DNA from: Curvularia clavata
Lineage: Eukaryota
DNA: 64,000 nucleotides
Direction: 5' to 3'
Assembly (NCBI GenBank): GCA_023920165.1
Contig: CP089278.1
Location: forward strand, 2,480,001-2,544,000
Below are positions 1-64,000 of the stretch, in pieces (position 1 is the first letter of the stretch; every line of letters begins with the position of its first letter). A model generated the notes under the pieces. That model was not told where the DNA came from. It searched no databases and worked only from the letters and a program-made list of their open reading frames with translations. A program made the translations under genes and the position numbers.

Positions 1-939
1 ACACGCGATGCCGCTTGGTTGCGCGACCAAGGCTACCCACTGATCAAGAGCGTGGCCCAATTTTGGCTCACCCAGCTGCACGTGGACGAATTCACCAAAG
101 ATGGATCCCTGGTCGTAAATCCATGCAGCAGTCCAGAACATGGACCCACAACTTTTGGATGTGCCCATTATCAGCAACTCATCCACCAAGTCTTCGAGGC
201 CGTGCTCTCCACCCAGACTATCGCTGGTGAATCAGACACAGCTTTCGTATCAAATGTATCTTCTACCCTCGACCGCCTCGACAAAGGCTTCCACGTCGGT
301 GCCTGGGGCCAGATCAAGGAGTGGAAGCTACCAGACTCTTTTGGTTATGAGTTCATGAACGACACGCATCGTCATATCTCAGAGCTGGTGGGCTGGCATC
401 CAGGAAGTTCACTTTCATCTTTCTTAGGTGGCTACAGCAACTCCACGGTTCAGAATGCTGTCCGAGAAAAGCTGTACAGTCGTGGAATCGGTATCGGCCC
501 TGATGCAAATTCAGGGTGGGAAAAGACATGGAGAGGTGCATGCTGGGCCCGTCTCAACGACACTGCACAAGCGTATCTCGAGCTTAGATACGCAATTGAG
601 CAGAACTTTGTGGGCAATGGATTTAGTATGTATAAGGGCGAGAGAAGGCCGTTTCAGATTGATGCGAATTATGGACTTGGAGGCACAGTTTTGGCTATGC
701 TGGTTGTGGATCTGCCGTCTGCAGCCGAGGCGCAAGGAGACAAGAAAACAGTGGTAATGGGTCCTGCTATTCCGGAGAGCTGGGCGGGTGGAAGTGTCAA
801 GGGCTTGCGTCTTAGGGGCGGTGGTGTTGTTGATTTTACGTGGGACGATGCTGGCATGGTTAAGGATTTGAAGGTAGTGAAGGACGTGGGCAACGTGAAG
901 ATCATCAACAAGAAAGGGGATGTGCTGGCGGATTCTTGA
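1..939 (+). CDS. Glycoside hydrolase family 95 (alpha-1,2-L-fucosidase-like), C-terminal part; 5' end lies outside the window
   Basis: The frame is open from base 1. It carries GH95 motifs [35 protein letters not shown] and [11 protein letters not shown]. Confidence 0.9.
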
Positions 940-1265
940 CGTGAACGGAAAATCTAGAGCTTGAGAAACAATTGGTTGTCTTGGTAGATGAATGGCATTC
1001 TTCTCGGTGAGCAGGACCAAGCCCTGCCCCCCAATGCTGAGAGACAGTGAGGAACGGACAACAAGAAGTAGCCTGACAATTCATAATGCAATTAACGTAA
1101 CCTCAAAGCTCTCAAAGCACTTTCGAACTAACAACCTTTGGTTCATTCCGCAAGCTCTATCGTATTATCACTATCGTCGACAAAATCCAAACCCCAGCTC
1201 TCGAACACATCGAAACTAAAATTCGCTCATGCAATCAAAAGCACTTTCACAAAAGTCACAATCCT

Positions 1266-1505
1266 TCATGAAACGCTATTCTCTCCCGTCTCCAAATCAT
1301 CCATCTTCCCCTTCGGCACATGGTTATCCCTCGCATCCCACACACTCCAAAACTTGATCTTGTACGCTATCAACGCAAAGCACGTTCCAATCACCGCACC
1401 ACATACCACATTAAGAGGATGATGCCAGTCGTTTCTAATCTTCAAAAGTGCCAGTATAGCAGCCGTGCACAGCGGGGTCTGTTGTAGTAGCCTGTCATCA
1501 GCCAA
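1266..1505 (-). pseudogene. Relic C-terminal fragment of a PAP2-family lipid phosphate phosphatase
   Basis: PLCTAAILALLKIRNDWHHPLNVVCGAVIGTCFALIAYK..WSVWDARDNHVP resembles the last catalytic motif and TM helices of fungal DPP1-like PAP2 proteins. Only ~380 bp separate it from the moaC stop, and no PSGH motif was found upstream. Confidence 0.6.
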
Positions 1506-1882
1506 AGGTGCTTGCCGGGGACGAGCCTGGGAAGGTCCAGCATGGTGGGCTTGTGAGTTGTCCGAGAGGAGAAATCAATATGGTCGAACTCACTCGGGTG
1601 TCGGATTGATGTATGAAGACAGCATCTTGTCTAGGCCCACTTCATGTGAACCGTCCTGTCAAAGACACCCTTGGTGCAAATGCCTAATTCATAAAGCTCA
1701 TTGTTGAATTAACTCTAGGTAAACAAATGATATATTATGCAGGCACATGTGGGCTTGATATCTGCATATACTGTTGGCATGCCTGTCATGTAGGTGAGTT
1801 GGGAGCGGAGATGCTGATACCCGTGTGTCACGGTAGGAAATACCAGTTGATGTATGACACAATGGGGCCATAACCAAGACAT

Positions 1883-4441
1883 TCACTCCTGCCAGCTTTT
1901 CCACCCCTCCTCTCTCCAGACTCCGCTCTTACCCCCCTCCTTGAACACCACACGCACATCTTTGACGACTTGAAATCTATCCACCGCCTTGCACATATCC
2001 ACCACACTCAGCGCCGCGCCCATAACCGCCGTCAATGCCTCCATTTCCACGCCTGTGGGGCCTGTACACTGGACTTTTGCTTCTATCTTGACACCTCCAT
2101 AGCTCTCTTTTTCTTCCTTCAATCCGTCTTCTTTTGGGGATGAGGAAGATTCTGTTGCGCCAGAAAATGGTTTCAGCTCGACGCTAACATGCGTAAGGGG
2201 AATGGGATGGCATAGCGGTATTAAGTCGGGGCATTTCTTCGCTGCCATGATACCTGCTATGCGCGAAACACCTAGAACATCGCCCTTTTTGGCGGAGTTG
2301 GAATGAATGAGTGAAAGGGGAGTGGAGTTTGTAAAGTGGACTGAGCCAACGGCGATGGCGGTGCGGATGGTATGCTGTTTCGCAGACACGGAGACCATGT
2401 GTGCAGAGCCCGTGGAAGTTAAATGAGGAAGAGATGGTTCTGGTGATTCTTTGGCAGCGGTGTTCGTTTTCTGCTGACTTGGAAGATCAGAAGTTGCTGG
2501 TGGGGAGCGGGACGATGTCGAGTACATCTTCCGTGCGACAGGCTCGTGGAGAACTCCGCTTTGCGAATCCTGGTACATAGTCGGCCGCTTATGAGTGCTT
2601 GACAATATCACGGCCGAGGAAGTGGTCTCTGCTTGCTGTTGTTGCACTGGCAACTCAGGTTCTGGCTCGTCAGCCAAGAATCCTAAGCCTTCAGCATGAA
2701 ATTCGTCCCGATCCAGCACGCCTTCTGCATCCCCATGCATGGCCCCTCTCTGCTCAAAGACCTGATGCCAACGCATAGCCATACGCTCAGCAGCTTCATT
2801 GCTGAGATCATGATCGCCGACCATTCGGTCGAGCACCATCTGTACACGCCCATCCACAATATCTCGTTCAACCTGACCCGTTTGCTCGATACTATCGAAC
2901 CGAGTCTGCCATTTTTTCACGAGAATCTTGAGCCATGTTTGCAGTGTCGCTTTGTTCTGGCTGGTCCATATGTCGTATGGCAGTGTGTCGATCCGTGGGT
3001 ATGAACTTTTGAGGCGCTCGGCCATTGTGAACACTTGGGATTGAAGTTCTGGCACAGATCCTTCAAAGGTGACAATAAGATTCTCGTCAATAGGAACAAA
3101 TCCAGATGGAGGGACCCGAAGGTGCAGGCTATCACTCGGCGTTTGCGGAGGAGACACGTCCAGCTTTGCCTTTTCGCTCTTGGTCTCTCGAACTCCATCT
3201 GCTGGCTTGGATTGAGCTAATACAGACACCGAGCTCACTCCAGCTTTCCTGAGTTTGGTAGTCATGTCCTCTTTTGCTTGGGATGTGGCTCTTGCGCTAA
3301 CAGCCTCCATGCTCCTTCTTGTGGATTTCGGCTCTCCCAAGTGCTTGTTGACCTTCTTGACAGCTTCATTCAAAATGGCATCCAAACTATTAGGCGCTGA
3401 CTCATCTCTTTGGGTATTAGTATCCGTAGGTTTAGGAACTCTTTTAGCTTCTCGCTCCTTTTCCTCCAGCTCCCAAAGTTCCTTCAGCAGTATGCGCTTC
3501 CTGACCAGGACCTCTTCCTTGCGCTTCCTAATCACTTCACGTTTTCGAGCTTGTTCACGAGTCTCTTCGAACTGCTGCTTGTACTTTTCTAGGAGTTGGC
3601 TGATTCCATGCACCTTCTCCCACTGCTGGTCGGCATGTGTACCAGTCTTTTCGTCACCTCGTAGCTCCTCATCAGTAGTTCTGTTTGAATTCACTGGGAC
3701 GTCATCTGCTGAAGTTGTGGGCGATTCAGAGAGTCTCTGAGCTTGTGACTCTGTAGCTGAGGGTTTCCTTTGTCTATGACGCGTGATGCGATCTTGCAAC
3801 CTGTGTATCTCCTCCTCGGTCTTCTTTAGCATTCTTTCGCTGTCTGAGGGTATCCTAAGCTCCTCCAGGAAAGTAGTGAGATTGAAAGCGTCTGGTTGTT
3901 GTGTCGGTATCTTCGCGTTCTCGATTTGCGCTGCAACATCTTGCTGTGGAAGTGTCTTCCCATCCTCTCCTTCCACTTCAACTTCCTGTTCTCCATGCTC
4001 AGCTGCAGTTTTGGCGGCTAGCCGCATTCGATCCCGAAGTGATTGTACTTCCCTCATTAGGTTTCTGTGTTTGATATCCTGTTTCCCTCGAATCCAAGAT
4101 GCAAGCCTCGCATTGGCTTTCCTGGAGGCATGCTTGAAGGCCTTTCCCTTGCCCTCCAATAGCTTCGCCTGTGCTACCAACTTCCAATATTCCTCGTACT
4201 CTGGGCCAACCATATCATACTTTTGCCGCACTACTTCAAGATATTGTGGCATAGAGGCTCTATCAGGGCCATAGAGGGCAACAAGTTTGAGCAATCTGAT
4301 GGTCTCCCAATCATTACCCCCTGGGAGCTTAGAAACCTTCATTTGGCGTTTTTCAGGAGGCGATAAGGACGCGAAGGCTCGAATAGTGTTAGTACGCAGC
4401 GTCGCTGGGGAGTATAGATGTGACATTGAGGCGTGTGCCAT
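1883..4441 (-). CDS. moaC: MoaC/MOCS1B (cPMP synthase) domain at the end of a long ORF; probably expressed as the 3' exon (4542..1883) of a MoaA-MoaC fusion
   Basis: C-terminal LPHL..G.AHMVSV, KKGDVLGVSRIAGIMAAK, LIPLCHP, TGVEMEALTAV, DMCKAVD and KEGGKSG are MoaC motifs. About 670 aa of charged/low-complexity sequence precede them. Confidence 0.92.
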   Translation of the reverse strand: MAHASMSHLYSPATLRTNTIRAFASLSPPEKRQMKVSKLPGGNDWETIRLLKLVALYGPDRASMPQYLEVVRQKYDMVGPEYEEYWKLVAQAKLLEGKGKAFKHASRKANARLASWIRGKQDIKHRNLMREVQSLRDRMRLAAKTAAEHGEQEVEVEGEDGKTLPQQDVAAQIENAKIPTQQPDAFNLTTFLEELRIPSDSERMLKKTEEEIHRLQDRITRHRQRKPSATESQAQRLSESPTTSADDVPVNSNRTTDEELRGDEKTGTHADQQWEKVHGISQLLEKYKQQFEETREQARKREVIRKRKEEVLVRKRILLKELWELEEKEREAKRVPKPTDTNTQRDESAPNSLDAILNEAVKKVNKHLGEPKSTRRSMEAVSARATSQAKEDMTTKLRKAGVSSVSVLAQSKPADGVRETKSEKAKLDVSPPQTPSDSLHLRVPPSGFVPIDENLIVTFEGSVPELQSQVFTMAERLKSSYPRIDTLPYDIWTSQNKATLQTWLKILVKKWQTRFDSIEQTGQVERDIVDGRVQMVLDRMVGDHDLSNEAAERMAMRWHQVFEQRGAMHGDAEGVLDRDEFHAEGLGFLADEPEPELPVQQQQAETTSSAVILSSTHKRPTMYQDSQSGVLHEPVARKMYSTSSRSPPATSDLPSQQKTNTAAKESPEPSLPHLTSTGSAHMVSVSAKQHTIRTAIAVGSVHFTNSTPLSLIHSNSAKKGDVLGVSRIAGIMAAKKCPDLIPLCHPIPLTHVSVELKPFSGATESSSSPKEDGLKEEKESYGGVKIEAKVQCTGPTGVEMEALTAVMGAALSVVDMCKAVDRFQVVKDVRVVFKEGGKSGVWREEGWKSWQE

Positions 4442-4542
4442 GCCAGTTGCTGAGGAGAAGGTATGGGAGCGTCCAACAGTTATGGGTCGTGTCCGTGAAG
4501 AAGAAAGCCTCCAAGAACCTACGCCTTTCAGCGGCTTTCCAT

Positions 4543-4768
4543 CTACACCTAGTCAGCGATGTACATCACGCATACGAAGACGGTATGTAAACAAAAAGGG
4601 TATATCATTCGAGTATGTAGTCGTATACCATGACACATCAAGCGATAGTAAAGGATCGCAACGAAGGAGAACGCTCAAGAAGCCATTCATGCAGCGACCG
4701 CCATAGCAACATAATCCACCGAGCGATATGACATGCAGAAAAGAGAGAAGGGGACCGTGTTCACCCAC
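4543..4768 (-). other. Optional 226-nt intron that removes the moaA stop codon and joins moaA in frame to moaC
   Basis: Donor GTGGGT at 4768 lies inside the codons GGT GGG TGA. Branch CTGAC is at 4556-4552 and acceptor TAG ends at 4543. The spliced frame reads ...MILI-DGKPLKGVGSW... with no stop into the ATG at 4441. Confidence 0.85.
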
Positions 4769-6153
4769 CAATTAAGATCATAGGCCTATTCTCCATGTTG
4801 GCAAGATCATTCAGATCAGCATGTTTTTCTGCCTTGCGCTTCACAGCTGCTCCAACAACCTCGAGCAGTTCACGCTCTCGCTGGCCCCAGCCGAGAATAG
4901 TCTCATCGCTCAGACGCCCCTCATGGCGATCCATTTCGATTTGCTTGATGCGTTCGAATGCTTCCTGGTCAATGGGTTCGCCGTTGTTGCCATGCCGCAG
5001 TACATCCCGTAGGGATACCTCGGCATTCCCATGCAAGCACACTTTCAGGTTGCCGTCACTGGTTATGCGCAGTCGATTGCAGGTACCGCAAAAGTCATTG
5101 GTCATGCTTGTGATGAAGCCAACTTTGCCCACAAACCCAGGAACTTCGTATGTCTTGCTTGTGTCGTTCTTGTGACCAGGAACAGGTCTGAGTCCTGGGT
5201 ATTTCACCCTAATGATGTCTAGCATCTCCTGGAAACTGATCATCTTGTTCTCGCTCCACTTGTTACCGCCAAAGGGCATGTACTCAATGAAGCGCACTTC
5301 GATGTCCTTCTCGCGACCCAGCTCGACAAATGGCAAAATCTCGCGTTCGTTCAAACCGCGCATCACAACACAGTTGACCTTGAGTTTGACGTTGGCTCCC
5401 AGCTTGTTCATCTCGAGTATGCGGTCAATCGACTTCATGACTGCATCGAAGCCTTTCCGTCGTGTCATGATCTGGAATTGAAATGGGTCTAGCGTGTCTA
5501 GGCTCAAGTTGATGCCCGTCAGGCCGGCTTCGACCATGGCATCGAGTTTTCGGTGCAGCGATATGCCGTTGGTTGTCAGGGCGAGTTCGCGCAGGCCCTT
5601 TGGGCGTAGGGAGCCGATTTGCTGCATAAGCGGGACTATGTCACGTCGGACGGTAGGTTCGCCGCCGGTAAGACGGATCTTGGTGACACCTTGCGAAACA
5701 AACAGCGACGAGAGATAAAATATTTCGGGCGTAGTGAGCAAGTGGGCGGGCGGCGAAAGCGGAACACCCTCTGTTCCTCGTCAGCCAAAGTACTTTGTCA
5801 AGTCGAATTCAAAGCACACCTTCGGGCATGCAATACAGGCATCGCAGATTGCAGCGCTCTGTGATGCTGATGCGCAGATAGTCATGCTGCCGATTGAATG
5901 TGTCGGTCAAAAAGTCAGAAAAGGGCTTCGCATTCTTGATAGCTGCTCTCCGGTCCTTGACATCTGATTTTGGCAGCTCCGACACGGGTGCTATGCTCGG
6001 AAGAAACTCAGAGCCTGGTTGCCGTATTTCTGTGCTGGTCGCGATGCTTCTTGTCCATATCGCGGAAATGGGCGGTTGTGCAGATGGGTGGCCGCGGCCC
6101 GCAGCTCTTCGCAGCGCGGCCGGGCCTGCCCGAAACCTAGCCATATGCACCAT
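4761..6153 (-). CDS. moaA: MoaA/MOCS1A radical-SAM GTP 3',8-cyclase (exons 6153..5820, 5770..4761; ~447 aa)
   Basis: [17 protein letters not shown] (CxxxCxxC), [32 protein letters not shown] and terminal MILIGG. A 49-nt GT-AG intron (5819..5771) has a CTGAC branch. The Arg/Ala-rich N-terminus resembles a mitochondrial presequence. Confidence 0.96.
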
Positions 6154-6590
6154 TATGAGGGGTCGGAGCTGGAAGAACCGTACCCAACATCTGGAGGGGC
6201 GGACATGGGAAAGCTATATAGCCCAGCGGGCAAGACGGCGGAGATGACTGAGATGCGAACGGCTTTAGTGGGCTGTGTGTAGCCAATGCAGGGATCCATA
6301 GCGTTCTTGGCAACATTACTAAGGATTGCCCTCGCAAAGGTGGGGTAGTCTTGCCAATGTTGGGGTCATCATTACTTCTATCTCTCTCACCACTTATTCA
6401 AGCTACTTGTTTTAGGAACTGATACGTCTTTGTCTCTATAGGACCCTTCGACTGCGCCAAGACGCAATGTCTGGCATATCAAAACGATTTTAAGCTTTTC
6501 AACCTATTCCCACCACCCTTTTCAGACATTACATACGCACGTATTACGTTTTCTATTTTTCTACCATGCCGGCGCTTACATTCAACACTA

Positions 6591-7148
6591 TCAACTTCGC
6601 CTTTGCCGCCTCTCATATCTTTGGATAAGGGCCGCGAACCTCCTTTTGCCCTGCTGCGACGTGAATGATAACTGGACAATACGCTGATGTTGGCGCGACA
6701 TCGATCGCGACATCGACCGCGTTATTCTTACAGGGGCATCACTCGTGGCCGGTTCCTCTGAATCCTCTGAATTCTCCCGCACCGCATGTGGGTGCCATCT
6801 TAGGCAACTCGCGCACGTCGGCTTAAAACATGGTTGTACGAAGCTGATATCGTTCTTATATTTCCCCCTCTGTTTACGTGCCGGACCGCCATATTGAAAT
6901 CCAGATAACTTGACGTTGCAACTCCTCGTCGCCCTGGAAACCCTTTTTCGCTCTGCACGTCTGGGTTGGTCATCCGCAAGAGCATAGGCATTCCAGATGT
7001 GCGCCGGTATTCTGATTTCGAGCTGCCCGGTTCCTGGTGGTGAGGATTGGGGGGTTTGGTTTCGCCTTCGCCCTGTGGGTTCATGCTGGTCACCTGTAGG
7101 GGCGTAGTGATTCCAAATATTCCTTGGTATTCTAATCCTGAGGTCCAT
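6591..7148 (-). CDS. Hypothetical basic 185-aa protein with an internal duplicated motif and a Cys/His cluster
   Basis: ATG-initiated ORF with TATAAAA about 105 bp upstream. LRIRIPRNIWNHYA recurs as LEIRIPAHIWNAYA, and there is a CFKPTCASCLRWH cluster. Confidence 0.5.
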   Translation of the reverse strand: MDLRIRIPRNIWNHYAPTGDQHEPTGRRRNQTPQSSPPGTGQLEIRIPAHIWNAYALADDQPRRAERKRVSRATRSCNVKLSGFQYGGPARKQRGKYKNDISFVQPCFKPTCASCLRWHPHAVRENSEDSEEPATSDAPVRITRSMSRSMSRQHQRIVQLSFTSQQGKRRFAALIQRYERRQRRS

Positions 7149-7465
7149 GTCCTTTGCTGGTAAGAATCTGGGGATATAAATTTGCCTGTGATTTTTCGAC
7201 TCCAGTCAATATTGTTTCTTCTAGTGTATGCCTAGTCGGCCTGCCATTCGTTTTATACAGTCCCAAGCGGTTGCCAGCCAGGCGTTTGCTGTCTCATCTG
7301 TAAGACATTGACACATTGTACAGGATAAAGAATGTATAGTCCTGTTGCTCATCAAGGCATTGTAAAGAAAACGAAGCGACTACATGACCACAAGAATGAC
7401 ACAATGTCATTAATTGACTCTGGAATCATGCAGAACATTTGCAAAGATCTAGTACATGGCGAAAT

Positions 7466-9005
7466 CTAGTCATAACACCTCTCCCAAAGTCCGCCGGTCC
7501 GAGCAAAGCTTTGGCTCTTGACAAACTTGCTCAGCGTGCACCTACCAAAGCGGTCTCCGCTGCAAAATTCCAGTGGATGCACGCGATCGTTTACAATGAC
7601 GCGAACAGACTCTTCGTTTTCGTCCTTGCACTGTAGTTTCTCAACATACATGCGGGCCGCGAACGGTACAGTCCATGCAGCCGAGTAGCCGTGGGTCTGC
7701 TCGGTGTTTTCAATCGTGGTGTTTGACAAGGCCTTTGTCTTGTTGTAAAGTCCAAGCGCAGCAAGAACACCACTAATGTCGTTGTCGTGACTGAAATCGG
7801 CATACACCTTGCGGTCGAGAGGAAACGTCTTTGGGTCTGAGTCAAGAGTGCGGTTGGTGTTGGTGTTGTCTTCGACGGGTTTCTGAGTTAGGCGCGCCAA
7901 CAGCTCGTTGACATATCCAACACCCTGTGTAGGTCCAAGAGGGTTGCCTACTCCATAGCCATAGTACTTGCCCAGGGTCTGAAAGTAATCGTATTCGCGC
8001 CATTCCTTCTCTGAGAATAACTCGCAGAATTTCGAAAACTTCGCTGCTGGGTGCGCGAGGGTGTCAAAAGGGCACATGTCCATCAAATATACAATAGAGG
8101 TCGCGCTAAGGTTAGTACCGAGAGCAGAGTTGACGCGGTTTTGGATCGGCGGTACAAACTTGCCTGCCCACACACGTTGCGCTCGGTCTCCGAGACCATG
8201 GTCCGGCCCTCCTTCGAACGCAGGACAGATGTCATGAGACAATGTGTTGTTCCAGCTTGGGCCTTCTGGGATAATTACATCAATCTTTCGAGGCTCCGCG
8301 TCTAACGACTGCGCAACACCCATGAGCCAGCGCTCGGCCGACTCTACGACACGATGCTGGCCACCGGCGCGCACGAATGGCGTGTTCTCATTGACGAGCT
8401 TCTGGTACCGGCGGTAGAAGTGAGCCCCCGAGTTCACCATCTCTTGCCTTCCAGCGTCAGTCAACTCGTCCGCACCCAGCGTATACTCATAGTCCTTCAG
8501 GAACTTGAATTTATCCGGGTAAGCCGTGCTCGTGTTCTGAATCTCGGCGATGAGGAGATGGTACGCGATCGTCTTGCCAAAGGTCGGATCGCGGCCGCCA
8601 TGACGCGAGAGGACATTCGCAAAAGTGACTTCGCAACCCTTGGGAGGCGCAACGTCTATTTCAGAGGGCACAGAATACCAAAGGGAATACTGGCCCAAGA
8701 AATGCGTCGTCTTGGGGCTGCAACGGTAGCCCTCATCGATGGTGTCGCAGGATTCTGAGGTGGGAAATGGGAAGAAGCTATAGAGAATTAGCCACGAAGT
8801 AGCGATTGAGGTCCGACTCAGCATACCTGAAGAGTCCGTAGATGGCTACACAGGAAACTGCAGCTTGGAGTACGCGACGACGGAATCCTGTCGCTTCATT
8901 GTAACGTCGTGGAGATTTGGACAGCACTGGTTCCTTCTCGTCCAGGGGCAGGGACGTGTAATCATAGGATCTGGTTCCGCGCATTCTGTTCCACGGTTGC
9001 GACAT
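7466..9005 (-). CDS. Histidine acid phosphatase / 3-phytase with an N-terminal membrane anchor (exons 9005..8827, 8777..7466)
   Basis: RHGGRDP and DFSHDND catalytic motifs plus WTVPFAARMYVE. A 49-nt intron GTATGC..CTAAT..TAG joins the two ORFs in frame. Confidence 0.93.
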
Positions 9006-9786
9006 CTACAGGTCGATGGTGGTGTAGCAGCGTTGGACCATCTGAGGCACGAAAGATGTGGAGACTGAAACCATGACGCATGCGCCGACGTCTCAAGCTG
9101 CGCCAAGACACCGTCGCTGCATGTTCCAGGCGAACATGTTCCTTAAAATGAAGTGAATAATGCGCGATGGTTTACACTGACATGCTGAGGACCAACATGG
9201 TACTGATTGTTAGCGATGAACCACTGTCCTCTGGGCGGCAATTTGTCGTTCCACACGGCCGTACGGAGTACTGAGTGCCAAGATAAGATATCGGACGAAA
9301 GTTTCGACCAACCTCAACCTCCGTTGTCGTGGTCTAGTATATCTCTTTGTCGGCGTTGGAACTATCGTCATTTCATCTGCAAGCCATCCCTTGCCGCTGA
9401 CGCCCTTGACGCGCGATTGTTCGCACGATACGGCCATGTCCGTAGCGCACCTCGGTGTCGGATAACGCACGCCTGCAAGACGATGTAACGGCGTTTGGTC
9501 AGCGCCTGATAAAACGGCAATGCGTTTCCCGATTGGCTATTACCCCATCTTTTGCCCCAGCACACGACTCGTTATCGGTGGTTGGACCCGTACTAAGCAT
9601 TGTCAAGCTTCAGCCACCCAGGGTGGAACTGCCAGCTTTGGGGTAGCCATGGTAAATCGCTGAACCGGTGACAAAAGCCGGTGCGAATCTCCGCCTCCGT
9701 GGAACTATGTCCGTCTTAAATACTAGCATGCTTTGCCCTTCACCAGCAAACTATCTCTCGAACTCATCGCTGGCTCACCAGAAAAC

Positions 9787-11534
9787 ATGAAGCCCGTTGA
9801 GCGACAGAACCTCGACGATGAGGCTCAGCTGCAGGGTATGTCTCAAATGGATGATGTGCTTAGGAAACACTGGTTAATTTGGTCATAGCACTTGGCCACA
9901 AGGGCGAGTTGCAGCGCAACTTCAGTCTCTTGTCCATGCTCGGATTGGCTTTTGCCATTTTGAACTCGTGGACCGCTCTCTCCTCGTCACTCGGCCTGGC
10001 CTTGCCATCAGGCGGCTCAACAAGTGTTATTTGGGGTCTACTCACGGCTGGTGTCTGCAACTTGGCTCTGGCTTCTTCGCTCGCAGAGTTCCTATCCGCA
10101 TACCCTACGGCTGGCGGACAGTGAGTTTTGTCATGAATTCGCTTTGGACTATGCTAATTGAAGCAAAGATATCACTGGGTGGCCGTTATCACGCCGAGCA
10201 AATGGGTTCCGCTCACGTCCTTTATCACTGGCTGGATCAACGTATCGGGCTGGATCGCCCTGACCACTTCAGGAGGGCTCCTTGCTTCGCAACTTATTTC
10301 GGGTCTTATCGTTCTCTATCATCCGGAATTCGAGCTGAGACCATGGCAAGTATGGCTGATCTACGTGGCGTGGACACTGATCGCCTTCGTTGTCAATGCC
10401 TTCATGAATAGCCTGTTGCCTTATGTCAATCGAACCGCATTCATCTGGTCTATTGGCGGATTTGCAATCATTTGCATCACCGTCCTAGCCTGCGCCTCCC
10501 CCGACTATGCTTCCGCCGAGTTCGTTTTCACCGAGTTCATCAACGAGACGGGATGGCCGGATGGTATCGCTTGGCTTCTGGGACTGCTCCAGGGTGGATT
10601 CGGCCTGACTGGCTACGACGCTGTTGCCCACATGATTGAGGAGATTCCAAATGCTTCGGTCGAAGGACCCAAGATTATGATCTACTGCGTCTGTATCGGT
10701 ACTGTCACAGGCTTCATCTTCCTCATGGTCCTGCTATTCGTTTCCGGAGGCGACGCAGCGTCTATCATTTCAGCAGCGCCAGGACCGCTTCTCCAGATTC
10801 TCTACAACGCCACCAAAAGCCGAGCGGGCGCTACGTGCCTCTTGATGTTTCCATTGGTTTGCATTCTTTTCGCAGAGACGGCCATCATGACAACTTCAAG
10901 TCGGATGACGTACGCTTTCGCTCGTGACGGGGGACTGCCATTCTCCAAGTTTTTCGCAAAGGTTCATCCTCGACTCGGCCAGCCGCTGAATGCGCTCATT
11001 CTGGCCGCTACTCTGACCATACTCTTCGGTTTGATCTTGATCGGTTCTAGCAGTGCTTTTAATGCTCTCATTTCTGCATCTGTCGTTGCTTTGGGTGTGA
11101 GTTACGCCATCCCAGTTGCCATCAACCTTTGTCGTGGCAGAAAGGCGCTTGGTTCCCGGGCTTTTGCTTTGCCGGAGCCTCTTGGCTGGGCAGCTAATAT
11201 CCTCGGCGTTGTTTACACCATCATTACTACGGTTCTTTTCCTGTTCCCGCCAGAACTGCCTGTTACACCTTCGAACATGAGTAAGTTTTCTTCTCAATTA
11301 TGCTCGAGAGCGTTTCTCTAACCATGTCTAGATTACTGTGTTGTTGCCTTTGGAATCATCCTTTTCATAAGCACATTCCAATGGTTCATCGATGGGCGCA
11401 AGAACTTTACGGGTCCAAGAACAGATATGGGACTTGAAGTGCTGGAAGCTATGCAAAGCCAGGAGCAGAACAGACCTGAACCTCAGATAACGAAGACTGA
11501 TGGCGATGAGTTGGCTCCGCACACGATTCCATAA
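9787..11534 (+). CDS. APC-family amino acid/choline/GABA permease
   Basis: LGHKGELQRNFS, LAEFLSAYPTAGGQYHW, GYDAVAHMIEE and SRMTYAFARDGGLPFS. Introns 9836-9888, 10121-10168 and 11281-11331 all restore frame. Confidence 0.93.
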
Positions 11535-12175
11535 TTAGAAAGACGACTTCTATATTCAAAACATGTTTTATCAGCAGAGAATTTTGATCTTTTTGCGATG
11601 TATCCGTGATATGCGGTCGTGGTCGAAAATTATGCAATGAAACAATGTATGGCTTTGTCACTGTCTTAACATTGCCTTGCTACAGCTCGAGAACGGATAA
11701 TGTCTTTCAGTGAGCCGTCTAAAGAATCCATAGAACCCAAGTGTTGCGATTTGTGATCAATTTTAGACAGTGCAATCAAAACTCCGTTTTGAAATCGCTC
11801 ATTTCATTCAAAATCACTACAAACAGCATTAAACATAATATGATAAAGCACGTATATACTTCGACCCTTTGATGTTTATAGAAATACTTATCTCTTATCT
11901 CCTAGAGCCAGAAAATGCATTGTGGGGGGGGGGTTTACGAGCGGCTCAATGTTTTGATGCAGGCCGTTTTTGTTGTACTATTTTAATTGGAATCATTCCT
12001 GATAGTAGGGTTCACGGAATGATTCCGCAACCAATTCCCGATGACGGAATACTCTCTAACCCCGCGTCCGCCCCGCGTCCACCCGTGTCGGTACTTGTAT
12101 GATCGCGTCCTGGCAAAGTACAATGTATTTTTCTTCGTTACATCTCCCAATTTCTCTAGAAACTCAAGTTTCACC

Positions 12176-12982
12176 ATGGCTGCCACAAAAGTTGCCCTAA
12201 TTACAGCAAGTTCAGCGGGCTTAGGGGCCCAAATAGCCCGTACACTTGCACCGGACTTCCGCATCGTAGGTAAATCTATATAGATGTTCAAAACTGTAAA
12301 CTGATTTGACCAGGTAATCAACTACTCATCCAATTCCGAGCGTGCCCAGTCTCTAGTTAAAGAGCTTTCATCCATACCCGGCAGTTCTTCACAGTCGAAT
12401 CCACGCTTCCATGTAATCCAAGCCGATATGTCCTCGAAGCCCTCAGTGCAAAACCTAGTCAAAGAAACACTCGAGAAAATGGGTCGCCTAGACGTCGTAA
12501 TCTCCAACGCAGGCTGGACACGCATGACAACCTTCACAGACATCGAGCAGCAAATCAACGACGACGATTGGGACAAGTGCTTCACCATGAACGTCAAGAC
12601 ACATCTGTGGCTCGCCTACGCCGCAAAAGATGCCCTCGCTGAAACAGAAGGCTGCTTTATTTCGACCGCCAGCGTAGCCGGCGTCAAGCCTAGCGGTAGC
12701 AGCGTCCCCTACGCTGTCACCAAGGCCGCGCAGATCCACCTCATGAAGAGCCTGGCGACTATTCTGGCACCAAAAATCAGGGTCAATAGTATTAGCCCTG
12801 GCATGCTGCTGACGGAGTGGGGACTCAAGTTCCCAGAGGCGAAGCGCAATGCGGCAATTAATAACACGAAGTTGAAGAGGTTGGCGACGGTGGAGGATTG
12901 TGCGGAGCAGGTTAGGGTGCTGGCGCTGAGTCGTAGTATTACGGGGCAGAATATTTGCATTGATGGTGGGTCATCCGTGTAG
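12176..12982 (+). CDS. Short-chain dehydrogenase/reductase
   Basis: VALITASSAGLG (Rossmann variant), SNAG, YAVTK (YxxxK), IRVNSISPG and ITGQNICIDGG. One intron at 12266-12313. Confidence 0.92.
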
Positions 12983-13079
12983 TGAGGAGTGTCAATGTTC
13001 AACAGGTTTAGGATGTAACAAGAGGGTATATGTTAGATTTGATCCGAAATACTCTAGATACTGAAACATTTCTTTGCGC

Positions 13080-15804
13080 CTAGTAGTATTCGTCCTCCTG
13101 TGGCGCACCGACATTGGGCCTAGAGTCGTTTCTATTTCCCCTCAACGCTGCTATGGCGTCTTCATCCTTACGGTATAGATCTTTGAGGTACTTTTTGAAC
13201 GACCGTGACATGTCGACCGTTGCCTCGATGTGCTTTTGCTTGATGATGATGCAACCGCGTGAGTCTTTCTCTTCTTCTGTTTCAGCCAGTGAGACAGCGA
13301 TCTGGAAAGCTAGTAGCGCAGAAGATTTAGTATATTTGACATGAAGAGGGAGACGGATGTGATTATCTCATACCGTTTCTGATTTCTCGGCCATTCCACT
13401 GCAGCTGCTTGAGCTCTTTGGACTCCTCGACATACGCACGTGTGTTATTATGAACTCTGATCTCGCCCTCACGTTCGCGCTCGAGTTTCTGAAAGAATGA
13501 CTCCCAGACTTCTGTTCGCGCTTTGTCGGAAAAGGGTGGGTAGTATATCGTGAGGTTAATGCGGGAAATGAAGGCTTCGTCAAACATTCCTACTCTATTT
13601 GTGGTTAGAAAGAGAATGCCTTGGTAGTACTCCATTGCGCGTAAGAAAGCAGCAACCAGACTGTTGCGCTCAATATCCTGGACGCGCCTGTGTTCCATAA
13701 AGATATCTGCTTCGTCGATTAGCAGGATGGCGTTCCATGCTTTTGCGTATTTGAAGAATTCCATGAGTTTCTCTTCAATGTTGACCGGGTTTGTTCCAAT
13801 GTCCGCGCATGTGATGGTCAGGAGAGGGCGTCCTGCATTGGCGGCAATGCATTCTGGAAGGGAGTTAGTCTAACGTGATGTCACGTATCTGGAGTGTCAT
13901 CATTCACCAGCTGTATACGTTTTTCCAACACCTGGTTTTCCATGCAACAGAAATATTAGTCCTTCTCCTTTGCCTTTGACAAAATCTGGAGACCACGGCT
14001 TTTTCGGCATTTGCTGGTCCGTAACTGCAGAGTTCTTCTCTCCGAATTTTGCCTCCCGTGCTGCTTCTGCTTCCAGTCCGAGGAGGTATTTTTGTGTCAG
14101 GCTTCGAATGAGCTGTTTGACGGATGGGTCCTCCAAAACCAGCGTGTCTAGCATTGACCTATCGTATACAGCTGGTCGAAATCCTGACACTTCTAGCTCA
14201 CCTGCACATATGTCAGTAGGTTCTAGGAAGAGTACATAAAGAAGTGTTCATACTCCATTGGCGTTGCTTCAGCACATAGGCATGTGTACTGCGGTGGCAT
14301 AGAAAATATTGGTGGTCCGTCATGCCCGAAACATTGAGAGGATTGATATTCGAATAGCCGCTGAATTTGAACGGCTTGGTATGCGAGGTCATTATCTTGT
14401 GACAAACATCGCAACAGTGACGGTCAAGGAGCAACCCATTGTCAGTTTCGAAATTGTATGCAAGCGGTGGCCAAGCTTCAGAGGTTGAATCCAAGCTCAT
14501 TGAGTACCGATCAGGATCTGATACGACTAGTCCTTCAATCTAGCAACAGTTAGAATCACCGCAAGACTGGATCTTATAAAACTCACAGGTCGGCGCGGAA
14601 ACGTGGTAGTATAGCCTCGAAAGTCCCAGCAACTTTGTCGTCTCAGCTGGAAGAATGTCTTCCCTCTCTGCTCAAAAAAATGCCTAGCTTCTTCTCTTTC
14701 TCCCCAAACTTTGTTGTTGACACGGTGTTCGAATGGATGAAGAACCATGGAACTGATCTTCATTTCCCCTGCGAAGGGCTCGATTGTGACCATGGATTTA
14801 GCCGGGCCAATGTGTAACACATCAGCAGACATGTTCCAGATTTCGAGGGAATATGTTCGAACTGATCCATTCACGACTGCACAATCCATGGACCCCATTA
14901 CATGAGGTTGATACTCGCCGATAATGTCCTTGTCGTATAGCACATCGATTCCGGGAGGGAAAAGAAGCCACAGCATGTCATATGTAACCATGCCCCTTTC
15001 GTGGCGCTTGCGTTCATCTTCAACAGCTGTTCCGATCGATGCTTTTACAAAATCTCTAACGATGCCAATATGTTTGTAAGCATACTGACCCGGGCAACTC
15101 GTTCCAATACAACTTGGCGATGCGAAGCTTTCCTGATACTTGGCGAGAGCGTCGTCGTAGTGCACCAACAATGCGTAGGGCCACTTTACTTTCAATTTTC
15201 TTGCTCCAAGGTCGTATCCTGGGGCATACTCAACCACGCATCGCAAAGCTTCTAGAACCGCTGGTGAGGTGATTTCGATGTAGGAACCAAGGCGTGTTTC
15301 ATATGGCGGCAGCTTAACGTCTTCGTCATCCTCCGGCTTATGCTCTGTCTTTTTGGTTTCTCCTGTCGTGTCTATCGAATCCGGTGTCGGGTTCACTAAA
15401 AATTCTTTGGCATTGGCTTCAAGCCAGGTATTTCGAACATCAACAACTTTCCTGCAAAGATTCATCAATTCAGAGCCTCAAGACATTATAGTTATAGATT
15501 CTTACATAACCGGCGACTGGGTTAGAACATCCTGTTCAAAATTATGCGCCCGCCTTTTCAGCGATCGACTGTGCAGATGTTCCAGGGCTGCATTCACATA
15601 GCGAATCTCATAGGTTATCTCATCTGGATCTTTGGGCTCGTTCTCTTTAGCAACACTCTTGTTGGCCTGCACACGGGCTTCTTTCCGCTCATTGAAATCG
15701 CCATCTTCAGAGACACTTGTATTGGCGTCATTCGTGGAGGGCATACCAACCGCTGAGTCTCGAAAAGTAGTGGCCATTTCGTCTTCGTACTGGACGAGGT
15801 CCAT
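13080..15804 (-). CDS. Fungal AAA+ ATPase with a long N-terminal domain (DUF7025-type family), 6 exons
   Basis: Walker A LLHGKPGVGKT, Walker B ILLIDEAD, FLRAMEYYQGILFLTTNR, FDEAFISRI and WNGREIRN. N-terminal ALRCVVEY..P and TYDMLWLLFPPG. Five GT-AG introns give a continuous frame. The start codon choice is uncertain. Confidence 0.9.
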
Positions 15805-16302
15805 GTTAGAGGTATACTTGGAGCAAAGGATGTCTTCCAGCTGGGAAAGCTCACAAAAGTCGTATGATATGGGAACAGCCCCCAAATATGAGAAGCCTAG
15901 AGAACACATGTTACTGGCGTTCTAGGGTCTCAGCTCCAACCGAATGGCCCCCACACCTCAAGAGCGGCTCGACGCAAGCCGAACTGTTACTTTGAGCGCC
16001 GCTTGTATGAAAACGGATCAGGCCGATTACTCAAAAGTGGGGCACAATTGAAGGTGGATAAACTGTAGTATATGGCGCAAGGCTGTGCGTTTCTTCACCC
16101 AATAGAGCCTCAACACGTCGAGTCAGCCAGCCGAGAGGCTTACATGCGTGTAACCCATCCATGTTTAAGTAGGCAGTCGCCGAGACATCCTTTCCAGCCT
16201 GCTTGTGGTGGCGGCAAGGCTGAACATGGAAACCTTAGAGACTTATAAGGCTCTCAGATTGATGTGATTTGGAACACGATTGCGACCGGGCAAAATGTGA
16301 AC

Positions 16303-18420
16303 ATGGCGGAATACAAAGCATCTGAAGAGGAGCAATTCGTTCCAAGAGAAATTGTGCGCGCCTTCTCCATGCGCATCCGCGAGGAATATGAAAGTGGCGT
16401 CGAGGGCGAGACGGAACTAGGGCGGGTTCTCGTGGACAAGGCCAGAGACGATGAGAGTCAACAAAAGAAACGCATCCGGCAGATAAACGAGTATCTCAAT
16501 TCGACGAGGTAAGATCTTTCGCGGGTTAGTGACTTTTGTTTCATGATAGCTGATCAGGTGCAAAAACGTAGACCCCAGGAGCTCGCGAAATTGAACCAAC
16601 TCAGGCGGTCCCTAGAGTTGTCTATGCACGATTTCTGTGTCAGCATTCAAAAGTCCCGGTCCCAAGATGTTTCGCCCAAGAAGATCGACTCTTGGGAGGA
16701 TGTCACGTCAATAGTTGAAGGCGTCATGGGTCGCCTGCAACAGAAGAAAGAGACAGAGAAATTTCGCCGTGCCACCAAGCACTTCCGTACCTTTTGCAAC
16801 ACCATCAAGTCCCATTCCACAGCCTTGAAAATGCTACCGACAAACAACGACTATGTCAAAGTCTTTTATGGGGCTCTTGCTACAGTGATTCAGGTTCGTG
16901 TTACAAGAATATTCGTCTGAAAAGAAAACGCGTTGACATTGCTACAGGCATCCGAGGGCTATACCAAAGTGATGGAGGCCTTACCCAGAGCGCTCGTTGA
17001 GATCAACGATGCTGTAGCCGCAATAGAGAAGCGCTCGTGGCTTTTTGAAAACGACACGATGAAAAGTTACATGTGGCGGATTTATAGTCAGATATTCGCA
17101 TTTCTGGGAGAGGTCATCCGCTGGTATACCAAGCGATCTGCTCAGCGCCTCCTAAGTAGTTTCAATGAGCATCTACTCGAGTTCTTCGACGACCAGGTCG
17201 AGGAGATTAAAAAGCTAGCAAAGCTAGTTCACGACGAGGCCGATTTCCGTGCGCAGGCTGATGCGCAGATCAACAGACTTTATCTCGAGGAAATGGATGG
17301 CAAGATGGATAGGTTCATGAAAGAACTTCGTGAAAGAGACGCTGCTCACCGCGATGTTTCAGCTCAACGATACGAACGATTCCATGAAGCATTGGAGAAA
17401 AGGCGACGGGACGAATTGTGGAATGAGGACATCCTCCAAAACGTACTGATGGATACCTGGAACAAAATGAGGAGGCAAGACACGGGAACAGCAATATCCG
17501 AGATCCTGGAGGCAGACGCACGAAAGCAGCTTGCTTGGCGAGACGACTCAGAGCAGGTTCAGAGAGCTCAAAACGACGAGGTATCTGGATCAAGCCAAAT
17601 AATTGAAACGCGCACAATCATGCAAAGAAGTATCGAGGATTCTCCTGTATCTCAAGTCACTCGAGATGCACTACTGCTGAGCTCCTCTGACCTAGAAGAC
17701 TACTTTGACCGCGCCAAACTCGCTATACCCGGAGCACTTGAGACCAATTCTATGCTTGCGGATCCAAATGTGGCAGATCAGATAAGATCTTGGGTTATGG
17801 CAACCAATTCTCAGATTCTGTATACCTGTGGTACAGACCCTTTCGAAGAAAGCTCTCAGAGCTTGGGCGCTGTGGGCCAATACATGACGGTCATACGACA
17901 GGCAGGTCTGCCCGTATGCTCGTACTCTTGCTCACTCTCGACGGAGCCCCCACCTAAAGGCCGTACGCGCGAGACGATAGAGCTAGTGGCTTTGGTGTAT
18001 AGTCTGATACGGCAGTCGATTGAACTTCTTCCACCTGCAATTGAATCCGACAACCAAACGATTCAGGATTTTCAATGGGACAAACTCGACGGGACATTGA
18101 GAACTTTCCCGCTTGCATTTGAGATTCTAGACGCCCTATTACGCGCGACCAGACATGCAGTTGTCTTCATCATTATCGATGCCATTGACCTCCTGGATGA
18201 TCCAAGCCATAGGAGTACCGATCGATGGCTATCAGGTGTCCTGCAGTTGTTCAAAAACCTATTGACCTCTGTGAAAAGCACGACTTTCAAGATATGGCTC
18301 AACTCCAGTGGACGTTCACCAATACTGCTCGAGTCCCTCGAACCGCATCAGATTGCATTCTCCGGTTCATCAGGGAGGTCAAGTCGGCGGGTACTTGGCA
18401 GTGAATTTATAATGCTATAG
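16303..18420 (+). CDS. Degenerate NACHT/STAND-like protein: helical N-terminal domain plus NACHT-like fold without a P-loop and without C-terminal repeats (~666 aa)
   Basis: Exons 16303-16508, 16572-16893, 16948-18420. SWEDV..., LKMLP..DY..VFYGAL..VIQAS and IYSQIFAFL...IRWY resemble fungal NLR N-terminal helical domains (Goodbye/DUF7708-like). IRSWV...SQILY.CG, LVYSLIRQ and VFIIIDAID are NACHT-like. Confidence 0.75.
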
Positions 18421-18523
18421 CGCCCAGAAATTTCGTTCCTGAGCTACACCAGACGGTCACGTCGAAAGCTTTTTTTTATTATTGTTCATTTCTTCATATA
18501 CTGTCGTGACTGTTCATGATATA

Positions 18524-19951
18524 CTAACGATAGGTGTCAGAGGCTTCCCATTCCTGCCGGATCATAACTTGACGAGACTCTTGACTGACTATAGAGGCGC
18601 TCTCGTCCTGGTAGCACTGCACTCCATCCTTTGCTTTTGATGCCAATGTTGTCATCTTAGATTTCCGCTTCGAGCGCCCTTGTATTGATGTAGTGTGGGC
18701 TTGCGGCGTGGTGTCTTGGGGCGCAGCTTTCGTTCTCGATTTCCACTTCGTCAATGATCTCAACTCGAAGCTTGTTTGTGCCCCGCTGACTTCGCCTGTT
18801 GTTGGATCTCTTGCATAGGCCAGAGATAAACCCGTGGTTTTGAACCCCTGGGTAAAGCCTTTGAGTATGGGCGTTGTGGCGGATATGAGGCTATAAGATA
18901 AAAGAGTATCTTGCCAAGCGACTGTCGAGACGATTTGAATAGCTGATTGACCGTTTTGGGCAAAGTCAGAGTACGCGAGCATGTACATAATCGAGAATAC
19001 AATGTTCCTAAGAGATACCATCATTATTTCATCCAGTATACTTAGTGCTGAAGATGTGGTGACTTACGGTACTCTGGTAGAAAATGCCACCATGACGATA
19101 AACTTGTCCTCCATGTCCATTTTATTGCCGTAGAGTCCCAAAACTGGTAACAGAATAATGGCAACTTCGCTGAAGATGTCGCCGGCGGTAAGTGCTTGAA
19201 TCCATGGGGCCTAAATTGTGAGAATGCACTTAAAATCTCAGATCTCCAAAGAGGAAGGGCTACAAAAACTTACAGAATCAATGCAATGACCAGATCCAAA
19301 TCTGGGTATGATGCCTTCGATTGAACATCCAACCGGAACTGAAATCATTCCAACTAAGCCCCATACTACAAGAAACGCTATGGTAACGTATGCTGCATAT
19401 GTGACCCTGGGCATGCGTCCAAAGACTTCCGAGACAAGAACGAGTATCGAGCATTTGGATAATGTGAGTGCAATGTAGAGTAAGATACGGCTGGCGAAGA
19501 AGGTCTGGTCATACGTTTCAGTACGTGTTCTCTTTTTTTTGAAGATATTGCCAATGGGGCAGCGTCGCTACTGACCCGCTGAACTTGCGATATTTCAGCA
19601 TCGTCAAGAATATCATACGATTTTCCAAGACCATGTCCCACGGACCAGAGCAGCACACCCCACATACCAAGTCCTGCGACCTACAGTGCCATCAGCTGTT
19701 TCGTCCTAAAGAGCTAGCGGGAATATTCGAATCCATACGTATGCCAAAATGACGACGATATCGTCAGAGCCGAACGCTCTCCATTTTGTGTACCCCAGAC
19801 GTACTCCCAGAACCAGGGTAGCATAGATAGGCGCTAGTAGGGTTACAATCCACAGCGTAGCACTATGATCATCGGGCGTGATGCGAGCAAAGCGGTAATC
19901 TTCCGCTCTAACCATGTGTCGAGAAGTGGGCGTCAAATCCATTTGTTGCAT
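18524..19951 (-). CDS. PTH11-like (fungal rhodopsin-domain) integral membrane protein without CFEM, 5 exons
   Basis: LGVRLG.....FGSDD, VGHGLGK, LSKCSIL, DIFSEVAIILLP, VMVAFSTRVP and YSLISATTPILK. Four GT-AG introns restore frame. The start may be at 19942. Confidence 0.85.
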
Positions 19952-21364
19952 GCAACAAAATGGAAACGAAGAGCAGGTATTGCCGAAGTGTCAGAAAGAC
20001 CACTTTACTTGTATGTTCTGAATTCGGTGCTGATACCCAAGAGACTGGTAAGCAGGGCAGGCACAGACGCATACGAGAGACGAGAGCCGGACCACTCATG
20101 TCGGACCACTGCCCTGAGAATTGCAGGGAGCCCAGAGAGTACCACCTAGGGATGCAGAAATCTATCTGGCAATTTTGAGCCTATTGATCGAGACCTGTCT
20201 TGAAAGATTTTGTCGCGAGCTTAGATTGCACAAGAGATTATTAGGGCCGAGCACCACACAGACGGTGCAGCTGGTTCGATGTTCTATGGATTTTCTATGC
20301 AGCCACATCGACTCGGTGCCGTTTCAACACACGGAAAGGAACGCGCGTCAGAAGTCATAGAATTGATGCCTGGATCGATGGTGACCACTGTTTCCACCAG
20401 GTGTAGCAGGCAAGTTTTTTTGGACGGGGCCGGTTAAATATGGTGTCTTCGGCCACATGGCCGAGGTAGGTGCAGATGCACCGATGAAGTTAAGCTGATC
20501 AGGTCAGACCGCGAGCCGGTAATTGTATATGTGGGCAACAGTCGCTCCGTGGGAATTCAAGTGAAGGATGTGGCGTGGTGATTGGAAAGGTCACTCCACA
20601 CGACCGTGCACGGGCTGCGGCTGTCCCGCGTCGCCTAACTCTGGGCCGGCCCAGCTAGTCCCCTTTGCACTAATTTGCGCATCAAGCGGCCGTGGCCGCA
20701 GCCACCGCCCACGCTACTTACTTGCTTCGTTTTATCCCCCAGCCAGTTTTATGGCTTGGCGACGTCTGATGCAGATTCTGGACTGTCAGCTTGCTGTGTG
20801 CACGCAGAATTCTTACTCCCTCCCAAAGTTTGTTGCTCCTCCAGTTCTCGTATACTGGGGAACTATCACGTCACCCTAATTCGCATCGGATCGAACAATG
20901 TTCACATGGAGCGATTCGATATTGACAGGGGGAAATTTGTTCGTATAAGGATCGTACCTCGATTTGCCCCGAATGGCTTGCTCCCGATGCACAGGCACCG
21001 TCCCAGACCGAGCTGCATAAACCAAGTCCCCCTTGTCATGATTCTGCACACTTATTCGCGGGAGGATACAGATCCCGTTTTGCACCATGCCCCCGACGAC
21101 CCTTCCCAACAACTTTCGCCAATCATCTTGCCTTGGCTCTTGTGGACTAGAAGACCCTCCGGCAGAATAGATAGTCTCTTCGTAATATCCCTGGACGGCC
21201 TAGGTGAAGCATGCATGGCAGAGGCGCTCCTCGGAGAAAATGCATCCAGGGATTTTGTGCCATAAACCCTAATTTGCCTGGTCACTTTGACAGCCTCTCG
21301 GGTCGTTCACGCCCTTTCTTTTGCGCTGGGAGCCCTTCTCTTGGCAAAAAAAAACACGACAACC

Positions 21365-23190
21365 ATGAAAGGCCCTATAGACACGACCACTTCCACCGAT
21401 AGCGTCGAGCTGGCCAATACGCCCGCCGTGAACGAGAAACATGGCACACAAAGAGACGAATCGGATATGGATCGCATGGGCAAGATCCAGCAGCTCAAGG
21501 TGCGTTTGAACGAGTTTTGCGACAGTTCCATGGGGATCTAACCAGGATCAGCGACAATTCAGGTTCTTAACTATCTACGGTTTCGGTGTAGTACTTGCCA
21601 ACACTTGGGAATATGCATTGATGTAAGTTGCTCGTACACTGATTTGGAAAACATGCTAACATACACCCAAAGCGGTGTTGGTATCTCTCTCTATAATGGA
21701 GGGCCTGCTGGCGGCATATGGATGCTACTTGTCGTCTGTTCTGGCATGTTTTGTGTTACACTCTCCTTCGCTGAGATGGTGTCAATGTGAGTAGCACGTC
21801 ATTGGGAACAGAAGCATAGCTTATCAGCTTCAACAGGGCTCCAACAGCTGGTGGACAATACCATTGGGTATCGGAACTAGCACCGCGGAAGCATCAAAAG
21901 TTGATTAGTTACATCGTCGGTACGTTGTCCTTTCTTCCAGACATTAGAGTGTTACGCTAAAGGCTTTAATCTAGGCTGGCTAACTGTCATTGCATGGCAA
22001 GTTTACGTGGCCGGTACTGCATATGCGGTGGCCCAGCAAATCCAAGCTCTGATAGCATTGAATATGCCATCCTACGTAATCCAGGGCTGGCACGGTACAT
22101 TGTTGTCCATTGCCATCACCATATCCTCTATCACATGGAATACACTTCTGGTCAACAAGCTACCCCTCATGGAGGGTGTGGCCCTTTGCCTCCACATTTT
22201 TGGATTCTTCGCCTTCATCGTCGTGCTATGGGTCATGGGTCCGCGCTCCAACGTTCACGACACCTGGACCAAATTTGAAGACCCCAGCGGATGGGGCAAC
22301 AAAGGACTCGCTACCCTGGTCGGCATTCTTGGCCCTTCGCTCACCATCGGCGGATCTGACCTAGCTGTTCACCTGGCTGAGGAGGTTAAGGACGCCGCCT
22401 ATGTTTCTCCAAGAGCCATGGTAGCCACATCTCTCACAAACTACACGTTGGCTTTCATTATGACTGTCACCATGTTCTCAACTTTGGGTAGTGATCTGGA
22501 TTCAATCCTCAACACCCCTCTTGGGCAGCCTTGGATCCAGATTCTGGCCAACGCAACTCAGTCAAAAGCGGCTACTAACATCATGACAATCATCATTATT
22601 CTCATGTTGCTATTCTGCTGCATCAACCAACTAACGGCTGCATCGCGCCAGCTGTGGTCCTTTGCTCGTGACGAAGGTCTTCCGTTCGCTGGTTGGCTCT
22701 CTCGTGTAACGGCAACCTTTCCTGCTCTTAGTACTTCAACTAACACCACTTCTAGGTGCCACATGGCAGGGATATTCCCATCAACTCAGTGGTGTTTACC
22801 TTCGTCTTCACGGCACTTGTGTGTCTCATCATCATCGGCTCACCTATCGCCTTCAACATCATTATCGCACTAGGAACAGTCAGTGGTTCCATCGGCGATA
22901 TCACTGTCATATCCTGCATGATCAGGAAGAGACTGGTGGGCGAACCTCTCCTTCCGTCCCGATTCAGTCTTGGCAAGGCAGGCATATTTTTCAACATCGG
23001 CGCCGTCTTGTACACTTCGCTTGCGGTTGTCTTCCTCGCCTTCCCAACATTACCAAATCCTTCGTTGGTGGACATGAACTGGGCCAGTCTCATGTTCGGC
23101 ATTCTCATATCTTTTGCCATGATCTACTACTTTATTTTTGGCAGGCACAACTACAAGGGCCCGGTCGAGTACGTCAAGAAGACGATGTAA
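21365..23190 (+). CDS. APC-family amino acid/GABA permease, 6 exons
   Basis: DMDRMGKIQQLKRQF, LYNGGPAG, AEMVSMAPTAGGQYHWVSE, HLAEEVKDA and SRQLWSFARDEGLPF. Five canonical introns. Confidence 0.92.
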
Positions 23191-23717
23191 AGGGCCCCTC
23201 TAGCATGGTGAAGGACAGATGCAATTTCGCAGTATGTGGCTTGATGTTGGTGCCATCACTGTATATACTCAAGATGGATCAGCAATTAGTCAGACCATAC
23301 GCCGAAAAATAGTTGCTTGCTTGACCTGCTCCTCGAGTTATGTGTGTATTGTATTACTTTGCTACAGTGAGTCCAATGTGCAGCTCTCGCCTAGAATCCT
23401 TCTGGGAACCATCATATAAGCTCAATCTAAAAGTCACTTATTACTTCAACCAATTCACCAACAATTCGCGTACTGTAGACACAAAACGGTAACTCTCATC
23501 CATACTCACTCTTCCACAACTGATGAAACCGGAAAGTGGCGATCTACTTCAAAAGTAGATGTATTTGTCCCAGTTACTTACTATTTGCTATTTTAGTAGC
23601 TTGTCGATGAAGATAAGCTCTTTTTGATTTTCCGGTTCCGTTAATTGTAAAAGAAGCTCACAGCAGAATAGAACCAGTCAGTCCAAGACGCAATAAACCG
23701 CTCATAAATTCTCAAAA

Positions 23718-25152
23718 TCAGCTTGGATATGTCGCACTCCAGGGCAAATACCCATCATCCTGAAAGATGCTCTCGAGCTGGCGTCTCCTCACCCCAACAT
23801 TACCCCCGTCGAACAGGGGAAGGCATGCAGCATCCTGCAAAAGCGTCGAGAACGGCATATCGTTTGCATACGACTTCCTGTGCACACAAAGCCGTTAGGT
23901 CCATGTACTATACGCAGACACTAAAGAAAGCAGGAAAGAGCAACTTACATGCCAACAACACTCATACAACTCAGCACCACCTGCGTCACCTGCTCGCTGC
24001 ACCAGATCTTTGCCTCCAACGCAACCTCCAGTCTTGCCTGCCAGCTCACCGTCTCCTCCTTACTCTCGAGGACACACATAGCTTTCCACACCAACGCGCG
24101 CGCAGCCTCAATCTTCATCTTCGCATCAATCAACCGATCACTCACACTCTGATGCTCTACAACAGGTACTTTGCCACCTCGATGCTCCTTCTTGCAAAAG
24201 GCGAGCGCGGCTTCGAATGCGTGACGCATGACACCAACGCACATCGCACCGACTATGGCAGCAGACATGCCGAATGTCTTTTCGACTACTTGCGCACCCT
24301 CTCCTGGCTTGGCTAGCAAGTTCGTGGCGGGCACTTTAAAGTTGGTGAAGCGTGAGTGGGGTCCATTGACGGATTTGTGGCCGCCTAAGTCTGGATCCGA
24401 TAGGACTTCGTAGGCAGAGGGAGGATTGGAGGCAATTTCAGAACGTGTGACGAGCAGGATGAGAATGTTTGAGGAAGGATCAGAGGTGGGGTCTTGGGGG
24501 ACACCGGGTCTTCCCTGGCGACAGACAATACATTGGAGGTCAGCGCCACGCTGATCCCATCCTCCTGAATTAGTAGTCCAGAGCTAGACAATGGTAAGTA
24601 TGAAGGCGTCGGCGATTGGGGTAAGCGACTGAAGTCCGCCTAAACACACACCTTTTCTCCGTTGATTACCCATTCATCTCCCTCTAGGTAAGCGGTCGTC
24701 TGCAAGCCTGGTGCTCCTTTCTCCAGCCAATTGGCGGTTCCTTGAGGTTCACTGTGTACGAAGCTCGCGAGTCTCTGCCCACTCTGCTCTAGAAACGGAG
24801 TGAGGAATTTCTCATGTTGTTCTTTGCTGCCGGCCAGAATTAAAGGCGTTAGACCCAATCCAGTTCCTAATATGGTGATTGCAGTACTGGGCTCCACGGC
24901 GTGGAACTCTTCTATCACAATGGCCGCATCCACAAGGCCGCCAGAAGTGCCTCCTAGAGGTAAAGGTATTTGTCCTTTAATAAGACCGGCGGACACTGCA
25001 CTTTGGTAAATGGGGAGGGTGGCCTGAAAGCGCTCCGTCTGTGTGGCGAGGTTGGAATAGAGTGCTGGGGCTGTGGATAAAACGGAGTTTGCAAAGGCAT
25101 GGGCATTAGCCCGGAGCTCCTTTTGTTCAGGAGTCAGAGAAAAGTCTATCAT
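23718..25152 (-). CDS. Nitroalkane oxidase-like flavoprotein (acyl-CoA dehydrogenase superfamily), 3 exons
   Basis: IDFSL, RFQAT, GLIKGQIP, HSEPQGTANWLEKGAPGLQTTA, NSGGWD and C-terminal PLFDGGNVGVRRRQ match my recollection of Fusarium oxysporum NAO. Confidence 0.88.
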
Positions 25153-25459
25153 ATTGGCGGCTCTTGTTTTCAGTCAGATGGAGAGTTATGTTTTCGAATT
25201 CCTCTCTGTGGAGAACTCGGTCTTTGAATATCCATTTATACCATAAGCATTCCAGGTGTCCCACTTGCCACTTCAAGCTAATGCGGTCAGCACTATACAC
25301 CCAATGGTTTTCAAAGGATTCTTTCTTGGCCCGGATGTTTGCCCTAATCAAATTTGTGGGTGTGAGAGGGAAGAGTAGACACGTTGCTGTTATGCGAAAG
25401 AAATGGGGTATCTCATTGTAAATCCTGGCCTAAGCCCTTATCGCAACGCCGGCAAATCA

Positions 25460-26336
25460 TTACCGCAGACCTGAGATGTCTCTGGACATTGAATGTACGC
25501 GATCTTCAAGCTCTTTTTTCTTCTTCTCTAGCTGGCGCGCCTCTTCTTCTTCACGTCGCAAGTCTTCCTCCGTCAAGGGCGCAACTGGCTCAGACTCATA
25601 TTGTGTTTCATCGGCCTCGTCCATATAGTCCTCCCGTGACCGGTTTAACTTTTCGAGCTGGACTTGCTGATCTGCTAGCCGCTCCTCATAGTACTGTAGT
25701 GATGCCGAGACTTGCGCATAACGTTGGCGCAAAGCCGCAATCTTGTCGTGTACACCTGGTATTGGGCTGGTTCTTGTTAGCTCGGACAAAGCATACATTG
25801 CCTGGTTCCACTTACTATACTCCGAGAAGCTTCTCGGCTCCCTCCAACAAAGACTCGACGTCTATTTCATTCTTATTGCTGGGGTTGTACATTCTGTAGC
25901 CCAAGCCAGAACCCGCACCCCCTCCACCACCTCTCCTTATTCTCTCCACAAGTTCGTTACCAAGAACTGCAGCAACAGCCGTATTGCGCCTAGGAGCTCT
26001 TACGGCGTTGGCGCCGCCTCCAGATATGCTAGCACCTCCTCCGTTGGGGTTGAAGATGGTGTTCCGTCTGTTCGTAGATGGGGCTGGCTCTGCATGTTTC
26101 GGAGCTGCTGGCGGCGGGGGAACAGAGAAGAGCGCTCTCTCATGCAGCTCAGTGTCGCGAATCAGACTGGTGATATCATGATTTTGCAGTAACGCGTTGG
26201 TAAAGATCTTTGGTGGGGCGAATCTGGGATGCGTTCAGTCGAGCGCCATGGTGCGAGGGCGAGGAACATACGGTAGCTCAGCAATCGACGCCGAGCAAAG
26301 CGATATCTGCTCCAAGTGCGCGTCAAGAAGTGTCAT
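25460..26336 (-). CDS. SPC34: DASH/Dam1 complex subunit Spc34, 3 exons
   Basis: Spliced translation MTLLDAHLEQISLCSASIAELPFAPPKIFTNALL..HDITSLIRDTELHERALF, then VYPIPG..KIAALRQRY and a C-terminal coiled coil. Confidence 0.88.
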
Positions 26337-26582
26337 GGTGTGCAACTCCCAGATACGAAGAGTGTATACCGGGGTGACGCGGGGTGTAAACAATGGGCGG
26401 CGGGCAATCGGTGCTCGATAACTATTCCCCGAAGTTCCGCGCTGGCGTCAGTAGCTGGGAGCTCGACCATCCAGCTACGCATCAACACCATCAACCCTCG
26501 CCCACCACTGCCAACTCTCTCCACGCCCGAAATTCCCTCCGCACCTTCCTTTCCCTCCGCAGAAACCACAAGAGCGAACAAA

Positions 26583-28313
26583 ATGGCGGACAGCATGGAA
26601 GGCGTCGTCACGGCGGGCGAGGCGCCCCAAACCGAGAACGTTGAGCAGAAGACGATTGCTGGTGAGTCGCCCAATCCGCACCCTACAGCATGCCTTTTAC
26701 CTCGAAATGCCCTTGTACCAAGTGTACGACGGCATGGCCGGCCCGCAAGATGTGTCCGAGCCACATGATTGCCACCGAGAGTGCGGCTTGCAAGTACCTG
26801 TACCAGCGTGCTGATCCGACGACGGTAGATATCCGCAGCAACTTTGTCCTTCTGGAGCGCGCTGTGGCCCAGTTCGACACCCGTTTCACTCTTCGCGCCC
26901 TTCGCTCAATATCGTCTCTTCGCAAGAGGCTCACCGACCGTGTACTATGTTCCGTCGTCATCTTGACATACTCGCCCAACAACGCCACTGCCCGGACTTT
27001 CATCGAGTACATCGGCATGGATGGCGAGGCGATACAGAGTGTTGTGTCCCAGTACAAGGAGGAGGTACAAGCCAATAAGAACAGCACTAAGGAGCCATTG
27101 CCCGAAGTGGACGTCTACATAGCCATTCTGATACAGGTACGTTTGGACCGAGCGAGCGGTGGACAGTAGCTGACAGGCATAGGTGTATCTTTACGACCAA
27201 AAGGAGTTTGAAGAGGGCGCCGAATTCTCTGAAAAGCTGGTAGACAAGATCCGAGAACTGAACAGACGGACACTCGACTCGCTAGCCGCGAAAGCCTATT
27301 TCTATTTTTCGCTTTTCCACGAGGAAATGGATCCCAAGCCCCCGTCCAAGCAATCGCCGGTCATTACCATCCGTGGAAAGCTGCTTGCTGCTCTCCGAAG
27401 CGCCGTCCTCAGGAAAGACCCAGACACACAAGCGTCCGTTACCACGCTGTTGCTCCGAAACTACCTCTCGACTGCCGATATCACACAAGCCGATTTGCTC
27501 GTGGCACAGACACAATTTCCGCCAAACGCTCCCAATAACCAGGTCGCGAGGTACCTATACTACCTCGGCCGCATAAGGGCTATCCAGCTGTCCTACACCG
27601 AGGCACACGAGCACTTGACTAGCGCTACCCGCAAGTCGCCATCCGCACCCTGCGCAACTGGCTTCTACCAGGCCTCTATGAAGCTTCTTTGCGTTGTTGA
27701 ACTGTTAATGGGTGATATTCCTGAGCGCGACGTCTTCAGTCAGCCTCGCTTGGAGCGTGCCATGGAGCCTTACTTCCGTCTGGTGCAGGCTGTCCGTGTA
27801 GGTGACTTGCAAGGATTCCTGAAGGTGGTCCAGCAATCGTCCTCCGTGTTCCACCGCGATGGCACCTACACGCTCATCCTCCGCCTGCGACAAAACGTCA
27901 TCAAGACAGGTATCCGCATGCTGTCATTGTCCTACTCGCGCATCTCGCTCCGCGACATCTGCATCCGCCTCGGTCTTGAGAGTGAAGAGTCGGCCGAGTA
28001 CATTGTCGCAAAGGCCATTCGTGATGGAGTGATTGAGGCGTCAATTGACCACGAAAAGGGTTTTATGCAGACAAAGGTGGCCGGGGACATCTACGCAACC
28101 CGCGAGCCTGGTGAGGCTTTCCACGAGCGCATTCGCGCATGCTTAACTCTGCACGATGAGTGCGTCAAGGCCATGCGCTATCCCATGAACCAGCACCGCC
28201 TGGAGCTTAAGAACGCCCAGGAGGCGCGCGAAAGGGAACGTGAGCTGGCCAAGGAGATCCAGGACGGTGATATTGATGAGGACGATGCGGCGGGGGACTT
28301 TGAAGGCTTGTAG
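26583..28313 (+). CDS. RPN3: 26S proteasome lid subunit Rpn3, 3 exons
   Basis: LNRRTLD, NNQVARYLYYLGRIRAIQL, LRLRQNVIKTG, SYSRISL and EYIVAKAIRDGVI (PCI domain). Introns 26662-26828 and ~27137-27182. Confidence 0.96.
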
Positions 28314-28689
28314 GAGCGTGTACGATAGCCATACTGGGGCCGCTTGCAGACACGAGTTAGATCCACATGTAATGACGCATGAATAGAAGAGACTTGACAC
28401 GAGGGAAACCTCGCAAAGACTGGCTGTATTCCACCATTGACATTAACCTGGAGACATGCGACAAAGAACAGAAAGCGTTGCTAAGTTTGACAGAGGGGAC
28501 CCATGCTGCACATCGATGCGCGTGCTAGCCGGTTGTAGCAAGTTTCCCATGTTCCGTTCCGTGAATTAGTCCCCGCAGCCTGCCCAAGACCCAACGCGCT
28601 CTGCCCCACACCCGCTCTACCTCACGTCACGACTCGAACGAGTTCCTGATGCTTCCTTGGGAATTACAACATGCTTGATTGGGGCAGCC

Positions 28690-29690
28690 ATGTAGGTTCT
28701 GACTTGTCAATTCCTCCATCTCGACATATACAGCCCAGCCATGATCTTGTCTCTAACACAAACATCAGGATTGACGTACCCCGGCGTCTCCGGCGCGCCA
28801 TCCTCCTCAACGACCTCCCTCTGGTGAAGCGCATCATCCGTAACAACCCAAACTACCTCCGCAACCCAGACTTTGACGATCGCTCCAATACTTCGCTACA
28901 TCTCGCTGCTAAGCATGGGTTCACCACGATCTGCGAGTATCTTGTCGATGCAGGCCACGAAGATGGCATGATCAGTCGCAACAACGATTGGGAAACACCA
29001 CTAATGCTCGCCGCCATGGCTGGCAAAGAAGAATGCGGCGTATATCTCACCAAGCGATTCCCTGAATGTGTGGGATGGAAGAACAAGGCGGGCTTGGACG
29101 CGCTCATGTTGGCATGCAAGTCGGGGTCTGGCACCTTGCACTTGATTCCATCCTTGATTATGCATGGCACGGATATACTCTCAGCATGCGACAACCAGGG
29201 TAACACGGCTCTGCATCATGCTTCTGCGGCTGGCGAGCTGAAGGTACTAAGGATGCTGCTACAGTACGGAGCGAATCCAGTGGCGAGTAATAGCTACAGC
29301 TGGACGCCAGTACACTACAGTGCAACGACTGCGGCGGAAACATATTTCAAGACATTGATTATTGAGTTCGAGAAGAAGAAGGCCGAGGGAAAGCGCGCAG
29401 TTGCGGAAAGGGAGCGCCAACGCACAGCTGGCGTGAGATTGGTTACGGATCCTGAGGGGTTGAAAGGCACAAGCGAGGCGGCTGCGAGTTCTGGAAATGA
29501 GGCCGTCCGTCCTGCGAGCGACAGTAGGCAAAGAGCAAGAGATGACGCGGCCATTGCGGGGCTGCCGGCTCCAGGCATGGAGTGGAGTCCTATAGAGAAG
29601 AGGAGAGCAATGACGCCTACCGAAGGTCGAGGATGGGGCTTCTCTGCTGACGGTATAAGGCCTCGAGCTGACACGGGAGAGTCAATATAG
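28690..29690 (+). CDS. Ankyrin-repeat protein, Avo2 (TORC2 subunit)-like
   Basis: MIDVPRRLRRAILLNDLPLVKRI N-terminus and ankyrin repeats NTSLHLAA, ETPLMLAA, DALMLAC and GNTALHHAS. The start ATG is split by intron 28692-28768; an unspliced in-frame ATG exists at 28671. Confidence 0.8.
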
Positions 29691-30032
29691 AATAACAGAG
29701 ACTCTCCTGTTTTGCCTGTCGAGTGTCTGGCGTCTTTGTATTATTATCTTGTATATCTGGGGGACGTGGATGCTATTTCGAATATCACGTAAACCTCTGG
29801 CAGGATACTTCATAAATGTTGTTCCCAATCAGAGGTTTCTTATTGTGCAAAACAATTTATACATAACACCATATCCTATGCTATATCCTATGTATTTCGC
29901 TGAGTGCTTGTCCCATATCCCTTATTTCCGAGTCCAGCTGTTTCAACCTTTGCGGTGACATGAAAAGAAAAATGAAATCCAAAAGTACGAACCGTGAAGA
30001 AAACCTTGCTGTGAACACGCGACCTGATATGT

Positions 30033-30845
30033 CTAGAATCCTCCAATACCATCGTCCGAATATTCACTTCTCTCATCCCAGCCCTCATCAACAGCTGTAG
30101 TATCTTCCATTAACGGCATTCCAGCCAAAGCCCTCAGCTCATTCGCCTCAAGCGGCTTCCCCAATCCAATAGAAAGCTGCTCTTCACCATCCTCCTCCTC
30201 TTCCAATTCCTCTGGCGCGTGGTAACTCCACGAATACTCAATGTCGGAAAGATCGTGTGGCTCGTTACTCGCGCCAACACGGCACTTGACCTTGAGCAAC
30301 TCCACTGCAAGAACACATTCCTCGTCTTGCTGCTGTGGATCCTTTGTCGAGGAGGTAATGTCCGACGCCGAGTCTACCCGCCTTACGGGCAGACGGAGAT
30401 GTGGGGACCCCGGTCTATCCTCGGTGGAGCCTTTCTTGAAAACGGGGTTCCGCACGGTGTGGATGCTGGTGACGAAGTAGACTGGTGTCTGCTCTTGCGT
30501 CATCTTGCGTAAGAACGTGCGTGTTGCTGTGTCACGGCGGAGCTGGTTGAAGAAGGTGTTGGGTTGTTCGAGCGTGGTGTGGGTCATTTGCTCTGCGGTC
30601 AAGTCGAGAAGGTTCGCGTGAGAGGACGCTTGGTTGGAGTTGGAGAATGAGTGCGTAGAAGTGAAGCGGCCATTGTCATCATATATGATGGTGTCTTTGT
30701 GTTTGGGATAAGTTGTTTGTTTAGAAGGTGGTGCCGTTGATGGCTTGAGAGATTCAGATTTGCTCGAGAGAGGATCAGTAATGAGCTGACCCAAGGTGAG
30801 GGCGGTTGAAGGTAGTGGTGCAGGCAGAACTAAGAAAGACGACAT
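30033..30845 (-). CDS. Hypothetical 270-aa protein, candidate divergent fungal gasdermin (HET-Q1/RCD-1-like)
   Basis: Single-exon ATG ORF. Motif order LTLGQLITDP ... FFNQLRRDTATRTFL...PVYFVTSIHTV ... CVLAVELLKV, followed by an acidic tail. Confidence 0.6.
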   Translation of the reverse strand: MSSFLVLPAPLPSTALTLGQLITDPLSSKSESLKPSTAPPSKQTTYPKHKDTIIYDDNGRFTSTHSFSNSNQASSHANLLDLTAEQMTHTTLEQPNTFFNQLRRDTATRTFLRKMTQEQTPVYFVTSIHTVRNPVFKKGSTEDRPGSPHLRLPVRRVDSASDITSSTKDPQQQDEECVLAVELLKVKCRVGASNEPHDLSDIEYSWSYHAPEELEEEEDGEEQLSIGLGKPLEANELRALAGMPLMEDTTAVDEGWDERSEYSDDGIGGF

Positions 30846-32215
30846 GACTGTTGTTGGATTTGCAGTATGATGGAAAGATAGGGCTAGAGAGTAAATATCA
30901 AGACGTGTACAGTATAACGAATAAATATCATTGAGGTTCAGCCCTATTTACATGTGCTTGAGTTGAACTTGAACGTTTGCTGTGGATCCACGGGTCGAAA
31001 ATCTGGAGCACATTCTTCATTTAGCACGGGCACTAGAGTATAAGAATCCTTACCTATGGACCTCCTCGGCAGATGATCATCATGCAATGCCAGAGATTGC
31101 GTGACGACGAGCAGTCAAGGCTGCGCTTGTCGTCGGTCGGACGGCGAACACTCGGCTGAACACGAGAACAAATCGGTACCATGACGATTCCCAAGCCAAG
31201 AGTGCCCCGCATTTTGAAACCGTTTACTGGATTGGTGATGGAGAACCATGTGCGCTATTACTTTGACGGTTCTGAGTGGCGGTCTGACGAGGATCGGCTG
31301 ACTTGTCCCTGAGACGACGCATGACATCCGAGGCTAGCTTTTGTACAGCAACGGAAAAGATCGGAGCCGCAAATGAATTTGTCCCCAAAATGGTCCAAAT
31401 GGTATGTTAGACGACAGAAATCCCTCAGACTGTAAAAGGAAAGAAAACATGTGAGTGTGTGACAGCTCGATGATGCGGCATGCACCTAGGCTGAGATAAG
31501 ATGGATTGCCGCGTGGATTTGTGATAAGAGAAGAACGGTAACGGAAGTCTTGATAGTGAATCCTCATGCGGTTCCGAGAAAGTAATACGTCTTTCATGTG
31601 AGATGTCGGCAATTATACCAATCTATCACTGCGTAAAAGTGTGTCACAAGCTACTGCATCTAGCGCTGTCGTGAAGATCGAATCATTTAGGGCGTCAATC
31701 CTAGAGGCATGCAATCGCGTCTAGGAGTTTTGGCAAAAAAGGTCTAGGTGAAGTAGTTTCTCTGTCTCGGAAATGCTACAGGGAATGGAAATTGCTATCG
31801 CAGTTGCGGACGGAAGAACTATCTCGGCCTATGCCATTGGTCAAGTCTTGCATTTACGCCAAGAAGGAATGACTAAGATGATGCGTGGCTGGTGGCTGGT
31901 GGCTGGGCAGACGCCATTGACAATAATACACTTTTCATGTGACGCTCGACGTTGCCGTTGAGTTATGTCGCACTTGCTGCCATTGCACCGTCATCAGGAA
32001 CAATAGCGACTATTGCTTCATTTTTCAAGAGATGGCAGGGACCGAGGCAGGCCTGTTTGCCAGGACCAAGGCCCATGGCTTCCGCTGCCTTCGGCAGTGG
32101 GCGGATAGCTGACACTGCCACACCGGGCATGAGCGAGATACCGAAGACATGACGACTTGACTCGACCCCACGGCCATCTTTGCAGCCCATTCAAATATCC
32201 GCTACCTGCAATACC

Positions 32216-34906
32216 ATGGCGGAGCCCGCAACTTGTGCAACCAGCGACCACGCTCGCCGCCAAAATGCCCTCGCCGAAATCCAATTCGCCTCGATCGTCG
32301 ACGATGACCTCACTCCTTCCGAAGACGAAACGCCAGAAGAGAGGGCACTGGAGTTGGAGACGGCGCAATCAGCAATAGGCGTCAGCATTGGCCGTGAGCA
32401 GACGCGTCTCACATCTCCAAAAACACCAGCTGCAGAGAAAGCTGCAGCGCTGGACGCGACAGAAGATGGGGCCTTCTTTGACGGCTGGCAGGAGGCTGTC
32501 GAACGTTCACCGGAACGTAAGACTGCGCCGGTATCTACAGGCGCACCAGTGCAAGGAACAACGCCATCCAAAGACACCCAGAAACCGGATACTAAGTCTT
32601 CACCACGTCAGACGGCAAGCAATGATGACCGTGATCGCCAATCTGACCCGCAAACACGCCTTCCCTCGCCATGGAGGGCCGGGCCAAAGACGTTCCAGAA
32701 AGAGAAGCCAAGCGATCACCGTGCCATGCTGCGCCAGCACCTGAAAAGTGGACGGCGGCGGGCGTCTTCTGGAGGCTCCATGACCGAAACCGTGCGCAAA
32801 TATATCAACTTCAACCTACCAGCGTCATTTACCAAGACATACAAAGACCTGCACTTTTCATTACCAAGTCTGTCGTCTTCTTCGCTGGATAGCGCGCCAA
32901 AACGGAGGCGGGATACGCTTGCACACACCCCACGACCGCAAAACATACCACAACACGATGGTGCCCGTCAGTCTACGCCCGGCGATTCTGGAGATGCTTC
33001 AAGGAATGTCTCAGATGAAGCACAGCAAGCCAAGACTGCTCCAGTTCCACAACGCGAGTTCAGCGACAGCAGCACCTCCACGATCTCCCCAGCAAGCCAA
33101 ACCCCGACTGAACGGCCTGCGCCTAGGCTGCGTCGGTCCAATTCTGAAGGGTCCTTGCTTTTGTATCGGTCTAGGTCTTTTGCATCCTCGTTGGGCGACG
33201 ACTCACGCTTCGAGAGTGTACAAGAGCAGGTCAACAGCAGACTGAAGGCACTGAGGGACAGTTGGCAAGATTCGAACTTTAAACTTCCAAGCCCTTCGCT
33301 CCCCAATTTCAACCTGGGCTCTAGCACAGACTTGTTCAAGAATCGTAATTCCAGTGCTACGTCCAAGGTACGTGATGGTGAAGAGGGCCCTGTGCATCGA
33401 GTGGGTCTTCGGGGAAGTGCATCTGGTGCAGCTTTGCGCCGCGACTCTCTGAGACAGAAGCGTTCATCGCTTCGTAATGGAGACTCAGAGAATGATGCGC
33501 ATCCGTACTTCACGCAGGCTCTACAAGAATTGGAAGGAGACCTAGTGATACTTGGAGGCTATCGTGGCTCTATCCTGCGCTCAGCAGAGCCTCCGCACCG
33601 CCAATTGTGGGTACCCATCAAGGTCGGGTTGAACCTGCGGAAAGTGGATTTAGAAGTGCCACTTGATCCAGATGCCGATGAAAAAATGCATGAAACCATC
33701 ATTCCAAGCGGTATGCTGACTCATATTGGACCTGTGGATATCGCAAAGCGCCTTTTCAAGCGGCTGAGAGCCAGCGACAATGCCAGAGACGGAAAGCTTC
33801 GGGTGCATAATTACGGATATGATTGGCGGCTTTCACCACATTTCCTTAGTCGGCAGATGATACAGTTTCTCGAAACATTGCCCTGCAATCAACCCGGAGT
33901 GCCTTCAGAGAAGCGTGGCGCTACAATCATTGCACATTCGCTGGGTGGTCTGATCGTTCGCCATGTCATCAACAAGCGCCCAGAACTTGTCGCTGGGGTG
34001 GTATACGCTGGTGTACCACAACGATGTGTCAATATCCTTGGGCCTTTCCGCAACGGCGACGATGTCCTCTTGTCCTCACGCGTCTTAACCGCTCAAGTTA
34101 ATTTCACCATTCGCACGTCTTTCGCGCTCTTACCCCTCGACGGAAAATGCTTTATCAACAAGCACACCAAAGAAGAGTATCCTGTAGACTTTTTCGACGT
34201 CAACACCTGGAAGGAATGCCGTTTATCGCCTTGCATAGCAGCGCCCCTGCCTCGTCCTGAGCCGTCCAAGGACAGTGCCTTTAGCGTTAGCGGGCTAATG
34301 AATGCTGTCTCCAACGTACTGCCGACATTCCCTCCCCGAAAAAACAGTTCTGTCAAAGATTCAGCTGATATTGCACGCAACGCCGCAAACGTCGCCACTG
34401 AGGAAGGTGCTGAACAAGCAGGTATGGGTCCGCAAATGGGACACGGTCAAGGCACGGAGACTTCAAAAGAACCAAATCCGGCGACTCACGTTACGATCCC
34501 ATACGACAAGGCTATCGAATACCTCACACGCACCCTTGCAGAAGTCAAGACTTTCAAGCAAGAATTGGAACACCGACCTGAGCATACGGCTGCGAATGCA
34601 TATCCACCCGTTGCCTTGATATACGGAAAGTCCATACCGACGGTATACGGGGCAAAAGTCGAAAGCAGAGAGGCCATCAAGCGGGCGGACGTATACGACG
34701 AGCTTGCGTTTGCCAGCGGAGATGGCGTAGTGTTGGCTCGCGCGGCCATGGTTCCCCCAGGATACAGTGTTGTCAAGGGGGGAGTAGTATCTAGTGACCG
34801 TGGGCATGTTACTCTGCTAGGTGACCTAGAGGCTGTTGGGAAGTGTCTACATGCTGTTATCCAGGCACGCAAACATGGAGTGGGACTAGGGCCACAGGCT
34901 CGCTGA
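32216..34906 (+). CDS. Alpha/beta-hydrolase (YJR098C/LCAT-like) with a long disordered N-terminus
   Basis: VILGGYRGSILR, YGYDWRLS, nucleophile elbow IAHSLGG, GDGVV and GHVTLL. First ATG at 32216. Confidence 0.88.
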   Translation: MAEPATCATSDHARRQNALAEIQFASIVDDDLTPSEDETPEERALELETAQSAIGVSIGREQTRLTSPKTPAAEKAAALDATEDGAFFDGWQEAVERSPERKTAPVSTGAPVQGTTPSKDTQKPDTKSSPRQTASNDDRDRQSDPQTRLPSPWRAGPKTFQKEKPSDHRAMLRQHLKSGRRRASSGGSMTETVRKYINFNLPASFTKTYKDLHFSLPSLSSSSLDSAPKRRRDTLAHTPRPQNIPQHDGARQSTPGDSGDASRNVSDEAQQAKTAPVPQREFSDSSTSTISPASQTPTERPAPRLRRSNSEGSLLLYRSRSFASSLGDDSRFESVQEQVNSRLKALRDSWQDSNFKLPSPSLPNFNLGSSTDLFKNRNSSATSKVRDGEEGPVHRVGLRGSASGAALRRDSLRQKRSSLRNGDSENDAHPYFTQALQELEGDLVILGGYRGSILRSAEPPHRQLWVPIKVGLNLRKVDLEVPLDPDADEKMHETIIPSGMLTHIGPVDIAKRLFKRLRASDNARDGKLRVHNYGYDWRLSPHFLSRQMIQFLETLPCNQPGVPSEKRGATIIAHSLGGLIVRHVINKRPELVAGVVYAGVPQRCVNILGPFRNGDDVLLSSRVLTAQVNFTIRTSFALLPLDGKCFINKHTKEEYPVDFFDVNTWKECRLSPCIAAPLPRPEPSKDSAFSVSGLMNAVSNVLPTFPPRKNSSVKDSADIARNAANVATEEGAEQAGMGPQMGHGQGTETSKEPNPATHVTIPYDKAIEYLTRTLAEVKTFKQELEHRPEHTAANAYPPVALIYGKSIPTVYGAKVESREAIKRADVYDELAFASGDGVVLARAAMVPPGYSVVKGGVVSSDRGHVTLLGDLEAVGKCLHAVIQARKHGVGLGPQAR

Positions 34907-37900
34907 GTAGGCGTTGAGGGGATCCTATCCCGATTGATCAAATAATCATACGAAACATATATTATATTTTACCAACGAATCCATGAAATCTCTTGCAAAG
35001 ACTATTCTCCCATGCTTAAATGATATTATGTTCAATGAGCCAGCTGTGGGTTGCTGGTCTTTAGTTGTACCATGGAATATGCTGCTGAGGTTTTGCGAAT
35101 ACCTTTGATATAGGTCAGGATCAAAAACCTTTCATGACGACGATGAAATGACGTCTCGCATGTACATAATCCATGCTCCTCTCTCATTACTATGACTTGG
35201 GTTCCGTCTTGCCTCCACCCGCTCAGTTCGTTGCTTGCGTTATTGAATATCTTGTATATTCAGTGGCCGATCTGAACGTCTCAACAAGATGAATAACAGC
35301 GCTAATATGTATGTCTGACGCGTTCCTCAATGCATGTGTGATGTGCTTCTCAATGTATTGGTGAAGCTTGTCACGATGTTGCCTGGGACATTCAAAAACG
35401 CTGAGACGCTCGACAGGCGCCCTAGCTTCAGTTCACTCTGCGTTGATGTCCCACAGCCTAATTGTCTTGAATCTCGATAGAGAGTCCTCTTCCTTAGTTT
35501 GATAATAGAGATATCACAGGCCCCACTGTTGATTGGTAATATGTCTGAGAATAGCAAGCATAGCGAGATGCATGTGCATATTTGGTTTGATGATTCGAAT
35601 ATCTTATGCCGCATACATGCATTCTTATGAAAACTTCAGCTGTACGCTAGATTGACTAGAGAACGAATATGACACTGTGCAAGATGAGAACGTTTGTTTT
35701 GTAGATTATGTATTGTATTGGCTACGGTAGATTGGACCATGACATTCCCAGACTTTGGTTCACTGATGAAGATGCAGTGATTCCAGCTGTAGGGAAGAAA
35801 TTTGCAACATCCTCGGAGAAATGTGATCGGAATCGTGTATGCCCAGGCGACCTAAAAGACCAAGGAGCGTGGTGCTGACGACTGGCTGGAGATGAAGAGA
35901 TCGGCCAAACTCTGGGAGACACCACTGGCTGTTTGGTCCCATTAGCGATTGGACTCGATTGATGTGTTTGAGAGTTTCCATTCCGTTCCTACCATACAAA
36001 CCGAGTCTTTACGTAAAAATGATCTGTGTTGAGGAACAGGATACGATGTGCCCGATCGGTGACAGGCATGGATATCAGCTCATTACAATATCCCAAAGTC
36101 CACCCCACTGTAGACTGTTTCCACCTCAGCCGGGTGCGTCGGGCACTGCTTGAGCTGGATCTCGTCGCTCGTGCTCCTGTCGCTGAAGGGTTGCGAATCG
36201 GGTCATTCCGCGGAGAGGGCTGACCCCTCAAGGTTATAGTCCCTGAGTCGACCTCTCATTGGCGGATCGTGTTCCAGCCATCCGTAGTTGACAAAGTAGC
36301 TAGGGAGTTCCGCGAATTGCCAAGGATTTTGAGGCCCAGTTCAACGGTGCAGCTGATTTGGTGCTACCATGCGGATCGGCCGCTTCCGCGGAGAGTGACA
36401 TTTGAACCGGTGGCAGCGATCTCGATGTTGAGAATGGACAGGGCGTTGTTGCCGGCTGTACGTCAAGCGCGCTAGCCGAGATAAGCTGGCGGCAACGTCC
36501 CTAGACTTTCGGAATATTCACTCTTGGCGTTCCCCTTCGCCATCGTCTTCGATGGCGTTCCCCATCGCCTCCACCTACTCAAAGTAGAAAATGGAGACTG
36601 TCGGCCACGCGTCTTGGTCTATTTGATCATACTTCAGCTGCTGCTGCGAGATGAAGTTTGGAGCTTACATAGTCTTGTCGCTATGTCGGTTCCTCTTAAC
36701 GCTTAGTTACATGCAGACACGATCGTCGTCTCCCATGATAGGCCACTCCGATTGGTTGAACAAGCCGTAGTCTGGCGCGGCAGGGCTGAGAGGGAGTTCT
36801 ATCTGTGGTGCTAGGGAGCTTCGACGACTGAAAACAACAACCAAACTCTGGACCATCAAATCTGATGTGCTTGTAACTCGTGGATGCAGGAAAGGTGTTT
36901 TACAAATCATCTCCACAACTAGTCCCAGTCGATGGATTCTTGTCGCTAGTCAAGCTGTTAAGTTGATGCGTAGAGTTGAACATCTGGTTACATCTAGCCC
37001 ATGTTCAGGCTCGGCATAGGTGCCATGTAGCCACACTAAGCTTTACACTAGGCGCCTCCGAAGCTCCTTCATTCAACGAATGTATCTCACTATACCTCCC
37101 AGCCCCTACACACAGTTATTCGGTACCAGCAGGGCTACGGCTGATGAAGTCGCCTCACACTTCCACTGTGCCAAAAGACTGACACCATATGCAGGTCATT
37201 TTCACTTCGCTACCACCGCAAAGCATGCTGCTAACAAGGCAAGGCCGTGGCATATCTACTTGTTTCATCGCTGGTTGCATGAACCAATTACGTTGGTTGG
37301 CCACCACTCTTGACATTGGCGCCATCGACATTTCCCGATTGATCTGCGGGGAAGATCTCGCAGCACATGGCACCACATCAGCACCCTTGAATACAGAGCA
37401 CGAGGATAGATTCTCCAAAAAAACACTTTCACAAGCACATTTACAAAATCACAGCGTAGCCGACGATTCTCGCCAGCGGCTCGGGGTTGTGGTTCCGCCA
37501 CAGTTGCCCAATTCGCCCACGCCGCTTTCTGAAGATCAGATCGTTGACAAACGCGAAAGAAGCGCACACCGCGGCCACAGAACAAAGTGCTTCGCCCCAG
37601 CACCTTCTTCAGTGACTGTCTAGCCCGTTCTTCTGTGAGACATCTGCCGTGTCAGAAATAGCACCTTTCCGAGAACGGCAAACATCGACGCTGTTCACTG
37701 ACCGTCGTAATAAGACCATTGAGTTTGCATTGTTTCTATCAAGGCGCGCAATGGTATCCGGCCCTGTTTCCCATGGGTACACCTGCCCTGGACGATGCAA
37801 GTCGGATTCGCCGTGCTTTGAACGGCCTAGGCCTCAGTGATCTCGAAACACATCTTGCTGGGTCTGCAAGGATGGGACAATTTTTACAGCTGGCGTGTTC

Positions 37901-39466
37901 TCATTCCAACTATTCATGCCCCAAGCCTGTGCCACAATATAGCTCGTGTCATGCCATTTCTCCCATAATTATACGCAACAGGGTAAACAATATCAAAAAC
38001 ACAGGTCTTGGGCACGTATGTACTGCTATGTCACAATAACAGTCGTGGCTGCGCATCTGCATCAAGGCACGTAACTACAACTTCGCTTCAACAACCTCCA
38101 TAACGACAGAAAGCCTAGCTGCCTAGTTGCACGGTCCATGGTGCACCAAAAATCAGGGACTTTGCGGCTCCCATCTTCGGTCACTCGGTTTTACAAGGCA
38201 CCGAGATCCTGAAGCCACCGTAAAAGTCTCCGGTGTTCTCACAAAGTAATGGCGTCTGTATAGGTGGTTTTGACTTAAAATCAGTACCAAATGCAAGCAT
38301 AGCGCGGGAGCGGCTGTTTTTCAACCAACCAGTCAACTTATAGAATGCAGCTACCAGCAGTGTTTAGCATGTATAAGTTCCCAAGTATTAGGTACGCATG
38401 GCTGTAATGTAGGCCTTCGAAACAGTTCGACCCCAAGATCAAAGAGCTTGGGTTGAGCACGGTCTACCATGCATATCCCCCCACTATGGGGCTCCGGCGA
38501 TGGCGGGACCCCTGGCTTGGTGTCAGTGAGCGGCTGCCAGAACACGTCGCTCCCGCCTAGATCGTCTGCTTGCATCACTCATGTTCTCCAAGGACTAGCA
38601 ACGGCTAGCTGATCTCCCACCTTACTGACTCTGTCACTCGCTTATGCCACCTTTGTCACAGGTCGGGACGTACTTGTAGACTGGGCGCCACCTTGGCGCG
38701 GTGAACGGCTATCCCACACAAACAACGGCTGCGCCGACGCCGAAGAGCGAACCTGTCCGCGCAGCATGGAAAATCGAGACCCTGATCAGACGATCGTCCC
38801 AAGCTACGATGGAACTTACCCATATGCCACTAGCTGAACATGCCAAACCATGCAGGTATATTCACGTGATCCCTACTCTAGTCGGTCGCTAGGCGTTCAG
38901 CCATCAAAAATTGAAGGGCAGAATTATGCTATGGCAGCCTTGAAAGCGCAGATCGGTGGTTAGTGCCAAGGGTACTGGCACGCCACTCCAATGCTCACCA
39001 CCACATGACAAATCCCGGCTCGCTCATAGCTTGGGCCTTTCAACTACGCCGCAGAATAGCGTGACACCCTTGTCCGTCTGAGCTGCTCGCTTTTCATCAG
39101 GAGCCGAGGCGGCATGCTGGACCATACGAGCCAGGTCTAGCAGGAACCATTCCACTGGGTCTGTATCGTATCGGCCTTTGGCACTTTTTTTTCGTGAGGG
39201 GGTGTGCTTCTCTCCACGGAGCTCAAGACCCATCTATGATGTGGCTATCACATCGGATCTATAATATGGATGGTTCCGCCTGCTGTTTTCATGATCGAAT
39301 CCATATCGCAAGTTCTTAAGTACTTTACACGATTAGGATTTTTACCACCCTGACTATACATTTGTTTACCATTTACACCAAAACACGGCTACCCTTGTAG
39401 GACACCGCGTACATTCGTCAACCAAATGGCGGTACTGACCAAACACTAGTTTCACACCAGCTTGCA

Positions 39467-40585
39467 ATGGAGATACGAGCTCTGTCTTTTACTTCAAGCT
39501 CGTATCAGCACCCGATGGCCTACCCTGCAAATCATGAGTCTTTCACACACAACCACATGGACTTTCAAAGTGGCTCTGGATCATTCAATGAGAGAGTACC
39601 ATTCCAGAGCTTTGGCCGCGATCCATCAGTCCATCAAGCACAGGGCGATCCTATGGATCTTGCGGATCTGTGGTCAATCGAGGCGCCTGCCTGTGGTAGC
39701 CCACTATCGACAAGTTCCTCTATAAGCCATGCTGAAAGCATGCATTCACCACCCTACACTGGCCTCCCAGTGTACGACACACTAGAGCCTGCTTTCCCTA
39801 ACACCCAAGCCTCTCTGGAAAACAATGGGACTTGCACCAGCGGCTCCGAGGCTCTCTGGGCATGCAATTATTCTGAGGCCGCCCCATGGGACTCACAACC
39901 ATTCGTTATGCCCTTTCAGAATGTCCCGAGCTATGAACAGCCTCCACTCGAGTTGACTCAGGGCTTTCAGTCTCAGCCACAAGGCGTAGCGCCTGCACCT
40001 TATCTGCCATATACTGAGTCCCTACCATATCCTATGGAGCAGGATGTAGAGTCTCCGACTGTCAATGCCGAAGCCTCTGGCAGCAATGAACATGGAAGGA
40101 ACGACTTGAGCGACTCTGATAGCGACGACTCGTGGTGCGACGACTCGGATTCATCACCTCCCTCGTCACGTGCTTTTTCCAGGAGGCCTCAAGGAAGGGC
40201 CAATGTCTTCAGGGTTGAGGGTTGGTCTACGAATATGTGCCCTTTCAATGCCACGCCCGATCGTAAAAACGTGTGTCCAGTGCTAGTTGGGCCCAACAGA
40301 AACTTACCCTGCCCAAAGCGGTTTCAACGACCAGAGCACCTGCGTCGTCATATCCGAACTGTCCACCGCATAGGTTTGGACAAAATGAATTACTGCAAAG
40401 TCCCGGGTTGTGGCGCCCCCTTCCCAAGGAGTGATAATTTCCGCCAACATTATCTCACTCATTTAACGAAAGGCAAAAGGAAGGGCAACAATGAGAAGAT
40501 ATCCTTCCAAAGAATGAAGGAAATTCTTGGACCCAAGGAGAAGCAACTTCAAAGGTGGCTGAGGATGAGGCTTAGGCAAAATTGA
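39467..40585 (+). CDS. C2H2 zinc-finger transcription factor
   Basis: Two fingers: CPVLVGPNRNLPCPKRFQRPEHLRRHIRTVH and CKVPGCGAPFPRSDNFRQHYLTH. The N-terminus is S/P/Q-rich and acidic. Confidence 0.88.
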   Translation: MEIRALSFTSSSYQHPMAYPANHESFTHNHMDFQSGSGSFNERVPFQSFGRDPSVHQAQGDPMDLADLWSIEAPACGSPLSTSSSISHAESMHSPPYTGLPVYDTLEPAFPNTQASLENNGTCTSGSEALWACNYSEAAPWDSQPFVMPFQNVPSYEQPPLELTQGFQSQPQGVAPAPYLPYTESLPYPMEQDVESPTVNAEASGSNEHGRNDLSDSDSDDSWCDDSDSSPPSSRAFSRRPQGRANVFRVEGWSTNMCPFNATPDRKNVCPVLVGPNRNLPCPKRFQRPEHLRRHIRTVHRIGLDKMNYCKVPGCGAPFPRSDNFRQHYLTHLTKGKRKGNNEKISFQRMKEILGPKEKQLQRWLRMRLRQN

Positions 40586-43500
40586 GATGGTCAAGAACAC
40601 ACTGCAATGTGTAAATATGCCTGGATTCGAGGTTGTTTTGATTGTTTTTATCTCATGGAGTTGGGGAGGCAGGTGTTTACGGTGCCGAGACACATAGTCT
40701 ACATGTCATGTTCTCGTATTGTTTGTAAAATTCCTGGTACATATACCTCTGTAAATGACGAACAGAAATTGAGAAATCACATATTCATCAACTTGAACGA
40801 TTCAATGACATTAAGAAATTCTGTCCTCAGAAACTTCGATAGAGTTTGATGTGAAGCTCACCACTGCCATCAATCCGTTGCACTGTCAACAATGAGACAT
40901 GAGACAGTGTCCTCTGTAAGTGCTATAAGGGTGTCCTTGAAGGAGTCTTGAAGCTGCTGACAATGGCGCTCTTGACACATTCCCGTGGTGATTGTCGATG
41001 GTAGCAAGACTCTAGTCTTAGCAGCTGCTAGGCCAACTCGCTGACTCCGACCGAACGTCCGCAAAAGGTATTGACACGGGCCGGACAGTGAGGTGCAGCC
41101 AATCACTCGCCGCTACCGAGAAGGACTCGGGCTGCGGAGTCCCAACATGGATTGCCGGGCGCCACAGGACCGGGGTGCAGCCAGCATGCAGGTGCTCCCA
41201 GAGGGATGACTTCCGGTTCGTCAGCCGCTCGACAAATTATAGCGTTGGGTCGCCAGGTAAATCATGGCATGGTGGGCAGGGGTGAGTTATGCAACTAAAG
41301 CAAGGATGCGTTCTACACTCACACCGGCGCATCAAAAGCAGTCTGAAATGTAATGCGCACTGACCGTTCCCAAGGATGTCAGTCTGACGACGTTGCGTCC
41401 CGTCCTGGACGCAAACGTCAATGTCACACGACCCCAGATTCAAGATACGATCTGGCACAAACTTCCTTGCCATTCAATACTTGGTTGCACTAATCTTTCA
41501 CTATCCAAAACACCGAAGACCGAGGGGACTAGATCGACATAACACCCATTACACCTGCATATTACGAACATAAACCTCAGGAAGCAAGTTACGCAAAACC
41601 ATTAGATGATCGAACGGCAGAAGCATTTAATCAAGAGGTGACCAAATAGTACTTGGAGATGTTTATGCTGCAATTGTGAGCCTGTAGGAGTTGGGAGTCG
41701 TCACACTTGGGACGCGTGCTGCAGCGATTGGGTCGACCAACCAAAGGCGGTACAGCAAGCCATCATCTGCCGCCGCAGCCTTCTCTAGACTAGTATAGGC
41801 GGGAGCTCGTTTCTGGCGATTTCTTCAGCTAATTAAAAAGGAATACCGATTCACGTGAGATGATTTGGGGCTGATGCTGGGGCTGCACGACGCCATCTTT
41901 CCTAGGACATGCTTGCAACATCCATACCGCTGGGAAATACGAAATAGCTGCGACAGCTTCATCAAATTCCTGACGGCATGGCTAGTGCTGATCACAAACT
42001 ACATGCTTGATAATCGTAGCAAGAAGCCAGTGCGAGCGCTCTCGCCTGTGGATATCTGTTGGGTCAATCACACCAAAGCCACCCGGGACGCTGTCCTAAG
42101 CGACAACTTGCCGTATCGTGGTCGGCGACAGAATACACCCCGAGTTAGCTGGCACGTGGAATTCTTTGTTCAGAGCGGGTGCTCTAACGTAGTCCCTCTG
42201 TGGCGACTGCCCCTGGTCCCCAAGATCGCAAACACGACAAGGCGTACTAGATACGTAATAACAGTGAATGGGTTCCATATTCATGTAAGAGAAACTGGAA
42301 ATAAGCAGATCGCTATTATGCACAACAGCATCGCCGCAAAAGTACATCGTTTGTGCAGCCACATGCAGCATCAAGGAGGCATACAGCCCGCCCAGAGCAA
42401 TCTGACTACAATCCTGTGGCTGTTGATAACCGCCGATATACTTTCCCGCGTGTAATTTTCCCTCGACCAAGATCACAAGCACGTGGCAATTTGCCGCAAG
42501 GCAGACAAAGAATTGACTATCCGCCCGCAACCGGGCTCGGGATCGTCCAAAGGCACATGTCCAACATCAAGCAGGTACCGAAGGCTGATCGGTGACACTG
42601 CTGATGATGAATGTTGAGGCCTGACTATGCAGGGGTTTCAGATTTGGAATGTGTTTTAGACATCGCACTGCTCACCCGCAGCCCGTATCTGAGGCCCATA
42701 TTGGAGAGGAGCATACATGAAGCTCGCGCGCAGTCATGCGCCTATGAATCCAATCAATTGGATGAAACATCACACACCAACTCAATACAAAGGTGACGAA
42801 GAAGTTCGAAGCGAGTGACCTTTCTTGACACCCACTTACAATCACTACTGCATGCAGATCTGTGCCGCGAGATTTCATGCTGTGTAACATTACGTTGCTT
42901 CTTTACTAGACAGTTATATCTACTCTTGCCGCCCCCCGCAGAAGCAATAAGCGCCCGCAAATCCTAGGTTCCGCGGCGAATGCGGCGTGTATTATGCATA
43001 TGCTGTTCAACCATCGCCGCAAAATGGGGGCCACACCTCAACAATGACCGACCACTTATTTCCGCTTCATCTCTGCGGATACCAGGATAAGTCAAGTCTT
43101 CGTTTGCAGAACAGCGGTCTACAAGATGCATGTAAGACCAAAGAATGGAAACCTTGCATACATCTTGAACGGAGCTTTCCAATTCACATATGCAGGCCAA
43201 GCATTTCACCACCACTCTTCCTTCTTGGCAGCTGGTCGTGCGGCTCTTAAAGTGTCGGTAATATCCGCCAATACTCTATCATTCTCTCCTCCATTATGCA
43301 CCGCGCTTGCCCGCGTAAACCAGCAAACGTGCACTGCGTGACCCGACTATCACACGCATGCAGCTTTTCTAGAACAACGAAGACGATACACCATGACAGT
43401 TCGGGTTGAAGGGGCAAGGATGTGACGATACACATAATACTTTATCTCAGCCGCAATGACGATTCATTGTTCTACCTAGTCCTAAACCATGTTCACGGCG

Positions 43501-45111
43501 CGAAAAGATCACTCTGCACGCATTCGTACACTTGCATGCGGCTATGCACGCTCTGCCTTTCCCCGTGTTGACGTCCTTCGCTCTCTGTTAATACCGAGCC
43601 TACCACACCACCTCGTCTATACCTGCACACCACCATCAGGTGTCCCTACCGAAAGCCGCAAAGCTTAGTGTGGGGTAAACATTGTCAAGTCCGATAGTCA
43701 TCGCGTCTCTAGTGTTCTCGCTGCTATTGCCTGAAACCTGAGGCGCTTCTCCATGCAGTCATGTCATTGACTAATAGGCCGTTGACTGACATGTGAGTGG
43801 CGCTGGACACGCCGGCAAGCGTACCCGAGCATCGGAATCCGCGGTCGCCTTAATTGTGCGGTGACGACGGGGTCTTCGAAAGTCCAGACCGTGCTTGTTT
43901 TGCGTCTGTTGGGCGCGGGAAGGCTGTGTGGTAACAAAGAAACAAGGCCTTTGTGATCGAGATTGATATGCGTACTGATGATTGGGTCTTTGCTGCTTCA
44001 GGGTTTGGGATTGCTGGCGGCGATTGGTCGTGTATACAGAATGGTGTTTGGTTCTTGGGACAAAGGGCAGGGCACGTGCAGAGGATATAGGCGGTCGTGC
44101 TCCCAGACTGGACTTCCTATGTGCTAATCGAACGGCTTTCGTAGTGAAACAACACTTAGTTCATCTGCAGACTCTTTTGGCGCCAAGTAACGGTGCTGCG
44201 GTTCAAAGTGAGCGCGAGGGTCAAGAGGCTGAGTAGATGGCAGCCGAGAGTGTATGCGCCGTTGTGCTACTCAAAGATGATTGTTCAGTGTTTAGAACTA
44301 GCAACAGAGGTGGCTTATAAACCACGGTTTTGCAGGAAAGTTGCAGGTGTTACCATGCTCATGTTCACGTAGCTTGACTTTGACTCCAACGTGGCATTCG
44401 AACAGGCCTATTGTGACCCACTGAAGAACAAGCTGAGAATGAGACCTTGTTATAGGCACCTGGCACTTGGTCACTCTCGTGGTTATCTACTGTAGCATCG
44501 CGTAGATTATTGAGAGGTTTCTCTTTTTGCTGTCCAGAGTGACAAAACCCGAACACGTCAAAGTGGAATATGAGATGGATGGACACCAATTTGAAACTCA
44601 AGAACCAGCAGCTTGGCAAAGCTTTCAACGACGTCGTACAGACGTTGACTTTCCTTGCAGAAATGATTAGGAAAGTGGCACTTGAGAGACTTAAGAGGCT
44701 CCGCATAGCCTTATATCGAATCCGGTGCCATGAAAAGTCATGAGACCTCTACCTTTGTATACTGGGGCGGCTTGCGATATGGAAAGGGCGAGAATCAAAT
44801 GTCCCCATTCAGAGTGGTAGCCTCACAAGCCAGAGATCCGTTCCCTATGTACCTTTCAAGCGTTATGACACGGTCGAGAGATCGAAGGTCGTGTTTTGAC
44901 AGCATTCTGACAAAAAAAAGCAGTAGAGTATCATACATTCTTCGTTACTTCTTGGTCGCTATTATTAGCTCGAGCTCTGAAAGTCAAAGGTTTACTTACT
45001 GCTCTGACATAACAAATCACACTTCGCAAGACTATTGACTTGGGTATAGGTTCGGCTCTTGCGACGGTCATCACCTCGAGTTCTTCAAATCATTCTTCAC
45101 AGACGGCGGGA

Positions 45112-45957
45112 CTACCATCGGCCTCTGCCTCTGCCTCGGTCACGCCAATCATCTCCACCGCCGCGTCCTCTACCTCCTCTTGTAAATCCCGGCTCTCGCT
45201 CGGGTGGTGCTTCGCCTCTTCTCCATTCTCCAGATGGAACGCCTCCACCACTTAACCTCCTATCATCGAATCTGCCGCCCCCTCTACTTCCTCTTCCATA
45301 GCCACCCCAGTCGCCCCGACCACCGAAGCCGTTCTCTCTACCCCTTCCACCATATGAACCTGTAGGCGGGCCCCTTCCCGGTCCAGAAAGCGGTGGAGGC
45401 GCCGCGGGTACGCCGCCGTCGGGCAGTGGCGGGAGAATCGCACACGCAATGTAGTCGCCAATGAGGAACTTCACGTCTGCGAGGGTCCTGTCTGGATCGC
45501 CATCTAGCTGCTTGAGAGCCTCTGCAACACTTCCTCCGTCGTTATTCTCCATTTCCACGTCCTCGTTTCTTGAAGGTGCGCCTATAATCACTGAACCTAT
45601 GTCTCGTGATATGAATCGTCCCGGTGCGCCTGGTCGATTAGAGCCTTGTATGTCAGGGTACACGAGTCGAAATGCAATGCGCGACCCGGCATATGGCTGT
45701 GGTAACATAGATGGCACTGCGCTCAACAGAAGCTGGCAGAGTTCTCGCAAAGTACAGCTTTGCCATGTGTAGATTTGGACATTTGTAGGAAGACGTGGTA
45801 GTGTTGGATCGAATTCATCTAATCTTGGGCTTGTTAGTGAGATGGCAGGACTCGAGAATTTGGTAATCGCTTGCCTATGAAATGATCCTTGTTTGAAAAA
45901 GAGGCGTAACAAGAAAGGTGTAGTTGTCTGTCGGTCGATCTTCGCCGGGTCGGCCAT
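45112..45957 (-). CDS. SAP18: Sin3-associated polypeptide Sap18 with an RGG-rich tail
   Basis: IDRQTTTPFLLRLF, QIYTWQSCTLREL, FRLVYPD and TLADVKFLIGDYIACAI. In-frame GC-AG intron 45874..45824. Confidence 0.93.
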   Translation of the reverse strand: MADPAKIDRQTTTPFLLRLFFKQGSFHRQAITKFSSPAISLTSPRLDEFDPTLPRLPTNVQIYTWQSCTLRELCQLLLSAVPSMLPQPYAGSRIAFRLVYPDIQGSNRPGAPGRFISRDIGSVIIGAPSRNEDVEMENNDGGSVAEALKQLDGDPDRTLADVKFLIGDYIACAILPPLPDGGVPAAPPPLSGPGRGPPTGSYGGRGRENGFGGRGDWGGYGRGSRGGGRFDDRRLSGGGVPSGEWRRGEAPPEREPGFTRGGRGRGGGDDWRDRGRGRGRW

Positions 45958-46244
45958 GCTGGATGTTGCAGCCTTGTCAGAGAATAGAGGTAGTGGCGAT
46001 GACTGTTAGCCCACACTATTCGGTAAGCCTCTGTATTATGCGCGTCAAAACGAAATTCCAATTCGTTGTTTTGTCATGCGGTGTTGCAGGGTACAAGCAA
46101 GAGTACGCGACGCGGAGAGCTTGCACTAGCGTCGTTCCTCGGCGTAACCACACTCCCGAACAGTGAACCTTGACGTCGCATTCCACACTGACTCTCCATC
46201 TACATTCGAAACGCCGTCAAACTACGAACAAGACAATCGCCAAG

Positions 46245-47333
46245 ATGGATTTCGCAAAGCTCATGTCTGCACATATCAAAAAAGGGAAGGAAACAACCTC
46301 AAAACCCGAATCAAGCGACAAAAAGTACCTCAAGCGCAGTGAAATCGAGGCGCAACGGCAGGCTGCATATTTGGCGGAGCAGGAAGCCGCAGAGAAGGCA
46401 CGATTGGAGCGCCTAGAGAAGAAACGCAAGGCTGAAGAGGATGAGGCTGAAAAGGAAGCCCAGCGACGGGAAAAGCGGGCGCGCATGGCTGAGGAAGCAA
46501 GGCGGATTCGAGAAGAGGAGGAAGAGGCAGAGGAGCGTCAGAGAAGGAAGCGCCTGGGCTTGCCTGACCTACCACCAAAAAAGAAGGATGGAGAAGGAGA
46601 GGGAACGCCTGTGCCTGAGGACGAAGACATTCAAGATGATGATTTGGTAGCGAAACTGAGAGCTCTCGACGAGCCAGCCCGACTCTTCGGCGAGACACAT
46701 AAGCAACGCCTTAAGCGATACAAGAAACGCATCGGCGCAGACAGCCTAGCGGCGATTACAACAGATGGACCGATCCCGACAACCCTACAATTAGTTCCAG
46801 AAAAGGACATGAAAGTCAACTTGAAGGTACCAAAGGATAAGGAAGGTCGAGAATTCTTGTTCAGACAGCTGGCAAGCTATTTCACAATGGTACTCAAAGA
46901 ATGGGACGTGACGCTATCGCGCCGAGATCCAGAAGTCAAGGAGAGCTATCAAGGCAAGCAAGCCTATGCTGCCATGGTGCAAGCACGCGAAAATATGCGC
47001 CCGCTGTTCAAGAAGCTGGAGAAGTTCGACCTCCCTGACAGCATCGTCGAGCCTGTTGTAGAGATTGTGCATGCTGCACAGGAGAGACGATACGTGGACG
47101 CCAATGACGGATATCTACGACTTAGTATTGGCAAAGCGGCATGGCCGATTGGTGTCACGATGGTGGGTATCCACGAGAGAAGCGCAAGAGAAAAGTTGCA
47201 TGAGAGCGACAAGAATGCAGCACATATCATGAGTGACGAAATAACGCGGAAGTATCTGCAGAGTATCAAGAGGTGTTTGAGTTTTGCACAGACAAGATGG
47301 CCACCGACCGACCAGCTGCAGCTCATGGGTTAA
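46245..47333 (+). CDS. PRP18: Pre-mRNA splicing factor Prp18
   Basis: KLRALDEPARLFGE (PRP4-like motif), YLRLSIGKAAWPIGVTMVGIHERSARE and RKYLQSIKR. Confidence 0.96.
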   Translation: MDFAKLMSAHIKKGKETTSKPESSDKKYLKRSEIEAQRQAAYLAEQEAAEKARLERLEKKRKAEEDEAEKEAQRREKRARMAEEARRIREEEEEAEERQRRKRLGLPDLPPKKKDGEGEGTPVPEDEDIQDDDLVAKLRALDEPARLFGETHKQRLKRYKKRIGADSLAAITTDGPIPTTLQLVPEKDMKVNLKVPKDKEGREFLFRQLASYFTMVLKEWDVTLSRRDPEVKESYQGKQAYAAMVQARENMRPLFKKLEKFDLPDSIVEPVVEIVHAAQERRYVDANDGYLRLSIGKAAWPIGVTMVGIHERSAREKLHESDKNAAHIMSDEITRKYLQSIKRCLSFAQTRWPPTDQLQLMG

Positions 47334-47783
47334 GATTCGATGCAATATCAAGTCCATGGATAAGTAAAGAATCCAACTTCTGTGTACGATTCGTATGTAA
47401 CGAACCAAACTACTGACTATCTATGTTGTGAGCCGTGCTACAACTATAAAGTATGACGTGCCTTGAGAGAGCGTGCTTCATGGGGGAGTTTTTCAAGTCG
47501 CAACTTGCACATAACACTCCGCCGACCTTTCACACAGGATAGATGTTACTTTTGTCCCGAATTGCCACCTACTAATGCGATTCATCTTGTCGCCTTCAAG
47601 GTGAGGCATGGCTTCGTACTTTCCGCTGCCCCTACTATCCAAAGTAAATTAGTAATATGCAGTAACCAGAAGGATCAAATTGACTTCATAGGACGATATA
47701 TCTGTTCCGCATCTCAATTCACTCAAAAACCTTGTATTGAATAGTCTCGTGCAATAAGAAACATACTCTACTTGCCGTTCCTG

Positions 47784-48254
47784 CTAGCTGATATCTAGGA
47801 CAGGATCATAAGGCAGACGTGCGTCACCAGTGTTGGACTGCAGTCTTAGTTTGCCAGCCTGACTCTTATCTGATACGCCTTCAGTGCTTATCCCACGCAC
47901 GAATGGAGATATATGTACAAACCCTGTGTTCTTAAATTGGCTAACGCATGACCTATACGCCAGCGCACTAAAGCGAAGTCTACTGTACGAAATTTCCTTC
48001 GGTCCATCTGCTTGTTTGTCTCTTCCAGAAAGCTTTCCACATCGTCATCACTGATCTTGCTTAGCTTCACTTCCGGATTATGCCCCCGGAATGTCTTTGC
48101 TATTTCACGAGTGAATTTCTTTTCGCAGTTAGGTGCCGTTAACAGCTAAGATACACGAACCAAGCCTTACGAGAAATACATCCTATTGTTCTGGATTCAG
48201 CCCAGAATACTCTCGAGCTTCCTCCGACGTGAAGTCCCATCGCAACTTCTGCAT
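47784..48254 (-). pseudogene. Small three-exon gene (~121 aa) interrupted by one in-frame TAG
   Basis: Exons 48254..48171, 48118..47923 and 47869..47784, with introns of 52 and 53 nt. Translation MQKLRWDFTSEEAREYSGLNPEQ*DVFLKFTREIAK...FALVRWRIGHALAN...LPYDPVLDIS. Confidence 0.65.
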
Positions 48255-48462
48255 CCCGCTGACTGGGTTGATTGGGTTTCCAAGGTCGTTCAAACCCCAC
48301 GTACGTAGAGCACGTGCGGGGCAAACAGCAGAACTTGACGTCGTCCAATCGCCATGCATCTCGATCCTTGCAACATCTCTCTTCGTCTTTCCCCTTCCGC
48401 ACAACAATAGTTTTTTAGCTACAGAAAATTTAGTGATATTGCTTCGAGGCTCTGTTGCCATC

Positions 48463-50397
48463 ATGCACGAAATCGTCACTCTGCAATTTGGTTCGCAGAG
48501 CAATTATCTTGGAACGCACTTTTGGAATACCCAGGCAAGTACAAATGTCGATGGCACGCTATACCAATGCATTCACATCAGCGATATGTATACAACTATT
48601 TATATTTTCCGCATATCTGTATTAAAAGTTCTAGTGGAGAAAGTTCTCTGGGAATGCTTCATCGTCGAACCTCATTCATGCACTTATCACCACTTGCAAA
48701 CAGTCCCTCAAGCTCTAGTCTAGGAATAACCTTAGAATGTTTGCTAACTCTCTAAAGGAGTCCTACTTTACATACCCGCCCGAGGATGAATCGCCGGTCA
48801 ATCATGACATTCTTTTCAGGCCAGGCATGGCTCCAGACGGGTCAGATACTTTTACTCCAAGAACCCTGATATACGATCTCAAAGGCGCATTTGGTAGCAT
48901 GCGGAAGATCAATGCACTTTATGAAGCCGAGGACGACAGAAGCATTCTGGATCAGCCCGGTGTTTGGCCTTCCAAGCCCATAGTTCAACGCGCGACCGAG
49001 ACTATTCCGCAATCCAGTTACCAGGAGCATCTTGATGCTGGTCTTCAACCGCCACCGCTCAGCACATCCTCTGTTCGGTACTGGTCCGATTGCAGCCGGG
49101 TCTTTTATCACCCCAAGTCCATCGTTCAATTGTCCGAGTTTGATGTCAACGATAAGCTTATGCCTTTCGAAGACTGGGACGTAGGTATGGAATTGTTTGA
49201 GAAGCTCGAACGAGAAGTAGACTTGGTTGATCGAGACCTTCGGCCGTTTGTGGAGGAGTGCGACGGCATCCAAGGACTGCAGATTTTCACTGGGGTAGAC
49301 GACGCATGGGGTGGGTGGGCCTCTGGATGGCTCGAACGATTGAGAGACGAGTATGGAAAGATGAGCATCTGGACTTGGGGACTCGGCGATCATGGCGCGA
49401 ATAATTCGATTCCGAGAGTATGTTTCTCTGGTCGTTGCTCGAACAAGTGACGCTAACATCACGCAGGAAAGACGACTAAAACAAATCGCCAATTCAGCCC
49501 GATCACTCCAAGTGCTTGGTGAGCAATCTTCAGTCTATTCACCGATATCGAATATTCCTGCGAAAGTACCGAGCTATCTAAAACTTGATGCTACATCCCA
49601 ATGGCATGTTGCTGCCTTGCAAGTTGTAGGAATAGAGAGCATAACGCTTTCGTCACGCTTGCGAACCACTTTGGGCGGACGAGGCACACTCCAAGACCTA
49701 GAAGACACCATCAACAGTACTGGAAAACGGCGTATAGCTAAGTTCGAGATGAGCATCGCGGACCCTGATGCCCTCTCCGACAAAGCAGCCGAAGAAGCTG
49801 AGGCCGCCGCGAAGACTGGATCGGCAAGACTAAAACGAACGGATGAGGATGAGGATCAGTTGGCAGACTTCGATATTGATGTTTTCACCCGTGACTACCG
49901 AACAGCTACAGGCCGAGCGAAGAAAGAGCATATCTTCGGAAGAGCCGAAGCTTCGCGTGGAGAGTGGTCCTTATCCGATGAGAGCGAGCGTGATCCTCAC
50001 GACAGGTTTGACAATCGACCTGTACTGCAAAGGTATGTGTTCAGTGTTTCTTTGATAAAAAAACTCTCCACCTGCTATTATGTGATGTGTTGGCAAGTTC
50101 GCAAGTTCACATGCGCTTACATTATCTAGATATACTGCTCCCCTCCTGTTCCCCTTGCTGGACAGCTTCCCCAAGTCCATGCTTAACATCGGAACGAGCC
50201 ATACTCAGAAGCTTGCTGTTCACACTGGACTGACAACAAGTACGGCTGTGGCAGGACAGATACGCACGCTTGAGCCGATCATCAAGCGCATGATAAACAT
50301 TGAAGAAAGGGAAGTGCTTTCCAATGGCCTGCATGTCCTGGCAGAGGAATATGATGAAGGTTGGGATAGTGGTTCGGATAGCGACGATGATGATTAG
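48463..50397 (+). CDS. DML1: Dml1/Misato tubulin-like protein, 4 exons
   Basis: MHEIVTLQFG..SNYLGTHFWNTQESYF, TFTPRTLIYDLKG, VRYWSD and LRPFVEECDGIQG...DDAWGG. The first intron (48535-48757) is GC-AG. Confidence 0.95.
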
Positions 50398-51886
50398 TCG
50401 CGTCACATATCTGCCTTTGCTTACCTTTTCTTCATATTTGCGCCACGTATATCTTCCTGTGAGGACAGCATCCTCTTCTCCGATTGCCAATGAGCAGTAT
50501 TCATCACGAGCCACCTTACTTCGTTCGCCCAGCAACCAAAGCAGTTGACCATATCAATCGTTCCACGTGCATGGTATTCCGCTACAACGTGAGCATGCAT
50601 TGAGTGTTTTGCGTCAGTTATCACTCTGTCCCAAGAATCATTGACCATATGCCTTTTTCCAAAGATCAAACACTGAAGATCAAGATCCTTGGTTCCTCAG
50701 TAAGACGGGCAAGCAAGCTACCGCTATTCACGCGCGACTGCAAGTCGCTCGCTAATACTCCGTAAGGGTATGGTGTTTGCTATCGCCATGCTATTTTAGT
50801 CAATACGATGCTACATGCATAAACAGCATTATACCTTGCCGTTTTGTGAGATTATCTTGTCGACCAGACCACCATGTCGTGATCCGGAGCGGAGCTACAG
50901 TCCGGACGACCGTTCGGGCTCAATTCACTAGCAGCCCTCCTTATTGCGGAGAACCATACCTTGTTCGAACTCTCGGGTCAGATGGCGGCTATGCATTGTG
51001 CTTATTATCATCTCGGAGCGATTAGCCTCTTACAGCTCGCTGGAGTCGTTGTGAATAGGAGCTTCGTCTTATAGCTCGGTGTTTGCTTCTCGTGACGCGT
51101 ATACCCCGTATCCCGGTCCTGACCCCTTTTACAATCTGACAGGCTGCACAGCTCGTTCTCGTAGTGCTACTCGTCAACGAGACTCCTCGCATAGTGTCAG
51201 AGAATTGTGATGTACCATCGAAATCGCCGGGAAAGTACGCTGCGAATAGCTGCCCTTTCCTTGGTAGCTACAGAGTTTTAGGATATGTGAAGACAGAAGA
51301 TGTGCTCGGCTGTCCTTCGGTCATATAACCCCGATTATTCCTCGGCATTGTCCAAGCGCAGAGTTCGGTCACATCTGTCCAGCAAGGCTGACCTGTCATC
51401 GGATAAGTCTGCCAAGGCCATTGTGGCAGGCAGCGCAACGTTGCAACCAACTTCTCAAGGATTTCAAAATAGTCAGACAGAAAATCGCTTTACCATAACA
51501 GTGCAACCACGCACCAATCCTGGCGAAATGTATTTACCAATTCTTCAACACGAGAGAGGTGGGAATCTTAGATCTATTAAAAGAGGAATTCATATTTCCC
51601 ATGAAATCGAAAGCTGTTGTGGTGATTTGAACTACGGGATGGGATATCTCATGGACAGTCTTATCCGACTATTTAAGGCCCTGCTTGTTCTTGGGTTTAG
51701 TCCAATCCAGCTACTATCCCTAGTAGCGTTTAATGACTACAGTATTTATATTGAGTTGATCAAAACTAGAGAACCTAATTGGTACGTAACAGACTACTTC
51801 CCACAGGTCACGTGACTCTGAACTAGCACTGTCGCTCCTTAGTTCGGGTTGGACCAGATTCAAGCTGCTTGATTCAGTCTAGCTCT

Positions 51887-51940
51887 ACTGAACTGAACTG
51901 AAATTGTGTTCGGCTGCGTTCCAGCTCAGTTCAGTTCAGT
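51887..51940. repeat. Perfect 15-bp inverted repeat of CTGAA pentamers with a 24-nt spacer
   Basis: ACTGAACTGAACTGA (51887-51901) and TCAGTTCAGTTCAGT (51926-51940). More CTGAAC/GTTCAG copies lie between ~51815 and ~52075. Confidence 0.8.
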
Positions 51941-52452
51941 TATACACAACATTCAACGGGCAGCCTTAACGTGTACATTAGCTTACGTCATACTCCAGAG
52001 CCCGATTCGCTTTAGCTCAACTGGAAACAGGAACTAGAGCTGAGCTGAACAGAACTGTTCAGTCGCGCAGGTGTTCAACAAGAAATCTGTATTACCCAAA
52101 CAGGCATGTTGACCTACGTCATGCCAACGAATTCTTTCGGCCCTACCCGCAGCCTCACCAAGGCCACATTCCATGGCCTACGCAAACTCTTCTCCACAAT
52201 GATGTTGTGGACGTATGGGAACTCCGCACAAGATGGTACACTGTAGAAATCTTCGGCGTTATTATTTTCTACTTGGCTGTGTATATACAAGCAACTAGCA
52301 GCTAAAATCTTTCAACCGCAAACTCTACAGTTTACTGATTCTGCATTACCACTTACTATCGTCATCTCTTTGCATACATTTACTACTCCAACACCCATTA
52401 TCATCTCTACATATACTTGTCCTTCTAACATACCAACATCACAAAACACACC

Positions 52453-52710
52453 ATGACCTCTCCAGCATCCAACCCCAATACAATCCCTTCCGCCACCAGC
52501 GGCTCCCGCTCTAAACTCCTGTCTGGCAACTTCAAAAACTTCCTCAGTAAACCCGCTCTCAAGCACCCCCAGCAAGCCCTCACTGTGCAACTCTTCAACG
52601 CGGAGCAGAAAGCCAGTGGTGACGCAGCGCCGCCGAGAATAGCACCGGCGAAGACGTCCGGGCGGGAAACAGCGGACAATACAACTTCAGGTTCCTTCCA
52701 AGACGAGTAA
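52453..52710 (+). CDS. Small hypothetical protein (85 aa)
   Basis: CACCATG start context, a C/A-rich leader, TATA-like TATATACAA near 52282, and C-ending codon bias. No recognisable domain. Confidence 0.5.
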   Translation: MTSPASNPNTIPSATSGSRSKLLSGNFKNFLSKPALKHPQQALTVQLFNAEQKASGDAAPPRIAPAKTSGRETADNTTSGSFQDE

Positions 52711-53272
52711 TGCGCCAGGCGACCAGATACACTGCGACGAGTGGAGATTAATGAGCAAAAAAAGAAAAAGAAAAACATATCTAATACCAAGCCGCTGCCA
52801 CTTCCATGAACTGGCTAGATGCTCTGCCAATTATCATGGACTTAAAATAGCGCCATAATAGGAGTTCTTATCGGCCCCTCCCTATCCTAGACCAGGAATT
52901 CTCAAGGAAGAGCATGTCGACGCGAGTTTAGTACCACAGGCATCGGGCGAGTGAAATGAGGTTCAGCAGTGCTATCTAGTATCAAGAAGGATCAACTAAG
53001 GAATCATGTAGTAAGGTATTTGGATACGCACTAGGCGAGTAAGTGAAGGTGGCGTTGAAGAAAGGGGGGTTTCGGCTGTGAGTGTGTATATGCAGGTACG
53101 ACGGTATGAATTGCATTCTGCTTAAGATCCTTTTTTTTCTCTTCTTCTTTCCTTTTCAAAGTATGAATAATAGGACATGCATTCAACTCTTCCTGCCAAC
53201 CGCTCTTGTTGCATTCTTCAAATTCATGCCATGATCATCCTCTCATATAATTTCTTTTCTGGCAGTCAAGAC

Positions 53273-54379
53273 CTAAACAAATTCCAAACATCCATCCCTA
53301 TTCGATATCCTCTCATCGAGATTGATCTCCCTTAGTCTCCACTCGCCTCCACTCTCCAACTCAGCCTCCAATCTCTGGCCGCCATCCGTCAACCTCACAT
53401 TGCGTGCACTGGCACCAAAGTTGCCTCCACCACTGCTGTTTCCGCCAGTACCTGGGATTCTGAGATTCTGGCCAGGCCAGATCTGATCGGCGTTGGCGAT
53501 GTTGTTATGGCGCGCGATGTCGTCGAAGGAGCAGTGCGAGTAGCGTGCCGCGATAGCACGGAGTGTATCACCGGGCTGAACGGTGTATGAGGATTCGCCG
53601 CTGCTGCCGCCGGAGGAGCCAGAAGACCAGCGGAAGGAGCCGCAGTCGTTGGAAAGGTACCTGTTCAAGCTGATGGAAGAAGACTGGTACGATCCATCCG
53701 CGCGACGACACTGCGCATGCAGAACGTAGTCGCCATGGGCATCGAGCCTGATATCCCGCGACGAGGCAGTAAAGTTGCCGCCGTAGTTACCTGCAGAACG
53801 CTGGTCGTTGTGGTGTTGAGGGGCAGCACCATAACCTTGTTTACGACGGCGTTCCTCTTCTTCCTCGCGGCGTCGACGCTCCTCTTCAGCGTGCTTCTTG
53901 TCTTTGTGCTCGTCCCATCGGTCTTCGATGGCGTCTTGGCCCTTGTGGCCAGCAAAGGCGCCTGCAAGAGCACCTACAATGGCTCCGGCAGTACCGTGTC
54001 CAGATTTCCCGCCCAAGGCGTGTCCGCCATAACCTCCTGCTGCGGCACCGGCAATACCGCCCATTATACCGCGTTCACCTTCGGGATCACCCTGGCCACC
54101 ATATTGATTTTGGTAGCCTTGGTTGTGCGAGTTGCGGCCGGAGTTGGAAGAGTGCGAGGCGGTAGACGGGTATTGCTGGTACTCGGGTGGTGCGGAGGAA
54201 TCGTAGCCTTGCTGGGGTGGTCCGCCCTGGCTGCCGTAGTACTGGCTGGCGGCGCCCTGAGGTGGCTGTTGCTGGTATCCGCCACCGTTGTTGTTGTACT
54301 CGTTTTGACCGTATCCACCACTTTGATTGTACTCGTTCTGTCCGTACCCACCACCCTGATTGTATCCGTATCCAGACAT
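53273..54379 (-). CDS. CVNH-LysM lectin (LysM inserted in a split cyanovirin-N homology domain) with a G/Y/Q/N-rich N-terminus and a glycine zipper
   Basis: GNFTASSRDIRL...LNRYLSNDCGSFRW, LysM YTVQPGDTLRAIA...IARHNNIANADQIWPGQNLRIP, and GNFGASARNVRL...INLDERISNRDGCL. Confidence 0.93.
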   Translation of the reverse strand: MSGYGYNQGGGYGQNEYNQSGGYGQNEYNNNGGGYQQQPPQGAASQYYGSQGGPPQQGYDSSAPPEYQQYPSTASHSSNSGRNSHNQGYQNQYGGQGDPEGERGIMGGIAGAAAGGYGGHALGGKSGHGTAGAIVGALAGAFAGHKGQDAIEDRWDEHKDKKHAEEERRRREEEEERRRKQGYGAAPQHHNDQRSAGNYGGNFTASSRDIRLDAHGDYVLHAQCRRADGSYQSSSISLNRYLSNDCGSFRWSSGSSGGSSGESSYTVQPGDTLRAIAARYSHCSFDDIARHNNIANADQIWPGQNLRIPGTGGNSSGGGNFGASARNVRLTDGGQRLEAELESGGEWRLREINLDERISNRDGCLEFV

Positions 54380-56005
54380 GTTGTTGACTTTGCTCTGGTG
54401 TACTTGTCAAGCTGATCCAAGCTCAACTGTCGTCCGTCCGTCCGTTTCTTAAACTAAGAACGAGATCCGAATACGAGATGTAGGAGAAAGGTTGACAATA
54501 GATGTTTGATGACTAGAAGCTTATTCAAGGGTTGTGGCTTCAAGTTTATCAAAGCTCTGTCGTGAGGTTGAAAACGTTTCACAAAGAATGAAGGTTCAAG
54601 ATGCGGGGAAGAAGGGCAGGAGGGAAGAAGGTCTGTAAATAGCTCTAACGTGATTCCAAACCACGGTACTGTGTCGGCGAAAAAACGTCACACTATTATA
54701 TATATATCCTTCGCGGATGTACGACCATTGCCCCCAACAAACCCCACTAGACGCATGATGCGCCAGCTGTACAGCCACAATTGACGTCGTCACCGCCACT
54801 TGGGCTGCCTCGGAAGACCGGCAGGGGGCTGGCCGGGCGGGGTGGGCGGTGGGAGGGGAATGGGGACAGAAAAGAAGAGGGGATTGGCAAAGCATGCATT
54901 TGCCCGACTCCACCTTTTACAGCACATCCCAGCAATTAACTGACACGCACCAAGTACTAAGAATAAACCTAAAAGGGTTGGACCAGACACTCTAAGAAAC
55001 TAGAGCATAGATCGATTGAACAAAGACATTTGATAGTAGCTAAGCCATGAAGGTGTGAGTGTTTTCAGGGTGTTGTTGTTTTTGCTGGGCTGGTCGTCAA
55101 TAGAGTGTGCTATACGCCCGCCTGGCCGACCAATGTTTGCTTCCGTTCCGCACGCGCCACAAAACGGCCAACTAAGCTGACCGCCACATTTCTGCCACTC
55201 CGGCGCTAACACGAGGGAGGCTGACGTGCTCAAGCCACGCGCGATTACGTATGAGGTGGCTTACTCACATGGGCTTGCTGGTGAGTGTGCAAGTCGAGAA
55301 GACTGGAGTCTACGTATGGATCAATGTATACTTTGTCTTGGTGTGCTTCTTGTTGTTGTTTTCTGTGTGCACTCAGCACCAGAAGCCGCATTGTGTCCCC
55401 ACGCTACCACAAAGTCTGAAAACCGGGGCCAAACTCGTACAACGCCCGCTGTTTTGTTGTCGGTCACACCAGCATTCACGTGATCAGTATTTGAAAAGGC
55501 GGTAAACGCAATTGGTTGTATGCAACTGTCTTTCTAACTTTTATGTAGCGACCGTCTTGTTCCCGCCACCGGACTGTGTACAAAAAAAAACGCCTACACA
55601 ATGCATCCGCTTACAAAAAGATTGAAACTCAGAAAAAACTTAAAGGAGAGACATGACGCGTGATATAAAAACGATGAAGCATTAGCAAGGAGGTGTATGT
55701 ACAGGAAAGAAAGAACAAAACAGACTGAGAAAGAAAGTATGTGTTTGATATAGATACAGGTGGTTCGACGAGCGCCGATTTCGAAAGCGCGAGTGGCTTG
55801 CCATGGTGGTACCCCTAGCTCCGATACGAATGCTAGAGCTAGCTGACGGCGCTAATTCCGGCGCGAGAACGTGAAAATCACCCCAAGCGATTGCCTGGAA
55901 GCGGGATCGAGTAGGCCAAGTGAAGAGATTGTGTGTAAAGTAATGCTGAGTAATTGTTCGCTCAAACAGACATTGATGAAATATTCAAAAGGTCTAACAA
56001 ACTCT

Positions 56006-57829
56006 TCAATATGTGAAGGCTTCCTCTATGAAATCCACGGAACCCTCGGTGAGCAGTGGCCTCACGGCGTGTCTTACGCTGTCAGCCATGGCACCCGAGG
56101 CGCAAACGGTGACGGCCATGGCGCCGACGCGGTGCTTAGCCTCCTCTTCCAGTAAGCTCTTGATGTTGGGCCTACCGCTGTACATCTTGACGGTATCGCT
56201 GCTGCTCTCGACACGACCCTTTGGCCTTGAGATGAAGAGCTTGATGCGGAGGCACTGCTTGCGGCCCTTCATTCGGAGGACTTCGTCCATCCATGGGCGC
56301 ACCCACTCTAGGCAGTCTGGTGTGGGCACTGTCCAGATGAGGACAATCTTTTGGGTGGCAGTGGTGCCGTTGTCAAAGCCATTGACAAGGTGCTTGAGGT
56401 ACATGACCTGGTGGGTGATGCCGACACCTCCAGCAAAGAGCACAGCAGTGCCGTATGAGTCGAGGCTGTGGTGTCCACCGTATGGGCCTTCAATGAAACC
56501 CCATGTTGTGAATTGCTCGTTGGGGCTTCTGCTAGCCCTTTCGAACATGTGACGGGTGAGACCAGTACGGGCACGGCAAATGAGACTGATTTGCTTCGAC
56601 TTCCTGGGTCGGCCGTCGAGCATGACGTCGCCTTCGAGCGTGGGGAGCGTCAGCTCTTTGGAGTCATCCGTCAGGGTCGCAGCCCAGGCGACGGAGAATG
56701 GATGCGAGGACCAGAGGGAGAGAGCAGGCATCCACATGTGCACGTGGCATCCGGGACGGGGTTGCCATTCGCGGACCATGTTGATGGTCAGACGGACAGC
56801 TTCACCAGGCATGGCCTCGACGGTGATGGAGGATCGCTGCTTGAGGCTGAAGCCGTAGTAGATGATGGAGACGAAGCGGAGGAACCATTCACCGGCCCAG
56901 AAGATGAAGATGAGGTGCATCCATGGGACCTGGGGGAGGTGGTGCATCTCCAAGTGCTTGTACAGACCAAGGAGAGCGGCAATGACCATGACACGGTGGA
57001 TGTTAAGGAAGGTCTCGTAGAAGGCGTGGCGGAAGGGCGACCAGGCTTGGATACCAATGAAGGTAAAGGCAACGGTTCCGACCATACCCCATCCGTAGGA
57101 GCCTTCGGTGTGAAGACCACTAACAACAGCGTGCCATCCTCCTCCTTGCTTGGTGTTGTGCAGCCAGGCGGCGGTGTGCACAATGGCCTCGGCAATGGTG
57201 ATGCGAGCAGCCCAGCGGTGGAACAGGTTGAAGTCGTCATACGAAACCTGGAGAAGGCTGATGAGGGGGTTGTTGCGAAGAGCGAAGAGGACAGTGGGGA
57301 TGAGGTTGAGGGCGGCAAGGGTTCCGGAGCGTCCACGGAGAGCGGCAATGGTTTCCTTGTGGTCGAGGACGTCGTAGGGCAGCGCAAGACACCAGGCAAC
57401 GTTGAGGCCGACGTAGATCAAGAGCATGATGGTGTGCCATCTTCCGGGCAGGGTTCCGTTGTCGATGGCGCTGCTGATCTGGAACTGGGCGTTGTGCTTC
57501 TTCTTCCAGAGAGGAGCCATGAGGATATGGCGGTTCAGCCACGGCCACCAGCTTGTCCTGTTTGTCTGCCAGTACTTTTGGCGGGGGCTGCCCATGGCGC
57601 TGATGTGTCTGCTGTGCTTCCAGGCCATGTTGCATAGGCGCAGGATGAGGAGCATTCCCGAGATGCCTACGAGCAGGTAGAGGAAGGTGTCGACCCACAT
57701 GAAGTTGCCGACCTGGTCGACACCAGTGAGACCATATGAGTACTTGAGGTCATCAAACTTTGCGGCGTTCCAGTTTGAGAGGAGATGGCGCTTTGCGACA
57801 GGCGCGCCCTGGGAGTTTGGGGGAGTCAT
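56006..57829 (-). CDS. Ferric/cupric-chelate reductase (FRE family)
   Basis: ALRNNPL, FHRW and IVHT heme His residues, FYETFLNIH, FAD motif HPFS, IEGPYG, AGGVGITH and EEAFTY terminus. Confidence 0.93.
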   Translation of the reverse strand: MTPPNSQGAPVAKRHLLSNWNAAKFDDLKYSYGLTGVDQVGNFMWVDTFLYLLVGISGMLLILRLCNMAWKHSRHISAMGSPRQKYWQTNRTSWWPWLNRHILMAPLWKKKHNAQFQISSAIDNGTLPGRWHTIMLLIYVGLNVAWCLALPYDVLDHKETIAALRGRSGTLAALNLIPTVLFALRNNPLISLLQVSYDDFNLFHRWAARITIAEAIVHTAAWLHNTKQGGGWHAVVSGLHTEGSYGWGMVGTVAFTFIGIQAWSPFRHAFYETFLNIHRVMVIAALLGLYKHLEMHHLPQVPWMHLIFIFWAGEWFLRFVSIIYYGFSLKQRSSITVEAMPGEAVRLTINMVREWQPRPGCHVHMWMPALSLWSSHPFSVAWAATLTDDSKELTLPTLEGDVMLDGRPRKSKQISLICRARTGLTRHMFERASRSPNEQFTTWGFIEGPYGGHHSLDSYGTAVLFAGGVGITHQVMYLKHLVNGFDNGTTATQKIVLIWTVPTPDCLEWVRPWMDEVLRMKGRKQCLRIKLFISRPKGRVESSSDTVKMYSGRPNIKSLLEEEAKHRVGAMAVTVCASGAMADSVRHAVRPLLTEGSVDFIEEAFTY

Positions 57830-58240
57830 GTTGCGACGAAGTGAATGTGTGCGTGATACTAGTTGCAGCGGAGTGATGTGCGTAATTGTTTAACCAGGAG
57901 AAATAGAGCTGTGGTATTGTGCTTTAGGTGGCTGGTCCCACGGGCGCTTCGTGGTCGGGAAGTGAAGCGGATGGTTGTTGACAATGTGGGTGGCAGGCAC
58001 GCTTGGTCACAGCGAAGGCATTACAAGAGGGCGCAGTCGAATAGCCGTGTGAGTTGTGTATGTGTGTATGCACAATGAGGGGAAGGTAGCGAAGTGGCCT
58101 GCACAGTCGGGTGGTGTGAATGCGGCGTGAGCAGACAATGTAACGATTGACAGTCGCGATGGTTGAATGAGTGAAGGAGTGAAGTAAACAGGGGTTGGGC
58201 TGATTTCGGGAGTCGGGGGTGTGTGTGGGACGGGCGTGGG

Positions 58241-58263
58241 TGTATGTATGTATGTATGTATGT
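58241..58263 (+). repeat. (TGTA)n microsatellite
   Basis: About 5.75 perfect TGTA units upstream of the reductase. Confidence 0.85.
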
Positions 58264-61200
58264 GCGAGTTAGTGAGTGACTGTTCCCGTAACGAGTGAGG
58301 AACAATAGGGCCGCGGTGGAGGCGGGCGAGAAAACGAGTGTAGGCGGCGGCCAAACGACAGGGACGGCGAGCGTGAAGTCGGAGGGGATGCGAGGGAAAC
58401 AGTGGATATGAAGTTCGCGCGAGGGGGAGGCCTGGCCAGCGCTAGCAGGGGGCGAGGCAGCCCGGGCCAGGCGGACGATTGGCCCTGGGCGGCCGGCCCA
58501 GCGCTAGCGGGCGAAACGGGGCGGCGGAGGGCGCAGGCTGCTGGCCACTGTGGCCACTCAGACCCGCGTGCCTGGAAGCGCCGTGAAACCAAGGATCCCA
58601 AGCCCTCAGCTCACGACTGCACAAGGCCAGACGTGCCGATTCCCGGCTGCCAATCGTTGTGCTGTGCCTGGCGATCTGGATGCACATGCGCCACACCTCA
58701 TGGCGACGGCGGCCCTTTGTCGCGCCCTCGCACTCGCTCGTCGTTGCTCGCTGCCCGCTGGCCTCCCTCACCATGGCCCGCCACACCCGCTCTCTGGCAC
58801 ATACTAGCACCCCGACCACGCCGTCACCACGAACAGCGTCAGCCCCCGACCGCTCTGCCCGGTCGGCCTATGACATGGGCGGCTGTCGTCTGCCGCCGCC
58901 TGAAGTCTGCCGCCAAAACCGTCACCAAGCGAGTCGACCTCATCACACATCCCGGCGGAGATCGTACAAAATAAAACGCTCCTGCTGCATCCCTGGGGCC
59001 ATGTTGGCCTGTTTATCACGCTGCCGAGGCTGCTGTCCTGCTGCGCTTGAGAAATCTCCACCATGGCGCCAATCCGCCTGGCAAGGACATGCCACCGCCG
59101 CCCGGTCGTGATACCAAGGCCGAGGGCCGCTCGAGCCTGTCATTCGCTGCCGCCCACCACACATGGCCAGCCGGCTGCGCCACCTACCACCCACCCCTAA
59201 ACCATACACACCAGTAGGGCTGGCTGCCCTCTGTCTACACCTGCGATGCTGCAGTGCACACGTATGCTGTACATGTGTATAGACTAGACGCACACTCGAC
59301 CAGCGCATACGTCGGCTCGCTTGGTCCGCACTGGCACCGTCGCTCCTGCCCCAATTCCCCACCCGCACGTGCCTGTCGCACCTCCCTCCCTCATCATGCT
59401 CCTGCTCACCAAGCCCTCCGCCACGCCGACCCGCTGACTTCCTTACCGGAGCAACGCTCCTCTTTCATGAACTACTTTCCATTGGCATCCCACGCCAGCC
59501 TGCGAGAGTCAGACACGCCCAGCACTCCGGGTCATCTCTCGTTCCTTTCCTTCTGCCGCGCGCACTCGGACCACCAAGTTTTCTAGGCAATAAACCTACA
59601 AGATTGCCTCCCTACTAGCCATGACCAAGCTCGTCATTACACTGCAAAAGTAATCCCCTCGAAAAAAAACCAATGACCTGCTAGCCCCCCCTGTCGATAA
59701 CCTGACGTAGCCAGCTGTACCTGACATTCGTCCACCTCTCGGTACCGCACCTGCCAATGGGCGCGGCTCGCTTCACACAGGTCGTGGTGCTCTGTCGGCG
59801 TGAGCACAGTTTCAAAACACCAGCGCCGGAAAAACGTCCACTGTTCGTCATGACTCGCCACACCTCACGATAACGTTGAAACACTTCTTCATGCGTTGCT
59901 GCTTTGACCCCACCCGCTGTCAAACAATAGCGCCTGCCACGAGGCAGCACGGCGCTTCCTCCGAATCCTTCACACGCTATGCATGAACGCATCCAGTTTG
60001 TCCACGACACATTCGATGCCGTGACCAGAAACAATCGGAATAGCCTTCAATCCTTCTCATTGCTCTCCACCTCCGTCATCTCCGGTCGCCTTCGAGGCCC
60101 GCCCACTTCTGGATCCTGCCTTGCATAAGGTTAGCCTGTGGCGCTCTTTTGCTCACTATGCGCTATCGCTTTGTGTTACACATTGACAGTGACTCGCCCA
60201 AATAGTGACCCAAAATCCCCACTCTGGAACACCATTGTAAATACACTACCCTGTACCGACTACACCGTTGACAATCCACTGGTGTACGCAGCCATGCATT
60301 GTCCTCATGTCGGCTCTAGGTTTGACCATTGCGCCCGATCCGCCTATCGCAGCAGCCACACGTACCCCGTCATCATCGCCTAGTCCTGGTAGCGCAAAAA
60401 AAGAAAAGAGAAAAAAGCTTCCATCTGCTTTCTCATGCACTTCACTCGATGCGATGCCACGATCTAGACAATTACATGTCTGGGACCGAGCGTGTGAGCC
60501 TTGGCCGAGAAAGCTCAAGCTACACAGCCTCTAAGGTCCCCACGATCAAATGATACGTATCCGCACCGACGCCCGTTGTCCCAACCCAAAAAATCTTGCC
60601 CGTCCACGCCCGCTAGTTCTCCCAATGGAAAAACCCTTTGGAAAAATAGCCACTCGCTCCCGGCCCTGTTTGCCATATGAAACACTAAGCTGAACCCCCT
60701 CTCAATGTGGGCTCCACTAATCTCCGTCCTTGGCATCCTACCAACCGTTTTGTACATTGGACAGCAAAAATCCAAACGCCCTACCATAGATGAAACGTCA
60801 CGGCAATATCTACGAGGGATACTAACCAACACAAGCTTTTTTGCTTGATACCCTCTATGAACGATAGATTGCCCAGCCAAGGAATACTCTGCAAAAAACA
60901 AGATTGGCTATAATCAAAAACTCATTCTCCCATTCGTCTGTTCTCACAATGGGTTTGTTGGCAATATTACTTCCTTTGTCTTCTTTTTATTCGCAATCCC
61001 CACACAAAGTCCTGGCGTCATCCCGTTGATACTATACGCAAGATTTCAGCCGCCAGGGTTCTAGACTTCCAGAACCCCATCCCTCGCTTCCCACGCGCCT
61101 GGTTCAAGGGCTGAAAAAGATGAAACACAGTGACGGCTGAGAGTGTTCACGTCAGAGTCATGAGAGTGGCTTCGTTCCACCAACACCACGGCTCCCGTCT

Positions 61201-61531
61201 TGTGTCATGTCAATACATACGTGCGTATTTCGCCGTGCCGTGCCGTCATTTCTTCCTTGCTCACTCGCTTACTTGCCTGTCTGCCTCGTGATGGTCACCT
61301 CACCGCTCTGGTTCGCACACGTCCGGTCCTGAGTGGACGTATTCAAAAGAGCGGTGGGATTCAGATAATACCAAGCCCTTCTTTTGGTTTGGTCTTCATA
61401 TCCAACCAATAGGCCAAGAAATGTTCTTTGCTAGGTTTAATCACAAAACTTTATCATACCAATAAGTCACTACGCACATCCTTTCATCGTTGTCATTTCT
61501 TCTAAATCTCCAACTACGTGTATATATGTAA

Positions 61532-64000
61532 CTACTGCGCCTGTCCCACTCCACCAGCACCACCAGCTCCTCCAGGCGCCACAGCAGCATTTCCTGCAAA
61601 ATTAATCTGAGCCAGCGCATCTCGCCGCCAGCTCTCATCCACGCTCTCACTCCCTGTGCTATCACGATTCGCGACACGGAGTCCACCTCCGCTTCCACCA
61701 CCTGCTCCTCCATATCCACCGTGAGACTCGTTACTCGTGTATCGATTCATGTAGTTGTCTTGATAAGCATTTGCTTCGTTCTCGTAATGACCACCCTCGC
61801 CACCATAGTACTCGCGTGAATGCCACGTCTCGCCTCCGCCCCTTGCAGCTTCGTCGTCTGCGGCCGAAGGGCCCGGCCGAAGCACATCTGGTACAGGTCC
61901 GCTAAGACCACTGCCCCCGCTTTCAGACTGGTACTGCTGCTGGTGCGGGTGGTATGCGTTTTGATAGTTCATAGGCTCGTGAGCTAGGTCCAGTGAGCCG
62001 GGGTTCTCCGTACGCAGGTCGGGTAAGAACGAGTGTCGGTTGTCGGTCGGTGTGCGGTCGCTTGGGTCGTGGAGTTCTACGCCTTGGGGTGCGCCTGGGT
62101 CGGTGAGACCTAGTGGAGGCTGCGAGAGCATGGACTGCTGGTGCTGTTGTTGGGGATACATGCCGGGTTGTTGGAACTGTTGCTGCTGCTGCTGTCCCAT
62201 TGATAAGTTGTTCATGCTTGCTGTCATGCCCATCAGACTGGGTGCGCGTGTGGAGCCCGCTTTAAGACTTGCTGGGCCCATTCGTCCCAGGCCATGCATG
62301 CTTCCACTCATACTAGGACGAGGAGCAGGCTCTTCACTGATCATCTGCGCGTCCTGCCCGTTTGGATCCCGGATGCTGTACTGGGCAATGGAACGCATCT
62401 TCCTTGTCACCCATCCTGCCAGGATCTTTCCGCGTTGCTTCTCACCCAGGCGAGATCGGTGGAAGTCGCCTTTTTGGACAAAAGAAACAATGTCAATTAC
62501 GAGTTGGTGCTCGTTCAGAATGGCATTGACAATGACGGGTACCATGCTGGCGAGGAAATTCCGCCGGAAGATTTCTACCACGACGACAACGAGGCCGCCT
62601 GCTTGGAAAACAGCACTGTAGATTGTCAGCAAGTCATGTTAACTATAAATTGGGCACAGAACGTACCAGCCGCCTGGAACAATATTCCGGTGACAGCGCT
62701 CGACAGACTGCTCAATGTCCATGGAGAAATGGTTCAGTCCGTTGACCTCGAACGTGTCACCTATGCTTCCGAGAACGAAAAGCACCTGCATATCCACAGG
62801 CGCGCCGTTAGGTCCAATGGGTCTTGTCACATTATGCAAAAATCCCAGGTCACCAGTACGAACATATCGCACGTTTGGATCGCCGTCAATGGTTCTGCCG
62901 TTGAAACGCTCGGCATCCAAGCGCTCCTTCGACATGTAGAAGCTGTAGGCGTTCGCCTCGGACTGCACCCAGATCTCGCCGTACTCGCCAACTAGGCACA
63001 GCTGGTTGGTCTCTGGATTGACAATGGAAATTTGGGTGCTGACCGGCACCATGCCCGAGTCTTGGACAAGCAATGAACCAGGCTCTGTGTCAGGGTCAAC
63101 GGGCATGACGAGACCGCGTCGTAGAGCGTGAACATCGAGATGGAGCTCGATTGGCTCGATGCACATGTATGATCGTGATGCAACCATTGGATTCAATACA
63201 TGAGAGTAGACAGTGTTGATCGCGGTCCGGTCTAAGCTTGCTGGTGAGAAGTGCATGCGCACTCTTGAGTCTGCGTTGGGTTAGCAAGCATAAACACTAC
63301 CCCTACTGTCATATACTTACAAACATCGGCGCGCGGTCTTCCGTCAGTGGCAATCATAAGGTTCTTCAGCTCGTGCAACGCCATGCTCTTGCCAGCCCCA
63401 CGCGCGATAGCATGGTCCAACATCTGGCTCGTCGCATACGCATCCTTGATTTTATATCGCGAGAGCGTCTGGAATAGAATGTTCGGGTTTTGCGCGAAAT
63501 CTACAGGTGACACCAGGTAGGTCGGCGCAGCGAGGAAGATGCCCATGAGACAGGTGTGGATAAAACCAAGTCCTATCGTGCTTCGGACACAGCCCAGTAC
63601 AGGCCGTGTGCTCGTCATTTGACATGTCTCTTTCTGGACCTTGCACAGCGCCATAATTTGGCTGTGACCTAACTGTACTGCAATGCGACGTTGGTCGGGT
63701 GTCCAGTACGTCCAGACCAACACTGGGTAGCCAGCCTGAATCCACGCAGGCCGTATTGTAAGCTTGAGATCACGGCAACCACTTGACTGCTTCGGCGGCT
63801 TGGTGGTGCTATACATGTTTGGTACGTTGATCTTGAGAATAGCGGCCGATTGCTTGATGTGCTGCGATACTTGTTTGACCTTCATAAGGTGGTCAACATC
63901 GGCGTTGACAAGAATAGCTTTGACCTTGAAGTCAGCGAGGATATGCAACAATGCTGGTGCGTCCTCATTTAGCCTGTTCTGATCAATTGGTGCCATTGGT
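61532..64000 (-). CDS. CPS1: Cps1/DIP2-type acyl-AMP ligase-like protein, C-terminal part; 5' end lies outside the window
   Basis: LVWTYWTPDQR, CKVQKETCQM, YKIKDAYAT, QDSGMVP, GEIWV, YVRTGDLGFL and RSRLGEKQRGKIL. Two GT-AG introns near 63270-63320 and 62618-62668. Confidence 0.93.

What the first reader, a model, noticed from the sequence alone, without database searches (positions are those of the whole stretch)
13080..18420. Head-to-head pair: intact AAA+ ATPase and a P-loop-dead, sensor-less NACHT-like protein, a candidate two-gene immunity/allorecognition module
Seen: two divergently transcribed, intact multi-exon genes with starts only ~500 bp apart, among unrelated metabolic genes. One has complete Walker A/B and an SRI arginine-finger region. 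The other has an NLR-type helical N-terminal domain and a NACHT-like core that keeps Walker B (VFIIIDAID, ~18163-18189), has CGTDPFEESSQS where GxxGxGKS/T should be (~17827-17862), and stops with no WD/ANK/TPR repeats. Known: fungal NLRs use helical effector + NACHT + repeats, and paired head-to-head genes are common in immune systems. Inference: the pseudo-NTPase cannot switch itself, so the neighbouring AAA+ may remodel, activate or restrain it. I know of no characterised system of this form.
Basis: partly seen in the sequence, partly recalled or inferred. Interest (0 to 1): 0.78.

Follow-up and report, generated by a model that had tools for sequence, protein, structure and literature searches.

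The report
Fungal dead-NLR and AAA ATPase pair
Two back-to-back fungal genes, a working ATP-driven ring protein and a shortened immune-receptor-like protein that has lost its own nucleotide switch, stay neighbours in distantly related fungi, so they very probably act as one unit, possibly in defence, though no function has been shown.

Summary
Both genes are intact, their start codons are 499 bp apart, and transcript contigs join all seven introns. The minus gene is a DUF7025 + AAA + AAA_lid_13 ATPase with full catalytic motifs but no aromatic pore loop. The plus gene (666 aa) folds as a DUF7708 helical bundle, a coiled coil and a bare STAND/ORC-type core. Its P-loop and sensor arginine are gone, and it ends before the helical, winged-helix and repeat domains. 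This loss is family-wide (142 aligned relatives; 1,310 clusters). The pair is conserved. It has consecutive accessions in 9 of 10 named genomes from two classes, is head-to-head in 3 of 3 informative metagenome contigs, and the two trees are congruent. This genome holds two further paralogous pairs, one decayed in both genes. Ten literature searches found no description. Function is not shown: binding, toxicity and immunity are inferred. Best reading (0.45): the ATPase is the nucleotide switch, in trans, for an NLR-derived effector. Classic allele-based allorecognition looks less likely. Nearest analogues are bacterial iSTAND-MoxR systems and IetAS; the pair is a member of neither. Earlier notes of this scan report the same pair elsewhere.

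The parts
13080..15804 (-). AAA+ ATPase gene, 817 aa; exons 15804-15506, 15451-14587, 14539-14254, 14201-13908, 13853-13374, 13309-13080
   Evidence: open model; all five introns joined in contigs of X1 and X2; Pfam DUF7025, AAA, AAA_lid_13
14728..15012 (-). DUF7025 domain, in the beta-rich N-terminal half of the ATPase
   Evidence: Pfam PF22942 E 8.4e-15, same place; beta strands in the model of homologue P0025
13918..13941 (-). Walker A, GKPGVGKT
   Evidence: invariant G-x-P-G-V-G-K-T in alignment A2
13795..13809 (-). pore-loop-1 position, CADIG, without the aromatic residue of threading AAA unfoldases
   Evidence: aligns to SKYYG/SKWVG of VAT; no aromatic residue there in the printed AAA rows that hold the loop
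13705..13725 (-). Walker B, LLIDEAD
13558..13605 (-). second region of homology: TTNR (sensor 1) to SRI (arginine-finger position)
   Evidence: S670/R671 invariant in A2; motif names from established AAA knowledge
15805..16302 (.). 498-bp intergenic stretch, probable bidirectional promoter
   Evidence: AAA contigs end at 15864 (X1) and 15852 (X2); partner contigs begin at 16128 and 16209; promoter role inferred
16303..18420 (+). NLR-derived pseudo-NTPase gene, 666 aa; exons 16303-16508, 16572-16893, 16948-18420
   Evidence: model equals P0001; both introns joined in X1, X2 and X20
16342..17160 (+). N-terminal helical bundle (residues 14-247) holding most of the DUF7708 match
   Evidence: AlphaFold2 model; Pfam PF24809 E 2.9e-14
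17170..17541 (+). long helix / coiled coil (residues 251-374), then a disordered linker
17650..18369 (+). bare STAND/ORC-Cdc6-type alpha/beta core (residues 411-650), no helical domain, winged helix or repeats behind it
   Evidence: five strands in the model; Avs3 Z 11.3, Cdc6 11.1, ZAR1 10.9, Orc4 10.9, MalT 10.1; weak NPHP3_N hit, E 0.003, under cut-off
17827..17862 (+). degenerate P-loop, CGTDPFEESSQS
18163..18189 (+). Walker-B-like strand VFIIIDAID (family hhhhDG, D 79%, G 81%)
18289..18312 (+). strand 4, KIWLNSSG (family KVLFTTxG): the arginine of the NACHT 'TSR' motif is absent
   Evidence: column counts; the TSR motif is recalled

Best explanation
A conserved two-gene module of filamentous ascomycetes in which the nucleotide switch has been moved out of an NLR. 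SHOWN: the partner is an NLR-derived protein (DUF7708 bundle, coiled coil, STAND core) with no P-loop, no strand-4 arginine and no downstream domains. The neighbour is an intact classic-clade AAA+ ATPase. The two are both spliced and are inherited, duplicated and lost together. INFERRED: both are made from one bidirectional promoter and form a complex. The dead core is a docking and oligomerisation platform. The ATPase ring holds the partner inactive, and a change in its ATP state, or its disturbance by a foreign molecule, lets the helical N-terminal bundles cluster and trigger a defence or cell-death response. Because the ATPase lacks the aromatic pore loop, it more likely acts as an ATP-gated scaffold than as a threading unfoldase. 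My estimates: functional unit 0.9, direct binding 0.65, defence or cell-death role 0.5.
For: Consecutive accessions in 9 of 10 named genomes where both proteins were retrieved; in the tenth the locus tags are two apart. Head-to-head in 3 of 3 metagenome loci with enough upstream DNA, one at 27% identity. In this genome 3 of 3 P-loop-less DUF7708 genes found face a DUF7025 ATPase, while the one DUF7708-like NACHT-ANK gene with an intact P-loop has none within its 9.9-kb locus. The C4 pair is broken in both genes, with the shared 5' region deleted. Distance matrices of 17 pairs correlate (Spearman 0.80; 0.82 for 9 distant pairs), and this genome's C6 pair sits deep in both trees. All paired ATPases lie on one side of a 0.996 branch, apart from 4 of 5 unpaired paralogues. 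STAND-type fold. The ATPase's best defence-library hit is IetA, E 3.9e-14, an antitoxin (PMC5006074 passages). A HET-domain gene lies directly behind the pair in L006.
Against: No experiment and no direct evidence of binding, toxicity or a trigger. DUF7708 was not shown to be a death domain: no Goodbye, HeLo or NACHT_N hit in Pfam, and the Goodbye-like function is itself unproven (10.1101/2022.03.16.484565 passages). The fold search cannot tell STAND from ORC/Cdc6/TnsC cores; their Z values differ by under 1. The IetA hit covers only the generic AAA core, and TRIP13 models also hit. Five of 8 ATPases of this family in the genome have no such partner, and one of them nests among the paired ones. 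The locus seems stable between this genome and Bipolaris (an amino-acid permease gene follows in both), unlike many fast-turnover immune loci. Tree congruence partly reflects species history. Linkage was not tested for nine other named taxa that hold the partner.
Confidence: 0.45

Rival explanations
1. The partner is a dedicated adaptor or cofactor of the ATPase, like the inactive AAA-like partners of other ATPases. It targets the ATPase to a client or membrane in a non-immune process such as stress response or protein quality control. NLR ancestry is history, not function.
For: Explains the linkage, co-duplication and co-decay equally well. The partner was never seen without the ATPase, but the ATPase family occurs alone. 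Both are transcribed in all four runs laid. The core and the bundle are about equally conserved (0.43 and 0.44), as for a scaffold.
Against: A large, fast-diverging, multi-copy family (1,310 clusters at 50%; 24-27% identity between classes) with decayed copies looks more like conflict genes than housekeeping. Other ATPases of the family face HET and Clr5-TPR genes.
Confidence: 0.27
2. A selfish toxin-antidote cassette (IetAS-like or spore-killer-like): the partner is toxic, the ATPase neutralises it, and the pair persists by addiction rather than by defending the host.
For: An AAA antitoxin precedent exists. The asymmetry fits (partner never alone). In the C4 pair both genes are lost together. 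The Alternaria copy is only 52% identical and has a 2-member cluster, which hints at a patchy spread.
Against: Apparently vertical and syntenic between this genome and Bipolaris. The trees roughly follow fungal orders. No transposon gene was noticed in the window's ORF list.
Confidence: 0.1
3. A classic het (allorecognition) locus: incompatible allele combinations of the two genes kill fused cells.
For: Fungal het loci are often adjacent gene pairs (established knowledge). Of 11 coding differences to runs X1/X2, 7 change the amino acid.
Against: Related runs differ only by scattered single bases (14 places in X1/X2 over 8 kb). Fourteen Paecilomyces variotii partners are 96-100% identical, although they come from one 90% cluster, so divergent alleles would be missed. 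A 2025 review of fungal cell death never mentions AAA (PMC12881547, term count).
Confidence: 0.1
4. The linkage is only inherited gene order or a shared promoter; the proteins have no joint function.
For: Divergent neighbours are common in compact fungal genomes. Several of the named pairs are Pleosporales relatives.
Against: The pair persists across two classes and across paralogous loci on three contigs of one genome with different flanks. The downstream neighbour differs in Aspergillus.
Confidence: 0.08

Closest known systems
Bacterial iSTAND / iSTAND2 MoxR-vWA ternary systems (PMC7159879, PMC8195603; passages read)
   Same: A catalytically inactive STAND module encoded beside an active AAA+ ATPase; predicted conflict systems of multicellular organisms; helical or signalling domains N-terminal to the dead STAND.
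   Different: Three components, with vWA; a MoxR-clade ATPase, where this one is classic-clade (p97/FtsH-like fold); operons. Their function is also only predicted. No PADLOC hit for the partner and no relative in prokaryote contigs. Analogy, not membership.
Canonical fungal NLRs (Goodbye/HeLo-like + NACHT + WD/ANK/TPR; PMC4986451, PMC12258605; passages read)
   Same: Helical N-terminal domain before a NACHT-like core; homology to this genome's own NACHT-ANK gene is detectable; Atlas neighbours are NACHT/NPHP3_N clusters.
   Different: No Walker A, no strand-4 arginine, no helical, winged-helix or repeat domains; a long coiled coil is inserted; constant linkage to an AAA+ gene. The non-canonical P-loops of PMC4986451 were found as single-residue variants, not whole-loop loss.
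IetAS / SgiAT AAA-ATPase antitoxin + subtilisin toxin pairs (PMC5006074; passages read)
   Same: A two-gene unit with an AAA ATPase beside the protein it is thought to restrain; IetA is the best PADLOC hit of the ATPase core.
   Different: The partner is not a protease; the ATPase has a ~450-residue fungal N-terminal part; no toxicity shown here.
Plant head-to-head sensor/helper NLR pairs (described in PMC12258605 passages)
   Same: Divergent genes sharing a short promoter region, with division of labour.
   Different: There both genes are NLRs; here one is an AAA+ ATPase. That paper found head-to-head NLR-NLR pairs rare in Sordariales (13 of 225 two-NLR clusters).

Membership tests
Fungal NLR (NACHT STAND) | STAND-type alpha/beta core | tested here: met
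   Avs3 Z 11.3 (rmsd 3.6, 189 aligned), ZAR1 Z 10.9; tied with Cdc6/ORC/TnsC; hhalign to own NACHT-ANK gene
Fungal NLR (NACHT STAND) | Walker A GxxxxGK[ST] | tested here: not met
   absent in P0001; lysine not among the top residues of the loop columns in 142 rows; 4 of 142 rows have a loose match elsewhere
Fungal NLR (NACHT STAND) | Walker B hhhhD[GAS]hDE (motif as given in PMC12258605) | tested here: inconclusive
   first part kept (IIIDAID; family D 79%, G 81%); the DE is not (LL follows)
Fungal NLR (NACHT STAND) | helical / winged-helix (HETHS) domain and C-terminal repeats | tested here: not met
   model ends after strand 5; median 45 residues, at most 112, after K624 in 139 rows
Fungal NLR (NACHT STAND) | known N-terminal effector (Goodbye, HeLo, HET...) | tested here: inconclusive
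   only DUF7708 hits; Goodbye/NACHT_N/HeLo clusters appear in the Atlas at 0.80-0.86, lead level
Classic AAA ATPase (DUF7025 / AAA_lid_13 fungal family) | Walker A, Walker B, SRH arginine, helical lid | tested here: met
   p97 Z 18.6, FtsH Z 18.2 for homologue P0025
Threading AAA unfoldases (p97/VAT, Vps4) | aromatic pore-loop-1 residue | tested here: not met
   CADIG in place of SKYYG/SKWVG
iSTAND MoxR-vWA ternary system | inactive STAND next to an AAA+ gene | tested here: met
iSTAND MoxR-vWA ternary system | MoxR-clade ATPase and a vWA third gene | tested here: not met
   ATPase is PF00004 + AAA_lid_13 with classic-AAA fold neighbours; flanks are SDR and rhodopsin-domain genes
IetAS toxin-antitoxin | subtilisin-like toxin beside the ATPase | tested here: not met
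   partner has no peptidase domain
het allorecognition locus | divergent balanced alleles | tested here: inconclusive
   few single-base differences in four runs, 96-100% identity among 14 P. variotii proteins from one cluster; no population sample
het allorecognition locus | cell death on fusion of unlike strains | not testable with these tools
   needs genetics

The most novel reading that the evidence does not exclude
A widespread, undescribed fungal immune or cell-death system: a split NLR in which sensing and nucleotide switching are done by a classic AAA+ ATPase ring, and an NLR remnant serves only as dock and executioner. It would be a eukaryotic counterpart, reached independently, of the bacterial inactive-STAND/AAA+ conflict systems, present in over a thousand sequence clusters and several copies per genome.
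Probability: 0.3. Interest if true: 0.85.

Novelty: new variant of a known kind. Interest (0 to 1): 0.63.

Why it matters
NLR surveys start from an intact NACHT or NB-ARC domain, so this family is likely missed by them. If the pair works as inferred, fungi have a common route to immune signalling in which an AAA+ ATPase replaces the receptor's own switch. That would give a first function to two large families of unknown function (DUF7708, DUF7025) and a simple two-gene test of how dead STAND domains work, a question so far only raised by prediction in bacteria. Even under the adaptor reading it names the partner of a large, uncharacterised fungal AAA+ family.

Tried and rejected
Complex prediction on the Massariosphaeria pair (ATPase residues 30-480 with partner 115-660) gave no answer (score 0.01, mark 0.34; alignments not used; ATPase core not included); it counts neither way. 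PDB sequence search with the 142-row partner profile found only coiled-coil noise. Foldseek on the partner model had no match at E<=0.001. The ATPase's N-terminal half got no named fold: the structure list was filled by the AAA core, the Atlas returned only DUF7025 clusters, and a Foldseek run was not obtained. No partner relative was found in prokaryote genome contigs (42 candidate stretches) or viral contigs (35); these pattern scans are insensitive. I suspected a second dead NACHT core in the kinase-ankyrin gene tail-to-tail with the unpaired ATPase at C5:292k; the profile comparison did not support it (probability 0.2%). An upstream in-frame ATG of the ATPase at 15909 was rejected: contigs end at 15852-15864 and the Bipolaris homologue aligns from 15804. 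The database label 'phytanoyl-CoA dioxygenase' on Stemphylium partners is taken as carried over from a neighbouring gene: in A. niger a merged model joins the partner to that enzyme. A torsin/LULL1-like role (dead subunit donating an arginine finger; recalled) found no conserved arginine between strands 4 and 5.
Full report
1. The observation. The window is from a filamentous ascomycete; one search lists Pleosporales proteins as the closest relatives. Two intact genes run from 13080 to 18420 in opposite directions, with start codons at 15804 (minus) and 16303 (plus). The plus model (three exons, 666 aa) equals database protein P0001 letter for letter. The minus model has six exons and 817 aa. 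Contigs of four public runs were laid on 11500-19500. X1 and X2 join all five ATPase introns and both partner introns. X20 joins four and two. X9 joins three (one with a shifted cut) and one. The tool only guesses that these runs are RNA, but GT..AG skips at every predicted intron show spliced transcripts. The contigs of the two genes stop 260-360 bases apart, which fits one bidirectional promoter. Contig depth cannot rank expression, so co-regulation is not shown.

2. The ATPase. Pfam gives DUF7025, AAA and AAA_lid_13. Walker A, Walker B, TTNR, SRI and WNGREIRN are present and almost invariant in nine relatives. The model of homologue P0025 (pLDDT 82.5) has a beta-rich N-terminal half and a classic AAA core closest to p97 and FtsH (Z 18.6 and 18.2). 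At pore loop 1, where VAT has SKYYG/SKWVG, the family has CADIG or similar. One search printed 30 rows, two of which skip this stretch; none of the others has an aromatic residue there. The best PADLOC models are IetA (E 3.9e-14) and TRIP13 (2.5e-7), over the core only.

3. The partner. AlphaFold2 with 142 sequences (pLDDT 85.3, pTM 0.61) gives a helical bundle (14-247), a long helix (251-374), a disordered linker and a five-stranded alpha/beta core (411-650). Against 48,161 chains the core matches Avs3 (Z 11.3), Cdc6 (11.1), ZAR1 and Orc4 (10.9), TnsC (10.8) and MalT (10.1). These are tied, so the fold says STAND/initiator clade, not NACHT alone. NACHT ancestry rests on a weak NPHP3_N hit, Atlas neighbours and an alignment to this genome's intact NACHT-ANK gene that sets GKLGSGKS against CGTDPFEESS. 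In alignment A3 the loop keeps only its first glycine (78%). Four of 142 rows carry a loose Walker-A-like string, at other residue numbers. Walker B keeps hhhhDG. Strand 4 reads KVLFTTxG, with no arginine where NACHT domains have TSR (motif recalled). The median tail after K624 is 45 residues in 139 rows. So the whole family ends before the helical and winged-helix domains that a STAND switch needs. One caution: A3 holds the best hits to a profile of dead members, so active NACHTs were selected against. The family is large, with 1,310 clusters at 50% identity (840 at E<=1e-10). Named members come from Dothideomycetes, Sordariomycetes and Eurotiomycetes.

4. Linkage. Both proteins were retrieved with accessions for ten named genomes. 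Nine have consecutive numbers: Bipolaris sorokiniana ND90Pr (EMD66204/5), B. zeicola (EUC39187/8), B. victoriae (XP_014555119/8), Phaeosphaeria sp. (KAH7385172/1), Massariosphaeria (KAF2871550/1), Thozetella (KAH8894173/4), Cladorrhinum (KAK3987610/1), Colletotrichum falcatum (KAK1995570/69) and a Xylariaceae (KAI1330016/7). A second B. sorokiniana has locus tags two apart and a merged partner model. For nine other named taxa with a partner (Stemphylium, Alternaria, Diplodia, Paecilomyces, Rhizodiscina, Paramyrothecium, Macrophomina, Aplosporella, Aspergillus) no ATPase was retrieved, so linkage is untested there. Of five metagenome loci, three reach upstream, and all three are head-to-head with a DUF7025 ATPase, L006 at 27% identity. 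The other two are 1.2 and 1.4 kb long.

5. Paralogues in this genome. Four DUF7708 loci and eight ATPase loci of this family were found (lower bounds). Three coincide: this pair, a pair on C6 (L019) and a pair on C4 (L020). The C6 partner can be modelled as an open ~530-aa gene; it is homologous (probability 93%) and also lacks the P-loop. On C4 both genes are broken, and only about 20 bases separate the remains of their 5' parts. The fourth locus (L021, under the Pfam cut-off) is a normal NACHT-ANK gene with GKLGSGKS and no ATPase in its 9.9 kb. The five unpaired ATPases face a homoserine kinase fusion gene, a HET-domain gene, a Clr5/TPR gene, no recognised gene, or lie behind a transporter gene. 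In a tree of the AAA core all paired ATPases fall on one side of a 0.996 branch. Four unpaired ones lie outside and one lies inside (FastTree, rooted on the C3 paralogue by choice). For 17 pairs the two distance matrices correlate (Spearman 0.80, permutation p about 3e-4; 0.82 for nine distant pairs), and the C6 pair groups with L006 in both trees. The paralogues are the informative part.

6. How it probably works. Shown: a nucleotide-blind NLR remnant and an intact ATPase that are transcribed, duplicated and lost together. Inferred: they bind, and the ATPase supplies the on/off state that the partner cannot. I favour restraint with triggered release (0.45). The partner was never seen alone, the decayed pair lost both genes, an AAA antitoxin precedent exists (PMC5006074 passages), and the missing pore-loop aromatic suits a gated scaffold better than an unfoldase. 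The main rival is a non-immune adaptor (0.27), which fits the genomics equally well. The weak link is the executioner step. DUF7708 gave no Goodbye or HeLo hit, and the function of Goodbye-like domains is described as open (10.1101/2022.03.16.484565 passages). Allelic allorecognition is less likely. X1/X2 differ at 14 listed places in 8 kb; 7 of the 11 coding ones change the residue. Fourteen P. variotii partners from one cluster are 96-100% identical.

7. What is known. Ten searches found no paper with DUF7708 or DUF7025 and none describing this pair; most subscription papers are outside the library. I read term-matched passages, not whole texts, of PMC12258605, PMC7159879, PMC8195603, PMC4986451, PMC12881547, PMC5006074 and 10.1101/2022.03.16.484565. 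No supplements were read; tables of NLR clusters or P-loop variants there could list members. The nearest concept is the bacterial iSTAND system, an inactive STAND beside MoxR and vWA. This pair shares the theme but fails the MoxR and vWA features. It also fails NLR membership (Walker A, downstream domains) and IetAS membership (no protease). Five earlier AI notes of this scan describe the same pair in other genomes, and a sixth a related module. They are not independent support, and they mean that this window is another instance, not a first sighting.

8. Verdict. A real, intact, expressed, conserved and apparently undescribed two-gene module, with no functional data yet. New variant of a known kind (paired NLR-derived modules, dead STAND plus AAA+). 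Interest 0.63.

Noticed in passing
L019 (G000:C6:167500-173150): Second, apparently intact head-to-head pair of a distant subfamily; the ATPase's first open frame is 775 aa long.
   Followed up: partly
L020:3600-6600 (G000:C4:3.68 Mb): Third pair, both genes broken, with the shared promoter and both 5' ends deleted.
   Followed up: partly
L023:1-8300 (G000:C5:3247000-3255300): Unpaired DUF7025 ATPase divergent from a HET-domain gene, followed by a SesA-NACHT gene: a small cluster of immune-type genes.
   Followed up: no
L024:2270-8230 (G000:C5:883-889 kb): Unpaired DUF7025 ATPase divergent from a Clr5-domain + TPR gene.
   Followed up: no
L028:346-5990 (G000:C5:291-296 kb): ATPase that nests among paired ones but lies tail-to-tail with a kinase-ankyrin gene whose last 220 residues resemble an alpha/beta core by eye; no homology to the partner profile was found.
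   Followed up: partly
L006:7696-9381: HET-domain gene directly downstream of the pair in a metagenome contig.
   Followed up: no
window 12113-15864 and 16128-19500: Transcript contigs run through from the SDR gene into the ATPase and from the partner into the rhodopsin-domain gene, suggesting overlapping 3' ends of convergent genes on both sides.
   Followed up: no
window 14650-15674: Runs X9 and X20 show a cluster of differences in the ATPase's N-terminal half; 11 of 24 listed ATPase differences in X20 change the residue (44 rows were not shown).
   Followed up: partly
window 53273-54406: Glycine/glutamine-rich ORF ending in what looks like a CVNH-LysM lectin (read by eye, not scanned).
   Followed up: no
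P0007, P0039, P0216: Database names 'phytanoyl-CoA dioxygenase' and 'dihydropteroate synthase' on partner homologues look like wrong labels; the first matches the neighbouring gene in A. niger.
   Followed up: partly
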